DNA of 63,988 nt, the filler included, from Diploschistes diacapsis (taxonomy: Eukaryota): the NCBI GenBank assembly GCA_023645945.1. It is 5 parts of 5 records of this genome, joined end to end, with 100 filler letters (N's around TTAATTAATTAA, not from the genome) between each part and the next. Parts side by side here need not be neighbours in the genome. Positions count along the whole stretch, not along the records: positions 56,981 to 63,988 come from JALAIB010001321.1; 4 more parts are not named here. One strand, given 5' to 3'. The translations under genes were made by a program, and so were the position numbers. This document shows, piece by piece, positions 1 through 63,988 of the stretch. Numbering within the stretch: position 1 is the first letter of the stretch; every line of letters begins with the position of its first letter. The notes beneath the pieces are model-generated. The model was not told the origin of the DNA. It worked only from the letters and a program-made list of their open reading frames with translations, and did no database searches.

Positions 1-226
1 CCCTAATCTAATCAGTTTTGATCTTTTACGGCATTTCTACATAGAGATTTGACCTCCTATATAGTTATTTAGGCGGATCCAATCCGCGTTTGCTTTAAAA
101 TCAACTTTTTGTGATCTACATGGATGCATCGGAGATGGCACGCTTGTGACGCAGTATGGCTCGTATATGTAATGCATACTAATTACTATGGGAACTAGAT
201 ATGAGCTAAACAGCTTGGCAGACACA

Positions 227-852
227 CTATATGTGACCGGGGTGGGGAGCAGGTGGTGCTCCCGAATCGCCCTGGTCGATCTTGTTATGAAATAAGTTGC
301 GATGCCCATAGAGATAGTCGTCCATGCTAGAAACCACTGGGATGCCCTCCGTGGCCTATGAGAATACTGTGCGCTACCGAATCTCCTTTCTTCTCTCCAC
401 CCTTACTGATACCTTTGATACCCTTTCTATCTCCGCTTTGATGTATCACTTATTGAATTATGACATGCGTGCACCCATTTTTATCGCCAAAGTCGCTGCC
501 TTTTTTCCAAATCTGCCCTCTTCTTCTTGTTCCAAGTATCTTGGCTTTGCTTTTGCGGCCCAAGGGCGCCTTGAGATTGGTCCAGCCGGTTATGGCGCGT
601 CCGAGAAGCGTCGCAATAAGCTCATCACGATCTTGGAGTCCAAGCCGATTTAGTCCATCCACATGACCAAGAGCATCGATGTAAGGTTTGGCGTAGGGGT
701 CAGTATCCCGAGTATAAAAGGGACTCGAGCTCGGCACCCTGAACTGAGCGGATGGGGACGTCATCAACATTGAAGTCACCGAGATAGGAGGACGCAATTG
801 CAGTAGAGAAGAGAGAAGAAACAATGGTGAGGACTGTTGCAGAGACTCTCAT
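227..852 (-). pseudogene. Probable disrupted secreted prepro-protein
   Basis: ATG at 852 gives signal-like MRVSATVLTIVSSLFSTAIA. A 1-nt shift in a T-run (~718) joins it to YTRDTDPYAKPY (pro-peptide-like). Further shifts and in-frame TAA/TGA/TAG follow downstream. Confidence 0.4.
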
Positions 853-2994
853 AATGTGAAGAGTGTTCCCAGCCAGTGGAGCCCTATAGCGGCTAGATGC
901 AACCCATACATCAATGACCGCAGGAGCGGGAGAAGCCGATTGACATGGCCACAACGCAGGAGTCATGGCGTGCATCTTGAAAGGACTTCCATGAATGGCC
1001 GCTGAAGCTTTAAGAAGTCTCAGTCAATGAAGGAACATACCGCCTACCCCCCTTCTTCGAACCCTGTCCGGTTCGAGATCAAGAGCTTCGAAACAGATAT
1101 CTCCAACCGTATCTACTACAACAACAATAAGTCAATACATCAAGCCCAAGCGCGACCACCATGCCGATTACACGAAGAATCAAGCAATATCACATAGCAA
1201 ATAACAATATATGAGCGCATTGAAGAATTGTCCGCGTATTCTACAGCCTGGTCGCATGGTTTCACTTCGCGGATAACCAAGTATCAGGCGCCGCTGAATG
1301 GGCAGGCAATTAGTTCCCATTCACTTCGAAGATTAATTATGGTGCTTATTCAATTGTCTGCAGTGGCTCACTCGTGACTAATTGCAGGCTTCCTAGCCTT
1401 TCTCCACCCCTGTACAACTACCGCATATCGCCCTTAAAGACTCGATACCTGCGTTGCTTTCAAGATGGGCACTGCCTCCTCCACCTCGATTTCATGTATG
1501 AACGAATGCGAGTTTCTGCTCTCACTTCCAGTTTGCACCTCCTCGCTACCTCCTCGCCACGGGGCGCCAAAATACCTACACTACTAGATTCGCTCTCACA
1601 CAAAAGGTTCGAATGGCTCGCGCCCCCTGCCTCGTCATTCCACATTTGGGGTGTCCCTTTACGTAGCTGGTCGACAAGGCTCTTGTCCCCGGCTCCAGCA
1701 TAACCACTTATAGCCAAGAAAACTGGACTCCGCGCTTCATTCGCGTCGCAGCGCTCGTACATGCATACGTACATGCAAACCACATCATGCACTGCGAGTT
1801 GATACTGGACAATGTGCTGTTCACTCTCCTCAAATGCCGTACCTCCATCTATTCCACTTTAACCTGGAACACAGATACCACCTCCGGCATCCCGCAGTCC
1901 CTCCCTCGCTTTATCGACGCACCTCTGGATTCGTCGGCAGGAGGCCCACTTACCTTACCCCTGCGGTGCCGGTCTCTGACTGTGGTCCTCAACCTACTTT
2001 CCGAACGCTTGGACTTGCTCTCCGTCTCGTAGAATACAGTGCCCCTTGTCACTGTGAGTCCACAAGCGACAGCTTAGCCGTCTACGCTTACGCCATGCGT
2101 CCGCTGGAGCTCGTTTTCGGCCTACTCATCTTGTCGGATGAGGATATTTGGGCGCCGGAGCTGATGATACAGCAGCTCGTATGAAGACACAGAGGAAGAA
2201 ACGGATGATGAGTGACTGTTGAAGAGGTGCCTCGGCTGGGCAAGATACTGGACGAATGTAGAGAGAGATGGAAGAATAGGGGAAAGTTCTTTGGGAGCTG
2301 CTAGAATTGAACAATGAAACCAGAGCCACTGCGCACCGATGAAAAAGAGAAGAGAAGGGAGGAGGAGAGTCTAGCAGGGCGCCTGAACAAACAGAACCCA
2401 GTGGGGATGGATAAGCGTGAAGCGAAGGCTTTTGAGGGCTTTCTAAAAGATGGTTTAGTTTAGCAGCCGGAGCGAAATAAAAAGCAGAGGGGCCTTTAGC
2501 AAAGCCAGGGGTTGGCCGGACATTGAGAGGAGGAAGTTGGGGAAGCCTAGAGGTAGGAGTTCACCAGTCGAACTTGGGTTACTTCTCCTTTCTGTTTACT
2601 CTTTTGACAATCACTTGCCATTGCCTGTACACCAAAATATCCCTTGTGAGATAAGTATAAGAGATAGGCCGTGCGCGTGAGAAAGCGGCCGGAGAGTAAG
2701 AGAGGAAGGGTTAGATAGAAGCCAGACTGCCCCCGCTCGGCGATTACCCAGCTCTTACTTCCGAGAGAGCTCGGAGTTATTCCAAAGCCGGAAGTTGCTT
2801 GAACTTCAAATGATATAGATAGGTAGGTATCCACCTTGTACATCCCCATATTTCGGTGTAATCTCAACCTTCTCCCTCTTCACTCATAATCTCATCGTCT
2901 AAGTCCCCGTCTTTATTTCAACCACTTTGGCGTTTCTCAAGCTCATACAATCAACTCGGTAAATCGAGTTGCTGCGAAACGACTGCGTTGAGCT

Positions 2995-3638
2995 ATGAAT
3001 CGTGGAGGCAAACTTGCGCCTGAAGTTAATCGGTACGTGCAAACTGTTCTTCTCATGTAGCATTTCGTTTTGGTTGATTTCGAGCATTGTGACTTTGAAC
3101 GCTGCTGCTGACAAGTCACATAGTGCTCTGTTCGTCAAGAATCTGAGGTATGGGAGCTGCACCTTGCTTAGTGCGAGGAGCTAAAGAAAGCACGTGCCCC
3201 TCGGAAAGAACAACGCTGATCCTATACCAGCTACAACGTCACACCCGAAGAGCTCTTCGACCTTTTCGGAAAGTTTGGGCCTATTCGGTATATTCCATCA
3301 AATGCGTACATGCTACCTGCGTCGGTCTCTGACTCTCAGTTGCGTTTAGTCAGATTCGTCAGGGCATTGCCCAGAATACCAGAGGGACTGCATTCGTCGT
3401 TTACGAGGATGTGGTTGATGCGAAGCAAGCTTGCGATAAGCTGAATGGCTTCAACTTCCAGAATAGATATCTTGTTGGTAGGGGGAATTGGACTCGCCCG
3501 GACATTGTCAGCGTACAGAAGCTTACATCTAACACAGTCCTCTATCATCAGCCCGAAAAGATGGCGAAGTCAAAAGACGATCTAGCAGACAGGCAGGAGA
3601 ACCTAGAGAAGCTGAAGAAACAACACGGAATAGATTAA
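2995..3638 (+). CDS. SF3B6: Pre-mRNA branch-site protein p14 (SF3b 14 kDa subunit, RRM)
   Basis: Five exons splice to [91 protein letters not shown]...; GT-AG introns at 3033-3123, 3148-3230, 3288-3349 and ~3478-3537. Confidence 0.95.
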
Positions 3639-4749
3639 CGGACGATACCTGGCGTTCTGCGGTGATCATCTATAACAGTCGGCATTGCGGCTATCGCTTT
3701 GTTGCTCGGCTTGCACGGCATCACAGTGGCCCGCTATGTGTTTGCCATTATTACGGACATCATGATCTCACGAGATGGACATTCGCTGCCGCAGAGTGTC
3801 AAATGATGGATGGTTGTACCGTACAAGTCATATTTACCTTCGAAATCCAGAGCTCGATAGCTCGAGAGGGCATTCTATGGCATGTCAAGCAATTCAGTGA
3901 CTTTCAGCTTCCAGCAGGTGTTATTAGTTCACACCAGACAGCCTCCTGGATCTGCATAGTAACACAACATGGCACGGATCAATGCATCATACAGCAGCCA
4001 TGTCCTGTCAGGTAACCGTTAATTGATGAATAGCCTCACTGACAGAGTTTGGTATTTGCTGAATCACGTGCTAGATATACTTCAAACAAGTACAGATACA
4101 TGAAAAGGTCAATCCCTATGTTTTGCTAAGCTCATATGAAAATCAGCACAGGTAACTTTCTATGCCTCTTCTTCTGAAATTATGGGATGAATCATAGTAG
4201 TTCGGAGTTGGACCCTTGAGCCTTGACATCACGGCGTTACGAATTCAGCCTACCCTGATCACTAAACGGATGAGTCGGTCATCTCCTTTCTAAGAAGCTC
4301 ATATAGTGTAAAAACAGAAAATAAATCTAACAAACTGCGGGCGACAGCATTGCGAGACCTACTATCGAAGAAGTGGGTGGTTTGTTGATAGTTGAACGCC
4401 AGTGTAGCTCCAGTAACAAGGCAATACCCCTATTCGATCAAGTCGGGCTCAGCAAATATGTTGTGAGTTAAGTCTCTCTTACTATGGCCATTGTTGTAGC
4501 GTAGTCTGATAATTCAGGACAAGCGCATTCTCCAAGCTCCATGTTGCGATTGTTTTGAGATTGTTTGGAAGTGCGCCCGTCCACCCGGAGCAATAGTGGC
4601 GTTTGGAATCTTCATCGCCTTACGCTCAGTTACCATCTTCAATACTCTTTGCTCTTGCCTGGTTTTTGGAATAATCCATACTCGTGGATACCAGCTGTAT
4701 ATCATTACCGAATCCTGACCCAGGTCTGACCAGCTCCAGAACTAGATCG

Positions 4750-5480
4750 TTAAGGATGCGTCTCAGGCAGCTCCGTTGAAATTGAAGATGATCCCATCAA
4801 CTCTCCCATGGGAATTTCCGTGTCTCTGCCTTCGACTTCAGTTGGTAACGGTAAATCTCGGTTCGTCTTGACTGTTGGCGTCTGATCTGTTGGAGAAGGG
4901 TCATAATATGACTGTGGAGGAGGCTGCCAGGTGTCGAGGATGGCTGGACTGCTCTTTCCGCCGTCGAATAACCAGGAGCGTGAGTATAGCACAGAGCAGG
5001 ACTGCCACTGCCGAGCCCACCGCAACGCCTACTATTGGCCCTGCTGAGAGGCCACTAGAGCCTGAAGCACCACTCGTGTTACCCGATGTAGGAGAAGTGA
5101 TTGCAGATGATCAAGAGGCACTTTTACTCGTCGACGCTTGTGAGCTTGAAGAAAACGTTGCGGCAATCTCCTTCAAGGCTCCATAGGGGATATTGCACCT
5201 TACTTCGTTGGTACCGGCATCAAAGTTTTGCGCGCAACTGGTCAAGCTTGGACAACATGCCTGGCCTGTCCCTTCTGCTAGCTGGGAACACTGAACCGAG
5301 TCCTGCTCGTCGCATACAGAGCCTTGATCCACGTAACAATTGTCGGTTGCGTTTCTGTTCAGTTTGAGCCATGATGCATTCAAGGGAAGTGTCCAGGTCG
5401 CTCACCCGCCTACGCAACACCAGCCCTGCCCAAGGTACTCTTTGCATGCAGGATAGACCCCATTGGACCTTGTGCCAGAG
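4750..5480 (-). pseudogene. Cys-rich / Ser-Thr-rich single-pass membrane protein (Mid2-like architecture), disrupted
   Basis: Cys-rich ectodomain (WCCVGGNATDNCY...CCPSLTSC), S/T stalk interrupted by TGA at 5111-5113, TM helix PIVGVAVGSAVAVLLCAILTLLVI-RRRK, then a frameshift (~4930) before a typical ...ELMGSS...ELP tail. 5' end approximate. Confidence 0.6.
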
Positions 5481-6544
5481 AACTAATTAGCTGCTATGTT
5501 GCTCATTTCGCTTTACAGACAGCATAACGTGTTGCTTGGTGTGCAAATAGCGTCACTCGCATTGGAACCAGAGGCATCGGAGCACGCATCCCTTGCAAAG
5601 CGTCTAACTAGCACTTCTGCCATATCCAGTATGCAGCCGAAGGCGTCGAGCTGATGTGGAGAAAAATATCCGAACTTCGTCTTGGTAGACCAATATACAA
5701 GCGCAAAAACGGCTACTGGACAAGATATTCAAGCTGGTGAAAATCTGAACAGAGATGCAAGGCTAGAAATCAGAGAACACTCTTCGGCATGCATTTATTA
5801 GGCAAGGTAGTGGTTGGTTCTCCCATTGCTCCAGAACGCCGTAGACTGGCAAGTGTTTCTTATGCTTTTTCGAGCTTCAAAAGCCGCCACATCAACTTCC
5901 GATCTTGACTGCTCATTCCACATCCGCATGAAAGGTCCATAATCCAACCACCGCTTCTGATGAAACTTCATTTTGCGTCGGTATAGTAGATGTCGACTTT
6001 CCTTCTTGGTAACAATGGCTCGTAACCGACGGATCTATTCCTACATTTTCCACGGCTGACAATGAGAATGCGGCTCCTTACTAGATACAAGGCGGCTCGG
6101 CTCGTCAGGTTTCCGGGGTTCAAACATGATCCAGGATTCAGACCAGAGCAAAGTAACGATGGTCAAGATGCAGGGGCACCTGGCAATCCCGCCTCTCCCT
6201 CTCCTTGGTTGAGGGCTTGAAGCTGGACTACCAAATGTAACCGATGGAAGAACCACGGGAAATTGGGGGTTGCGGCGTACTAGTACGGCGAAAGCTAGCG
6301 GCTAACTTTCTCATATATCCTTAACCTATCATAAATTTAGATATATAAATTTATATTTATATTTAGGCGTCGTGCCCTTTTCAGACCTGGGGAATACCCA
6401 TTGCTGCTCTATGCATATGCATCATATTCTTTCTGGGCTCAATACAACGCAACTATCGTTCGAACTCGGAAGAAAGCAAAGATTGGGGCTTGATATATCC
6501 AATCTCGGAGAAAATCACCGTCGACAAATGCTCAACCAACGGTA

Positions 6545-7445
6545 ATAGACGATATACCACCCGAGCTTATCATCGCAAAACTCTCAAAAGAAGATACCAC
6601 GTGGTTGTTTAAGCTCTTTCTCAAACGGGTCAAAAATGTCTACGTTGTAGACGACCCCACGGCTCCATTGACCGTCTCCGAGAACAAGGGCCGTGAATCC
6701 ATGCCCTATCTTACGTATCTTTCTATGTCTGGTGAATTCCAATAGTCGATTATCTAACGAAAAGTAGATACATCATCGACAATTACGATCGCTTGCCGCG
6801 TCTGATGCTTTTCCTCCACGCCGAACGGTGGCAGTGGCATAACGATGACCCAGACTACGATAGTTATGCTGTACTAAGCAGGCTTCAACTGTCCTACCTG
6901 GGTGAGGAAGGCTATGCCAGCCTTCGCTGTATCTGGGTTCTGAGTTGCCCAACCGAGATCAGCCCTTTCGCCGATGCGGCGAACCAGGAAGCTCACAAGA
7001 GTACTAGCCTAGCCTACAAAAAGGCGTTTGAGGAACTGTTACCGGGAGAACCGATTCCTGTCTCAGTAGGAGTCACGCGAGACGCAGTACGGCAGAGAGA
7101 CCAAAGGAGGATTACATAAGGTTCCGAAACTGGTTGCTAGAGACCGAGCTTGATGATGCGACCAGCGGGAGGGTGTTTGAATATGCATGGCATAGTGAGT
7201 CACCTTGACAAGATCGGACACCATCGTTCAACTAACCTTGGACCTCAGTGATCTTTGGGAAGCAAGCTGTACACTGTCCTCGTGCCGAACAGTGCTACTG
7301 TAAGCTTTTTGGTCTCTGTGGCCTGCGCTGCAGCGAAGATCGATGCGAAGGTAGATATACCCTTCCAAGTTATTCAACCCTGCCGAAAGGCTGGCCGCTT
7401 GTTGGTTGGGATAAGGGGCAGCGGGAGTCCTCAGGTCCACTGTAG
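6545..7445 (+). pseudogene. DUF3431-family fungal protein, frameshifted
   Basis: Motifs VYVVDDP...NKGRESMPYLT/YIIDNYD.LP...FLHAERWQWHNDDP and ...SGRVFEYAWH/IFG...HCP...CYC.LFG. A 2-nt insertion at ~7097 (cagagagacc) breaks the frame, and the usual CC.QF.V segment is absent after SVGV. Confidence 0.75.
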
Positions 7446-8411
7446 AAAAGGTTACAGCGGGGTCCAGGATAAAGGTGTCCGAACTTTCCAAATAAAAAAA
7501 TTCAGTGTTTATCTCAGCCGAGCAAATGGATGTCAGTGCTTTGGCCCTTGCCGCATTCTGCAAACTTTCTGGAGCAGAATTATTGGAAGCCGAGTCAATA
7601 CGCCACTGGATGCTAATGGACAAGAATCAAGGCTTGTTGAACATGAGGGCTTTCCGAGGGCAAATCCAAAACTCGCCAGCAGCTTTATCGCATGTCACGA
7701 TTCATGTTTGTCTCGAACGGGGGCCAGGAACTCTCGGTAGACGATTATGCGGTCGCATGGTTCAGAAAGCAGCGTCAAGTTGGCTGAATAAGATCGTTAT
7801 GCGCTCCGAGGATATGCTTATTTCATAAAGCTAGTCGTACGAGTTTAAGTATAGAAGCCTGGATACGGAGTGAAGGCAATCTTCTCGCCTGTTGATATTC
7901 TCGGACGAAGGGCACTTTCACTGACTACCAAGGTTTTATGCTGTGAGTTCGCATCGGTCAGTGAGTGCTCAGTACTATTCTCTACAGAGGGCATCAAGTC
8001 GAATTTGGGAGAGCTTGCAGCACGGCGGCACGAAGGCAAAGCGCTCTAGATGGAGGAACAAGTCTCAAAACCACAACTCAAGCGGCGATACAGGCAGGAT
8101 CCCTCCTAGCTAGCCTGCCACCAATTTATCTCATATGGCCAGAATATAATGCATTCAGTTGGGCAGAGTGGAACTATCCACAGTGGCATCAACTGCAAAA
8201 AAAAAGGCTGCAAGCTAGTCCATTACAAACAGATGTTTACAACCCCAAAATCGAGTTCCACTTTACCCATCACCAACGAGTCCTGCACCTCCAGCCGTGT
8301 CCCAGCTTCCCCCAATTCTCTCTCGCGCTCCTTTCCGGAATCCCTTCCTTCCCTGTAGCCCCCCGCAGCGCTGGCCCCGTCCTCCTAGCGACGCAAGTTC
8401 CTCCCACATAC

Positions 8412-8511
8412 NNNNNNNNNNNNNNNNNNNNNNNNNNNNNNNNNNNNNNNNNNNNTTAATTAATTAANNNNNNNNNNNNNNNNNNNNNNNNNNNNNNNNN
8501 NNNNNNNNNNN
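8412..8511. other. Artificial contig spacer (N44-TTAATTAATTAA-N44)
   Basis: Identical 100-nt block with a six-frame stop linker occurs four times. Confidence 0.97.
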
Positions 8512-9624
8512 GCTGTAGGCTTTCTATTGAAGGTTTCTTATTGTTCTGGGTTGAGATTTGGAAGACAACTGAATGTTGGACGTAAGACGAGATGGCACAA
8601 GAGTGTTGTTTCAAGAGAACGACTATACAGCTTTGGAAGAACATTATGGGGTCCCTGACAACTATCGATTTGTGTACGGAGCACTTCTTGCTGGAAGGGG
8701 AAAGACCAATGGGTTCATCACTGGTCTAGGGGAAGTGGCGGGAGCTTCACGACGAAGGCCTTCGGTCACTGGTAATCTTTTGCTTGTACCATGATGACCT
8801 ACAAACGTAGGGAGACTTCAATCTGTTTCGGTGTCTCTTCCTGGTCATATAGATATGCCTTATTACGCAAGCCATCGATTTCCACAGTCTAGCAATGGCT
8901 GCAGATGAAGTAGTCTTCGCGTAGCTTACGCGAACTATACCAAAGAGGGTTGATATGGTTGGTCCAAGTACCATCATCCCCTTGATTCTATGAGAACCTT
9001 CAAGATCAATCTGAGAAGAGAGCCTCTTCGCGTCGGCGGACCAACGGCACAATGGTATTCAGCATATTCAACAGGCAACTTCAACGGACTCAAAGTCCTC
9101 ACCTACAAGTATATACATTCACTGGAACGTGCCTATCACCCGAGTCCTTTTCCCCCAATAGGAAAGAGTGGCCACCATGATCCTGCTATTGATGTCCACC
9201 CAACTGATACCAACATTTCTTTCTCACCTACTTCCCTTCTCCTCTTCTATTCGATTCATGGCTGTAACACATTAACCACCCCCCACTCTCTTGTTAACGA
9301 GCTATTGTTCTTATTATCCGCATGTTACGAGCCATTCATTTGCTTGAACGCTCAACAACAATAGCAGCATTTACCAGAAGCTCGTCCTCGCTTTTCTGGA
9401 GGTGAACCTACTTCTTTATTCAGGTAGATCGAGGTTCTTCAGCCAGGAGTTACCCTCTTGCAGTGCTATCCTGCCGAACAGGGAAGAACGAGTATCGGCC
9501 ACGCTCTTCATCTCGTTCTTCAACACGCCACTATTGTACAGGCCATCGAAAGAGGGTTCACTCTCTGCAGTCCATATGCTGTGGTTGCATTACTAACTCT
9601 TAGCCATAAGCGTCGGAATTCAAG

Positions 9625-10751
9625 ATGCTTCAAACTTTGATGCCTTCTAGGAGGGCGCCTTCAAGCGGTAAGAGAATCGGTCAGAGGCGTCTAACACCTT
9701 ATCCCAATGCCTCTGGGATCACAGGTGCTCTGAAAAAGACGTATCCAATCCTTGGACCTCAACCGGGAGCAACAACCAATGTGCAAAACCGACTGCAAAG
9801 TCTGTCAGCCAATTATCGCAAGGCCCTGGAGAATATTGATGAAGTTCAATCGTTACTGAGCTCCTCGACCAGTCGAGCCAGCTCGTTCCCTCAGGTAGCG
9901 GAGGAAAGGGAGGAGCCTTGGTTCGATTGGAAGCGTCATTCCCCTAGGCTCTGCAATGTTGTTTCTCCAGCAAGTTTTCGCCTTAAAGGGGAACTTGAGA
10001 AAAGGGTTGCTGACAGTATTCGTAGCAACATCGCAATATCTCCGTCGACCACGCCCAGCGTTACCTTCAGCGTTTTATGCCCTCCCTCTATCCCATCAAC
10101 GACATCTCGCTAGACCCCGGCCTATTCAAAAAGCGTTGCTACCTCGAATCTGTCCTGATGTTACCAGACATTAATGACAAGCTCGCCTTGGTGCTCCGGT
10201 TCTGGAACAGTCTTGGAGGCCTCCAAGGCAATGATAATTCTATCACGGCCATTCACCTCCCCGAGCCAGGATTGAGCCGCCGTGATAAGAACACAACGAG
10301 AAGCTCGGACAGGATGGACATTGACGACATTCACAGTGATCCCCATGCGCATCCATCCACAGGCTTTCAGTGCTACAAGGGAGACTGTCCACTCGAGAAC
10401 TTCAACGCCAACGGTAAGCGCAAGACAAGCGGCCGCGTCATCACATGGCCCAGCGCACACGAGACCAAGAGACGTTGCCGACGCTCCTCGGATATGGACC
10501 TGGACACGGAAAATGCAGACCTGGATGAACCTCCAGAGTTGTATGTGGATGAAGATTCTGAATGTGAAGGGGGGGAAATGTTGCGGGTGCCGAAGGTAAG
10601 GTACTATCTTCCTGACGCCGCGCAATTGGACGCAGATAGACGCAAATTCGGAGGCGAGTGGCTGGGGGAGGAATTGGAGGCTGATGAAGGAGCCACTGCC
10701 GTTGATGACGGACTGTGGACGCACAACTTCTCACAGCTGGGTCTACTTTGA
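9625..10751 (+). CDS. Hypothetical protein, two exons joined by a GC-AG intron
   Basis: ORFs 9625-10113 and 10077-10751 join in frame by removing 9970-10025 (GCAAGT...GCTGAC...TAG). No recognisable domain. Confidence 0.55.
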
Positions 10752-11391
10752 AACGAGGTAGATACGACCGTATGCTGACTGAAGATATCGCGATAACAGC
10801 CTCTTGAATGGGTCCTTTGCCCTTGATTAGAGTTGGTGGCCAAGGAGTTCGGATTCGCGAACAGAAGTAAGCTTGTTGGGCGGGATAGCCACAATGGCGT
10901 ATTGATAGAGATAGCAGACTTATACAATATCCTTCCCACCAACCTGTTGCATTGTTAGCTCGGATGAGAACTTGAGAGCTGTAGCAAGCTAAACCACGCG
11001 AAGTAGTCCAGTGGCTAAACAAAGATAATATCAATAAAGTATATCGGGATCTAACGGCGCTGAGGTTGGGGATTAACAATGTCGAATGTTGAGCTTCGAA
11101 GCAACAAGGTTCTAGGAGCGTCATGGGCACGCAGCAACAAAAGGCTTCAATTTCTATTCAGCCGCCACTGAAGGCCCTTGTCTGACGATGTTCTAGTTAC
11201 AAGTAATTAATTCGAAATTTAGATCGTAGATACGTGCTCACATTATGGAGCGATTCTCATTTGAGAGTAATGGTCGTAGTAAACTCAATAGGCGGAGACT
11301 GCTCCAAGAGACTTTTGCGCCCCCCTATCGTATGGCGCTGCTAGCTATCCTGGCTTTATAGATGCACTTCGTGATATACGTGTTGAAGGGG

Positions 11392-13188
11392 TTATAGCTC
11401 CCGTTTTCTGAAAGTAAGATAGCAGTCATCCTGGAGTAAAAGACGTAAGCATATTTCCAATATATTGAAGTAAATAATATTCCAGAGTTTGCCAGATAGA
11501 TCACGAGAAAACATGAGTCATCTTACCATTGGAAAAATGGTTGCAAATACTTTGACAACCTCACTCCTCTCCGTGACCGTGTGGTCCCAGTCAAGCAACA
11601 AACTCGCCTTACCAATCATGGCGATAAGGTTATTCTGCGCGTATGTCTGGCCTATACAGTAATGCGGGCCTGTGCCAAACACGAGCCAATTCTTAACCTG
11701 TTTCTCGGCGTCTCCTGTAATCCAGCGCTCTGGGTCGAATGTGTCCGGGTTTGGATAGGCTTCGGGGTCGTGCGTGGCAGGATACACTGAGGGGATGACC
11801 ATGGAGCCTTTCGGAGCTGTATAGGTGTCCGTGATGGGGAAATCCTTCTTGACCATATATGGCACCATGATGACGGGGGGTCGGTAGCGAAGAGTTTCCT
11901 TGACGACAGCCCGAGTATATGTCATCTTTTCGATCCTGTCCATGCTAAAGCGCGCGTCAGGATCGGCATCGCGGACGGCGAGCTGCTCGGCGCGAATGCG
12001 GTCACGCATTTCTGGGTTGTCGGCCATTAGCTGAAAGAGCCAGGTAGAGGCAGACGATGTCGCGTCCTGGGAAGCGAAGAGGAAGGTGAAGAGGGTCATG
12101 GCGATCTCAAAGTCCGTGAACTCGCGCAAGACCTGCGAAGGCTTGTCAGCCAGACCAACCTCAACACCTTTGGCGAGTTTCTGTCGGTAAACTTGAGAAG
12201 CCTGTATCTGCTTGACCCAAGCGTCGAGGATACAGGTCGAGTCGCCGCCCGCGGCCATCTTCACTTTGCTCATTGCGGAGCACTTTGAGAACTCGTCAAG
12301 AACCATGTCGGCAGCTTTCTTACCATACCAAGTCTTGGTAAAGGGAATGATGATGGGGAAATTGACGAGCTCGAGTGCAGCTGTAACATTGTAATAATTA
12401 TCGGCGATCTTCTTAACGGCGGCATCGGACATGTAGTGACCAACAAAGGTGCGCAGTGCGACGGCACACTGAAGTTCACGGAAAACTGGCATGAATTGTA
12501 TTGGCTTGCCCTTGTTCTCCTTTTGAGATATGTGCACGAACTTCTCAAAATAGACGTCGTAGACCCCTTCCTGCATCGGCAAATACGACTCCAGCGCCTG
12601 GCGGGTGAAAAGACCATTGAGGCCCTTACGATAATCGACATGCGCTTTGCCGTCCAGGAACACCCAGTTTTGAGGTCGAAGAAGCTTGTATGCAATATCG
12701 ACCACGCATGGCTTTACAAATGACGGCGAATTGAAGACTTTTCGCGCCATGTCCCTGGTGGAGGCAATGACGACGAACCTGAGACAAGGTTAAAAGTGAA
12801 AGGCCAAATATCCAGATCAACGCACTTGTGGAATACAGAGACACAGCTTAATTCCCCGCTGTTCCATTTAGCCTTGTATATGTTGAAGTCGGGGTAGACT
12901 GATTCGAGGAAGGGTCCAATGAAAGGTGCTTTGAAAACTGGGCCAACAATAGAGCCCTTATTCCAGATGTAGCTGACTGTCGATGTGTCAGTGAAAGCAG
13001 TTGAGATTTCAGTTGGCCTGTTTCGTACATTGGTCGTAGGCAACTAGGCCCAGAATGATGGAAAGGGCGATGTTCCAAGGTGTCAAGCTGTTGAAGAACG
13101 TAGCCAGAAAACTCTCACCCGACATGAAAACGGCAGTCTGCGCATCAGCGGAAGGCGAGGCAAAGCTGCCTCCAACGACAGTCGCCAT
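11392..13188 (-). CDS. ERG5: Cytochrome P450 CYP61, sterol C-22 desaturase
   Basis: [13 protein letters not shown]-helix, [19 protein letters not shown] heme motif, C-terminal [20 protein letters not shown]; multi-exon. Confidence 0.95.
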
Positions 13189-13590
13189 GCCAGTAGTGAG
13201 TAACAGAGCGTTAACCTGTGAAGAGCGCAAAGCAGAACGAGCGTGACCGTGTTGTCCAGCACCTCCACCTGAAGACCTATGAACAAAAAACGAACGATGC
13301 GACTGCAGGCAATGGCTGACGCTCAGTCTTAATGAGGTAAGAGAGGTTTGTTGAACTTAAAATAATTCCAGCGCCGTTGACCAGCGAGCAGCGAGCTCCG
13401 CACCTCATTGGGGGCTCTTCTTTTTTCCGGTTCCGTCAAATCACGCCAACCGGAAACTGACCTTTCCGCTCTTTTTATCTTATCTTATCTTAAACCAGCT
13501 TTGATCTAATCTAATCTAATCTCCTCGACTTCTAACTGACAATTACAAGCTGAGATGCAGAACGCTCCTTATTTGCCTCTGTATGGCGAA

Positions 13591-14700
13591 TTACCATTCC
13601 CAACCACCCCGTCTATTTCTAATGCCAATCCGGTACAACGGTACCTTATCCACCTCTTTCCGCCCATACTGCCTTGTATCAGCATAACGATCCACGAGCG
13701 AGCTAGCTTGTCTCGCTAGCTGTATGTTCTTCACAGGATGCTCTGCGTTCCGGGCTGTTCTCGATAGACTCATTTGCGCAACCGCAATATCTCTATACAA
13801 TTCCATGCTCGAAGTATCCGGATTGAATGACTTGAAGGAATGCAGATACCCCCCCACTACAACCTCCACCTGAGCGCCAAAAAAGTTGATAACCAGCAAA
13901 GTGTTGAAGAAAACTGGCTCTAACCTCGTTATTGGGAGCAACGGTGGGCGTGGTTTAAGCACTTGGTGCGAATCCTCTAAATGGCCTCCTTCCAGTCGTA
14001 AACCCAAGCGGGTATGGACGTCCGGGACCTTCATCGCTTCCCAGTCACGCAACTCCTCTTCACTTGCACGAGTGGAGTTTCTCTTGCTTCCTGATACTGC
14101 TGGTTATGGTTGCTGATACTCCCCTCTGCACCAGTAACTGTATATGCAGACGTGCCTAATTCTTCCGGTCAAAAGCCGGGCATATATCGAGCAAATTGGT
14201 TCTGAAGCTGCTGAGTAACAGGCAGAATGAGGTTCGAAGCGGCATTTGATGCTACGCCTACCTCGACTGGCAAAGTAGAAAAACTAGCGCCCTCAAACTT
14301 CGCACTGACGAGCCGGGTGGATGCAATGCTGAAGACGAGCATGGGCATAATGGTTTCTTCGAACCATTTCCACACAACAACATTGTAAAGTAGCCGTCTT
14401 CTGCCACATGCGGAATGCGTAAAACGGCAGCCTCACGGGGCTTATGGTATCGGAGGACCTTGGGGGCCTTCTTCAGAAACTTGCCAGGAGGTAGGCTTCT
14501 AAGGGGTTGAGTATTTCCCATGGAATAGCATTGATCCATTAGCGTCTGCTGTTGCCAGTGTCTTGATCTTAAGCCCAGTCTTGTCCGTGCAACCTTTTAC
14601 TTTGTAGCCAGAGCGTTCTATCTGCCAGCAGTGGCTAAGTCAGAGAAGACGGTGATGCCGATATATGTCAGCGGACCCTGGTAAACACCAGGCGTGGGAG
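13591..14700 (-). pseudogene. Possible degenerate coding remnant
   Basis: Overlapping same-strand ORFs (14539-14258, 14375-14169, 14052-13591) in shifting frames with protein-like composition; no family recognised. Confidence 0.25.
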
Positions 14701-15574
14701 TATCGTAGGATCGAAAAGTGCTTCATATTTTGATACGCTGCCTTCCATTTTGGTGGGCCATTGCTATTATTCCCTTAGGATCTTTCCCGCCGAGGCTCTA
14801 GAATCTTATCAACCTAAGCATCGCCTTGGGGCCTTGGCTCTCAGGTGTATTGCAGAGTTTTAGTTAATGGTGCCCTCTTCATCATCACTTTTCTGCATCA
14901 GTGTACCTTCTAAGTATAAGCTTGACCTCTCCTGCATCAGATCAGACCTGGCATAGATGCCGGGGTTGTATTGAACTATTCTATGGCGATGGAAGTATAG
15001 CTAGTGACCTACAGCTACCTAGTTAATATAATACAAGAGAATGAAAAATTATAGAGGAATTCATTGTGGACACATAGTGCTCAAAGGTGATGACAACAGC
15101 GTAGAGATCGGGGTATGAAGATTTCCGTAATTCTTATGGCGCACTGACAGCGATACCGTACGGTGTTCTGCGCATTTCTTGAATTTATTATGGGTATCTC
15201 TTGGCTTGTTCACGGGTTAGTATTCGTCGCGAGCTTTTGCAGGTGACGCCGGGCGACGCCGGAGTGATGCTCGATTGGGACACTCCGCCTTCCCCAACTT
15301 CATCCCAGACTTACACGCCCGCATATATCTCAGTCCGCACTTCTTAATTGCTTTGAGTAAAGTTGCTGGACTTTGTTAACTGGTCTGAACAGAATCATAC
15401 AGACTACCCACCTTTTTTCATCGAGGAGTCTCTGAATACTGCGTACTTCGGGGGTGGAACGAGTATTGCCTGCACAACCTCTATGTTCCCTAGCATACAA
15501 CTGGCCTCCTTGGTTTCAACTCAGCATACAATTTCATACATTGGAAGACCAGATCAAGCCAGCCTTGGTCCATA

Positions 15575-16851
15575 ATGGAGACGAGCAAGATATGGCTTTA
15601 TATCCTCGTTTCCTTTCTCACGGCCCTGATGGTTCCCGTTGTGAACGGGCTCATAACAAACTATCTGGCCGCTCGACGCATTGGTCTTCCAGTGGCCATA
15701 ACCTTCCTCGCACCGTCTTATCCACCGGTGCAACTTTTTGGCCAGTCTCTGCGACGCTGGACTATGCACTGCCCCTGGCCGGTTAGCGAATGGGGCCGGT
15801 TCTGCTTCTATGGCTGGTCTATCCAAGATCGAGGAAAGATCCACGAGAAGCTCGGACCAGTATTTGTGATGGTCACGCCATATAAGAACGTGGTTGTAGT
15901 TGCAGATCCTGCTGCTATAGGATTCATCCTGGGGAAGTGGAGGCAGTTTCGAAAAGTACCATCAATCGGTATGATGGCAACGTCTGACGCTGAAGCGCTG
16001 CGGAACATCACTAACTCAATGCAGAATCGCTGGAATTATTTGGGAAGAATGTTAATACTGTAACTAGTCATCATTCCCTTGATGCCGCACTTCGCTGATG
16101 ATGTAATAAGGTTGAAGACGAAGACTGGAGCCGTCACCGCAGACTCACCGCGCCCGCCTTCAACGAGCATATGAGTGCACCCGTATGGGACGAATCCTTG
16201 AAACAAGCGGACGGAATGCTTCAAGCTTTCCTCACTGCTGGCACTGCTGGCTCTACCACCTTAGGCAAAGACACCCAGACCGTAGCTCTTCACGTCTTAA
16301 CGCGAATCGCATTTGGTGTCGAAAACACCTTCGGCGAGGGAGTCGGGCGTGTAGAGCCCGGTTACCAACTTTCCTTCCGCGAAAGCATTCAGCTGATTCT
16401 CCAGAGACTATTCTTGCTATTCGTCTTAGGCAAGCAGGCCCCACTCTCCCCTGTAATGCCCGCTAGTTTTCAAAAGTTAGGGCTTGCCGTAGTTGAATAC
16501 GAACGCTACGTTGGCGGACTGTTGGAGAACGAACGCAAGGCGTCTAACCAGCGGACGGAGTCTAGGAATAACCTCATGAGCGTCCTCGCTCGGGCTTCAG
16601 ATAGCGAGAAAGCCTCTGGTCGGGCATCGCAGAGTATGACGGACCAGGAGATATTCGGGAATATATTCATATTCAACATAGCCGGCCATGACACGACAGC
16701 CAACACTCTGGCCTTTGCCATCGCCATGCTCGCCGCGCACCCAGAAGTGCAGGATTGGCTGGGCGAAGAGATCACCGCTGTGCTCGGCGAGGAAAAGCAT
16801 CCGAGCTACGAAGAGACTTACCCCAAGCTTGTGCGCTGCCTCGCGACAATG
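15575..16851 (+). CDS. Cytochrome P450, 3' end lost at contig gap
   Basis: N-terminal TM anchor; introns 15969-16024 and 16060-16110; C-helix WSRHRR; I-helix AGHDTTA; donor at 16852 runs into the gap before the ExxR and heme motifs. Confidence 0.9.
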
Positions 16852-16906
16852 GTGAGTCCTTTCACTCCTCCAATACCCGATCCCCTCCCCTTTCCCCTCC
16901 CAGTTC

Positions 16907-17006
16907 NNNNNNNNNNNNNNNNNNNNNNNNNNNNNNNNNNNNNNNNNNNNTTAATTAATTAANNNNNNNNNNNNNNNNNNNNNNNNNNNNNNNNNNNNNN
17001 NNNNNN
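16907..17006. other. Artificial contig spacer
   Basis: N44-TTAATTAATTAA-N44. Confidence 0.97.
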
Positions 17007-17795
17007 GTGGGTGAGGGGGAGAGGGGGAGGCTGGGCGACGAGCATCCGGATTTCAGGTACACTCTGTAGAGAAGAGGGCGGGAGAAGGAAAAGGAAACAT
17101 GTGGACTGGGCAGCATTGCACACGGGGGAGTTCCTCTGTGTTGACCCTCCTATATGGAGATGGAAATGAAAGACGGGATGTTTCTTGCTTTGTCATGTTA
17201 CTTGCCTCTTGGGTAAGAATATGCTAGGATGGAATACGGCCACCTACTGAAAGGCACCGCCTATGCTGTATTGTATTATATCGGTCCCAATCATCTCCAT
17301 TGGCAAAAACATGCTTTGCAGGCGTGCTCGTTGCGCTTACAGTCTCTGGGCATCACAATCTAATCAGCAAGCACGCCATTAGGGAGTGTCTGGCTAAAGA
17401 CCCGTATGCATCTATCGGCCCGCCCGGTCGATGGGACCGGCGACTCCAATCGAGTAAACTATCCAGCTGAATGCCATGGGCTCGCAACCATCTTCTGCCC
17501 CGTCGGATTGCTGGGAAGAAGAACAAATGGATCTGTAGCTTGATGAGTGTATGGATGTATGATCGACGAGTAATAGCAGAAGCAAGCAAAAATCAGCAGA
17601 AAACAAGGCAGCAAGGAAGCTGGTGAAATAAAGGGCGAGTAAGGTAGATGACCTAAAAAGACGCCGGCAACCACTTTCCCCCGCGCCATCGCTAGTATGC
17701 ACATTATTATGAGACTGTGCCGAAAATGTCTGACGAATAACATGTCCATTAGCCAAGGAAGACGCCATTAGTCCGTCGCGCGCGTACGTTTTTGT

Positions 17796-18990
17796 CTATC
17801 CCTCCTCTTCAACACCCTTCATGACTACATCGTCAGTGCTCCTTTCAGCATCGGCAACACAAATAGGCACCGCACTGTGACCAGCGTTGGCGTTCCTCCT
17901 CCTGACAGTTTCACGAACTCGACTCCAACCACGATCGTCCTCCACTTTCTTGTACCGTCGAACCAATTCTTCGTGGAGCAAGGCCCAGTACTGCTTGTCC
18001 TCGGCTTTCAATTCTCCATCCCAAATCTGATAGGCATGTGCCTCCCTCGCTTCTTGTGTCGCCAAAGGCCCGTAACGATCTCCCGCAAAGGGTATTACAT
18101 CATTTGACATATATGTTTTGAACATATTACGAGGTGGCTCTGGAGCACCTGAGGGGAAAGAGTTCTCGTCCCTAGGGTCGAAGGTGGGTAGTGCAGGAGG
18201 GAAGTAGTCCGGGTTGACATGAGCACCACCTGTGCTATCGCCATGCACACGGTGCCCATTGAGAGGATTAGTCGTTGACATGCCAGTAATGGTCCCGGTC
18301 ATTGGGGTTGCCAAGTTTGAGGCGATTTGCGGCTGCGTGGAGGTATTCATTCCGGGTCCTTGGGGCGTGCCATGAAGGATCGCAGAGGGCGGGGAAGGGT
18401 CTGGGACACGGCGGTGCGAGCGCTTCGCGCGAAGGGGACGTTCTTGTGGCTGCACGAGTTGTCATATTAGCTTGAGTGTCAAGTGGAATAGAACCATGGT
18501 TTCAGATGGCATAGAAAGAAGGCAGACATACAGTAGGTGCGTTCTCCGAGCTGTCCTCGCTGTCTTCATCAAATGTGGGAATTGTCCCAGACCCGTTCTT
18601 CGGCTGAAGTAAAGCAAGTCTCTCCAGAAGTATTGCCCTTTCAAGTCGCATCTTGTCAATGCCACGCTTCAAGCGTATATTCCTTAGCCGCACCAGGTCA
18701 TTTTCATCTTCGACCTCTTGGGTCCTTCGGCGGAGTTCTATAGTCTTACGGCGGTAAGCCTGCTCTACGGAAGGAGCAATAGTCGTAGACGAAGTGTTGG
18801 GATCGGCTGTAGACAAATAATAAGGTTAGCAAATCATCTCGAGCGAATATGCTTAATGTATAAACCAAACTGCTCAAATCTTCCTCGCCTTCCTGACTTT
18901 GGTCTGACTCGTCCTTGGTTTCGTCGCCTTCATCCTGGCCCTCGAGTTTGTGAACTTGATCATGAGCTTGGGCGACTTGATCCTGGGTCT
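17796..18990 (-). CDS. INO80-associated HMG-box protein, Nhp10-like
   Basis: PSVEQAYRRKTIELRRR..EVEDEND..RLR..RLKR.IDKMRLERAILLE coiled coil, intron, PQERPLRAKRSHR, degenerate HMG box (PEPPRNMFKTY...W..L..EDKQYW). Start codon uncertain. Confidence 0.7.
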
Positions 18991-20380
18991 GGCCAACTTA
19001 AATCGGAGGACCTTGTAATGAGAGCACGAACTGCCGCGAGCAGGTGGGCACTGCCAGGTGCTTCGAGATCATTACGCCATTCCATTGGGCTAAAGTAGCA
19101 ATGACCCATGCACCAAACTAGACCGTATATAGTGAACCCATTGATGGCAAGCTCGGAATGTGGCGGGGGTTGTGTAAGAGGAGCTTGGTTTCCGTACCAA
19201 TGCCCATTGCACCAGCATAATGGAGGGCAGACCTTTGGCAGAGAACAAGGGTATCTATTCACACATCGGCCCATCTGGTAACTGGTTTCCAGCAGCTTCC
19301 CAGGAGTAGCCGTAGAGCTGGGGAATGTAGGACCCTTGAGGCTCCATACTTCGATCCTGGGTGAAGTTTCGATTGTCTATGATTCGAGATACTCACCGTC
19401 CGTGAAGAATATAGAAAGAAAAGAAACTTTGACTTACAAGCCATAGTGTGCCAAAATCTACCCTTAGCTCGACTTGATTTCCACAGATGCAATACACTGG
19501 GGCAGCCAGAGAAGTCGGAGGGTTGGAGTCTACTAAATCCGATATATCCGAGAATGCCTGCCCAGTCTGTTTTTTCCCCTGAGAGGTGCTTCAGATTATT
19601 TACCAAAACAAACCTCAGGGCTCTTGAGAGGGGTTTCGACCAATACATTTGAAAGCATCTTTCAGGTCTTGTGTACGCAAAAAGCAATGGAAAAAGTGTT
19701 TTGATACCCTAACCTGCTGCCCCTTGCCCTCCATAATGTACCTCCATCTGTATGAGGTAGTACAAATATATACACAGAATGTGGCACTGGCTCTGTACCC
19801 ATGTTAACCATAAAGAATGTTCCCCTAACCTAATATGGCGGAGACCCTACGCTTCCTTCCGGCAGCTGCCAGCTAATATCTACCTAATCCGGTAAATCGT
19901 TCAGGAGGTGCACGACTCTATCTTTCGGACACCTAACTCCCACATGCTGTTCGTGCCCATTCGTGGTTACAATATGCACCCGAAAGTGCTAGAGAGACTG
20001 GCTACCGAGGCTTTGTATTAGAAACCGCGGCATACCAGAACTAAAACTTGTTTTAACATTCCTTGCGATTAGTACTTATCAGTCTTAACAGAGCAAATAA
20101 ACATCTTATTACATGCTAATGCCGCGATTTTGCCCCAATATGTGATACAGAGCCCGTAATTGCTCTCAATGATGCATTTGACTCCCTCTCCGGTCCCAGT
20201 GGCTAAGCTAACATTAGAACTCAAACTAAAGTCGATACCGAGGCCAAATTCCCAAATGCCAGAGACAGCATTTGAGTCTATATATATGGTCTAAGTCATT
20301 TCTACCAAAAAGAATGGCTACAGATTGGAGTGCTATTTCCTCCTCCCCATTACTGTCTTTGCTATGCAAGCTCTCCTGGT

Positions 20381-22326
20381 TTATCGTACAAAAGCAAGAG
20401 CAACGCCAGTGAGGGTGTTATCAGTGTCCAGGATCTTGCATTTGTCTGAGCCATCCATGTTGAAGCGATAAATTGCGCCACCGAGATCAGCGACATAGAT
20501 ATCTAGCAAGGTCAGTATGTCTTGCGTTTTCTAATTTCTCACAGTTCTCACGATGGTTGATACTATCAATCTTCATTCCAATCGCCTCGTGGAAGTGCCG
20601 GGCAAGCGTGACAATCTTCTTGTTACCGCCAGATCCAACACTCGACTTCGAGAGCGTGTTCCCAAGAGGATACTCGCCACGGTCAGTCCAATATAGTGTT
20701 TGTGTTTCGGTCTCGATCTCCAGGTCGATAGGCTCCGGTAGGTGATCAAAAAGAAGCTCAATATCGGATCTAGAGCTTGGGTCTTCGCCCGCAGGCGTCT
20801 TAATATTAGCGCGGAAGATGCGCCCTTGGCCAGCCTTAGATGCGCCCTTTTGGGACCAGTAGAACTTCCCGTGCTTATTATCGACGGCAATACCGACGCA
20901 CCATTTGGTTTGGTCTGCAAACCCTTCCTTTTCCCAGTCGCCTGTCTGGACCAGGATCTCATGTGCCGAACCATCGAAGTTGCAGCGATGTATCCTTTGA
21001 CCTTCACGGTCGCAGAAGTAAACCTTGGAGTCAACGTGGTCTAAAACGAGCTGCTTCGCTGTGTTGACGTCTCCTTGGGGAACGATGGCCTTGATGTCAC
21101 TACCGTCCAGTTTGGCTGAGAATACGGCGCCATCAGGCTTGCCCGGGATACCCATAGATGTCCAGAAGATGCGACCAGCAGGTATTGAAACGTCAATACC
21201 GTCCGGCGATGTGACCCCATCGATCAGGGTTTTGACATTGCGGCCGTCTGCGGATACGGTCATTATCTTACCGCCAGTGAACGCGTGACTCGGGTCGAAG
21301 CTGGCTCCAACACCGAGATCGAGATAGTAAAGAAGCGGCGCTGCGAGGTTGTCGTGGTGACCAGAATCAACCTCTGACGCTTTTGTTGTGCTGCCAGCAG
21401 GATAAAGACCACCCTTGCCGCTCTTCGCACCCAGTTTGCCTTGGTCGATATAGTTTTTTCGGAGCCAATCAACCGTAAGGGCGGACTGAAGGTGTCTCTC
21501 CTCGATGTAGTTGTCCTCAATGAAAGCCACTGTGTCAAGTCCTAGGTAACTTTCAGTGACTAGAGTGGCTTAATCATCACAAATAACTTTACTTACCAAC
21601 TCCATCCATCATGCCACATGGTCCAGTGGAGTTATTCCCAAACATACGAACGAAAAGAGTATCAATTTCTTTCGGGTCGCTGACACCCTCAGCAAGGATC
21701 ATCATAATCTCGCGCTTAATAGCAGCCCAAAGTCGATTGAGGATGAGACCTGTAGATTCCTTGCGAGCAACTGCCGGAAGCATTCCTGCATCGACAAGGC
21801 TATCATACATGAATTGAATGATATCCGGGTCTGTCTCACCGTCGGTCATGATCTCGACGGTGTTGGCATCCGGCGGCATCTGGTAGTGAACGTTGCATAT
21901 CCTCCGGCGGTTCTCCGGCTTGACCTTGTCGAGCATCCTACTCGACCTGAACGAAGAGGAATTAGTGCCAATAATGCAGTCCGGGCTGACCAGCTCGTTG
22001 AGTTCCCCCATAACGTCAATCTTCAATTCGAGCTTCTCCGGAATAGCTTCAAGCACAAACCAGGAATCTTTCACGGCGGGTGCGAGGTCGGCAAAGAGAT
22101 TCAATTCACCGGGCTTGCGCTTGCCCCCGGTCAGGCCCTCAAATTCTTGCTTATGAGATTCGATGTAGGCTTTTGCTCCGTTTCGCTGCGCTTCAGAGGT
22201 GTCGCGGATGTTGACATCATATCCGGCGGCGAGCCATGTGGCAGCGATACGACGACCAAGCACGCCGGCGCCAAGGAGGGTCAGTGGCCTGTTCGAAGTA
22301 TCTGGTTTTGACCACTGTGGGGCCAT
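20381..22326 (-). CDS. 3-hydroxyacyl-CoA dehydrogenase fused to a YWTD/LDL-receptor class B beta-propeller
   Basis: GAGVLG Rossmann motif, EAIPEKLELK, TNSSS, GLILNRLW, GPCGMMDGVGLD (intron ~21542-21595 in frame); then IFWTSMG, VYFCDREG, FYWSQKG, LYWTDRG, IYVADLGG repeats. Confidence 0.88.
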
Positions 22327-23121
22327 GGCTTCTGTGGTTGTTAACTATCTGATATTAAAGGTAAGAAAGCGTGATGTTCGAAATCAGCAGAACTTAGGTT
22401 GAGTAGCTTCAAGGTTCCTATCCCATCTACGTCAACAATACGTGCATCGATACGAGACGAGATCTCTTCATTAGGAACACAAAACGCAATTCAAATAAAT
22501 TTTGCCCATACTCCACGGTGACGAAATACTTGCTACCGGCTATGCTCGAAATTTATAGGTCCTGTCGCTGCCACTCTGATCTCGATCGGCAAAGCATCGT
22601 TGGTGGCGAGATACTCTATCGGGCTGTAATTCATCGAGTTTAGCTGGATACAGTCGGTTTGCACATTACCTAGGCACGATCAAATGGTATTGCCTCGGTT
22701 AATGTCCCAGATATCAGACAGATATGAACACATAATCATTTTCAGACAAGTGCTTGAGATTCTTCAATGCACGAGGTAGACGGGTGCAACTCCGAATTTC
22801 TGCCGGTTTTCTGCAGGGTCCCCGCACCCCAAATAGTGTAGTAGTTGTGAAGAGGGACGCTGCAATGGGCGTCGAAGTATCAAGGCTTAGGATAGGATAA
22901 AGGGTTGCAAGACGCGTGGTCTCGGTACCGATCGTGCTCTGGTAGTGTTTTGCCTTATAGGGATAGCTTTGAGTGCAGACTAGAGGTGGTGCGTCATAAG
23001 CTGTGGGTGGATATCTAGACACGGAGTAAAGGTAAATCACTAAAACAAAAACCATTGAGGAACCTTTCGCTTCAAGAACATAGTCAGCTAAATACACAAC
23101 TCCCTTCCATCGCCCCTAACC

Positions 23122-24996
23122 TTACGGCCCAGCATCCGTTACACATCCTTGACTCGCATCCTTCACCAGCATCGTGTACTTCCTCAGCACCCCCCTCTCA
23201 TACTTCGGACCAGGCGGAGTCCACTCCTCTCTTCTCTTCTCCAACTCCTTCTCACTAACATTCTCCAAATCCATCACCCTTCTCTCCGCATCAATCGTAA
23301 CCCTATCCCCATCCCTCACCAGCGCGATCGGCCCCCCTTCTACCGCCTCGGGCACCACATGCCCTATCAGAAACCCATGACTCCCGCCACTGAACCGCCC
23401 GTCCGTGACAAGAGCCACATCACCCCCCAAGCCCGCGCCCATCAGGGCGGAGCTGGGCTTCAACATCTCCGGCATACCTGGCCCGCCCTTGGGCCCCTCG
23501 TAACGGATGATGACGACAGTCTTCTCGCCCTTTTTGATCGCGCCGGCTTCAAGGGCGGAGACCATAGCGTCCTCGCTATCGAAGACACGCGCCGACCCTG
23601 TGAAGCGCAATCCTTCTTTGCCCGTAATCTTCCCCACCGCGCCACCCGGCGCTAATGAGCCGCGCAGGATCTGAATGTGGCCGGTTGGCTTGATGGGATC
23701 CGAGAATGGGCGGATGATCTTTTGGTCGGTAGGGAAGTCGGATACCTTTTCGAGGTTCTTGGCCAGTGTCTCGCCTGTCACAGTTATGCCGGAGCCGTCG
23801 ATGACGCCTTCCTTCTGCAGGAATTTAAGGAGGGAGGGTGTGCCGCCGATGGCGTGCAGATCCGCCATGACGTATTTGCCAGAGGGCTTCAGGTCGGCAA
23901 GGAAGGGAATGCGATCTGACACGGCCTGGAAGTCATCGATGGTGAGCTTAATGCCGACACTGTCGGCGATGGCGATGAGGTGGAGGACGGCGTTGGTGGA
24001 GCCGCCTGTTATCATGACAACTGTCATGGCGTTCTCGAGGGACTTGCGGGTGATGATGTCTCGGGGCCGAATTTCCTCTGCTAGGAGCTTCTTGATTGCG
24101 CCGCCGGCTGCAAGACATTCGAGTTGCTTCGCCTTCGATACCGCGGGATTTGAAGAGGAGCCGGGAAGTGTGAGCCCCAATGTCTCGATTGCTGTTGCCA
24201 GAGTGTTTGCTGTGTACATTCCTCCGCAAGCGCCGCTTCCAGGACACGCGTGCCTGATGATATCGAATCTTTGCTCCTCGGTGATGCTCCCTGAGATAAA
24301 CTGTCCATATGACTGGAATGCAGAGACGATGTCGATATCCGCATTGTCCTGCGTTGCTGCACACCCGGGCATGATGGTACCTCCGTACACCATGAGAGAT
24401 GGCACGTTTAGCCTCCCCATCGCCATGACTACTCCTGGCATGTTCTTGTCGCACCCCGGTATACTAATGTTCGCATCGTACCACTGCCCGCCCATGACCG
24501 TCTCTATCGAGTCTGCGATCAAGTCTCTTGACTGCAGAGAGTATCGCATTCCTTTGGTGCCCATAGATATAGCATCGCTAACTCCAATAGTATTGAATTG
24601 CATCCCAATCAGCCCAGCACGCTCCACGCCCTCCTTTACCCGGTTGTTGAGATCCAAGAGATGCATGTTGCACGGATTTCCTGAGAACCAAACGGATGAT
24701 ATACCAACTTGTGCCTTACTCATGTCTTCCTGCTTTAATCCTGTTGCGTATAGCATGGCCTGCGATGCGCCTTGGGATTTGGGTTGTGTGACATTCTTGC
24801 TGATTTTGTTGAGCTCCAGAGAGTTCTTTGTATTTGCCCGTGATGATTTTGAGGTGGTAAAGGACTGTCTGTGGGCAGGTCTCTTAGCGTTCGTGCATGT
24901 CGATATGATATTTATTGTTTCTTACGATTGCTGCACAGCAGACCAGCAGCGAGCTGTGCGCAGAGCTCCACGGAGCCCTGGTCGCCGGGCGAGCAT
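23122..24996 (-). CDS. ILV3: Dihydroxy-acid dehydratase, mitochondrial
   Basis: [56 protein letters not shown]; Arg-rich presequence exon and one intron near 24870-24925. Confidence 0.96.
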
Positions 24997-25205
24997 TATG
25001 ACCTCGAGGTTAATGATTTAGGGCAGCTAGAAGCCCCTTCAGAACATGTTCAGCAGCTTCAACTACTCTAGCAGAAGCTATGCTGATACGGCAGTATCGC
25101 AATCCACATAGAGGCATGGCTACTCTGAGCAAAGCTCTTGAGGTGTTTAACTGCGAGATCGGAGCTTCCTTTTGTGACCTCCCTGATTGGCTCTCAGATC
25201 CGACC

Positions 25206-25391
25206 TACAGTATTATACCAAAAGTAATGGACCCTCTCTCAAATTACACGAAAATACGTTTATTTTATAAATTATTATACCACCCATAAGCCTTTTATAA
25301 GTAAAAAAAAAAAAAATTTAAAGGGGCTTATAACAGATAAAAATATCTTTTTTTTTTCTAAATTGCTAGTTATCCGACGCTAAATTAGCGG
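25206..25391. mobile_element. Probable end of an AT-enriched Tc1/mariner-type transposon
   Basis: TA followed by CAGTATTATACCAAAAGTAATGGAC resembles Tc1-like TIR starts; abrupt switch to very AT-rich sequence running into the contig end. Confidence 0.45.
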
Positions 25392-25491
25392 NNNNNNNNN
25401 NNNNNNNNNNNNNNNNNNNNNNNNNNNNNNNNNNNTTAATTAATTAANNNNNNNNNNNNNNNNNNNNNNNNNNNNNNNNNNNNNNNNNNNN
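25392..25491. other. Artificial contig spacer
   Basis: N44-TTAATTAATTAA-N44. Confidence 0.97.
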
Positions 25492-27714
25492 CCCCCCGAC
25501 AACCCTCCCCTCGACATCGATAACCTCGCACAGCTCCACCATGCTCCGCTGGCTCAGCCCCTTGAACCCCTGCGTCCGCACCACGCGGCCCCAGTGCATC
25601 AGGCAGAACACGGCCGCCCTGCGCCGCAGCCAGTCGTCGCCCGCGAGCCCCGCGCGCTCCCAGATCGTCGCCGCGGACTCGACGTCCATCTCGCGGCTGA
25701 GGCGGTGCACGCACAGCAGACGCAGGCGCGGCATGTCATAGACGTTTGCCATGACGAGCATCCCTGCCACCTCGAACAAGGAGGGACAGTATTCCGGGTG
25801 CACGTCGATGGAGTCGGTGTAGAGATAGTACAGGAAGGCGCGCACCGCCGAATAAGGTTCCGGTATGTGCATCTTCTTGCTGTGGAACTCGACCATCTGC
25901 GCGGCGTAGGCGCGGGCGAAGTGCGGCCAGCGGGCCAGGAGAATGAGCTTGTGGACGTTTATCGGTGCCGAGTGGGGCGTGGTAGAGAGGGAGGTGGCGG
26001 AGCCCTGGCTTTCGGGGAGGGAGAGGACGTCTTCGTCGTCCGTGTTGCAGGATTCGTCGCGCAGGGCCGTGATCTGGAAGTCGCTGCCGCTTCCGGACTC
26101 CGGGGCGCGGTCGAACATGTTTGCCAGGTCGACTGCGGGACCGCTCAGGGCCGATGTGGTGCACGTGTCTGATGCGGGCAGCTGGCTTGGGCTGAATTTT
26201 GTCTCGGATGCGATGTTGCCGCCCACTAGTCCGTACTTGGTCAGATCGAGGGCCATTACGTCGCTGAGATACTCCTCCATCCCTCCGTTAGCGAGCTCCT
26301 GGGTCTCGATGGGGCATCCGAGAAGCCAAGCCTTGGTTCCGTCCTCGTTCGTTGTGCAGTATCGCCACCTGTATGCGTTGTCGAGGATCTCGTGACCGTC
26401 CGCAAGCTTCTGCCAGCGAAGCGTGTTCAGCTCGAAAGCGGAGAGACTGCAGTCTGAAGCCCTCGCAGGTCCGGATGGCGTTGCAAAGTCTAGAAGAGCG
26501 CCCGAGGAGTAGTTGTAGAAGTGGGTGCCGGTGGTAAAGGACGGGACATTTGCACCGGAATGGAAGCGCATTGAGCCGATCGCACCGGGGGCCAAAGGAC
26601 GACCGTGGGAAAGTGGTCGCGTTTGAGCGCTGCGAGAGTTGGCTTGGTAGGTACTTGTGCCCGTGTTCGACGAGTTCTGTGTCGGGACGCTGGACACCGG
26701 GCCTGGCCTTGCGTGGATGGGATGCTGGTGGAGGCTCGAATGATCGGCAGCGCCAGTCTCGGGACAGCCTTTGAATGCCGGGCTTGACTTCAGGTCCAAC
26801 CACCAGAGCTCGCCCGTGCGCTCCATGTCTGGGCCCAAGCCTCCAAAGACCCAAAGCCGGTTTCCCCAGACCCATATCGAGTGGTCGAATCGGCAAACGA
26901 ATCTCCAAGACCGTGACCAAGTCCAAGTCTTGAGATCCAGATAGCACACATCGTTGAGCGTGTAGGAATCAGTCCCCGTCAGGCCGCCAACAACGAACAG
27001 CTTCTCGTCGTAGACGGTGGCAGCATGCCTCGCTCGTCCCCTCGGGAGAGGCCCTTGAATGGGAGGCGAAGTCCAGGTCGCAGTTTTCAGATCGAGAATT
27101 ACCACATCAGAGAGATGTTCTCGGTGCTCGTTCTCGCCACCATAGATTAGTAGCTTATCGCCTTGCCATAAGGAGGCGGTGTGTCCTAGACGCACGTTGA
27201 GCCACAAGAAATCATCTACCTAAAAAGATTTGAAGATCTCATACCCATCCGTACTCCGGGGATGTCTCCATAATTGTCCACGAGCGTCCAATGCAGCGAA
27301 TCGAGATCAAGCCGAAGCACATGGTTGTATACTAAAAATAGGTTGCATCAGTCTCTAGCGCAGTTGAAGAAAGTAAGAAATCCAGCCAATCACCGATCAC
27401 TTACCTTCGTCCGTGTACTGGTCAAACCCTCCAAAGGCATAGATCTGATTATCGCCGCAGTAGGTGACGGAAGCGTTCACTAGGCATGCAGGACGCTGGC
27501 CGTTGGTGCGGAAGATGGTTGGTCGTGGTACTGCTGTGGTGGACATGTTGCGGGCTTTCGGCGGGCTAGAAGGTAGGAGGTAGGTGTTGGCAGAGGAAAC
27601 TGTTGAGCCCTGTGCCCGGCTATTATCCCTAGAAGATTGGGCATGGGAGTTTGCTGCTTGTGGACGGGACGAGATTGGGGTTGTCAGGCCAAGAGACTGG
27701 CCTTGGTTGGCCAT
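25492..27714 (-). CDS. Kelch-repeat / BTB-POZ domain protein (LZTR1-like architecture), 3' end at gap
   Basis: Kelch blades IYAFGG, LLIYGG, LFVVGG, LWVFGG; BTB SDFQI...INVHKLILLARWPHF...EPYSAVRAFLYYLYTD; two introns near 27190-27245 and 27330-27405. Confidence 0.88.
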
Positions 27715-28622
27715 TGTTGTTGCTGGTAGGATGAGTCGGATACTCAGTGTGGACAAAGAAAAGGGTTGAGAAGGCTATTATGCTTTGGAATGAAGCATTC
27801 CCAAACGGTGTTGGTTAGGAAAGATGGCTGAGCGGTCTATCGTCCATTGTAACAAAAAGGAAGAGATGCATTACAGAGTCTTGAATTCATGTCCAGGTCT
27901 TGTCTTGGTTGGGGATAAACTTTGAAGATAATAAGCAACTCTTTACGGTTAGCTTCGGAGCTGGCGGGAGTCGGAGAGCGCGTGGTCTTGGCACTTTCAG
28001 GGGTACTTGGGGAGCACCGCATTTACTACAGAAATATAAATATGGATAGAATAGGGAATTTAAATCTAAGGATTCACAGCATCTCCGAGATAGTCAGCGG
28101 GGAATCTGCACAAGTCAATAGTGCTACACAAGCAACGATTCCTTGGGTTTTAAGAAACTGATATTCACCAACCCTCGATGTCTGCCAGGCTGGTATGATG
28201 ATGCTCTTGGGTAAAATGCACCTTATAGATCGGCCAGACCTATCTCCGTTTCTAAATAAACTCTCATCTCTTCTTCAAAGCTTGTAAGTGTCCTTTGATC
28301 GCTACCTCTCAGGATATCACAGCTAGTGTTCCGATGCCCCAGGCCAGTGCTCCTAGCGCCAAAGGGCAAACTCAAGGACCCCTACAACCAACTGAGTTCC
28401 CCTACGCCTCGTTAGCAGTTCGTAATGGCCCGTGAAACCGCCAACATCGCAAGCAGAACAGGAAATCAGCATTTTGCGAGCGTGGGCGAAAACTTTTCAT
28501 GAGGGCGACCTCGGAAACGCATTGACCGGAAATCGAAGATTCTGAATAGCGGCTCCGATAATATCTCCACTTCGTCAATTGGACCCGTGCCAGAGCTTAT
28601 ACGTAGTTATACATCACGTTGA

Positions 28623-30243
28623 TTACCATTCGAACTCACCGTTGGCTTTGCCGAAGATGTATCTGTAGAGCATCAGCACATGAGCAGTACCCTAAGCACT
28701 TCACTTACTCCTTTCCTCCAGTGGTGAGAACACCGTCTTTTAGCGTGCACTTCCACTTGTTCTTCACGCGCTGCACCTTGTCATAAGTACAGAGCATCAA
28801 CTCTCCAGTGCTGGGATCGTCTTCGGTTTCGGCAATGGCATCATCGTCGGGATCGTCGAGGTCCGAGTTGATGGCATCCTCATCCGGATCCGCTTTGATT
28901 TCATCGTCATCGGGACCATCAAGCTGAGAAATAGCAGCAGTAGTGGTGGACTTTTTAGCAGTACGGTGTCGAGGACGCAACTTGGCCTTCCTTTCCGACG
29001 CAGTAAGCATTAGGCCTCCGCCCTCTATTTCCAAAACCGTCTGCTGGATGCGTTGTCGGATAGTTGTCTCAGCTATCTTGGAAGACTCGTCCGAAACAGC
29101 GCGCCGCTGCAAAAGGGTAGCATCCCATCCGCTAGGGCCGTCAGTCTGCGCGTTGGTAACAGAGGCACGTTGTTGAGGTGTAGTCAAGCCTTGGGTATTA
29201 TTGCCAGCGCGTTGCTGATTCATCTGACTGGCGGCAAGTTGCTGCTTGTATTGTTGCTGCGCACTGGACATTTGACCCTGTGTGGGATTAGGCTTTTGCG
29301 CCATCTGTGCCTGGGCTCGTAACTGAGCAATTTGCGGACCGGCAACATCTGAACCGTATTTTTCTTGGATGTTTTGGGCAGCACGAGCCGCCGCCGCCGC
29401 TTGGGAAGCATCGTAATTAGCAGGATACGGACCCGGATCATGCTTGATCTGTGGCTCTTGCTTTACTGCATCAAATATTAAACAGGCAGAGCAGCGACTA
29501 AGGAACGCTCACCTGCTACAGAGAGGCTTGCTGGTGAGTTGTTCATCTGAGGAGCAGGATCCCACGGCATGGCAGCCACGTGACGCTCGGTCAGCTTCTG
29601 TTGCCATGTCTAAACGAAAAGTATCAGCCAGAGTCCTTGAAGTAGAAAGTTTTCATCTCTTAGAATATGCAAAAACGAAAGACAAGAAAGCTTTCAAATT
29701 AGGGTAACATGAGGGGTCCTTCAGTGCCCTCTTTACCTTTTATGGCTTGGCGCCAAGCCAGAAGAAAAAGGATAAAAAGGCGAGTCAAACAGTCAAAGAG
29801 ACCCGCCTTCCCAGTCATTCCTGACTTCCCACCCCGCGCACTCGCCCAATCTGAGCAAAACAAAACTAGGCTGCCATCGCCACTGCTTGCATGCCCAATG
29901 TGCAGGAAGACATCACTCTTCCGTTCAATGCATTACTGGACATCAAAGTGAACAGTATCGAAGTCGTGCGCAGAATGTGCGCATGGATTCATTCGCAAGT
30001 TGCAATGACCACGATGCCGTGTGGAAGTGAAAGCAAAAAAAGACTTTTATGTATGCTCACTCACCTTCTTCAGGTCCTCCAGCAGTGCTTTCTCAACGCC
30101 TTCCTCCTCGAACGTGGTTGCGCTTCCGTCTATCACTTCATCGATGATCTTCAGGTACACGCTTCCCTGTGATTAAAGATTAGCATGCCCGGAAAGGAGT
30201 GATGCAGGAGGGACCAGCGACTCACGACTTGCGTGTTGGACAT
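28623..30243 (-). CDS. TOA1: Transcription initiation factor TFIIA large subunit
   Basis: MSNTQV/GSVYLKIIDEVI...FEEEGV...LEDLKK/TWQQKL; C-terminal DAINSDLDDPDD...MLCTYDKVQRVKNKWKCTLKDGVL...YIFGKANGEFEW. Confidence 0.95.
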
Positions 30244-30882
30244 GACGCCGATACAGGACTGAACCTGTAAGCTTAGTGGGGACGTGCGACAAGAGTCTGG
30301 ACCGTATTGAGTGTATAAGATTTCCCAGAGAAGGAGGCTGTCAGGTAAATCGGAGACGGAGAGTTTGCACGTGCAGGTTTCTGGAGGAAGGTTGAGGAGG
30401 GTCAAAGAGGGTTACCCTGCTGTACCCGCAAGCGGGCGTTTGGTGAGATCTAGGATGAGTCGGGGATGTTCAAATGACCATTTCCTATTCATCAATCTGT
30501 ATTTAAACAGCTGTTCGAGCCCTGGAGCGAGTGTACGCTTTTATCGCAGTAATATGAGCGTGGTGTTGCCAGGTTTAAGTTTCCTTTACGCTGGGGAAAA
30601 TAGAGGTCAACTGTTGCTTACATAATCTCTGCCCTAGCGCCTGTGCTGCAACTTAAACTCTTGCTTCGAACAAAGAGCAATTTGAACCAAGTACCACCAG
30701 CTTTGAACATAAAGTAAAAAGGTAATGACATTTCAGTTCATTCAAGGCAAAGCTGGGCTACAAGCACGAAATGTGAACCTCCATTGTTAAAGAATCATTG
30801 TCATGACCCCCAAAATCTCCATCAATCAACGCCAAGCGCTAGTATGCAAAACCACGAGCCAGATCAAACTGCACCAAATCAA

Positions 30883-32712
30883 TCATCGAATTGTCATCTG
30901 CTTGGCCATTTCTCCTCCTTTGCCAGCCATAATACCTTCCCTCGAAGACACTGAAGGAGCACCAGGCTTCTTCTCGAATATCTTCCAGAACTTCAGACTC
31001 TCATCGGCAGCTGCAGTTGCGAGAATCTGGCCATCAGGGCTCAAAGAGCTATGCAGGATTCTGGTTTCGTGCGCTGGGATCTCGATCTGTCGCACCAGCG
31101 TCGGATAGGCCCAAATCGAAATCGAATTGTCAGGGAAGCCTCCGGTGCTGACAATTTCTCTGTAGTTCGAACTCCAACGCAGGCTGGTGACTTGAGAGCC
31201 AGTGTCAATGCTGTTCACTCGAGCGCCCGTTGTACTATTGAAGAAATTTATTGTCCGGTCAGTTGAACCACCACCAGTAGCAAGGAGATTGCTCTGCCAA
31301 GGGCACCAGCTCAGAGCCTTGACAGCTGCTTTGTGGTTGGTCTTTTGAAACTTTGGTGCGTTCAGAGAGCGGGCGTCCCAGATGGTGACGAGATTGTCGT
31401 TACCGCCACTTGCGAGTTGGGATCCGTCAGACCTCCACTCAAGGCCACATACCTCAGCCGTATGGGAGGAAAGTTCTGCAACTTTATGCTCAGCAACTCT
31501 GACATCGTGGTTAAAGACGAGACCGCTTCGGGCACCAGTCGAAAGAAGGTGCTTGTTCCACGATTGGACTGCAACTCTTGTGTCATGTCCAAACATACTA
31601 CGTAATTTTGTTTTTTCTTCAACATCCCAGATCTGTACTTCACCGCTATCGAGTCCAACACTGACATAAGCACCGTCCCCACTCCACTTGACACTGCAAA
31701 TATCGGAATTTGCCTCAAATAGGTTACGAACGCTCCCGCTCTCCGCTGACCAAACGAAAAGGTTCCTCTCGAGGGCGATAGCGACTTGGTTTCCAGAACT
31801 CCAATCAAGAAGGTTTAGATAGAAGTCGTTTTCCACTCCGGGTATATCTAAGACCTTCCCAGGTGCAGTGAGAATCTTTCGTCTGAGTTGAGCGGAGACA
31901 GCATTGGCTGGCTTGAGAGGACGGTTGTACTGAGAGCGCAGGTCAATTGGCTTTGAAGATTCCGGTGGAGCAGGCTTGAAGGCGAGAATGCGTTGGTTGA
32001 GTGACATGCCGCACGCGGACGCAAGCTCTGCCTGAAAACGTGAGTTGTCAGCGGGCTTCTTATATTTCTTGTCCTCGTAGTCATCGTCGTTCAAACTCAA
32101 ATCAAGCCTTTCCAAAGCAGCAGTTGCGTCATTCTCAGCCTGAGCAAGGTCAAAGGCGCTTGCACTGGCAAGAACGACCGAACTTTCACCGTGCTTTGAG
32201 TGGGGCCTTGCGTCAGAATCAGCTTTACCAGACCCAATGACGATGAGACCTTCACTGGCAAAACGGTTTGGGATAAATCGGTCACCAGCTTCCAGGCGGA
32301 TCGTCTTCTTTGTTGACCTTGAGCGAAGTGCCGTCTCTTTCCGGCTTTTGCTTTTCGATGGTGTGGGACCCACAGCGGGTCCAGTCCCGGTCAATGCGAG
32401 GTCCGAGATACCAAGCTCTAGATGTCTTGGGGAGTTGCGTGCTGCTGCAATATTTGACTTTGGCGAGTCTCGGTGAGTCTTGGAAGTTGAGCGAACGTAG
32501 AATGGAGCATTGCTGGCATAGGGCTGAGAAATGTGTCGGGTTTCAGCATTCTGGCGAGGTGGAGTAAAGGGAGAAGAGTGGTTTGATGTGTTTACGGCAA
32601 GGCTTGTGGTTCTTCGGGGCGATGGGGTAAGAGGCATACGGCCACCAGCGACCTGTGTTGAGAAGATGCCGCGGTGGGTCTTGAGTGGCGTCGACACTGT
32701 GGCCGATGCCAT
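30883..32712 (-). CDS. CDC20: APC/C activator Cdc20/Slp1 (WD40)
   Basis: C-box DRFIPNR, RILAFKP, DFYLNLLDW, WD repeats, C-terminal IR motif; single exon. Confidence 0.95.
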   Translation of the reverse strand: MASATVSTPLKTHRGIFSTQVAGGRMPLTPSPRRTTSLAVNTSNHSSPFTPPRQNAETRHISQPYASNAPFYVRSTSKTHRDSPKSNIAAARNSPRHLELGISDLALTGTGPAVGPTPSKSKSRKETALRSRSTKKTIRLEAGDRFIPNRFASEGLIVIGSGKADSDARPHSKHGESSVVLASASAFDLAQAENDATAALERLDLSLNDDDYEDKKYKKPADNSRFQAELASACGMSLNQRILAFKPAPPESSKPIDLRSQYNRPLKPANAVSAQLRRKILTAPGKVLDIPGVENDFYLNLLDWSSGNQVAIALERNLFVWSAESGSVRNLFEANSDICSVKWSGDGAYVSVGLDSGEVQIWDVEEKTKLRSMFGHDTRVAVQSWNKHLLSTGARSGLVFNHDVRVAEHKVAELSSHTAEVCGLEWRSDGSQLASGGNDNLVTIWDARSLNAPKFQKTNHKAAVKALSWCPWQSNLLATGGGSTDRTINFFNSTTGARVNSIDTGSQVTSLRWSSNYREIVSTGGFPDNSISIWAYPTLVRQIEIPAHETRILHSSLSPDGQILATAAADESLKFWKIFEKKPGAPSVSSREGIMAGKGGEMAKQMTIR

Positions 32713-33693
32713 TGTGAATGTGAATTAAGATCGACTTGACAATCTAATGTGTCGATCGGTACCTGTAGGTGAAGACCGTTTTGCGAGTCCTCGGTTAGTA
32801 GGTGTCGATTAGACCAACGAAACTTGTCGAAGGTTTGGTGATTTCCGGTATTTGAGCTCCCAAGAGTCTCAACTCAATGGATCCTGGGTAGTAACTGGTT
32901 AGTATCGTCGTTTTTTTTGGGAATGCCGAAAATTGGTTGGAGTAATCGAGGCCCTTGGCAGAAGTTGCCTTTAACAATCGGAGGGCGATCAATACGAACT
33001 TGTGATACAAGGTATGTATACAAATGTTGAAATGATCTAATGGATTGATAAAGGTCTTCTTGCACAAGGTAAATGTAGTAAGGGGAGCGTGAAGAAAGGT
33101 GGAGGGTTTGCGGGATGGAGTGCAATGTAGAAAGAAAGGAATTCGAGGTTCGTGGTGTCGAATTTATGGAGTTGATAGTAAACAAAGCTAGTCCGAAAGT
33201 GGAAGCGAAAGCGTTGCTGTTGCCAAGTTGACAACCGCCTAGTATGGGCCCAACAAACAGATGGACTAGTTAAAAGCCTACGTACAACAAGTTGAACGTT
33301 TCCATAGCACACATCGATGCATCAAACCCTTCTGTCGTGGTTACCATACGCCTCAATGGGAAATCATCCAGAGTGATTATGGAGATTGATATGGCATTAG
33401 TACCTCTCTCTGCGTTGGTTCTTCGGTTATAAATTGGATCCTGTCTTCTACCGACTCCTTTCAGAAGCGCTTACAGGCGGTTCAGGCTCTAATGATAATG
33501 AGTCCCAAATTTGGACAAAGTCATGCACAGTCGTCTCATTCATGCTACCAACTTGAACTCCGGTTTAAATGCAATGAAAATCCTTGATGAATACCGCACC
33601 CAGGTACACGCAAGCGATGCCCTTCCCCAACCAAATGCAAGTCTTCCGCCTATACTATCAGTACTCAAATCCCTCGTCCTCTCATCCTTCCCT

Positions 33694-34683
33694 CTAGCTA
33701 TCCTGCCATACGCGGACCGAATTAACGGCCCAATACGCATCCGCAAATGCAGACGGGTTGCTCTTCACATAATCCGCACAAGTGCCCGCCTTGGCCGCGC
33801 ACGTCGAGTCCGCGCTCCAGACATCCTGCTGCCCTGCCCATTGGCCGCAAAACGTAGTGTCGAAGATCATGCTCATGTTCTGGAAATGGCTGTCGATTTG
33901 GCAGCCCGAGAAGACGGCAGAAGGAGTGGGCCAGTTGGCTGGGTTGGGCGCGACAGCCGAGTTGGCCTTCGACTGGCCCGTGGGCAGGTCAGAAGGGATG
34001 GTTGAGTTGCGTGGGAAGAAATAGATGGTAATTTGCTGGCTGGTCCATTCAACCGCGAAGACCCCTCCACCATTCTGGTTGAATGCATTGCCGTATGATA
34101 GGGGGCTGGGGTCTTGGACCTGGCAGCCCGTGTTGTCGTTACCGCCTGAGTCGCATTTAGTCGAGGTCATGTTGCCGGTCATCTTTTGGACTGGATTCAT
34201 GCTGCACCCCGCTGACGTATGTAGAGTCATCAGGTTCTGGCTATTACTGTTGACGCCTTCAACCACATCAATTTCGCCGTTGGCCGGCCATGTACCAGAG
34301 CCTAGTAGCCAGAAAGCCGGCCATGTGCCACAGATACCTCCGGGCATGTGCAGGATATCGACCACGAAAAGACCATGGTCGTACCCCTTAGTGGATGAAA
34401 CCCGAACAGAGGCGCGGCCGTTAGGAGCTTGACTAATGTGATCGACACCCATATAAACCGCATTATTGATATTTGGCAAGCTCCCGGCGAGTGACTGCTT
34501 GTTTGCTGCTATGCGGTCCACGTATTGGACGGTTCCTCCAGTTGGGTCTGCTCCCGAGTAGAATTCAAAGCCGTTCCAGAAATTGTCACTTGTGAACTCG
34601 TCAAGAAGCTCATAGGCGGCGTTGGTAGGGCGTATTATGCCAAGGAAGAGGCCCAAAGCCGAAATTGCTAGTTGTGATTTCAT
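33694..34683 (-). CDS. Secreted GH16 endo-1,3(4)-beta-glucanase (Lam16A-like)
   Basis: Signal peptide, DPTGG.V.YVD, GTWPAFW, catalytic EIDVVE, DTTFCGQWAG. Confidence 0.92.
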   Translation of the reverse strand: MKSQLAISALGLFLGIIRPTNAAYELLDEFTSDNFWNGFEFYSGADPTGGTVQYVDRIAANKQSLAGSLPNINNAVYMGVDHISQAPNGRASVRVSSTKGYDHGLFVVDILHMPGGICGTWPAFWLLGSGTWPANGEIDVVEGVNSNSQNLMTLHTSAGCSMNPVQKMTGNMTSTKCDSGGNDNTGCQVQDPSPLSYGNAFNQNGGGVFAVEWTSQQITIYFFPRNSTIPSDLPTGQSKANSAVAPNPANWPTPSAVFSGCQIDSHFQNMSMIFDTTFCGQWAGQQDVWSADSTCAAKAGTCADYVKSNPSAFADAYWAVNSVRVWQDS

Positions 34684-36164
34684 GATCGAAAGCTTCCTTT
34701 TACTATCTTGTTTCGCGAGAGCAAGTTAAGATCGGGCAGAAAATTGTGTTCACTGCAAGGTGATATAGGCCCGTGATTCCCCAAGACTGAGGAGCTGTGC
34801 AACTGAGAAGACGGGCTCTAATGAAAGTCGAGTGTTCTGTCCAGCAGAGATGTCGAATGTCGAAAAATCGAATATATGTACTCTTTGTACACAGTGGAGA
34901 ACTGCAAGTATATGCAAGAAACGAAAGAAAGCCTAGCTATATTCTGAGTCGCAGACTCGTGGTGGCCGTAAAGAAAAGAAGACTGGACAAAGGAAGAGAG
35001 ACAATGGACAATAAGAGAAATAAATCAACTGAACAATAGAGAGCACATGGCGGAGGACGCATTGTTCAGACACAGCGGCAAAGCAGTAACAATACGGAGT
35101 CAATCGGTTGCTTCTAGCAAGGAAAACAAGCCAACTAGAGACTTAGTGCTCTGTGTCAAGGACTCTGTTATACGATGTAGTTAATCAGGAGATGGTCAGA
35201 GAACCACATTAACTGGACGTCGGCGGCATGGAACACGTGTAAGCTATTGTCTCGCGTCAAAAAAGCATAGGTAGAACCATTGATTGATGGGCAATGATTG
35301 TCGCCTTTGTCGATGAAACAAGCTCTTGTGGATGAACTTCGTTAAAGATGAAACATTTTACGCGCTTATTGTAGACAGACATCCCGGATTGATGTTAGAA
35401 ACACACCTTAACTTTATCGGGAAAAAGGGTGATCACCCAATCAAAGTGTTTTGTTAAGGTTCTTTCGTCCATCTCCAGACGAGACTTTTCGGTGCATTTC
35501 AAAGGGTTCTGTTTTCCAGTTGCGCTTACGATAGCTGCTAATCAGCTCATTTTTGCTCCACGTTACCTGCTGTACCAAATAGCTATACAAGTAGCCGATG
35601 CTGCTCATTCCTGCTAGTGATTAAGCAACACCTTCATTAGTATGTGTGTTCGCGGAGTTTATCGATAACGTGTTTCACCACGCAACGGAACACACCACCA
35701 AGCGGAACACAATCCCTGCACCTTCGTAAAGTGTATTTCTTAGTATTTTCACCTTTCGTACGATAACATTCTCTTTAAAGAAATGTTCGTACGAATCAAA
35801 AAAAGGCCGAAAAACGGCCGTGCAGGGGTAAGAACAGATTTAACTTCGTACAAATAATTTAATGTGTGATTATGGGGCTTCGTCCGGAACAGGCTTAGCT
35901 GAAAAGCTCGCTTAAAACTTAAAACTAAACTAAATATAGAAGCGCTCGATCTAGCGCAATTACATTATAATACTAAGCGGGCGCTATCACTCAAGTACTT
36001 GTTAGCTCGGTAGTGTCCAATTAAGATATCGAAAACCGACCTCATCCGCCGAAACCATACTTATTCTTCTCCTGCTTTCGCGGTCAAGTTTCATAACCAG
36101 TAGAAGCCGAGTCCTAAGGAATAGAGTTGCTTCAATCCCGCACGCCCTTTGAAAGGCCGTCACC

Positions 36165-37501
36165 ATGGGTGGCGACCTGAATTTAAAAAAATCAGTTAAG
36201 TGACCATTATGCTCTGCAATCCGCCTCCGTCCATATACTAACTCTCGCCGCAGTGGCACCCCCACCTCCTTTCGAACCAAAGAAAAGTATGGGAGGAGGA
36301 GAAGAAGGCGCTCCAGGAGCGCAAGCGGATCGACCAGATGATCAAGGAGCGGGCCGAAGAGCGTCAGATCCAAGAACTGCAGGAGATGCAAGAGGCCGCC
36401 GGCGGGCAGAAGAGACTTAATCGGGTCGATTGGATGTACAACGGCGGCCCTTCTGCAGGGCAAGCAGGGGTGACCGAGGAGATGGAAGGATATCTGCTCG
36501 GCAAGCGAAGGATCGACACTCTGCTGAAAGACAAAGAGAGCAAGCGGCTGGAGAAGGCGGCGACGGAGGAATCCTTCATGGCGCTGCAGCACGCGAACAC
36601 GCTGAGGGATACTGCGAGCAAGATACGTGATGATCCGATTCTCGCGATCAAGAGGCAGGAGCAGGAGGCTTTCGAGGCTATGATGAAGGATCCAGTTAGA
36701 CGGCGCGCTCTGCTCAAGGCTGCTGGCCAGGATGGGGAGGAGGCTACAGGGGGAAAACACCGGAAACGGCACCGCCGAGATAGTCATGATGGTCATGAAC
36801 GCCACCGACATCGGAATGACCGCGATCGGGATCTGCCCAATCGGGAGAAGAATAGGAGGGATCGCTACGCGAAGGATCGGTACGAAGAGGATCCCTACAG
36901 CAGCAGAAGATCACGGCGTTACGACGATCACGACAAATCCCGGCACCGGAACGGAGGCGATAGGAGAAGGAGATCGTCCTCATCCTCTTCTTCCCGATCT
37001 CTCACACCACCTCGCAGGAGGTCGCGATCCCCACATCACAGATCAGCTTCACCCCACCGAAGGTCGTACTCACCACGCCGCCGCTCGCCTTCGTCTCCCC
37101 ATCACCATCGGAGACGCTTGTCTCCACGTCCACCTCGTTCCAGGTCACCGCCCCGCAACGGAAATAGCCGGCACGACCTCAAACACAGCAAGAGCTGGGC
37201 TCAACCGCAACCGCAACCGCGCCGACCTTCTCCCCCCCACGATGATGACCGCGCCGCAAAACTAGCTGCCATGCAGCAGGCGGCCTCGGAGCTGGACCAA
37301 GACCGGGAGCAACGGCTACAGTCGCTGGCGGAGAAGGAAGCTGCCGACTTGAAGGCAGAGGAGGACGCGAGGGCTCGTTCGAGCAGGTATGGAGGAGGAA
37401 AGGGAGATTTTTTGAGCGGCGTGAATCGAAGAGCTGGTGAGTTGGGGGTGGGGGAGAGGATGCAGAGAGGTCGTGGAGGGTTTGTGAAGGATGGGGAGTA
37501 G
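36165..37501 (+). CDS. CWC25: Pre-mRNA splicing factor Cwc25
   Basis: [23 protein letters not shown] across one intron (36195-36253), [25 protein letters not shown]-rich C-terminal half. Confidence 0.93.
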
Positions 37502-39850
37502 AGAGGGAGACGATGAGAGAGAGATGGTGGGGGGATGTACGATGGCTTTCCGATACGAATCATGGATAATGTAGCTCGATCAAGCCCAAACATCTTTCTG
37601 AGGAGAGCTTCGTCATCCTTTGGTGCGTAATGTTTGCCCCAAATCGGCCAGTTTGCCTGCTCTTATGACACATATATGTATCTGCGAGAATTGCTCGCAC
37701 GACCCCTAAATATTTGTGATCTCTTACCTAGACACTTACCACATTGTTGCCGTTAAGGCAATATTAATAATCGTTTGCATACCAAATACCTCTTTCCACC
37801 AACTTTATGCCTACACAAGCGCTCAGAGGATGCTTCTGATTAACAAAAAATAAACCTGAAACACTTGAAGCTCAATCTGAGTTTTCAGATTAAGATTTAT
37901 AATAGACCTGAAGGAACCTCTTCGAGCTCTTGGTCGGGGAAAAAGTGTTGGCGGTAGAGATATTCCCTGTGCAAACTATTATTTGAGATCGCCTATCCTT
38001 GTACTTATCCCCCTAAACATAGCCCAAAACGAAAGATAAGACCTCAGACACCTCTGTTACCTTTTTCACATCAGCCTCAATCCCCGAGGAAGGAACTGGC
38101 GTATCAGAAGATCAGGTGGAACCCATCATCGGTCCAATGCAAAATTGATTTCTCGTTCCCTCTGTTGTTGCATTTGATAGGCCGCCCCTGAAGCTTCTTA
38201 TAGAAAGCTATGTTCCTTGTTACGACCCTGTGACGGACTGCCGCCACACCACTCGTTTACAAGTTTTCTAGAAGTTGTGGTTAGCCTGTCTGCTTAGCTC
38301 ATGCCAACGTGTTTGTCTCTCATCGGAAAAGGGTGGGGTGGGGCAAGCTCGCCAACACCAAGCTCTGCGATCAAAGGTATGCGGGTGCCTTTAAAGGGTA
38401 AGAAAAGGAATGGAAGAGGAGGCAATAAGAGTAGAAGTGGAATCGAGCAGCCTAAAAGCATGAAGATCTCCCGAAGCCTCTGCAGTCAGATCATCACCAT
38501 TTCTGTCCTGGATCTGGGTGCAAAACAATTGGCTCATCCCTTGAGCTTTGGCTACATCCTGATAGCCTTGTAGTCATTGGAATGCAACCTCAAAAGCTCA
38601 CTTAGAGTTAGATGATCTGACTCATATTTGGGCTTCTTTTTCCGAATCGAGGCGTATATAAAAGGCCCGAAACGTGCTCGAAGCGTTCTCGAAGCGTTCT
38701 CAAAACTTTCCGTACTATTGAACCAGAAATACAAAGCTGAAGGTGGACGCTGTTAAACGCTTTGATGGTCGTTGATTTCCGCCCTTGGATGGGGATAGAG
38801 GAAGTGTGATTGGAATGAGATAGGGGAACGTACCTGTTATGTGCGTATGATGTTGGGAGAAGGTGTGGGGGGATGCTCAGCTTAAATACTGCAGACACAC
38901 TGACAGAGTATGTGAGTCAAGCTGTCACGTGCTAGAATGGAGCCAACCTGGAACTTGAGGGTTATCCTCCGTTCAATTGTAGAGGTAGAGAGACTACTAG
39001 TCCATATGTATTCACAGCTTCATATACCTGCATACGGCTTTGGAGGCTCTTCCCTTGTACGCCTTGCTTTTCTTTCACGGTCTACCTCTACCACCTTGCG
39101 AAAGTCTGGCCTGTATCTGAGCCGAACATTGTGTCCTGGTATATCTGCCATCACAATTGGAGAAGCTAGGACAAGATTGGTATACTTGTGTAATTGAAAA
39201 GAAGCGGGCTACAGAAGTTGCAATCACATATCAGTCTCAACAACTCGGGACACTGATTGACTATGGGGTTGACATCAGTTCCTTGAAGCAGCGAGGAAAG
39301 CACCAAGCTAAGTTTGGCTAAGTTAAGCTGACTAGACCTACGCTAGAAATCTAGTCACTTCAACAGATTAATGCGCGTAAGAAATGCACAGTCCTACCCT
39401 AGCCCTGTCTCGAGAAGAAAGAATCGATCGTGCGACAGCGACCGTATGGTGCTTTCTTTAACTACGATAGCTGCGGCATCTAGAACAGTCGAGATAGTGT
39501 GAGCGCATGAGCTTCGTTATGTGCCTTTGCTGCGTAAATTTGCTGGTGAGCTGCTGAGTCCTAGTTGGTTTTCGTAACCTCGTTAAGTAGAGTTCACGGT
39601 AGGGAAAGGAACCTAACTTTCAGATATATCCACAACACTGCGACTTCACATGTAACATGCATCCCTCACGGGGATATTTTATAGTATTTATAATACTTGA
39701 AGGAAGATCCCAGTGCTTTGCTGTGCAAGCCTCATAGGAAAATTTCCCAAAACCTGTGGATACTGGGAAAGGTAGAGTTCCACCAAGACGGAGAAAGAGA
39801 AAATCGTAAATGCATGACGTTGGACCAGCTTCAAAGTCCAACTAGCCTCG

Positions 39851-42629
39851 TTAAGCCCCTGCAACACCTGATGTGCTCTGCTGACTGGCGTCCGGATAGA
39901 ACCATGCTGCTACCGCGATGATTGTGTAGGCTGCCATGAGCAGAGAGCCTTCCAGATAATTGCTCCGGCCGTCAAGAACGAGAAAGTTGACAATGAATGC
40001 CGAGACGAATAATGTCATCGTTTCGAACAAAGTGAACAGGAGACTCATGTCACGGCCGAGTATCCAGCCCAGTAGAACAATGACTGGGGTGACGAAAAGA
40101 GCAATCTGCGGAACGGTCAGTCAATCCAGGACGAGAGCCCGTAAAACACTCACTTGGATACTTGAACCAACAGCTACACCTATCGCAAGATCCATCTTGT
40201 TCTTCGTTGCAACGGTTACGGCAGTAACGTGTTCGGCTGCGTTGCCCACAATTGGTAAAAGGATCAGACCTATAAATACCTCACTGATATTTGTAGTTGC
40301 CACCATATAGTTTATGCTACCAACCAAAAATTCCGCACAAAGGGCGACAAGGCCTGTGACTATGAGGAGGAGGACGATTGCGGCTGTTCTAGACATATGT
40401 GGTTTCTTGTTCTTGTTGTCGTCTGTATTAATGAAGTCTTCGGAAGCGTCAACGCTAGTTGCATGTTGTAACGGAGAATGCCCGGCTGGAACGGACTGGG
40501 ATCGATTCAAACGATCTGGCAAAGACGAAGTCCGTCGAAGACCGTACGGTGCCCTAGGGACCGCTGGTATAGAGGGGGCAACAGCGGTTCTGGTGGGATT
40601 GGTTGTAGAAAAGACGGTGGAGCTCAGCACTTTTGGCATAGTAGGTCTAACACTACTAAGCGTCCGGATGTTGAACTGGCGACGAGGAGCGTCATTGGGC
40701 TGACATTGCGTCTCCTGTACGAAAGTAACTCGGGGCGATGGAGGAACTGTGATACGCTCTTCCGCAGCATGTTTGTCGTCTGGCTCGGGAGACGTGCCCT
40801 TGCGACTGCGCCGCTTCTTTTTGCTTTCCTTTTTTGACTTCTTTACGGTCCTCTGGCCTGGCACCGCCAAATCACCATTCGGGCTACCAAAATCCCGTCT
40901 GTGGATCCTTGAACCAAAACCTCCGAAATGAGCGGGTGTGTCATCATCGTCGGCCTCGTCACCACTGGCTATCACGCCCAGTTGATTTATTTGGCCGTCC
41001 TCGGCAGAACTGACAGGACCACTGATATTCGAAGGCGTCCTTAGGGTAGATGGTATCGATGGAGTATCCTTGGAGCTGGCACTGGACTTGCGCCTGCCGC
41101 GACGCCGCAATGCTCGTTTGATTCGCTTTGCTGTTGTATGAGAGCCAGAAGAACCCTCAGAATCATCACTACAAGAGCTGGAATCCGACGAAGACGAGGA
41201 GTTCAGCATTTCGGCGAGAACTCCGGGGCGAGACTCCTCGTCGATGACATGCTGGGGCGTACTTTCGTACATGTAGGCGTGCGACTTTAGCTGGAAGAGG
41301 AGGTACAAAACATAGACGAGCAAGAGGATGACGCTCGACCCTCGACTCAACTGAAGAACTGCGGCATCGGCCTGTGACTGGTTGTCGGTAGAGAAGACGG
41401 CATGGAACGCTGTGGGGAGCAAGAGGCTAGTAACGCTCAAACTGAGCAGACAGGCACTCATTTGCGTGACTGTACTATTGTAGATCTGCTCCCGAAACCT
41501 TAGGCCACCGAACAGAAAGGACATTCCCAGAATAAGAAGGAGGTTGGCCAGAATCGAGCCTACGAGAGAAGCCTGAACGATACGAATCTCATCCTTGACT
41601 AGGGCGATGATGAAGATGATGAGCTCAACCGCGTTACCGAAGGTGACATTGAGCAAAGCTCCAATGGTATCGCCTAGGGTGCAAGCGACGGCCTCCGTCG
41701 CGTGGGCCAGGAGTCCAGCAAGTGGAATTATGGCTAAAGCATTCATAGTAAACACAAGCACTGGGTTGAGGTTTGCGAACTGTGCAGCTATTCCAACGGG
41801 TACGAAGACCAGCAGCAAGTTGGACCAATTCGAGAGCAATGCATCCTTAGCATTTCTGTAGAATCTCATAGCAAGGTTCAGCTTCTTCCCGAGATCTAGG
41901 GCGGTAGACGTCTCTCCATCAGGAGCAGCTGCAGGAAGATTTGCCGAAGGCGGTAAAGTTGCCGCTGCTGCGCCAACAGCTGGCTGCGCTTCTTCATTTC
42001 CAAGAACGCCATGTTTGCCGGTCTTTTCCCGCAATTGCTTTTCCTCAGCGTGGCCGTTGCCTGTTGGATACTTGGTCACGGGATGGGTGGATGCGGAATC
42101 TGGTTTTTGCGAACCTAGTCTGAAGACATCTGCTATGGGGCGGATGCTATCATAGAAACTAGATGTACTGGAACTCTCAACCATAGGCGAGGAGTCAGAC
42201 TGCTGGGAACCTAAGGCACAAGAGATGTGGCAGTTAGTAAAATTGTGTTTTGTAACAAACACTAATGTGGAAGAAAGGAAGGAAGGCCAGAATGGAGAGA
42301 GGAAAGAGAAGATGAGGCTAAGGGCATCGTGATAAGAACTTGGAAGACGGCAGCTTCTGAGTAAGCGAAAACATCCAGCGGCAATCAGTCCGTCATTTGC
42401 CAAGAAAGTGCCAAGATTTGCCAAGAGCTATATCCTCCAGCGTATCTTAATTGTTAGTGCACTTGGTGGCTTTTTGCTATGATTGAACGGAGCTTGAAAG
42501 TGAGCATGCTAACAGTTGAGGTACGGTATTTGCTTGGTCTTGTACGTGGTTTCCTCACGCAAGCGGGCCTGTCGCGTGCTTCTACTGCAACTGCAGGCTA
42601 GCAAGGAGGAAAGACTTACGCAATTTCAT
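39851..42629 (-). CDS. Ca2+/H+ exchanger (CAX/Vcx1 family) with a long cytosolic loop
   Basis: Alpha repeats LNVTFGNAVE and IVGNAAEH, AVGSSIQ/IALFVTP, DGRSNYLEG. Putative first micro-exon MKL (42629-42620) joins in frame over a ~408-nt intron; start uncertain. Confidence 0.9.
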
Positions 42630-42768
42630 GGACACGCAATCCACACAACTTCAATTGATTGCCTCTATGTGCTCACGTGAATCAATCGAGATGGTAGATC
42701 GTGATAGGTTAAAGACTGCCTAACAGGGCTGACAACTTTAGGTTGTAGTAGTGGTCAACAACCTACAA

Positions 42769-42891
42769 CTAGCGCGATTGAAATGTTAGCACTTATACGC
42801 TAGTAAAACCCCACTTACCAGCTTAAATGTGAAGCCCAACCAATGCGATCTCTTTACTAAAGGCGAGAATCTAACATTTCAACCGCGCTAG
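42769..42891. repeat. 21-bp inverted repeat (1 mismatch) with 81-nt spacer; MITE-like
   Basis: CTAGCGCGATTGAAATGTTAG at 42769-42789 and CTAACATTTCAACCGCGCTAG at 42871-42891. Confidence 0.7.
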
Positions 42892-43032
42892 GGAAGGTAG
42901 GAAACTACTTAACTTAACTATGGCATGGGCTTATGTAACAGCCTATGGATGGTTATCCCTACATCTATCACTAGGGTTGTTTATCGCCGTCATGGATACT
43001 GGGTTCGAATGACTTGCGTTCAGCTATCTTTC

Positions 43033-45884
43033 CTAAGCCGAGTCTTCCCCGTCCAAGTCAGCAAAATCCTGACCCTCCTCATCCGAGTCACAGTATTCAG
43101 AGTCCACGTCAGCATAATCTCGATCCTCCTCATCCGAGCCAAAGTAATCCGACTCTTCACCGTCTGAATCTTCATAGTCCCTTGTCTCGCCATATATTTC
43201 GTCGTCGTCCATCAGTTCCTTACCGATCAGTTCTTCATTGATCGGCTCCTCATAAATCAATCCTTCATCCTCTTGTCCGGCATGGCTCAGCTCTTCTTCG
43301 TTTCTCCTCACGTCAGACCTTTTAAAATACTTATCAATCTTACCAGGTATACGCCTGTCGTTAGCCTTTGCCAAGTAAGCTTTTACAACTTTGATGAGCA
43401 TTTTTAACATCGGCGTCTGCCCTGTGGGCCTTGAGGACCAGTTCATGATCATCAGGGTACAGGCCGCCATATACACGGCTTAGGCATAAAGACATCTCTT
43501 CAGTCTTGATACCTAAGCTTCGCCTCAGCGTTGACCACCAGCTGATGGGATTATTGCCTGGCAATGGCTTAGGCGGTAAAAGGTCTTCCCGTCCGGCTAG
43601 CTTTAGACCATTAGCCAGGATTGCATAGTCAACATTCGAGATGCCCCAGGCAAGCAACAATGTAAGTTTCCCGTGTTTCTAACACAGCGTTAGCTCGAGG
43701 TTGATTGACCAAACAGACCAATTCTTACCTTGACGTAGGCATCGATTTGATCTGCCATCTCTGCCCAAGTAAGACCTGGGGTAACGCATTCTAGATCAGT
43801 ACTGCCATAAAATCCGAGAACTTTATGATCCCATATACTACGGAATCGTCTAGGTCAAAAATTTAGCAGGTACATAGATGGCTGAAGAGGTAGCAATGTC
43901 TTCTCGGAAAGGGTTAAGCTAAGTTGGAAATACTACTTACTTATCTTTCAATAGATTCCCTTCCTTCAGCATTGATCTGGTTGAGACGTTGTAATTGATC
44001 GTCGTGTTGATAATGCATTCGCCGTTGAAGTTCGACATTGCTATTTCAAACGGAAGCTTAGAATGGCCAGGGAAAAGCATACTGGACTGGCCAGCCAAGA
44101 ATTCAAAGTCGATAACCACTGTGTTTAATGGGGTTTGCGTGGGAGCTTTGCGGATGGAGTCCACACCAGGAGCAACCGGAAAAGGAAGAGCAGGTGAAAG
44201 GACCCTCCGAATTACCTCGGGGCCCCAAGTCTTTGCATAGGGCTGGAGGTGAGACGTGTTAATGCATTCTCCCTTGTGCTCTTCGACTTTGTCAAGTGGA
44301 AATCTTTTGCGACAATTTGAATTCCTGCACCGCCAGGTCGAGCAGTCTTGCAAATGCTTGTCATACTGATTTATCAGAATTGGGTAGTCGAATTGTTCGC
44401 AGAGCCTAAACTGGCAATGCTGCACGTGTTGAGCCAGTTCGTCTTCATCGAACTTCTGGCGGCAAGATGGACAGGGCAACACAGAACAAGCTGCAATATG
44501 TTCCAGCTGCTGGGAATTGGGTATGCCTCTCTTGCGGCAATGCGTACAGTGCCAGAATGTACACTCGCTGTAATGTGCTTCTTTGGATCCTCGAAACACT
44601 TCATGCAACAACTGCATCGATGCTTGTTGCATTTGGCACGATGCTGTTTCCCTTGTTCCATTGACATACTTCCTACAACCGGAGCAATAGAACCACTGTC
44701 CATCGCATTTGGAAAGATGCTCTTCCTTTGTTTCGTTAACATACTTCCTGCAAGCTCGGCAATAATAAGAATTGCATTTTGCAAGATGAACCTCCCTAGG
44801 TTCTAGTGGACGTTTACCACACTTCGGGCATTTATACCTAATGCACCTTGCATAATGTTCCTTTCCCGTTTCCGTTTTGATGTATTTGCCACAACGATTG
44901 CATTTAAAGCTCGTGCATTCGGCAAGATGCTCCTCCTTTGATTCTTTTGGACGGCCATCGCATCCGGCGCATCTGTAGGGGATACTGTAATGTGCATAAT
45001 GTGATTCCTTTGATTCTGTTCTTATGTGTTTTTGGCAACGACCACAACAAAAAGTCGTGCATGCTGCCCTATGAACTTACATCGATCCATGTTGTCGTAT
45101 ACCGCATTGAGGGCATTGTGGTAACAATTTCTGAGGTTGTGCGGGACGATACTTGGCCTTTTCCTTCTTTGGACATTTTGCATAATGCTCTTCTTTGCTT
45201 TCCGTTGTTATGTATTTCTTGCAACGACTGCATCTGAAAGCAGTACATTTCGCCTTATGAATCTCTATCGGATCTGTTGTCCGTAAACCGCACCAGTTGC
45301 ATACTGTTTTAGGAATAGGAGGGTTGGATTTTCGCTCGGTTCTTTTCTGGGCTAATCGCTGGGGGTCAGGCTGGGGACATTTTGCATAATGCTCTGCTTT
45401 GCTTTCCGTCTTTATGCTCTTCCAGCAACGACTACATCTGAAAGCAGTGCATGTTGCCTTATGGGCTTCCATCGATCCTGATACCCGTTTCTGGCACTGA
45501 GAGCATTGTTTCTTGGATTTGGAGGCAGGACGCTTGGAATTTTGCTGGGAGGAAGGCTCTGATCTGCCGAGTGAACTGGGACCAATCGATGTATCCGATT
45601 GTCGTTCTTGTTCTGAATCCAACGGGTCTTCGACTTCAGAACCGGACTCATCCTTGGACTCAACATAGCTGATCTTTGTTTTCTTGCGCAGTCGACGACG
45701 CTGATCAGGTTCTTCTTCTAACCCTTCGTCTTCTTCGCCTTCCGTGGTTGAGAGAAGCTTTCGTTTCCGAATTGGTCTATATTTGGGACTGTGTTAGAGC
45801 TAAAAAAAAGATTTCACGGGGTACATTACTTTCTTCGATGGATGGAGCCTTCTGCATGTTCCTGGTTGCTTTACCTGAAGGCAT
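43033..45884 (-). pseudogene. Tandem C2HC zinc-finger array fused to a DEDDh 3'-5' exonuclease, disrupted
   Basis: About 16 CxxC-x(9-11)-HxxxC units; ExoI VIDFEF, ExoII-like WGISNVDY, ExoIII AHRADADV; acidic tail. Lesions: T8 shift ~45805, TAA at 45077-45079, compensating shifts ~44650/44600, A-run shift ~43403. Confidence 0.8.
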
Positions 45885-46603
45885 GTCTTGCAAGCTTTCA
45901 GATCTTGGTAAGGTACAGGCCTTGTTGCTGATTCACAGATATCTGAAGGCCAGGTAGACGACACAGAAGAATAGAAAAACAGAAGGCAGTAAGCGAGATG
46001 GAGGAGCAGTCAGTATTGGAGAGTGAGATACAGAGATCAGAGTGGTCTCATGGGTTAATATCAAGTGAAGAACAGGCCAAAAAAAAGGCGGTTGAGGTAA
46101 CCCAGGCGAAGTGTTTATGCTCTGTATCTTCGGCTTAAGAAAAGAAAGAGTGGTGAAGATAGGAATCAAGTAGGTTTTATATTGGGCAAGAAACATAAGT
46201 TTGTGTACATGTGTAGAAGGTGTTAAACCCTCTGATAGACGTACCTTGATTTGCCGTTGCTTGGGTTCTACCTCGTGTTTTTTAGAGCCAGGATGTCTAT
46301 GGCAGCACTACACTTTTCTTTATGTCTCTCCTTGCACGATGCTCTTTCATTGAATAATCACAAAACATTTTATTCTTTCTCGCTTGAACGAGAGGCTGTT
46401 AAGCAATGGCTGTACAAGCACAGGAAGCTCCTCCATCAGCTGCTAGGCAAGCTTCTAAGATATCTGTTTGATAAGAAAGGTCAAGCTCAACTTTTGCTTC
46501 CTGTCATCTCATTGTGCCAATCATGTATTATTGTCTGTTCCTTCCGCATAAGGTACCTTCCGGCTCGCTGAGCAGCAAAATCCCTGTGGTTTGTATCGTT
46601 CAT

Positions 46604-47480
46604 CTATTTGATGTGCATGACAGCAGCGGCTAGATCGGCAAGGGCCTCGCGGCGTTTGTAGCGAGCGTCTTCAATGACACCTAAAGTTAAGCTATTAGCT
46701 TTCTTTTATTTGAAAAAAGGTGACGTTGTTCGAGAGAAAAGCAACTGAAAGGTTCCCTCTCTGGTCAAGAAAAGCTTTCATAGCGCTTGATTGGCTCCTA
46801 TAATTCGGCAGGAGTAGGTGGCGTACAATATGGCTTTCGATTTCCATACTGATTCAATACAAGTATCACTCCCTCGGTCAACATCACCAGGGGGCTCAGC
46901 ACTATCAAGAGAGCATAGAAGAAGTTAACAGAGAAGTCGCACATACCAGCATCAGCATCCGAACTAAAGTTCCCCGTCCAGGTAACAAAGGTACTTCCTT
47001 CCTTTTCCCCACTCGTGACAGCATAGCACCTGATTGTGCTCACAACACTTGTGTAACTCAGTGCTGGCTCAGAGGAGATTACACTGTAAGTAATGTAGTG
47101 GTCGATGGCCTAGTATCCAGTCAGTCCATATCTAGGCATATCTTCTCCTTTGTTTCGCCTCCCAGCCCCCCTTCCTCCCTACTTTCTATACAAAATACTC
47201 GAGCTTAAGGTCTAGGATCTGTACCCTCAGAGAAGAATAAGCTCACCGAGTGCTCCTCCTGCTTGACCTCATTCACAGTACCATCCTTAAAGTGCCACCT
47301 CACAATATCCGTCTCCGGGCTCACTCCCTTGACCGTTTCTGCTTTGGACAACGCCTTCCAGAACTCAGGAAAGCTCGAAAGCTTGATCAGGTGCCACACC
47401 CTCGCCAACGGGGCAGAGATGACGGCGCTCTCGGAGACTGTCGTTGAGGTGGGAATCCTGGCGTTTGAGTGGGAGGACAT
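46604..47480 (-). CDS. Bet v1-like / SRPBCC (polyketide cyclase-like) protein
   Basis: ESAVISAPLARVWHLIK...VRWHFKDG...EEHS/AIDHYITYSVISSEPALSYTSVVSTIR...TFVTWTGNFSSDADAG/VIEDARYKRREALADL; two introns. Confidence 0.85.
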
Positions 47481-48065
47481 TATTGCTGATCTTGTGAACT
47501 GGAGCCTACAGACTATGCCTTTGGATTGATTGGAAATTAGAGTAAAGAATTGAAGGTAATTGAAGATTCAGAGTTGAAGGATTGCAAAGTAGAGCTTTAA
47601 CAGGAGCAATCAGTCAGACGTCATCAGGAGCAGTCTTGGTGGGGCAACTGTCACTATCAAACCAGGAACGCTGCAAGAATCAAAGATTTGGAATGATAGA
47701 CTCAATATTTGCCAGTTCCTAGCAGAAGAGGGCGTCCTCGAGTCGCGTCCTTGAGCTGAGCGAAAAGCAGAACTGCTCTGTCATGGTGGCTATGGAGCAC
47801 ACGGAACGCTTGCTATTCCCTGTAGAGCTTCAGCGACTTACAGGACTACGTTCCCCATTGGAGACGAGTACTTTAGCGGCATAAAAGGCCTGCACCTGTC
47901 GCCCACGACAGGGTAATGATGGTTCAAGCTCCCTTTGCTTTTATAGGCTGCTTGCCATCTTCACAATGCTGATAGAGCTGCCGAACTATGGTACAATCTC
48001 TTCCCCAATATTTACACTCAGTACTAATCCAGACATCCAACCAATTCAACATCAGTCGTTCATAG

Positions 48066-49063
48066 TCACCGAGAATAGTACGCATTTACCGCCGTGCATG
48101 CCCACCCCGCCACACAGACCGCACCCCCATCCATCCCTGTCCACCGCACTGTCCGTATTTTGGCACCGTCCCCACTTCCGACCCAGCAGCCGCCATCGTC
48201 GTCGCGGCCGGCATCATCTTGGCAGCCGCTGGGCTTCGCCTTGGCTGTAGTCGTGGGCGCCATGCTGTTCTTGGTTGTGGTAGCCGATGAGGATCCGCTG
48301 GGCCCAATGGCACCGCATGATTGTGCTGGTACATCACCGCACGTCGCCACGCGACCGCGGGGACCAGTGAACGTGCTAATCCCGAAGCCGTTGTAGAAGT
48401 TGGAGATATATATATCTGCGTCGAGGCTATGGTAGTAACCCGAGAGCTGGATTTGGGGCTTGCATATTCCGCCTGGACCAGTAATGTAATGCGCAGCTGG
48501 GCGCAGCCGATATAGAATTGCGTTCCGTCGATTTCCTCTGACACATGCAAGGCCTCCATTTCGGAACGGAGGAGATAGTCACCAGGTGCAAGGTTCGTGG
48601 GCAGCTTAAAGGGTAGGGCATGTTCTGAGCCTTCATGATCTGGTTAGCCCACTCGCCGTTCTTGTCGTCGAACTCGTTGATTTTAGGCCAGGAGCTAATG
48701 CCAGTAGCCATGGATAGATTGGTGACAGGGCCGTAAATGAATTGGGTGATGGGACTGCCTGGGAGGAAGAGTCCCATCGCACTTCGATCGTGTCGTCAGC
48801 TGCCGTGGAGCAGGTTGCTACACCTGAGAGAACGATATTGCCATTCACGTTGCAGGTGATGTAGCCACTTGTCACGTCGGTCTACGAACGATTAATGTGC
48901 GCTAGTACTGTTACGATAGGAGACGTACCACAGGATTATTGCTGGGCGGTATACGAATGCAGATCTGATGTCCTGGCGAAACACCGTTGACCCAAAACTG
49001 ATGAAAGTCCTGATGGGCGGCAACCAAAGACGTGATTGATGCTGAGAGAAAGAGGGATCACAT
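48066..49063 (-). pseudogene. AA9 lytic polysaccharide monooxygenase with C-terminal CBM1, disrupted
   Basis: Signal peptide ending VAA-H(QDFHQFWVNG), R.P.SNNPV/TDVTS..ITCN, E..ALH....GTQFYIGCAQL, S/T linker, VPKYGQCGGQGW...C. Codon 2 is TGA and several frameshifts are present. Confidence 0.88.
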
Positions 49064-49848
49064 CTTGAAGGTGGCGAATATACCGACGGATTGAATTGGG
49101 GAAAATCGCACGGTCGAAACGAGCGGATTAACTGCGAATATGAAGGCAAAATAGAACACGCTGGGTTCGAGCCTGCGTTCCGATAATTGAACTTGTATTG
49201 TCTAGGAGGGTATTTGTCCATTCAATCGAGAAGTCTAGGATATAGTGCAACAGTCCTCGTGGGTTGGCCGTCAGACAAGGCGGTGGTGCCAATACAGCCT
49301 TCTGACTGGAGATTTACGATTCATGAGCAAGCATATGTCAGCACAGGGCAAGCATGAGACGTCTTTCTGGGCGGACACAGACCCATCCAGAACAGCTCAT
49401 TCTGACTTCGGGTCGGCGCCATGCTAGGTACCAAGCGGGTTACCATTCCTGTAAAGCATGCAGTATCTATCGCGAACATGTTGGAGATGAGTCTAAGGAA
49501 CGGGAAAAATGGGTGAAATAAATAAGTCACCATTCACAGTCTGATAAGTTAAGGGATTGATGGCGCGCGCAACCGATGCACTGGAAGATCAACCCGAAGA
49601 GATCAACAAAGTCGAAGATTAGATTAGATTAGATTATACCTGATTAGATGAACATTCGAATCTACGGATAAGATAAGATTAAGTTACATCGCGGGGAAGC
49701 TCCGTTTGATGTAACAGTTCACTTGACCGTTCTGCAATCACGTCTCAATTAGAGCCTCGCTCCCGTACGTTCAATAAATAAAACACAGGTAACCACATTG
49801 AACCTATAGACCCTGAGCCATAAATCGCCTCCCTATTTGTCGACCACA

Positions 49849-50787
49849 ATGCCTCCTTCCCTCCTCAAGCAACCCCTCAAACTCGCCCTCATCCAGCTCG
49901 CCACCGGCTCCAACAAATCCCACAACCTCTCCCATGCACAAAGCAAGATCCAAGAAGCCGCCCGTGCCGGGGCCAACCTGATCGTCCTACCCGAATGCTT
50001 CAACAGCCCCTACGGCACGCAATACTTCCCCCAGTACGCCGAGGAGCTCTCCTCCTCCAGCTCCTCGACGACGGCCACGACCGAACTCGCCAAATCCGAG
50101 CCCCCAACGGAAGCCCAGTCCCCCTCCTACCACATGCTCTCCCGCACGGCGGCGGAGACGAAAACCTACCTGCTCGGCGGCTCGGTGCCGGAGTACGTGG
50201 CGGCGACGAAGAAGTACCACAACACGTCCCTCCTGTTCTCGCCGACGGGCGACCTTGTGGCGGCGCACCGGAAGGTGCACCTCTTCGACATCGACATCCC
50301 GGGCAAGATCTCCTTCCACGAGTCCGAGGTGCTCTCGCCGGGCAACAAGGTCTCCCTCGTCGACGTGCCGCCCTACGGCAGGATCGGCCTGGCCATCTGC
50401 TACGACGTGCGCTTCCCGGAGCTGGCCACCGTCGCCGCCCGCCACGGCGCCTTCCTGCTGCTCTACCCCGGCGCCTTCAACCTGACCACCGGCCCGCTGC
50501 ACTGGGAGCTGCAGGCGCGCGCCCGCGCCGTCGACAACCAGGTCTACGTCGCCCTGTGCTCGCCCGCCCGGGATCTGGACGCGAGCTACCACGCCTGGGG
50601 GCATAGTATGGTTGTGGATCCGAATGCGGAGATCGTGGGCCAGGCGGGGGTGGAGGAGGAGATTGTTTATGCGGAGCTGAGGGGGGAGAGGATCGAGGAG
50701 GTGAGGAAGGGGATTCCGTTGGAGGGGCAGAGGAGGTTCGATGTCTATCCGGATGTGGCGAAGGGGGATATCAGGTGGAAGGAGTAG
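49849..50787 (+). CDS. NIT3: Nitrilase-family omega-amidase (Nit2/Nit3)
   Basis: LPECFNSPYG, HRKVHLFDIDIPGKI.F.ES, ICYDVRFPE (E-K-C triad), GAFNLTTGPLHW, Y.AWGHS. Confidence 0.93.
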   Translation: MPPSLLKQPLKLALIQLATGSNKSHNLSHAQSKIQEAARAGANLIVLPECFNSPYGTQYFPQYAEELSSSSSSTTATTELAKSEPPTEAQSPSYHMLSRTAAETKTYLLGGSVPEYVAATKKYHNTSLLFSPTGDLVAAHRKVHLFDIDIPGKISFHESEVLSPGNKVSLVDVPPYGRIGLAICYDVRFPELATVAARHGAFLLLYPGAFNLTTGPLHWELQARARAVDNQVYVALCSPARDLDASYHAWGHSMVVDPNAEIVGQAGVEEEIVYAELRGERIEEVRKGIPLEGQRRFDVYPDVAKGDIRWKE

Positions 50788-51311
50788 GAGGCGGAAACGA
50801 GTTGTTGTTGTTTTTTGCTGTAATTGTAGCATGGCTTTTGATAAGGGGATTGATTGGTGCTTTCCGAAGCCTTGTTGCGTTGATCGGTATACCGCAATTA
50901 ACGAGAACTACGACATTTTGAAAGTATGGGTCATTACTAATGATAGCGATAAGCATATATTTCATGCTCTCACCTTCCTTTGCTGTCCCTTTCCAGGTAC
51001 AGTCCTTTGCGTTGGACCGATCGTGTTCGCTCGTGCATTCCTCATGGTGCTCGTAGCGTTTTTGGAAGGCACTGCATACATAACCAACAGTAGGGAATCA
51101 ATGCTGTGGATGCTTATACCCAGATGGATTTACTATTCTGTATAAATCCAACCTATCGAAACAGCCAAGCCATTCCTAACGCAAGCACGCTACCAGGATC
51201 CCCAACCCACCCCTTCCGCACCGCTACAACAATAAGAACAATAGACCCCCACTCAGGCAAAACGAAGCGTCCAAGCCATTCCATAAAACCAACCAAAAGA
51301 TCCTCCTCCCC

Positions 51312-53165
51312 TTACACATACTCCGCATGCACCTCCCCGTAGTTCGTTCCCTGGAACCAAAGCTCGTACTTCGTAAACGCCGACAGGAACGTAATCCGCA
51401 CCTCCAGCTTCACCTCGAGGTACCACTTCCCGTCCTTCCCCCTCTTCCTCGGGATCATCTCGGGCGGCACTCCGCTCAGGTCCGCGCGCACGGTCGCCAG
51501 CTTCCTCACGCGCTCGTCGCAATACGCTGGCGGCGACGCTCCGGAACCTTGGGCCTCTCCGCTCCCATCTGGGTCCGCCTCCGCGCCCCCAGCCGCAGCA
51601 GCAGTCGCAGCCCCGTCGTCGGCGCAAGAGTAGATGTCCAGCGCGCAATCCTCCAACCCCTCCACGTCCAGCTCATTATGCAGGTAGAAGGCCTGCCGCA
51701 GCGGTTTCTGCTCCTCCACCACGTCGTTCCTGTGCAGGAACCACTTCATCATCGTGACGCGGTGGGCCTTGTCGAAGTCGGACCACCACTTCCGGTCGCT
51801 GGGGTGCTTCGCGGCGTTGTAGGGATAGTGCAGCTTGTAGCCGTAGTGCTTGCGGGCTTTGCGGGCGCTGATGCGGACGGAGCCTGGGCTGGAAGGGCTG
51901 TGGGAGGCGAGGCCCATCATTAGGGCGCCGCGGACGACGGCGGTCCAACTGTGCGGGGATTGCATGACAGTTGTGCTGGTGTTGGCGACGGAGGCTTGGA
52001 TTTTCGAGCGCAGGTATTGACTCTGGCCGAACCCGCCGACAAGGAGAATGGTGGAAACTGGTTTTTCCGCGGCTTTGATCTGCTGCGTAACAAGGGCGAT
52101 GACCTCTTCGACTATGGGTTCGAAACATTGCTCAACGTCACGGCCAGTCACTCGGAGCTTTCCTCGTCGGATTCCTTTCTCCGCGTCGTCCTCAAGACCG
52201 ATCACAGGGACTTGGAACTGCTCGTCACCAACGCCGGCAAAAGTGCGCTTGATAACCCGCTCGAACTTCTCCGAAATATCCTCAAGAATCTCATCATCCC
52301 AGTGTGGGTCATTAGAGAGTTTGTCTTTGATCGTCTCTTGAAATCGACGGTTGATGAAGGAGGAACCGCAGAGAGCTCCGGCGCCTGATGTGACCTCGGA
52401 GATATTGAGAATAGGCTCAAGTTGGTCAACTTCGTAGGTGATGACATCCACCGTTCCACCCCCCGCATCGACCAGCATGAAGGTATCGCTGACCTTCAAG
52501 TTGTGTGGGCTCAAAGAGTGAAGAGCGAACACAGCAGCGGCTTCCGGTTCGGCTACCATATGCACTTTGCCCATTCCAGCTCGCTGGGCAGCCGCTTTAG
52601 TTTTGGCCTTTGCATTGTCGCTCCAGATTGCGGGCACCGTCATTAGGTACTCGACTGGTATATTTGTAAGTGCAGAGGTTGGGATCTTGTTCCGTAAGAT
52701 CTGTTCTGCATGCTTTCTGAGCACCTCAAGAAAATCGCTAATCACTCGTTCAGGTGTAATGTCGTAACCTGGCGGAAGCTCTCTATGGTCTACTAGGCCT
52801 ACAACGGCGTTGGAGGCTTTGTAGTATTTCGACTCATCGAGCTCAAGCTTGAAGAATTGATGGCGCTGCTGAGATTCTAGAATTTGAAAGCCCCATTTAA
52901 CATCTTGTCCCTCATACCTGAGCTCTGTTGGAACCTTGTCCGAAGACTGTCCTTCATGTCCTTGCGAAAAGAGAGTCGGCCACAATGTTATCACCTCTTG
53001 TATGTCGGGTTTGCTGGCCTGTGCCCACGCTATTGCCGAGTGAGTGGTGCCAAAGTCGACAGCCACAAGTATCTTTCGAGGAGCGTTTCCGCTAGAGGCC
53101 ATAGGAGACTCCCGCATAGTCCCTAGAATGTCAGCGCTCTCAAAGACCGATAAGGATATACTCAT
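51312..53165 (-). CDS. Hsp70-family actin-like ATPase (fungal HSPA12-like)
   Basis: VAVDFGTTHS, TVPAIWS, EPEAAA, VDAGGGTVD, LVGGFGQSQYL, AVVRGA; no canonical substrate-binding lid. Confidence 0.9.
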   Translation of the reverse strand: MSISLSVFESADILGTMRESPMASSGNAPRKILVAVDFGTTHSAIAWAQASKPDIQEVITLWPTLFSQGHEGQSSDKVPTELRYEGQDVKWGFQILESQQRHQFFKLELDESKYYKASNAVVGLVDHRELPPGYDITPERVISDFLEVLRKHAEQILRNKIPTSALTNIPVEYLMTVPAIWSDNAKAKTKAAAQRAGMGKVHMVAEPEAAAVFALHSLSPHNLKVSDTFMLVDAGGGTVDVITYEVDQLEPILNISEVTSGAGALCGSSFINRRFQETIKDKLSNDPHWDDEILEDISEKFERVIKRTFAGVGDEQFQVPVIGLEDDAEKGIRRGKLRVTGRDVEQCFEPIVEEVIALVTQQIKAAEKPVSTILLVGGFGQSQYLRSKIQASVANTSTTVMQSPHSWTAVVRGALMMGLASHSPSSPGSVRISARKARKHYGYKLHYPYNAAKHPSDRKWWSDFDKAHRVTMMKWFLHRNDVVEEQKPLRQAFYLHNELDVEGLEDCALDIYSCADDGAATAAAAGGAEADPDGSGEAQGSGASPPAYCDERVRKLATVRADLSGVPPEMIPRKRGKDGKWYLEVKLEVRITFLSAFTKYELWFQGTNYGEVHAEYV

Positions 53166-53772
53166 ACAACGCGCAGTATACAGAGCACCTTGAATGCCCG
53201 ACCACAGATCATCAAATATCCAAAGCGTAGAAATACTGGGAAGGGATGCTTACTAGAAATGGGAACAGCTGTGTAAGTGTTTGTGTACACATCAAACCCT
53301 TTGACGCAGAACAATGACAGATAATTAAGGGCGTGCACAGCAAACAATGGAGCAGCCACCAAACACGATAACAAAAGTCAAGGCCGCAACACTTGAACAT
53401 GGATACATAGAAAGCCCTTGTTCTATATCGCTTTTTGGCAACTTCTGCACCATAACTCTGTTGTAACATCGGTCGAAAATTTTCAACATCAAGCAAAAAA
53501 TGGGGACCTTATAGTGTTCCCTTTGCACATGAGTTAACCCTATTTGAGCAAATGTAGAAAGACAATTTCAGAGTCTGATGAGGCAAATCCTCCAGATGAC
53601 ACGAGAAACGACCAGATTTAAGACCAGAATTGGGGAAGAGGAGATGAACTAGACAACCAAAGCCGCAGATATTAATCGCATTTTTCGAGATACTACCTCA
53701 ATCTAAAAACAAGGTTTTGAGTCAATATTCAGTATGTGAGCTCGACAAACTCGAGCAAGGTAAGAAGCAGCA

Positions 53773-53820
53773 GAAGAAGAAGAAGAAGAAGAAGAAGAAG
53801 AAGAAGAAGAAGAAGAAGAA
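53773..53820 (+). repeat. (GAA)16 microsatellite
   Basis: Perfect trinucleotide run. Confidence 0.95.
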
Positions 53821-55257
53821 GAGAAGATTGACCAATTGGCTTTGGAAGGAATTGGCCGCCTTGACTTGATTCGTATGTCTGACCTGCCACAGGACTGCAA
53901 TTTCCTCTCGAGGCACTAAATCATGGATAAGTGCAGTATTTCTGGGAAAGCATCAGGGAGGTGGACGAACTGAAGAGTTTTTTTTGCAATTTGAGGAAAA
54001 AGGAGGAAGACAGGTCAACGAAGTGAACAGCTTCCATCAATGAGTAGAGGTTCTCAAGGATAGTTTGTAGCATTCCCGGCATGATATAGTATCTGATTGA
54101 GGCAGAGATCCTACCAATTGCTGCGGAACACAATGCTAGATAGGGATGTGGCCTGTTCCGGGAACGAGGATAAAGGAAACAGGCTCGTAGGGGAGATAAT
54201 GCATGCGATAGAGAAAAACTGTTGCATATAGGTACCTTACGACCAGAGCAGCTGATGGTGCATAAACGACGCTTGTGCAGGGCTTACCTGGTATAAGTTG
54301 TGGTATTCTAAGTTCCTCAGAGCGATCTCTAGCATCCCTAGAATTGAGAGGCGTATAGATTGGCAATTGGCAGCACTCATAGGATATCTTATAAAGAGCG
54401 CACGGAAGTCTTTCGTTCTATACGGCATGACCTCCAGAGTCTCTCAAAGCTGCACGAAGCGGTAGTGCCCACAGCAGATCTAGAAGCCAGCATCCAATTG
54501 TCATTGGAGGTTTTAGCTTGACCTACTCAATACCTTCGCGTAGGATTACCCTGTCTTTTCTGTTACTATATTAGATTCCTTTGAGGCTCCGTGTATCGCT
54601 GTACGTTCATTGAAATCAAGACAGGGGCCGGACTGGCAAGCGCCAAGCTGATGGTGACCAGAAATAGAGGCGAATTGAGCCGTGTATTCTTTTCTATTAC
54701 ACCGTCTTCGAAGCAGAAGGGGTACTCAAACGTACTGACCAAGACGGTGCTGGTTCGTCTTGATATACTCTATGAGGGAAAACCCATCATGGGACTTGAT
54801 AGGCGCCAAACAGCTAGGTCCGTAAGCGGTTGTTCGTATGTCGATAATGAATGACATTCGATTATACCGGCAGTTAGCCTACATATCCTAGGTGCTTTCA
54901 CAATCACGCAACAAAGAAAGTTGCAATGGCAATTCCGAATAAGAACAGTGAATTTCGCCGAGGTCAGCGTAAGAGAGGCACAAAAACAAGGATTAGGTAG
55001 CTTGCAACAACGGCATTAAAAAAGCATATGGGAGAACTTGTACAATAGCATTTGCATGCGTGCTGTAGAGAGCAGTAGTATTTCGCCAGTACTTGTAACC
55101 ACTTGAGCATGATGAAATTTTGAAGCTACTGTGGTGGATGGGGAGAAAGATCTGCCAAAATTTCTCCGCAGGAACGATTAATAATTCTCCATACTTCCCA
55201 TTCTCCCTAAATTGCACCTTTCCCTCCACCCAGGCCGCCCTTCCAGCCAAATTCACC

Positions 55258-56872
55258 ATGAAATCCCACCTCCCACCCTCGATCCCCCTCCTCCGCAGCC
55301 TCCGCGGCGCCCAGCAATGCCACGCCACTCCCGTCCGCACTCCCTTCACCTCCCGGCGCGCCTTCCACCGAATGCCCCCACGCGCCGCCGAAGAACAGAA
55401 AGATTTCCGCGGCCAAGTCTACGAGAGCGCACGCGCACGCGTCGAGCGCGAGAGGGCGCAGCAGCGCAAGCTCTCGGAGGAGCGCGGCGAAGGGAAGAGC
55501 GGCAGAGCCGCGGCTCTCACATTCGGTGCGGCGAAGCCTGAGCAGGCAGCAAACAACCCCCCTCTACCGGTCCCACGTGCTGATAATGGCTTGAAGTGAT
55601 ACTGGCCAGTGCGGGCATGGGATGGTATCTCGGGACGTTCAGGGGCACGCCGCCGAGCACGCTCTCTACCGCGCCCTTGAGCTCCGTGCGGGATCCGGAG
55701 CACAACGTCGACAAGACGAACATGCAAGCTGCGTGGACGGAGATGGTCGAGGTTGTGGGCAAAGAGAACGTCTCTACGGACGATGCGGACATGGAGATGC
55801 ACGCGGGCTCCGAGTGGTCCTCGTACAGTCCGAAGCCGCACGAGCGGCCCTTCCTGGTTGCCCGGCCCTCGACGACGCAGGAGGTCAGTGATATCGTCAA
55901 GATTTGCCACAAGAGGAGGATACCGATGACGGCGTATAGTGGGGGAACGAGTCTAGAGGGCCACTTCGCGCCTACGCAGGGGGGTATATGCGTTGATTTC
56001 TCACGCATGAATAAGATTGTTACGGTACACAAGGAGGACCTGGATGTCGTGGTCCAACCAGCCGTGGGCTATGTCGATCTCAACGAGGAACTCGCCAAGG
56101 TGGGCTTGTTTTTCCCTCCGGACCCAGGCCCGGGGGCAATGATAGGCGGAATGGTGGGAACGGGCTGCTCGGGGACGAATGCGTATAGATATGGGACGAT
56201 GAAAGATTGGGTTCTCAGCTTGACAGCGGTGCTTGCAGATGGAACAACTGTCACTACGCGCCAGCGCCCAAGGAAGAGTAGCGCGGGCTACGATCTGACG
56301 AGGGTGTTCATCGGCAGCGAGGGCACGCTCGGCCTGGTCACGGAAGCCACTTTGAAAGTCACGGTCGTTCCGCAGAACCCGTCCGTGGCAGTAGCCAGCT
56401 TCGGCAGCGTACGCGAGGCAGCAAACTGTGTCTTCAAGGTTGTTGGAGATGGTGTCCCAATAGCAGCAGTAGAGATACTGGACGACGCGCAGATGCAGTG
56501 CATCAACGATACACGCTCTACGAGCAAGAAGTGGAAGGAGGCGCCGACACTCTTTTTCAAGTTTGCGGGCACACCATCTGGAGTCAAGGAGCAGATTGCG
56601 GCGGTGCAGAAGCTAGCGAAACAGGCAGGGAGCAAGAGTTTTGAGTTTGCGAAGAGCAAGGACGAAGCGGACGAGCTCTGGAGTGCGCGCAAAGAGGCGC
56701 TCTGGAGCGTGATGAGCAAGCGGCGCGACGACAGCGACCACGTGTGGACGACAGATGTCGCCGTGCCCATCAGCAGGCTGCCGCTGATAATCGAACAGAC
56801 GAAGGAAGACATGGACTCTAGCGGTCTATACGGCACTATCGTAGGGCATGTTGGAGACGGGAACTTCCACGG
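55258..56872 (+). CDS. DLD1: Mitochondrial D-lactate dehydrogenase (cytochrome), FAD-linked; 3' end lost at gap
   Basis: Presequence, GGTSLEGH, FFPPDPGPGA.IGGM.GTGCSGTNAYRYGTM, SSAGYDL...GSEGTLG, TDVAVP, GHVGDGNFH; intron ~55526-55595. Confidence 0.93.
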
Positions 56873-56880
56873 TACTTACT

Positions 56881-56980
56881 NNNNNNNNNNNNNNNNNNNN
56901 NNNNNNNNNNNNNNNNNNNNNNNNTTAATTAATTAANNNNNNNNNNNNNNNNNNNNNNNNNNNNNNNNNNNNNNNNNNNN
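56881..56980. other. Artificial contig spacer
   Basis: N44-TTAATTAATTAA-N44. Confidence 0.97.
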
Positions 56981-57243
56981 GTATTAGACAATGCGGAGAT
57001 GGGGGCAACCCGTTGGTTATTTGGGGCAGGGAGAAAGGTGTTGGGACACACGCATGCAGAGGGAAACGGGGGCAGGGGGGGACTTGATATTGTTTTGTTT
57101 TTTTGGGAAACATTGTGCTCTCCTTTCCCCTTCCTCCCAATTCAAGCCACAAACCACCTCTTCTCCAACCAGCACGAGCCCCAAGTTCTCGATCGCAGGC
57201 CGACCGAACCGCAACCACCGTTCAAACAAAGATCGCCGCAGAT

Positions 57244-57450
57244 ATGCTCGGCTTCCGCCTCCTCGCCGCCGTTGCCGTTGCGGCCCTCTCCTCCTTGACC
57301 GCCGCCGCTCCTATACAAGGCCCCGGCGAGCCCGCAGCCGTGAACATCACCACCGTCGGCCAGACGCCTGCCCCCGGCGCTGCCGCTGCTGCGGGTGCCG
57401 GTGCGAGCGGTGCGCCGCTGGTGAGCGTGCCGATGATCCCTGGTCGCTAG
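57244..57450 (+). CDS. Small secreted Ala/Gly/Pro-rich protein (68 aa)
   Basis: MLGFRLLAAVAVAALSSLTAA-APIQ signal peptide, GC-rich codon usage, N-glycosylation sequon NIT. Confidence 0.6.
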   Translation: MLGFRLLAAVAVAALSSLTAAAPIQGPGEPAAVNITTVGQTPAPGAAAAAGAGASGAPLVSVPMIPGR

Positions 57451-58170
57451 AGGGAGAGGAGTAGGGGAGTAGGGTAAGGGATGAGGAAGGATGAAAGGAG
57501 GAGATGGAAAGAGAGAAGCGGAGAATGAGATTTGTTTGAGGAGGAGGTGGGTCGAGTGCAGATGTGGATTGAATGAGATTTGATTTTCGCAAGAGGGCGG
57601 TGCATGCTACGGCTATTTGTGCGGTAAGAGGTATTCCTGTGAGTCGATATTGAGTGCTCCGATGGTGCTGTTGGGGGAAGTGGATGTAGCGGTTGCAGTA
57701 CACTGTGCGACGCTCGAAACATTCTTCGGGTATTGGCTGGTTTTTTCTATGCGTGCTGTCCAATATATGTGCGCGTGTGATGTTGCCTGTTCAGACTCAC
57801 ATGGGTAGTGCCAGCAAGAGGCACTCCTTATAGTGCTGCTAGCTGTGCGTAGCGTTGAATTACGCTGAAATACGCGTGGTGCTGCCAATTAAAAAGACCC
57901 CATGGGTTCGTGACGACGACACAATGCGCTCGCATCATATCAGTGCAGACATAGATCAATCACAGATAGTATCGTGGTGTGGCGCTAAACAGCAAGTAAG
58001 CAAACCGGATGCCACGACCGGACCGGACTAGCATGTACCACCCATAATGTAGGTATTTAGAACGACAACGCGCCCCTCAACTTGCAAATGAGCTTGATAA
58101 TAGTAACTTTCGAGTTCCATCAAAGAGCGCTTAGATATGGAGACGGTGGGCGATGTAGGTCTGGGTTTGT

Positions 58171-58653
58171 TTGGGGTTGAATGTTAAAAATGGCTGGCTG
58201 GGTACATCGTCGCTCCTGGCCATCGCGAGACAGTCGAATACCGTATCCGCGCCGTGGATTCCAGCTCACCGAACCGAAGCTTGTTCCCAACTGGCTGGAG
58301 GACTGAGCACAGATTGTGGAGTGGTGAAATTTCCGCCTGAGATTCCGTTCTTCTTTCGCTTTGACGACTCATGTCCTGCTGGGCCTCCAATCGACTCCAC
58401 GAGCAGTCCTGGTGGGCACTATGGCGCCGTTCGAGACGGCGTGCTTGCACACAGGGATCGAGTCATCGATGACAGCAAACGGGTCCGACTCAGTGGTCTA
58501 TCTGCATTGCGTGTTAGCTGTGGAATGCACCACGCTCTTGATGGTTCTTTCTCCCAATTTGAGAGAGAGTTGTCCATCAATCTCAAACGCTACACGGACC
58601 TCGAGCGCATTGAAATATATCGGACTTCAAGGCAGACCAAAAACTATCGCTGA
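58171..58653 (+). CDS. Hypothetical ORF or remnant
   Basis: 160-codon ORF from a non-ATG start with protein-like composition; no family recognised. Confidence 0.25.
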   Translation: MGLNVKNGWLGTSSLLAIARQSNTVSAPWIPAHRTEACSQLAGGLSTDCGVVKFPPEIPFFFRFDDSCPAGPPIDSTSSPGGHYGAVRDGVLAHRDRVIDDSKRVRLSGLSALRVSCGMHHALDGSFSQFERELSINLKRYTDLERIEIYRTSRQTKNYR

Positions 58654-58739
58654 TGATAGGAACAGCATAAACCCAACTTCTATCTATCAAACAATCCAAA
58701 AGGAGAATGACGTCGTTGCTGATGTGCAACCTCTTCCCT

Positions 58740-59810
58740 TATGCTGTGGCGACGCGCTGGAGGGAAGATAGAGGACCTAGGGATCGGCTATGCTACCCGA
58801 AATGTACGTAGGCAAGCTTCCTCCTCAACTCTAAATTCCAAATTCCAGGCACAGATTTCTTCGCTGAGACGCAGAAACACAATATCAGCCAAGTAAGGCG
58901 ACAATAACTGCGCTCTCCAGTCGACAACTGCGCCCCCCCGACTTTGTATTTCGTGCAGCCGGGCCGTCATCGGCTGGCATCAATAAGCGTGATGGTATCA
59001 TCGCCGGCCTGTACAGAAAGACATCAATCGACCAGATCCCTAATCAGAACGATGTCGGACTCCCTGGAGGAAATGGTCACTGTCGTCCCCGCAATTCGCA
59101 CCCATGACCGCAAGCCATTTCCACATGCGGAGCCGCAGCGTGGATCTCCACGACGCCTTTCCTCAAAAAGGCCTTGAATTCTCTGTACAAGCACAACAAA
59201 TAACTTGGCACCCTTTCCGTGATCCGGATTCGAGACTGCCAGGATATGTATGAGGCGTCGGCCGTTACCAATGCACTTCCGCGTTCGGAGCAAGATTAGC
59301 TAGGCCACAAATGGCTGGCCTAGAGGATTTTGGTAGGGGCGACTGATGGGTATGTCGTATATGGAAAGATTCCGGCCAATGCCATCTTTGCGGCGGTTTC
59401 TGCATCCAAGTTCTTGAAGTGCCGGGAGATGCATATACTCTGGCCCCCTATAAATGTTAGTGTGGCAGTGAGTAGGGAGCCGATGCCGGCAATGAGGGCG
59501 GATACCACCAAGGACCGATTCTCGGTTTTGCTCCGGCGCTTGTGAAAGCCGCGCTCAATCTTGTTTCCCGGTTTGAAGATATTGGACGAATATTGCTTCT
59601 TCCGGATCGTTCGTGTGCTCTTGGGATCGAGTTTCTGGAACCACTACCAAGAACTTGTTGATGGGCCATGGGGTACACAATCAGATCCGAGAATACCTAA
59701 GGACAAAGGCGCAGAGCAGAGATATTGGACCTCGGAAGAGTTTGGTGCAGCAGATGCGGTTCTGGAAGACGCGATGATTGTTGAAAGTAGGGGAGTGCTG
59801 AATATTTGTT
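58740..59810 (+). pseudogene. Decayed paralog of the ART-like gene at 60370-61474
   Basis: LRSPVD...FVFRAAGPSSAGIN..DGIIAGLYR, WISTTP, GTLSVIRIRDC, TDGYVVYGKIPANAI, WPP, FRIVRVLL in shifting frames with stops; same intron position (YPK|gtacgt vs YPR|gtaagt). Confidence 0.85.
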
Positions 59811-60369
59811 CAATGCCTTTGACCGTGCAAGAGTGCTGACTGATGCACTGCAACTGACAAGCTGATGATGGCGCGTGTACGCTATAGACAGGTGACCGAG
59901 AAGACCAGATATTCAGGCATGCTCTTGTAAGGCTTTTCAACTAAAGCGCTATCCTAGGTGGTATTAAATGTATCCAGCCGCAAATGAAAAGCGAAGCCAT
60001 ACCATATTGGGGTAAACACGATATCTCTGCGCCAATAATCGAGTCATCCACCAAAAGTCACAGCATCAACATGACAAGCACAGCTTGAGGGGATCATGAC
60101 ACTCTCGAAACCCTATGATTGAGCAGATATATCGACTCAACCGACGTGAGGAACATGAACCACTCAGCAGCCTGCGTACTTCTCGGATTGACTGGTATGA
60201 TTGCTATTTCTCCAACAGCCCTTCATGGCATCTTCAATTCACAGTACATTCCAGATAGCCATCAATTCCAGCGTACGCCAAGCACAAAGCAAATTCCATC
60301 AAAGTCTCTTGGAATATCAAGACTTGCCTTCGCTCTAACAAAGGGAGAGAAAAAACCAACGATAACAAG

Positions 60370-61474
60370 ATGTTTCCAGTCTTTGGACCGGGCGCTCTCA
60401 GGGGTGGAGGCTTCGGCGGCGGACGTCGTGGTGGTGGAGGCTTTGGTAGGGGAGGTGGGGGACCTATGCAGGCCATGAATAGTGTCTGGATGGGACCTAG
60501 AGCGCCTCAACACGCGAACTGGTACCCAAGATGTAAGTTTCGAGACTTTCTTTGCTCGATCCTCGACCACACATACCCAATTCACTCATGAGAACGTAGT
60601 TAAAAGCAAAATCACTAGAGAGGAACTCCGGTCTCCAACCGATCGATGGGCATGTTCCGAGTTTGTGTTCCGCGCCGCTGGCCCTACTTCTGCAGGCATC
60701 AATACACCAAATGGTCTTGTAGCAGGAATGTACCGAAACGTGCCAATTGACGATGTCCCCAACCTGGATGCCGTTGGGACCCCAGGTAACAGATGGTCGA
60801 TGCCGCTGGATTTCTTCGAGGATGTGACCATGTCCCACTTTGGCAAGCTGAACCCTGCACCCACGCCATGGATCTCGACAACACCGTCGCTGCGCAAGGC
60901 TTTGATGTTTCTGGTGGAGTACGCCGCGCAGGATGGAACCCTTTTCGTCATTCGGATACGCGACTGCCCGGATATATATGATGCACCGGTCGTTACAGAG
61001 GCGCTCCCCAGAATCAAGCACGAGCTGAGACCCAAATGGGAAGAACTTCTGGAATTCGAGGGTTGGACCGATGAATATGTGGCGTTTGGGAAGATTCCGA
61101 GTCGTGCCATAGCTGCCACGATCCCCGCGCAAAGGCTTTTGAACTGCGCAGCAATATACAAGGTCTGGCCTCCTATGTTATCCTGCTTCCGAGGGGCCGG
61201 TAACCTGCCTCCAGTTGTGCAAGCCGCGAGGGGAACACTTGCTATAATCGACAGAGGCAATCCGCCAGATCTCACAACGAGGATTATACAGGATGCTGTT
61301 GATGTCGTCTCCAATTTCGAAGGCGCAAATGAGGAAACTTTCTTCTGGGTTGTCCGTGTGCTTCTGGCGGACGATTTTGGCAATCCGTACGAAGAACGAC
61401 GTGATCGTGAACGAGTGGAGGATGCTGTATTGCAGTGCCTTGTAAGGAGAGCAGGGTTAGACGGTATATCTTGA
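60370..61474 (+). CDS. RGG-rich N-terminus fused to a putative R-S-E ADP-ribosyltransferase-fold domain (~345 aa)
   Basis: Exon 1 60370-60532, GT-AG intron 60533-60599, exon 2 60600-61474 in frame; motifs FVFRA, PWISTT, TDEYVAFGKIP.RAI. Confidence 0.75.
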
Positions 61475-61724
61475 GCACCTCTCGTCCAAGTCAGGAGCGC
61501 TTAGCTTTTCCCCCATTGTTCAGAACACGTCGTTGTACTGGAGATAGCAGAGTAGCTTCATTCTTGAAAGAAGTGCTTCAGAAGGTTTGCAATTCAAGCA
61601 TTTGCTGTTCTCGCTTCGATGTATACTTGACGTCATCCAGTTGATGATTGAAAAGGAGGTCACTGGCGGCTCAAATGTTTCATAGAAATTGAAAGTGGGC
61701 ATATCAATTGCCATTTATGACAGC

Positions 61725-63081
61725 TCATACTGCGTTCAACGTGTCGTACCGAATGGTGCCTTGTCGAGGTAAATGTAATGTTTCTCTGCTGAAAATCGAG
61801 CCATCCCTGTCAGTCAAGCTCCCTTCGCTTGAGCTTCCTACAACTCTGGTCATGAAAGGGGTTGTAGAGATCGACAAGTCTATGTGTGGTGCCTGATCCG
61901 ACTGGCGGCTCGAGCGACCCGAAGAACTAGAAGGCGTAGCCAACGGCTTTTGCTCTTCTGCAGCTTGCATGTGAGCAGCGATCGATTTTCTCCTTGGGTA
62001 ACTTGAATGGCCTCGCACAAGGCGCACCAATGGCCTGAGAGTTGGTACACAGCCACATATGATGCCGGTGTTGACCTCTAGGATACTGAATAGAAAGCTC
62101 ATACCGGCCTTCCAAGTTCGATCGTACGACGTGAGATCGGCCGTGGCCAATGCCCATCGAATGAGTGCAACGGCGAAGGCGACCAGGCCGACCAGAAACA
62201 CAAAAGATAGTAGAACCTTGTCCCTTTTGTTAAACTTCATATGCCAGATGATAGGCATAGGTAACACTGCTATGGCAAGATCTGAAATAACACTCATCGC
62301 GCCCCACGCAATGTCCGGAGCAACCAAGGAGATACAGGTACCCGGAAGATTCGGTTCGTAATATTTTTCGATCGGAGTGCAGCTGGCAATCTGAAGAATC
62401 ATATTACTGATCAGATAAGCAGTGTTAAAGCCCATCACAGCCCAGCAAGTCCATATGAATCGTTTGTGGACCCAAAAGACGCGAATATAAAAAAGAAGAA
62501 TGGCAGTCTGTACATTGTTAATATGCCACGAGGTTGAAGTTTGCTAAGTCTGTTACCTTGTATCCGAGAAGACTCAAGGCATAGAATTCAGAAGATATCA
62601 TGATCCACTGGGAGACGTTAGCTATGGATTTTGGAATCTATCGGAAGTATCGCAGCACACCTTGTAGTACTCTGAATACAGAGCTGGTGTAATATTCCAT
62701 ATGTGCATTCCCATACCATGGTGGGTCGCTGGAGCATTATTAGCCGTCATTCAAAGACCAGGGTCCTATAAGCGACGTACTTATTCCGATGCAAACACTG
62801 AAAGCAATGGACGAGATCTAAGACATTTAGAGCTCTCCCTCTTCTACTGAAGACGGACAAGATCAAACCAAGGTAAGTATAGTAACCCCTAAGACAGCGG
62901 CTTAGTATGAGCCACAGAGAAAGTATGAAGGTAGAATACAATCATCAGCCCCAAAAAAATGCACAATGCCCGCCCTTGTCCAGACCCTCAGAGCAACAAA
63001 AACAGCAGAAATGATAGGAAATATAATGGCAACACTTGTAATGGCTGGACCACGAGTCTCGATGTTCGACGGTGCTGCCAT
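61725..63081 (-). CDS. PTH11-like (rhodopsin-domain, no CFEM) integral membrane protein
   Basis: RGPAI...FVALRVWTR...FGADD, HGMGMHIW, AILLFYIRVF, C.PI, SDLAIAVLPMP.IW, LEVNTGIICGCVPTLRPL; multiple introns. Confidence 0.88.
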
Positions 63082-63988
63082 AGCAATTGAGTTCAGAAAC
63101 ACTTGGGTTTGCGATTTCAATACTAAGATTCATGCTATCATAGAGAAGCTAATGAAGGTATTTCTGGTCTTTGAAAGGTACTTGAAAAGGAAACATGTAT
63201 ACATGATTATCATGAGAATGAAAGTGATTCCAGAGCAACAGATCGTTTTGGAGCTCCCGCATTGTACGGCCTGTTATAGAATTTTAGTGTTGCAAAGTTA
63301 TTAACAACAAAAGCACAGCAGCAGCATCCTAGGGCTGTGCCATGCTGAGTGAGCTCCTTTCAAAACAGCCAAGATGGCATAGAATGGCGTGCAGTAGGAT
63401 AATTTCCCGTTCAATCAATGTTAATTGCGCAATACACCTTGCGCCATCGCTAAGTTGGTAGTCTCGAGAGCCTTTGTGGATGCCTTCGCGGGTGCTGCAG
63501 TTGGGACTTTGGGGATGCAATGTCATGCTCCATGCTTGAGGGCACGAGCATGCATCCAGTTACTTAAATTTCAACTGGCACAAATAGCGGGACTGGCCTT
63601 CACAAACTTGTAAGGGACCATTGAGCATCTCCTCGATTTCACTCTTCAGCTCAGAGAGAGGCCGTCAGATGTCTCAGCTGGAGCTTTTCCGGGCTTAGTC
63701 AGTAAGCGACTTCGCCCCATCCGTGCTTTTTGTAGCTAAGTACCGACAGGCAATTGGTAAGGCTCAATCCAACTCTAATGCCCCCTGACTGAGGGTCCAC
63801 AGGTGGGTGCATTGTAGACCCCTGCGACCACAACTTCATGCTATTATAAGGCATTGGAGCATACATGACTGGGATGCAATTTTGGTGAGCAACCCAAAGC
63901 CTAGCAATGTTCTGCCGTGGAGATACTACTCTCCACATTTCACGAGACCCCCTAGCCCGCCACATTCTCCGCCCTCCTCCCCCCATCC

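Follow-up and report, generated by a model that had tools for sequence, protein, structure and literature searches.

Does the locus at positions 60370 to 61474 of this stretch of Diploschistes diacapsis DNA encode a single spliced gene that joins a Gly/Arg-rich tail to an ADP-ribosyltransferase (ART), and what might such a protein do in a fungal cell? The window, by which we mean the whole stretch of 63,988 nucleotides that was analysed, is made of joined contigs, with N-runs flanking TTAATTAATTAA at 8456, 16951, 25436 and 56925. Because the contigs are joined, the genes found before 56,925 (FAD oxidase, nitrilase-type hydrolase, AA9, GH16, CDC20 and others) indicate a filamentous-fungus assembly only and not adjacency to the gene. 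The contig to which the gene belongs extends over about 7 kb (56981-63988), in line with the 6,994 bases recorded for the contig of its ORF, and carries, besides the gene itself, a degraded paralogue and an opposite-strand gene with a fungal-rhodopsin domain (PTH11-type).

The stop-to-stop ORF listing displays the locus as two separate frames, 60259..60591 and 60479..61474. The preliminary description had claimed that this track misses a join in which a 67-nt GT-AG intron connects a Gly/Arg-rich exon to a domain with the motifs F-V-F-R, W-I-S-T-T and D-E-Y in that order. The reanalysis bears this out: the two pieces are indeed listed in different frames, the motifs occur in exon 2 in the order given (residues 21-24, 90-94 and 157-159), and the exon-intron structure can be read directly from the DNA; the splice is very probably real. 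The gene model is as follows.

60370..60532, plus strand: exon 1 (163 nt), with the ATG at 60370-60372 followed through to 54 codons plus 1 nt; disordered, Gly/Arg-rich N-terminus
60533..60599, plus strand: phase-1 intron of 67 nt (GTAAGT...CTCAT...TAG), predicted from splice signals, the need for a start codon, the paralogue and a homologue frame test
60600..61474, plus strand: exon 2, including the stop codon TGA at 61472-61474; 290 full codons from 60602 (translation P0001)

As read from the sequence, the start codon at 60370 has an A at position -3 and opens an uninterrupted frame. The donor is the consensus GTAAGT, the 3′ end of the intron (...CTCATGAGAACGTAG at 60599) is preceded by a yTnAy-type element, CTCAT, located 12 nt ahead of the AG, and the join is in phase, the split codon being TTT (T from exon 1 and TT from exon 2). 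The predicted spliced protein has about 345 residues. The frame of exon 2 is open from 60479 and its first ATG is M43, downstream of the F-V-F-R motif; since this frame offers no ATG before the Arg motif, an upstream exon must supply the start codon. The degraded paralogue retains, in a DNA alignment, both the donor context TACCC.A.ATGTA.GT and the acceptor context ACG.AG. Another line of evidence came from the closest homologue, P0004, which is 52% identical and predicted as an ORF that reads through the intron. The N-terminus of P0004 was back-translated to all possible codons and read at the frame offset of exon 1. Read in this way, P0004 agrees with the C-terminal decapeptide of exon 1 at 9 of 10 positions, and the matching stretch runs straight into a Val-Ser pair whose codons could be a donor (GTN AGY). 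Among the 17,601 control positions, which comprised all proteins compared and both shifts, none scored 9 and one scored 8, and the sole score of 10 was the window's own ORF. The match is an argument that a second species shares exon 1, the frame in which it is read and the phase-1 intron. In the ten positions preceding the conserved peptide, the shifted frame of P0004 can encode Gly at 6, which argues that the homologue is Gly-rich there too. Taking the splice signals and the frame test together, we regard the splicing of the RGG exon to exon 2 as highly probable. From the splice site to the Arg motif runs the peptide E-L-R-S-P-T-D-R-W, which is conserved in close homologues yet predicted to be disordered.

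The peptide encoded by exon 1 contains 18 Gly and 6 Arg in 54 residues, and it includes the following element.

60400..60462, plus strand: RGG/GAR box (R11 to G31), with three in-frame RGG triplets and FG spacers

The first bases of the triplets lie at 60400, 60427 and 60448, each in the reading frame set by the ATG. An RGG/GAR box is defined by at least two RGG triplets placed 0-4 residues apart (di-RGG), and here R20-G-G is separated by four residues from R27-G-G, with R11-G-G lying six residues before. Gly is encoded in exon 1 by a mixture of codons (GGA 7, GGC 5, GGT 5 and GGG 1), the Arg codons are mixed too, and Tandem Repeats Finder detected no DNA repeat in the RGG region; the mixed Gly codons and the lack of a repeat indicate that the bias acts at the peptide level and is not that of a microsatellite. 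The abundance of RGG-coding words across the window (85 sites versus 57 expected) is uninformative as a statistic. In the wider family the tail is not a constant: in eleven metagenome loci from a more distant subfamily another short first exon, devoid of RGG, takes its place, exon 1 of the paralogue lacks RGG as well, and in the close homologue P0007 a Gly-rich tail sits at the C-terminus. The absence of the tail from the distant subfamily and from the paralogue implies that it is not required for the function of the family. Targeting of the protein to RNA or RNPs through the tail is possible, and we hold it as a tentative and rather doubtful suggestion.

The best 10-residue Kyte-Doolittle mean was 1.33 in exon 1 and 0.6-1.26 in the N-termini of ten relatives; by hydropathy, then, neither the protein nor its relatives display a signal-peptide-like N-terminus, in agreement with the earlier statement that the gene lacks a signal peptide. 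Judged from these profiles, the protein is probably non-secreted and remains inside the fungal cell.

What is the domain encoded by exon 2? All protein analyses of family, fold and residues were carried out on the exon-2 translation P0001, without exon 1, and they delimit the following region.

60659..61135, plus strand: DUF7587 domain, predicted ADP-ribosyltransferase core (P0001 residues 20-178), from Pfam, model and fold matches

P0001 matches the Pfam family DUF7587 (PF24494) with 58.4 bits (curated gathering cutoff, 27; E 1.2e-15), over profile positions 4-145 of 146, and the same model is matched by all 22 of the aligned relatives. No other Pfam family was found for P0001 at E <= 10. The Enterotoxin_a, Pertussis_S1 and Scabin-like Pfam models matched neither P0001 nor any of the 22 relatives at that same threshold, the sole ART-type Pfam match among the relatives being DarT in one member (0.045). 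Likewise, no ART was matched when PDB chains were searched by single sequence and by profile. The family is small, with 22 representatives at E <= 0.001 among 1.84 billion sequences; the search found no fused or longer family forms, and in P0022 (2170 aa), the one long but weakly similar relative, no Pfam domain was detected at E <= 0.01, which leaves domain partners uninformative.

An AlphaFold2 model of exon 2, built from the 22-sequence alignment, reached a pLDDT of 87.6 and a pTM of 0.86, with residues 1-17 disordered. Among the matches that Foldseek listed against the PDB, almost all were cholera toxin A1 (CT), heat-labile enterotoxin (LT), pertussis toxin S1 (PT S1), PltA/PltC and CARDS toxin, together with one TreX; two had E <= 0.001, and the target-normalised TM was only 0.42-0.47. 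Structure prediction followed by Foldseek was the check proposed along with the preliminary description, and it gave an ART-like predicted fold with a best E of 4.7e-4. A Foldseek-independent fold search over 48,161 representative chains returned ARTs in all of the first 11 places and only 16 chains at Z >= 5. Cholera/pertussis-group ARTs head two fold searches (Z 9.5-8.8), and the top matches to the predicted model, all of them ARTs, span Z 9.5-5.8. With VIA-align, PT S1 gave Z 9.5 (rmsd 2.7 A over 123 residues, 17% identity), followed by EcPltA at 9.4, LT-IIB at 8.9, the Rhs toxin TreX at 8.0 and Tpt1/KptA at 7.8. The common background of VIA-align lies at Z = 7-8, and because 9.5 exceeds it only moderately, the argument for the fold rests on the uniform list of matches. 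Protein language-model neighbours outside DUF7587 belonged to ART families in 8 of the 9 listed (Lart1, NarE, ArtA, YtxA, CtxA, Tse2 and scabin-related), and families of the enterotoxin, pertussis and scabin type were neighbours at 0.83-0.92. The earlier proposal of an ART-type domain thus stands at the level of the model, since the model-based fold searches return ARTs of the cholera/pertussis group first, and DUF7587 is probably a divergent member of the R-S-E (cholera/pertussis-like) ART clade.

The candidate active-site residues are these, with counts taken from a 32-sequence alignment (sequences 20-50% identical) and restricted, for each column, to the sequences that have a residue there.

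60671..60673, plus strand: codon of R24 (F-V-F-R, strand 1); R in 17/18 relatives, the exception being a fragment
60836..60838, plus strand: codon of H79; H in 31/31
60875..60883, plus strand: codons of S92-T93-T94 (W-I-S-T-T); S in 31/31, T in 30/31, and T/S/A in 24/5/2
61073..61075, plus strand: codon of E158 (T-D-E-Y), candidate catalytic Glu; E in 27/27

According to the DSSP assignments on the model, R24 belongs to strand 21-26, S-T-T closes strand 90-94, after which comes helix 97-107, and E158 immediately precedes strand 159-162. Three features of the R-S-E clade can be recognised on the model and in the alignment: an aromatic-Arg pair on strand 1, S-T-[ST] at a strand-helix turn and a Glu at the start of the ARTT-loop strand. 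An hhalign comparison with natural LT-A from an E. coli plasmid record is weak (E 0.013 and 0.021, probability 2-3%) and leaves the Arg motif uncovered. In this weak alignment W-I-S-T-T falls on V-S-T-S of LT-A and D-E-Y-V-A-F-G-K-I-P on Q-E-V-S-A-L-G-G-I-P, so that S92 is paired with the motif Ser and E158 with the second Glu of E-Q-E, residues that we take to be S61 and E112 of LT-A. For the Arg, the VIA alignments start with model residue 18 at residue 1 of CT/LT and with model residue 17 at residue 2 of PT S1; by these offsets R24 falls on the N-terminal catalytic Arg of the toxins, presumably R7 in CT/LT and R9 in PT S1. We infer that H79 is the equivalent of the active-site His of CT, LT and PT. 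The match of R, S-T-T and E to the catalytic positions of the cholera/pertussis group is thus supported by alignment. In the preliminary description the gene had been credited with the R...STS/STT...E signature. Its three elements are present and conserved as R24, S-T-T and E158, but the first Q/E of the ARTT motif of pierisin, scabin and CT/LT is missing: position -2 is T156 (T-D-E), so the motif is not [QE]-x-E. In the family this position is unconstrained (P7 A3 R3 T2 I2 L2 S2 V1 W1 N1 Q1; n=25), and at position -1 an N or D is found in 22 of the 27 sequences. Considering the model and the conservation together, an ART fold with an intact-looking R/H/S-T/E site is quite likely.

Downstream of the core, a region conserved in the closest subfamily completes the protein.

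61187..61471, plus strand: C-terminal helical region (P0001 residues 196-290)

Folded alone, residues 196-290 form a helical bundle with a pLDDT of 80.2. Their best fold matches include the N-terminal tRNA-binding subdomain of GlnRS (Z 7.1 for the human and 6.4 for the yeast protein) and YqeY (6.1 and 5.5), with unrelated helical domains (6.8-5.5) in between, and Foldseek with these residues alone gave a best E-value of 2.2. A YqeY/GlnRS-like tRNA-binding likeness of this predicted bundle is accordingly taken as a lead only.

The surroundings of the gene contain a second copy that did not survive.

58708..59662, plus strand: degraded tandem paralogue, about 0.7 kb upstream on the same strand (tblastn, 37% identity over 276 columns)

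By tblastn, it has five in-frame stops, has lost the segment containing the His and has Gly instead of Glu at the position of E158; as far as its reading frame tells, the upstream tandem copy is dead. No macrodomain or ADP-ribosylhydrolase gene was found on the contig of the gene or adjoining seven related metagenome loci, and no AB5-type B-subunit ORF was present on the 7-kb contig. NmrA-like/NAD(P)-binding genes adjoin three metagenome loci, L008 and L013 among them appearing to be one and the same; as a functional clue these neighbours were set aside as too thin.

The explanation that accounts for the whole of the gene is that it encodes a probable active transferase working inside the cell and composed of an RGG tail, a DUF7587 R-S-E ART and a helical bundle, and we hold this complete reading with somewhat better than even confidence. 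According to it, NAD+ would be bound in a cleft lined by R24 of strand 1, by H79 and by the turn from strand to helix at S92-T93-T94. E158, where the next core strand begins, would activate the nicotinamide-ribose bond. A macromolecule of the fungal cell would then accept the ADP-ribose, or the bond would simply be hydrolysed. The RGG tail may provide a low-specificity association with RNA, RNPs or the nucleolus, and perhaps binding to poly(ADP-ribose). Splicing, catalysis, location, the role of the tail and the acceptor are the parts of this explanation that we infer. Concerning the acceptor, a protein is an even call, a nucleic acid is rather improbable, and hydrolysis of NAD+ only, or no acceptor at all, is improbable to about the same degree.

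Several alternatives would change one part or another of this explanation. The mature protein might lack the RGG exon, either because the gene has no expression or is undergoing the same decay as its neighbour, or because translation starts at M33, M36 or M41, the three further in-frame ATGs of exon 1 that lie 3′ of the RGG box. The low complexity of the tail and its absence from the distant relatives and the paralogue speak for this. The first ATG, with its A at -3 and uninterrupted frame, the mixed Gly codons in a region where no DNA repeat was found, the Gly permitted at 6 of 10 positions in the shifted frame of P0004 and the C-terminal Gly-rich tail of the close homologue P0007 speak against it, and we consider a protein devoid of the tail distinctly unlikely. 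A change at the same end of the gene, in the opposite sense, would convert the protein into a secreted toxin: an extra upstream exon starting at ATG 60155, hydrophobic and signal-peptide-like (10-residue hydropathy maximum of 2.3), might be spliced in frame to just before ATG 60370. Such a join is stop-free, with donor GTACGC at 60273, an acceptor after CTAACAAAG at 60343 and a perfect CTAAC branch site; moreover, the toxins that resemble the domain most closely in structure are secreted, and insect-killing fungi are predicted to secrete LT-like proteins, according to the part of that report available (PMC12099005). However, this candidate is one of 42 in-frame joins enumerated, a number from which one acceptable-looking candidate is expected by chance; it has an imperfect donor, and only about 5 nt separate the branch A from the AG. 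Furthermore, none of the N-termini of ten relatives is hydrophobic and no similarity to the paralogue was seen upstream of the ATG, so that secretion appears very improbable.

The remaining alternatives concern the activity itself. An ART-fold protein could be devoid of transferase activity, acting as a pseudoenzyme that binds NAD+/ADP-ribose or a partner, or as a pure NAD+ glycohydrolase. The missing classical [QE]-x-E and its unconstrained -2 position would agree with this, as would the lack of a match to any sequence model of an active ART family and the fact that no macrodomain or ADP-ribosylhydrolase neighbour was seen on the contig or beside the relatives. Yet other ART clades manage with one catalytic Glu, and relatives that are only 20-50% identical keep R, H, S-T and E without exception or almost so, a pattern that corresponds to a working active site. 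The dead paralogue lost precisely this Glu and the His segment; an inactive protein is therefore judged unlikely. A bolder alternative keeps the activity and changes the substrate. DUF7587 proteins would be fungal intracellular R-S-E ARTs that modify RNA (tRNA or rRNA) and not protein, the RGG box and the YqeY/GlnRS-like bundle would be nucleic-acid-binding additions, and the loss of [QE]-x-E would reflect the change of acceptor. If so, birth-and-death evolution, suggested by the dead tandem copy here and by the several copies found in single metagenomes, would be in keeping with a part in genetic conflict, for example in antiviral defence, in allorecognition or in self-killing. This RNA-modifying version is a long shot, and the reading that we prefer continues to be an intracellular R-S-E transferase.

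How does this predicted transferase compare with the known systems? R-S-E ARTs are classical bacterial toxins. The best structural matches are PT S1, PltA (E. coli/Salmonella, ArtA-type) and CT/LT A1, with Z 9.5-7.5 over about 120 residues and 17-20% identity. The order of elements is common to all of them, namely Arg-strand, His, S-T-[ST] strand-helix and Glu-strand, and there is a local likeness to LT-A around the Glu (E-[YV]-x-A-x-G-x-I-P). In contrast to these toxins, the protein described here has no match to their Pfam models and carries T-D-E instead of E-x-E or Q-x-E, shows no signal peptide, A2 linker or nearby B-subunit gene, and is the product of a eukaryotic intron-containing gene with an extra RGG tail and a C-terminal helical bundle. 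Scabin, pierisin and MTX, R-S-E ARTs that target DNA or are related to such enzymes, share with it the ART fold (Z 6.6, 5.1 and 5.8, respectively) as well as the R / S-T-[ST] / E pattern; in structure they match less well than PT/PltA do, and there is no sequence-model match. These three enzymes use Q-x-E. The RNA 2′-phosphotransferase Tpt1/KptA has the core of the ART superfamily in common (Z 7.7-7.8 over about 89 residues), but the match is confined to half of the domain and Tpt1/KptA does not have the R-S-E residues, its active-site constellation being a different one. As for the tail, its composition and spacing (three RGG, F-G spacers and two triplets 4 residues apart) are those of the RGG/GAR tails found in nucleolar and RNA-binding proteins of the fibrillarin/Nop1, Gar1, nucleolin and FUS type, from which it differs in being short (about 21 residues) and in being joined to a predicted ART-fold enzyme.

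Among fungi, heat-labile-enterotoxin-like ARTs predicted to be secreted have been described in the entomopathogens Beauveria and Metarhizium (PMC12099005), and a comparative survey lists a Tox-ART-RSE group in ascomycetes (PMC3482391). As far as the available parts of these two sources describe them, they are likewise fungal R-S-E ART folds, probably of bacterial ancestry. The same descriptions set the present gene apart, the proteins described there being secreted members of a recognised enterotoxin-type family, whereas here the domain is DUF7587, without a secretion signal and with an RGG tail. The AACRNL paper (PMC12957317) was considered as a related case and discarded, since the accessible portion of its text deals with a diphtheria-toxin-like H-Y-Y ART whose 'RGG' is a ubiquitin tail. 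A full-text literature search found no papers naming DUF7587 or PF24494. A 2026 review states, in the section available, that only four fungal ADP-ribosylation writers have been described: two PARPs, Tpt1 and one sirtuin (PMC13720257). The four writers enumerated there include no cholera-toxin-like ART, and the gene is a testable candidate for an intracellular enzyme of that class.

In conclusion, the gene offers a hypothesis on what a Pfam domain of unknown function does, and, if the RGG tail directs the enzyme to RNA/RNP bodies, it would represent a natural case in which a eukaryote has turned a toxin-type ART to nucleic-acid or RNP biology. By predicted fold and residues it is probably an ART of the CT/PT group that lies outside the enterotoxin, pertussis and scabin sequence families and lacks [QE]-x-E, and its predicted architecture is that of a non-secreted, RGG-tailed protein encoded by an intron-containing gene.

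The window is made up of several contigs, and its joints consist of runs of N that flank a six-frame stop spacer, TTAATTAATTAA (at 8456, 16951, 25436 and 56925). The gene studied is carried by a short, separate contig (56981-63988) and, therefore, physical adjacency to it cannot be read from the window for any gene that precedes 56925. The features considered in the window were the following:

51315-53249, minus strand: divergent Hsp70-like ORF of 645 aa, on a contig other than that of the gene
58708-59662, plus strand: degraded tandem paralogue of the gene (37% identity, 276 columns)
60155-60274, plus strand: short upstream ORF with a hydrophobic start
60620-60649: peptide E-L-R-S-P-T-D-R-W, just past the splice site (residues 7-16 of P0001, the exon-2 translation)
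61725-63129, minus strand: convergent neighbour of the gene, in which Pfam recognises a fungal rhodopsin domain at 2.1e-44 (PTH11-type membrane protein)

The match of the Hsp70-like ORF to the HSP70 model is weak (6.2e-16) and covers part of the profile. In the region of the convergent gene, an additional exon-like ORF (62902-63129) was observed, whose N-terminus is membrane-like.

The tandem paralogue contains five in-frame stop codons, has lost by deletion the stretch with the invariant His and carries Gly where the gene studied has its catalytic-type Glu. It keeps the F-V-F-R and W-I-S-T-T motifs together with the donor and acceptor splice-site contexts, but lacks an RGG box in exon 1. The short ORF begins 215 nt upstream of the gene's start codon and opens with a signal-peptide-like hydrophobic segment (10-residue hydropathy of 2.3). 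Of the two readings of this ORF, a uORF within the leader is likelier than an additional 5′ exon. The peptide past the splice site is conserved among the closest homologues (P0004, P0006 and P0007) and is predicted by AlphaFold to be disordered (pLDDT <50), and may serve as a linear motif or have a regulatory role.

No NmrA-like/NAD(P)-binding Rossmann gene was found on the contig of the gene studied. Such a gene lies 1-2 kb upstream of the DUF7587 genes in three related metagenome loci:

L005:698-1692, minus strand: NmrA-like/NAD(P)-binding Rossmann gene
L008:314-772, minus strand: the same type of gene
L013:186-644, minus strand: the same type of gene

L008 and L013 look like one and the same locus.
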